From positions 1 through 8,778 of the forward strand of contig BAAFSQ010000366.1 of assembly GCA_054661495.1 (NCBI GenBank): DNA of 8,778 nt, in the 5' to 3' direction. The position numbers and the translations under genes are program-made. This document shows, piece after piece, positions 1 through 8,778 of this stretch. Origin of the DNA: Zygophlyctis sp. KS116 (taxonomy: Eukaryota > Fungi > Chytridiomycota). The notes under the pieces are model-generated. The model was given only the letters and a program-made list of their open reading frames with translations, ran no database searches and had not been told where the DNA came from. Position 1 is the first letter of the stretch, and the number at the start of each line of letters is the position of its first letter.

Positions 1-15
1 ATACTAATCTAAAAG

Positions 16-187
16 CTCAAATAAAATCACTTCTTGCTCAGAAAACTTGAAAACGTCGTTAAGAAAAGCAACTGACTCTTTAAAAGCTCAGTGCGAAAAA
101 GCCGGAAAACCGCTTACTGGACATGCCAACGATGTCCTTGTTAAATCATTTAGCTTGCTTTCTTTTGCAACAATTTTCATTTTTTAG
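16..187 (+). CDS. Last exon of a GPI-anchored Cys-rich surface protein, paralog copy A (5' part outside the window)
   Basis: A branch-like TACTAAT (2-8) and acceptor AG (14-15) are followed by (C)SNKITSCSENLKTSLRKATDSLKAQCEKAGKPLTGHANDVLVKSFSLLSFATIFIF* (TAG 185-187). This is 35/56 aa identical, without gaps, to the last exon of the 932-1586 gene and has the same splice phase. Confidence 0.88.
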
Positions 188-312
188 CAGATCATATAAA
201 GATATTTCTCATTTTAAGAAACTTCTATTCATGAGTTGTCTAGGGACATTTGGTTGATGCTACATCTTCTGTTTTCACGATGCAGTAGCCGATGGCATAA
301 TTAAAATTGACT

Positions 313-497
313 TGGTTAGTTATGAAATAATCTCATTCCAGTCGTGTTCTAAATTGATCTACTAATTTACTGAAATCAAGACTCTTTAGCCGGGCTGATT
401 CAAAATGCTTTAAATGCAAAGATAAATATAAATCAGGTAGATTCTATCACTGCCTTCCCATTGAGCTCTCTATCTTTGGCTCATATTCATTTTCTAG
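313..497 (+). pseudogene. Decayed 3' remnant of the same surface-protein family (copy B)
   Basis: 449-503 (actgccttcccattgagctctctatctttggctcatattcattttctagcagatc) aligns with the end of copy C (ctgcctattcattgagcttactggctttaacagccatattcattttctaggtagatc) but is frameshifted. Upstream lies an intron-like TG|GTTAGT...CCAG (315-341, 27 nt) followed by C-RVLN-*(TGA)-x16-C. The upstream part is less certain than the tail. Confidence 0.6.
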
Positions 498-931
498 CAG
501 ATCTAAGACATAATTGTTCTGATCGATGCCTAAACTTGTCAATGGTTTAATATTATGGGCAAGATTCTGTATTATGAGGTTTGTAGAGATCGGATATTGA
601 TTTTTTCGATGCGCTAAATTACATGGAATAATTGATTTTGTTTGGCAGAATGTATTTAATAAGGGAAGCATATTTATTAAATCGTGAATTATCATACCGA
701 ATCGTAAGATTAGCAATCAATTTAAGGAATCAATTATTGGAGACTCAAAGAATTTTCGAAAGGATCCGGAAATCATTTGATCATTTTGTTTTCAAGATTC
801 ATGTGTTAATGAGGTGTATTGGTGACACAGATAAATGATTAAGGAGCATTGTATTAGTTATAGCATTTTATTGATAGATAAAAACTATAAATAGCATGAA
901 GTTACATTCTAACCCCCAGTCATAAGAAAAA

Positions 932-1586
932 ATGTTTGCCATTCTGATCATTCCAGCCATTCTTCTATCTCAAACAATTGCTCAATCAGCTGAATGCTCA
1001 CAAGGTCTTGTTGTTTGTCAGAATGCATATTCGCAATCTCTAAATCAAAGCTGTAATCCTGGATCTTCTCTCGACGGGACTGATTTAATCAAATCGCAAG
1101 ATTGTGCTTGCTCGACTAAAAAGACACTTGATGATTGGTAATGTTTCATATCCCTAAGACCAGTATGAACAAACTTCCATGCAATAATGCTACCAAAATA
1201 GATTTTTCTGCAAATGTTGTTGGTTTCATTGATCCATGCGACAACTTATCATGTCGTAACGGCTTTCTCACTTGCTTAGATAAATATCTTGCTAAACCAT
1301 GCAATATCAAGTTTTCAATCGGACAAACATCCTCTAATAACACATTGGATTGTGTATGTCCCAGATTTTCTGGGTATTCTGATTGGTAAATTATAGTTCA
1401 TATAAAGTTATTAGCATGGATAAAATCACTTCTTGCTCAAGTATTTGGAAATCTTCGCTAAAAAATGCAACTGATTCTTTGAAATCTGACTGCGAAAAAG
1501 CTGGCAAACCACTTACTGGAGGTGCAACGCTTGTCTCTGCCTATTCATTGAGCTTACTGGCTTTAACAGCCATATTCATTTTCTAG
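932..1586 (+). CDS. Secreted, probably GPI-anchored protein with two 8-Cys CFEM-like domains (copy C, 199 aa)
   Basis: Exons 932-1137, 1164-1385, 1415-1586; introns 1138-1163 (26 nt) and 1386-1414 (29 nt) join three ORF-track fragments. Signal peptide MFAILIIPAILLSQTIA; two repeats of C-x6-C-x8/11-C-x16-CxC-x8-C-x5/6-C-x18-C; small-residue site (TGGA) then a hydrophobic C-terminus SAYSLSLLALTAIFIF*. Confidence 0.9.
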
Positions 1587-1679
1587 GTAGATCAGATTAT
1601 TCATAAAGTATGAGTTGTTTTTAGACATCGATTTATATAATACATGACATAAGAATCCCATGTTTCCTTTGCAACTAGC

Positions 1680-1847
1680 AAATACTCTTACAATCCTCAT
1701 GATTTCAGCGTTGCTTCTATCTCAAACGATGGCCCTGTCAGCTTCAGATGCATGCACTGATCTGAATTCGAAAAACCTGGAAATTCATAATCAGTGTCTC
1801 CTTATTTACCAATTTTACTCTCTTTCGCAGTTGTATGCATTTTCTAG
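1680..1847 (+). pseudogene. Internally deleted paralog (copy D): signal peptide joined to the GPI tail
   Basis: TILMISALLLSQTMALSA matches copy C AILIIPAILLSQTIAQSA. In another frame SEFEKPGNS* matches SDCEKAGKP, and LLSFAVVCIF* (TAG 1845-1847, followed by cagatc) matches LLSFATIFIF*. Nearly all of both Cys domains and both introns are missing. Confidence 0.75.
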
Positions 1848-1923
1848 CAGATCCTTTGACCGATCTTGAAGTTTAACAACTTTAAGGGAACATATTTATT
1901 AAATCTTAATATAAAACCAAATC

Positions 1924-2751
1924 TTAACGATTAGCAATTAATTCTTCTAATCGAAGCTTATCTTTTTCAGTGAATAATTTATCTAATTTTAGTCGTGGAG
2001 GAGGAACTAGAAATTCCTTGAGTCTGATTGCCTCTAGGGCAGATGATTGTCCCTCAACCAGACATTTGAGTTCAGAGTTCTATTCATGTTTAAAACTAAA
2101 TGAATTTACCCTGTATGAGAATATTTGATGTAATTTAGATTTCATCCTTTCACTTGCTTTCTGAGCATTTTTCTCACCAATTTTCCTTGCATCTTCATCC
2201 TCGTAACCACAATGAATAATATTCCATTTCTTTTTAGATTCCTTGACTTTATCTCTATATTTTTGCCGTTCTTCATTAAGAAAACTTTTAGCTCGACATT
2301 CACTCTTCATGACTCTATTTAAAATATCAGCATTCGGAACTGAATACGCTTCATATTTAGCAAGAGTTAACGGATGAAGCCGCTTAACTTGTCTCGGATT
2401 TAATTTACTTGGATTAAAGCTGCTATTTGGTTGTAGTTTGAATGGGGAATATTCTAATTCAGTTTGTTCTGATACGTTTTGTCCGGATTTTTCAACCTTG
2501 TCTTCTATTATTTTAGATTTTGGTTGATCTATAGATGTTTTAGACGATGAAGTTCTGATTATTATTTTCTTATTCTTGATTGACTTGCCTTCCATCTGAG
2601 TAGTCTCTGATCGAGGTGCTAAAAATCTAGAATTGGATCCATTCTTTTGAAATCGTTGTGATAGAATCATTGGCATATCTTTTGTAGGAGTTAATAAAAC
2701 ATTAGATTTTGTTACTTGAGGCATATTACAGAGAAGCTCTTGTATTGACAT
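1924..2751 (-). CDS. LKAAEAR1: LKAAEAR-motif family protein (LKAAEAR1-like), about 265 aa
   Basis: Exons 2751-2110 and 2079-1924; 30-nt intron 2109-2080 (GTAAAT...AATAG). The spliced C-terminus KIGEKNAQKASERMKSKLHQIFSYR|NSELKCLVEGQSSALEAIRLKEFLVPPPRLKLDKLFTEKDKLRLEELIANR* follows the recalled family pattern (G.LKAAEAR.R......R..E...L...Q.SA..AIRLE.FLPP......D.L...ER.R.E.I). The start could be a downstream Met (2724, 2676, 2670). Confidence 0.75.
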
Positions 2752-2767
2752 AATTTTACCGTAATGA

Positions 2768-5700
2768 ATGACATCAGCAGTGCATGTAATGTCATCTGCT
2801 ATTGTTAAATTACCATTTAGTATATTAGCTGTATCCGGCTATGAAGAAAACTATCCTGCAGAATCATTAACCGACCATTCAAATCATTCGCAAGGATGGC
2901 AAACCGAGAGATTTTGTATATTTCCCCAGAGCATTATTCTGGCATTCAATTTTGGTAAATGTAGAATAAGAAAGATTCAATTGCTGATCCATGAATACAA
3001 AATACCCAAAAGAATTCAAATATTTGCAGGGAATATAGATCAGACTAAACCAATGCTAAAAGAACAGCCCGATATTGAATTTAAGAGCCTTGGGTTTATT
3101 GATCTTTGCGATAATACCAATCATTCTTACCGCTCAAGAGAATTGAAATCGATACATGTAGACATTGAAGCTACTCATTTGAAAATGGTTCTCAACAAGA
3201 ATTACATTAATGTCTTGAATCTATATAATCAAGTATAAAAGTATTTACAATTAAAAATTTAGGTTGGGATTGTAGCTATTAATTTATTAGGAGAAGTTAT
3301 GGACACAAATTATATGATCAAGACAATGTCCGAAACCAATGGATTGTATTATGGCGTAATTTCATATTTTTAATTCTAGCTGGTGAATAAACTAGACAAG
3401 GATAGTCTTGTTAATGGATTTATCAATCATGATTTGATAGATACTAGAATTCCCTTCTTGCACGATTTATCGTTTGATTATCATCAAGATGTTAAAATGA
3501 TTAGATTTATAGCTGCAGTCTCAGATGCAAAGTTAGAAGCCGTTAGAATAGAGAATTTTGGAGTAGCTAAAGCTTTAAAAACTGTGCTAAATAACTCAAA
3601 GATTGTAATTTAAAAAATTAAAGAAAAGGCTAGCTCTAGAATAATTAAAATTCAAATGGAAAAGGAAAAGTATATTTTGAATGAAGATTATGATCAAGCA
3701 CAAATATGTAAGACTGAAATTGAAGAAATCAAATCATCTTTAATTAAAAAATTACAAAGTTTTGGACTTGATATCGATCATAATGGGATTATATATTCTA
3801 TAGATAAAATTGATTCGGTCTTGGTAGAATCAAAATCAGTGAAGAGTTCTAAAGCAGATTCTCTAAATTCTGATTTAACATGTACAACTTCATCTATGTC
3901 AAGTATTGCCAGGCCTTTATCAGATTCATTACAAGAGAAATTAATTGAAACACCCATGGTAGTACCAGACGCCAAAGTTAATACTGAAAAACTATCTAGT
4001 ACATTAAGTTCAACGCAAATTTCAGATGCTTTAATTCCTCAAGAAACATTAAAGATTGCTGGAACTAATGACACGAATGCCAATCTAGAAATTCCAAATC
4101 AGCCTCAGAAAATTCCAATACTTACAAGAACAGGATCACCAATGCTACCAGCTCAACAGAAATTACTTGAGGCAGGTCTAAATGCTACAGAAATATTAGA
4201 AAAGCCCCAATCTCCTATTGAAACCAAATCAAAACCTGTGTCTGTACCTGTAACTGTACCTGTAATAACCAGAACTGGTTCTCCCATTCTACCTGCACAG
4301 CAAAAATTACTCAATCAGCCACAAGAGACATCCCAAAAAGAAGACAAAAAACTATATGATACCGGTAAAGCAGAAACTAAAAATATTCCAAAAGATTTGA
4401 CAGAGCCTGATGCATTATCTACTATTCACATGGAACAATTTTCGACTTGTATTGACATCTTTCAATTATTTGTTGTTCAACATACATTAAGTATCAATTT
4501 TAAAAATAGAGAATTTGGATTGGCTGAAATCTCCAATAAGCTAGTTGAATGGAATAAGAATCGAAATAGTTCAGATATTGATTTATTATCAATTTCTAAA
4601 GCAACAATCCAGCTAGCTGCACACTGCCTGGAAGATTCAAGAGAAAAAAGTAGTTTACAAACATTAAATGTTTTGGATCAACTCTTTGGTAAATCATTTA
4701 AAAATAACGATTAGAAATTTTATCTCAAGAAGGCGGGAAAGATTCCCTTATTCTTAATAATGTGGTTAATCTCTTACCTCTATTGATATCAAAAGCTGGA
4801 GAAACCAATCCAAGAATCAAATCTGTAACCTTTATATTTTCTAAATTTTAGAAATCCTCTGATATTTTGAAAAAAATGATGAGAATATACCACAAGCCCC
4901 CAAATTCTATTTTACCAGAACTATTAAAACCGTTTGATCAGAAAAAGGGAGGAATTATCAATCCAAAAATCTTAAAATCACGTTTAGAAATTCTAAATTT
5001 TGCAATTAGTGAATATGGAATTTCTGATAAAGATCCCAAATTTAGCAGCACAGTAAGATTCTTAAAACTTATTCAAGTCGATTATCTCTTTTATAAAACC
5101 GTTTATCGACAATACCAATACTGATGTTCGAGACTTGGCTTACACAATTATGGCCCAAATATGTATTACTCTTGGAGACTCATTTCCAAAAGAATCTACA
5201 AGCTTTATGCGAGATGCACAAAAGGAAATACTCTCAAAGAAGATCAACTCTCTTGGAGGTCTAAAACCCGCACCAGCATCTAGTTCTAAATCTTCCAAGT
5301 CTTCCAAATCTAAAAGTAACATTTTATTTCTTGTAATATATTAGCAAAATCTAAAGATTCTAAAGAATCTCGTAAAGAATCTAAATCCGATAAAAATCTA
5401 GATACCATAGACCACAAAGACTTAAAAACCCAAGATTTACCGCCAAAAGTAAAAAGTAAGAAAACAACATTTTCAGATAAATCAATTCCTGATTCAAAGA
5501 CTGATAAAGACTCTAAAGAAACCTGTTTATTTTGTGAAAAATCTATTCCAAAAACTCTAGACGGCTTAGAAGAACATTATGCAAAAGATTGCCCATATTT
5601 AGTTCATTGCCCTCAATGCAATCTAATAGTTGAAATCATTCAATTACAAACTCATATGTATGGTAGCTGTGAATTCGCACCATCAGATCCTAAATCAGTA

Positions 5701-5925
5701 ATTATTTTTTACTTAAAGAAATAGTGTGACCAATGCCACCTTTTAGTACCTCTTGTAGACTATAAATCTCACAGATCAAAAAAAAAATGTAAAATTTGGA
5801 ACATAGATCATGATCCTAGCATTTGTGGACTTTGTAAGAAATCTATAATGGGAAAATCTGGATGGAAAATACATGTTTCCTCTGATAAAAAATGTATCGC
5901 AAAAAGACAAAAAAAGATCAAATAG
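2768..5925 (+). CDS. CEP104: Centrosomal/ciliary-tip protein CEP104 (FAP256), about 981 aa, 9 exons
   Basis: Exons 2768-3232, 3263-3355, 3380-3604, 3629-4688, 4715-4824, 4852-5052, 5078-5315, 5345-5697, 5725-5925 (2946 nt, open throughout); introns of 30, 24, 24, 26, 27, 25, 29 and 27 nt. N-terminal jelly-roll domain (GWQTERFCIFPQ..RIRKIQLLIHEYKIP..SRELKSIHV..NLYNQVGIVAINLLG), coiled coil (KLEAVRIENFGVAK; EDYDQAQICK), TOG/HEAT region (LLISKAGETNPRIK; DNTNTDVRDLA) and four C2HC zinc fingers (CLFC, CPQC, CDQC, CGLC). Alternative start at 2789. Confidence 0.95.
4115..4312 (+). repeat. Two copies of an 18-aa motif within the CEP104 linker
   Basis: PILTRTGSPMLPAQQKLL (4115-4168) and PVITRTGSPILPAQQKLL (4259-4312), 144 nt apart. 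Confidence 0.9.
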
Positions 5926-5938
5926 ACAGAGTTAGAAA

Positions 5939-6127
5939 TTATTTAGAATTATTAATAGATGTAAAGCAATCCTTGAATTCCTTCATTTCCTGTTTGCATT
6001 CCCTCCAATCCTTTTTTTCCAAATAGCAGTCTTGTAATTTGATATGATGGGCAAAACAACCAGATCGTTTAATGCGAGCGATATAAGGATCATCATTGTC
6101 CTGATCCATTTCCTGATTTCCCTTCAT
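5939..6127 (-). CDS. COA4: Cytochrome c oxidase assembly factor 4 (twin CX9C/CHCH protein)
   Basis: DDPYIARIKRSGCFAHHIKLQDCYLEKKDWRECKQEMKEFKDC: twin CX9C with the COA4-type DP...I..SGC and DWR.C...M..F..C signatures. The start is 6127 or 6109 (GAAATGG, better context). Confidence 0.88.
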   Translation of the reverse strand: MKGNQEMDQDNDDPYIARIKRSGCFAHHIKLQDCYLEKKDWRECKQEMKEFKDCFTSINNSK

Positions 6128-6329
6128 AAATGTCTAATTCTTCTTGATATATATCCCAAACACAATACGCACAACCGCTCATACAACAATTAGTGGGAGG
6201 AACAGGCTCTGGATTAACTACTAGAATAGTATTTGGCTCTGGAAACTTTTTAATAGTTTTGATCGGTATTTCCAGTAATAGATTATAGAACCGATACCGA
6301 TCTCTAGAAAGTGCTGCGGATAGAATGTT
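6093..6329 (-). CDS. OXLD1: Oxidoreductase-like domain protein (OXLD1/Oxidored-like family); start unresolved
   Basis: Stop-to-stop frame absent from the ORF track: NILSAALSRDRYRFYNLLLEIPIKTIKKFPEPNTILVVNPEPVPPTNCCMSGCAYCVWDIYQEELDIYEGKSGNGSGQ* (TGA 6095-6093). The P..PTNCCMSGC..CVWD.Y.EEL motif is characteristic of this family. Confidence 0.85.
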   Translation of the reverse strand, partial: NILSAALSRDRYRFYNLLLEIPIKTIKKFPEPNTILVVNPEPVPPTNCCMSGCAYCVWDIYQEELDIYEGKSGNGSGQ

Positions 6330-6502
6330 TTAACTGTGCCTTGCCCACTGGTTGTGAATCTTTACGCTCTACTAACAAGTCTAATATTTGAATTATGCAA
6401 AATGGTTTATGTAGTTGTTGCAATCGGTAATCAATTGGAGCTGGTTGGCTAACTTGATGTTTGCCGTTTGGCGTTGATCCTATTATTAGAATTAAGGACA
6501 TT

Positions 6503-6535
6503 GTATGTTTCTATTTATAGTCTAACGATTTTTAG
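6503..6535 (+). other. Probable 33-nt 5'-UTR intron of the 6539 gene
   Basis: Canonical GTATGT donor, CTAAC branch point (6522-6526) and TTTTTAG acceptor ending 3 nt before ATG 6539. The upstream in-frame sequence hits TGA (6455-6457) with no ATG. Confidence 0.55.
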
Positions 6536-6538
6536 GAA

Positions 6539-7326
6539 ATGTCAGTAAGCTGTATTTCTCTTTCTGCTTCTCAAGCTTGCCCAATGTACTCTGGTATTTC
6601 CATAAGCTATCAATCAGTCACAGAATTTGATCAATTCATACAAAACAAGATGTCACTAGAATTAAACATAAATTGTCCATCATTTAAGAATGAAGGTCTT
6701 AGATATCAGATATCTACAGCTTGTGGGATGTATGTAGATATTTTAAAAAGTAATTGTAATCCTGCTGATGATATACTACCAATATGTAATAATATTGTCG
6801 GAGTAACAATTGCATCTATACAGAATATGGCTAACGGTGAATGTAATAAGAATAATAATCCTATTTTGGGTGTTATTCAAAATTATGCAAGAAATAATCC
6901 TGGGAATACTAGTTGTGTTGATGCTTCAACAGTTGAAAAGAATTCATGTGGTAAATTTATATAAATTTATACAAAGGATTTAGAACAAGGGAGGAACAAA
7001 AGCAATATTGCTTTAGAAATAAATTTGTGGATACTTGTTGCTCGTCATTTAAGCCTGTTTCATCTATTTTAAATCAATCAGTAAAGGCTGATGATTCTAC
7101 AATTAGTTTAACAGAAGAAGATTATCTTAAAGAATCTGCAAATCGTTATTTAGGAACAGCACTATTTATATATGCAACTATAGGAACAACTATCTCTTGT
7201 ATAATAATGACATCAGTCTCTATATTCTATGTAATGAAGAGGCAAATACACTTAGATAAAATGCCTCATCAAAACGCAGCAAATATTGCAGACAAGATTT
7301 CTACACGAAACTCTTTATACTTTTAA
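6539..7326 (+). CDS. Cys-rich ectodomain single-pass membrane protein, about 253 aa
   Basis: Exons 6539-6950 and 6977-7326; 26-nt intron 6951-6976 gives ...EKNSCG|FRTREEQKQYCFRNKFVDTCC. There are 12 Cys in the N-terminal domain, a TM helix LGTALFIYATIGTTISCIIMTSVSIFYVM followed by KR, and a tail of about 30 aa. CISL..S..CP / LRY..S..C / E.N.CGF..YC..D.CC resembles a fungal membrane-protein ectodomain (from recall). Confidence 0.8.
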
Positions 7327-7353
7327 GAATTTATAGAAATTACTGCGTATTGA

Positions 7354-8252
7354 TTATTGTTTGAAATGGAGCGTTCTACATTTTCCAGCAAGATCTTTCC
7401 AAATTTCACCATTTAATCCTTTTTTTCCAGCCATATTACAAACAGAATGTGCTTGAGAATCTCCACCAACTTCTAAAAAAACTGATGATTTTGAATTTTT
7501 CTTCACTAAAATCGGTATCAAATCTATAATTCTTTTGTAAAACAAGAGTCCGTCATCTTTTGCGAATAGCGCAGAATGATCTTCCCAATCCAGTACATCT
7601 TGGCCCAAGTCACTGAATTCATTAAAAGAGATATAAGGAGGATTAGAGACAATTACATCAAAATTCCCTGAAATCGGAAGATCCTTGAATATATCTGCAT
7701 GAATAAATGATAATCTAGTTTTTGGAATTTCCAATTTCCTTTGATTAACTAGAGCCAGCCTATAAGCAGATAATGAATTATCTATCCCTATCACTTGAGC
7801 ATTGACTCCCAAATTTGATAAATTAGAAGCTATCGCCAATGATATACATCCAGATCCTGAACATAAATCTAAAATTCTTAGTTCCTTTTGGGAATTTGTC
7901 TCAACAGAACCTTTTAAAAGATCAATTACTTTCAATGTCCTACTTTTAGCTGTAAAATATACCATTCTTCTGTTTCCCAGCGAGGAATTAAAGTTGGAGG
8001 CCTCGTTCTAATCTCCAATCCACAAAAAGGCTGAGATCTAAGAATATACTGTAGTGGTTTATGATAAACTATCCGATCTCTAATCCAAGCATTGAGCCGA
8101 TTCCTTTCTCTTAAAGTAAATGTATGTAGCAATGACTCTAGATGATGCAAGTTTCCTCCTTTCCTATAACCACTCCTTTTCTCCAATATAGCTTGAATCA
8201 TCCATTTTAACTCTTGCCGAGGCAAATCCTTCCATCGTTCATAAATCCACAT
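7354..8252 (-). CDS. MTQ1: HemK/PrmC-family release-factor glutamine N5-methyltransferase (mitochondrial MTQ1/HEMK1 type), about 291 aa
   Basis: Exons 8252-7963 and 7939-7354; the 23-nt intron 7962-7940 joins the two overlapping ORFs. Motifs KPLQYIL..QPF, TLIPRWETEEW, ILDLCSGSGCI (SAM binding) and VSNPPYI. First in-frame ATG after the upstream TAG (8291-8289) is 8252; the track start 8276 is TTG. Confidence 0.92.
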
Positions 8253-8644
8253 CCACTCTTCGTGGAAAATATGCAAAATGAGTATGGCCTAGTACAACAT
8301 TAGTGAATCTATGGATAATGATTCAGAAGAAGATGCTGGATCTGATTAACTAGTTTTAAGAACATCTAATAGATTTAGTCCAGTCTCTTGAGAATCGTTT
8401 TTAGTTTCCATTGGCCAGTCCATCAGCATCAATTAACTTCTAAAGCCATCATTGACGAAGCAGAGAATCGTTTTCCTACTTTGTAACAGCCTTGACTATT
8501 TCTGCTCTTTATGGGATATACTCACCATTTCCACACATTAGATCCTATTCGACTTTGCGCATTGCGTAATGCTACAATGTGACTTTCTCATTCTATTTTT
8601 ATCATATGTATATTTAGAATGCACCATTTATAGATAGTTGGTTT

Positions 8645-8778
8645 ATGGAATCTTTTAAACAGAAGTTTATTAGCCTCTCAAACAATATGATATTAAAAAT
8701 AACAAATCTTCCAATAGATATTATGATAATGATCATTGAGCGGTTGCAATTAGAAGATTCATCCAATCTTTGCACAGC
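8645..8778 (+). CDS. F-box protein, N-terminal fragment running off the window
   Basis: MESFKQKFISLSNNMILKITNLPIDIMIMIIERLQLEDSSNLCT: fits the F-box pattern L..LP.(D/E)I...I...L...D...L..; start at 8645 or 8687. Confidence 0.65.
   Translation, partial: MESFKQKFISLSNNMILKITNLPIDIMIMIIERLQLEDSSNLCT

Follow-up and report, generated by a model that had tools for sequence, protein, structure and literature searches.

Overlapping OXLD1-like and COA4-like genes in a compact fungal genome: an inherited arrangement that may be expressed from one mRNA

Organization of the Locus

The window, by which we mean the whole 8,778-nt stretch of DNA analyzed here from the freshwater, chytrid-like fungus Zygophlyctis sp. 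KS116, carries two small open reading frames (ORFs) on its minus strand, the first of which ends inside the second. The features of the pair are as follows.

6093 to 6329, minus strand: OXLD1/Dpc25-like open frame, 78 codons and a TGA
6117 to 6221, minus strand: Oxidored-like domain (PF09791) with the CCMSGCAYCVWDIYQEEL motif
6180 to 6182, minus strand: Met codon of CCMSGC, the sole ATG within the OXLD1 coding part, with a pyrimidine at -3
5939 to 6109, minus strand: COA4-like twin-CX9C ORF from the conserved ATG at 6109, 56 amino acids and a TAA
6125 to 6127, minus strand: upstream ATG (6127) in the COA4 frame, weak in context and confined to the window and L002
6093 to 6109, minus strand: conserved dual-coding overlap of 17 nt (17-20 nt in relatives, with the same frame offset)

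No stop interrupts the OXLD1-like frame between 6329 and its TGA at 6095-6093, with conserved coding sequence from 6302 at the latest (DRYRFYNLLL...). The COA4-like ORF ends in a TAA at 5941-5939 and has two in-frame ATGs. A first-pass annotation of this DNA had the OXLD1 frame stopping inside the COA4 frame, and every position that it gave holds: the overlap is 35 nt when counted from ATG 6127 and 17 nt when counted from ATG 6109. Its description of a weak COA4 ATG (6127, tttATGa) followed by a strong one (6109, gaaATGg) is likewise correct, and the Met of CCMSGC (6182, tgtATGa), which it had named as the only ATG between 6330 and 6128, is the single ATG on the minus strand across the whole of 6500-6128. 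The OXLD1 stop is an out-of-frame reading of two COA4 Asp codons (GAT GAT). The same annotation had noted that no GT-AG intron lies near the junction. There is no GT dinucleotide on the minus strand from 6158 to about 6052 and, therefore, a GT-AG intron cannot fuse the OXLD1 and COA4 frames. GC donors are also absent from this interval, and a fusing intron was ruled out.

Identity of the Two Proteins

The pair consists of two genuine nuclear genes, each present once and each encoding a small mitochondrial protein, arranged head to tail on the minus strand. The OXLD1-like frame matched the Pfam Oxidored-like family (PF09791) at 57.2 bits, and at 57.8 bits in a scan of the genome, where the gathering score is 24. 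The family's Cys motif, CCxSGCxxCVW, is present as CCMSGCAYCVW (6188-6156) and is invariant across relatives. PF09791 occurs nowhere else in the 12.7-Mb assembly. Among its best 120 relatives, the best named were from chytrids (e.g., Spizellomyces, Cladochytrium, and Rhizophlyctis), and none of the 120 has an OXLD1-CHCH fusion or any second domain. OXLD1 is known in human as C17orf90 and in yeast as Dpc25, and COA4 is also named Cmc3.

The COA4-like protein has C-x9-C twice, and all four Cys are invariant in the alignment of relatives. It scored 18.1 bits against Pfam CHCH, under the cut-off of 27.2. Its identification as COA4 is based on the JGI label COA4 carried by a 68%-identical relative (P0007), on ESM-Atlas clusters named COA4/CHCH (0.93 for this ORF), and on a DPYIARIKRSGC head that is conserved across relatives. 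A search of PDB sequences with the COA4 profile returned noise only and no relative. The ORF is present as a single copy in the 12.7-Mb assembly.

Conservation of the Overlap among Relatives

Relatives of the locus were compiled as syntenic metagenome loci through protein word searches and contig look-ups. The set comprised L002 and L003 (about 97% identical to the window), L005, L006, L010, and the group L007/L008/L009 (65-74% COA4 identity in the alignment), and the GC-richer L015. When metagenomes were scanned with a COA4 profile, the sole new locus was nearly a duplicate of L007.

In the window, L002, L005, L006, L010, and L007, the OXLD1 stop lies 17-20 nt into the COA4 ORF and the two ORFs keep the same relative frame in all. 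The conserved adjacency that the first-pass annotation had proposed to look for in relatives is thus accompanied by conservation of the overlap itself. The COA4 start of every relative aligns with ATG 6109 of the window and, therefore, ATG 6127 is lineage-specific. Across lineages, dN/dS (Nei-Gojobori) was 0.10-0.35 for OXLD1 and 0.12-0.16 for COA4, with dS saturated between lineages. By this measure both frames are under purifying selection. Saturated dS combined with low dN/dS argues that both frames are translated genes and that the overlap is old. At least five diverged lineages of the AT-rich clade retain the overlap, and the arrangement is inherited.

Metatranscriptome contigs show variation within the pair. 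Contig X1, from a related strain, has a 12-nt in-frame tandem duplication in the overlap, at 6098..6099. The duplicated sequence (AATGGATCAGGA, minus strand) is in frame for both ORFs, and with it a second COA4-frame ATG was gained. Contig X3 is more distant, with five differences in the COA4 coding part; when X1 and X3 were pooled, 5 of the 6 differences in COA4 coding sequence were at third codon positions. A 1-nt assembly error at the junction, which would have split one fused ORF into two, was a concern of the first-pass annotation. The frames are identical in a second assembly (L002/L003), in X1 with its 12-nt in-frame insertion, and in four diverged lineages, which excludes such an error and leaves the assembly-indel reading with practically no chance of being correct.

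The GC-richer relative differs. In L015 (3001-3602), the OXLD1 ORF encodes 130 aa, starts at a normal ATG, and has a head that is Arg-rich and presequence-like; its TGA overlaps the ATG of a 70-codon COA4 ORF (ATGA), the conserved COA4 Met following 26 nt on. The frame offset between the two genes is unlike that of the AT-rich lineages. Since the genes of L015 abut in the same syntenic block, their adjacency predates the AT-rich clade. Nine further ATGs lie between the OXLD1 start and COA4 in L015, where ATG is not depleted; given this adjacency and these nine ATGs, COA4 would have to be expressed in some other way in L015.

The frame relationship bears on whether the pair might be joined during translation. 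A +1 frameshift of the antizyme type where OXLD1 stops (xxx UGA U) would yield an OXLD1-COA4 fusion protein, and the COA4 frame is indeed +1 of OXLD1 in five of five AT-rich lineages, with UGA-U in four of the five and the OXLD1 stop placed just before the conserved DDPYIARIK. However, the UGA is an automatic by-product of reading GAT GAT in the other frame, and in every lineage, L015 included, COA4 retains its own well-placed AUG at the same position, with a purine at -3. The offset in L015 differs, and no PF09791-CHCH fusion was identified among the best 120 relatives. Frameshifting is therefore very improbable in our estimation.

Outside the syntenic block the two genes are unlinked: for Spizellomyces punctatus, Cladochytrium replicatum, and Gorgonomyces haynaldii, tblastn identified no COA4 closer than 3 kb to OXLD1. 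In a further locus, L004, OXLD1 has an ATG and no COA4 lies downstream on the 686-nt contig. Three copies of the 16-mer TGATATCGCAGATCTT (in the order +, -, +) are located directly after the OXLD1 domain at L004:430-600, an arrangement that is either a small inverted-repeat insertion or the product of a chimeric 686-nt contig.

The first-pass annotation had used the pairing to tie OXLD1 to complex IV or copper biology. We find this functional link unsupported because synteny in this compact genome extends over the entire block, because the genes are unlinked in Spizellomyces, Cladochytrium, and Gorgonomyces, because no OXLD1-CHCH fusion occurs among the best 120 relatives, and because human OXLD1 undergoes membrane-potential-dependent import with a cleaved presequence (PMC8664129), a route unlike that of an intermembrane-space CX9C protein. 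The OXLD1-COA4 overlap says nothing, as yet, on the function of OXLD1.

The Start of OXLD1 and Its Leader

In the AT-rich clade, OXLD1 has neither a conserved AUG nor a long N-terminal extension, whereas L015 has both. Three features upstream of the conserved coding part bear on where translation might begin.

6499 to 6501, minus strand: ATG opening a 65-codon ORF in another frame; ATC in L002, which also has two in-frame stops
6304 to 6334, minus strand: GT...AG segment just before AGATCGG, with lengths of 31, 30, 23, 23, 23, 23, and 19 nt in seven lineages
6324 to 6326, minus strand: in-frame ATT with A at -3, a candidate non-AUG OXLD1 start, kept in frame in six of seven lineages

No consistent ATG path leads into the OXLD1 frame, even when up to two introns of 17-47 nt are permitted. 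With two tiny introns allowed, L002 and L005 lack any ATG path into this frame, which ruled out an ATG-started OXLD1 model of this kind. The frame that opens at ATG 6501 needs a 31-nt intron (6334-6304) to join that of OXLD1, and its ORF is probably fortuitous. The GT...AG segment differs by a 1-nt indel between the window and a 97%-identical relative, and its variation in length (19-31 nt) indicates that it is non-coding. From its sequence, the segment would be either a tiny intron or a part of the 5' leader, non-coding both ways.

The ATT at 6326 lies 24 or 18 nt ahead of the GAT of RDRY, and indels upstream of it are not multiples of three. We infer from this pattern that it is a candidate non-AUG start for OXLD1. 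A conserved hairpin (ATCGG...CCGAT) in the RDRYRFY region was also considered and was unsupported (consensus of -2.2 kcal/mol, z-score of -1.25).

A frame that lacks a conserved AUG may be a frame in decay, in which case the upstream ORF would no longer be a separately translated gene and would now serve as a leader of COA4. The 1-nt indel and two stops just upstream in L002 are consistent with decay, as are the lack of an RNA contig over the frame (see below) and the changes in OXLD1 that distinguish L002 from the window, of which there are three, all non-synonymous. Yet the domain is intact (57 bits) in the sole PF09791 copy of the genome, and across lineages dN/dS is 0.10-0.35 with dS saturated. 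Moreover, no segment differs less between L002 and the window than the OXLD1 coding part (1.5%), whereas the leader differs by 5.9% and has indels. We consider a decaying OXLD1 improbable.

Depletion of ATG Upstream of COA4

Observed and expected ATG counts were compared over a region that opens 30 nt ahead of the conserved RDRY codons and closes at the COA4 AUG. In the AT-rich clade, the observed/expected ratio was 0.26-0.46 upstream of the COA4 AUG, compared to 1.2-2.3 inside COA4 and 1.3 in OXLD1 of L015. The depletion of AUG that the first-pass annotation had envisaged in relatives was thus recovered in the AT-rich clade, with L015 showing none. When codons were resampled with the protein held fixed, 0.8 extra ATGs were expected per lineage, and four lineages have zero non-Met ATGs. 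The resampling P was about 0.36 per lineage with a product of about 0.01-0.02, the lineages entering this product sharing ancestry. At fixed protein sequence, the depletion is only modestly significant, and suggestive rather than strong. The ATG-free gap ranks between first and seventh of all such gaps in each locus. A purine occupies -3 at every COA4 AUG and a pyrimidine at the AUG of CCM.

Genome Compaction and RNA Evidence

Gene spacing around the pair is extreme. ATG 6501 and the ATG of the divergent gene at 6539 are 37 nt apart. At the other end, the COA4 stop and the convergent CEP104 stop are 1 nt apart in L005 (L005:810-812) and, therefore, the 3' UTRs of COA4 and CEP104 must fall inside each other's coding sequence there.

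Three tiny introns were identified in neighboring genes.

3233 to 3262, plus strand: CEP104 intron of 30 nt, GT...AG
3356 to 3379, plus strand: CEP104 intron of 24 nt, GT...AG
7940 to 7962, minus strand: intron of 23 nt in a HemK-like methyltransferase gene, GT...AG

All three begin with GTA(T/A) and finish with TAG. The genetic code is standard, and the apparent in-frame stops of CEP104 fall inside GT...AG introns. CAA>TAA changes in L002, together with a TGA-only frame of 673 codons across CEP104, had hinted at a ciliate-type code, with TAA and TAG as sense codons; it was ruled out by the location of the in-frame stops inside the 24-nt and 30-nt introns.

Several other ORFs flank these genes. 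A Cys-rich ORF of 141 aa (6539-6964, plus strand) is followed by an ORF with a transmembrane stretch (7027-7326, plus strand), both without a Pfam match, and the two probably encode a single protein, either secreted or membrane-located. The ATG of the 141-aa ORF (6539) is where metatranscriptome contigs set in, at 6540 and 6545, and variants in the two ORFs are mostly at first and second codon positions. A 223-aa ORF (2080-2751, minus strand) adjoins CEP104 and has a weak match to the LKAAEAR family (20 bits, under the cut-off); it may be another cilium-associated gene.

Two contigs assembled from the metatranscriptomes of two studies lie over COA4 only, with ends at 6122 and 6078. Among the short Logan contigs, none that is RNA-derived covers 6123-6539 or bridges 6123-6130 into OXLD1; depth is 2-4, at which a coverage gap proves nothing and contig ends are not transcript ends. 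These contigs are relevant to the possibility that COA4 has its own promoter and transcription start inside the OXLD1 coding sequence, such that the two would be separately expressed overlapping genes and the OXLD1 RNA would be minor for COA4. Coverage of COA4 by contigs of two studies with none over OXLD1 would fit that case, as would a TATATAT run at 6153-6147, which precedes the contig end at 6122 by 25-31 nt. The L015 pair, adjacent yet not depleted of ATG, and the extreme spacing of genes (37 nt divergent, 1 nt convergent) also favor an internal promoter. However, the TATA-like run is coding (WDIYQ) and is absent from L006 and L010, and contigs at a depth of 2-4 cannot reveal where transcripts end. 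An internal promoter also leaves unexplained the loss of the OXLD1 AUG and the ORF-wide lack of ATG in five lineages. We assign an internal COA4 promoter a probability somewhat short of even.

One mRNA or Two

The alternative is a shared OXLD1-COA4 mRNA from which ribosomes reach the COA4 AUG at 6109 by leaky scanning, a model that, on the sequence features described above, we place only slightly below an even chance. The two are close rivals, with an internal promoter about as likely as leaky scanning. Under leaky scanning, an mRNA for OXLD1 would have to pass its own stop into COA4, with about 170 nt left before the convergent gene, and we infer that such an mRNA would therefore carry both ORFs. 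In the AT-rich clade, the AUG of OXLD1 would have been lost and translation would probably start at a weak near-cognate codon, perhaps the AUU at 6326. Over roughly the 200 nt before the COA4 AUG, scanning ribosomes would meet no AUG save that of the motif Met, in a poor context. Since OXLD1 would be AUG-poor and weakly started, most scanning ribosomes would reach the COA4 AUG at 6109. A shorter, COA4-only transcript may coexist. The pairing itself is read as a product of genome compaction, with no shared pathway indicated.

That one mRNA makes both proteins was the central proposal of the first-pass annotation, and it stands in part. The conserved overlap, the depletion of ATG, the AUG-less ORF1, and the purine at -3 are all in keeping with it, whereas the RNA contigs that cover COA4 only and the adjacency without ATG depletion in L015 are not. 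A fuller version of the leaky-scanning model is a natural dicistronic mRNA in which a compacted OXLD1 gave up its AUG and presequence, took the AUU at 6326 as its start, and had its internal AUGs purged, so that little OXLD1 and most COA4 would be made from the same capped mRNA, with L015 retaining the ancestral AUG state. Taken as a whole, this scenario is possible but doubtful.

If one mRNA does encode both proteins, the loci would form an evolutionary series, from abutting genes with a normal AUG in L015 to an overlapping, AUG-less, and ATG-purged ORF1 in the AT-rich clade. Such a series would show compaction turning two genes into one translation unit. It would also bear on how compact fungal genomes are annotated, in which ORFs lacking an AUG and very small overlapping genes are overlooked.

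Comparison with Known Systems

The two proteins resemble known families. As in OXLD1/Dpc25, the window protein has an Oxidored-like domain above the Pfam cut-off and the CCxSGCxxCVW motif, and as in COA4/Cmc3, its neighbor has the twin Cx9C pattern and a D-P-x-x-A-R-I-x-x-S-G-C head. In contrast, the OXLD1 protein of the window is short and lacks the long presequence of L015 and of chytrid homologs (123-216 aa), and the OXLD1 and COA4 genes are not neighbors elsewhere.

Gordon and colleagues reportedly described polycistronic transcripts in 2015 from single-molecule cDNA of fungi other than chytrids. The likeness to the present model is that of fungal nuclear genes on one mature mRNA. To our knowledge, overlap of ORFs and an AUG-less ORF1 are not described features of those fungal polycistrons.

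Overlapping, multigene transcripts also occur in the compacted genomes of microsporidia and nucleomorphs. The locus is similar to these in that there is almost no intergenic DNA and the transcripts of neighbors enter each other's coding sequence. We know of no case in which the downstream ORF of a microsporidian or nucleomorph multigene RNA is translated. The present locus differs in that the stretch ahead of ORF2 seems fitted to scanning. PMC3629993 carries a citation with the words 'overlapping gene expression in compacted eukaryotic genomes'.

Close parallels are with the bicistronic loci of green algae, for which Duenas et al. demonstrated leaky scanning experimentally and described a weak ORF1 start and depletion of ATG before ORF2 (PMC11291117). 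The distance between the algal ORFs is very short or the ORFs overlap, and many encode COX-assembly factors (PMC11291117). The median observed/expected ratio of ATG in the loci of Chlamydomonas and Auxenochlorella is 0.43-0.49, compared to 0.26-0.46 here (PMC11291117). A small ORF1, a weak start, normal ATGs inside ORF2, and cross-species conservation are further points in common, as are the products of many algal loci, namely small mitochondrial proteins, with cytochrome c oxidase assembly factors among them (PMC11291117). The present locus differs in that it belongs to a chytrid-like fungus and is known from sequence, in that ORF1 has no AUG in the AT-rich clade, and in that the ORFs overlap by 17-20 nt rather than abutting. 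Should one mRNA carry and express both ORFs, the OXLD1-COA4 pair would represent, in a fungus, the equivalent of the leaky-scanning bicistrons of green algae.
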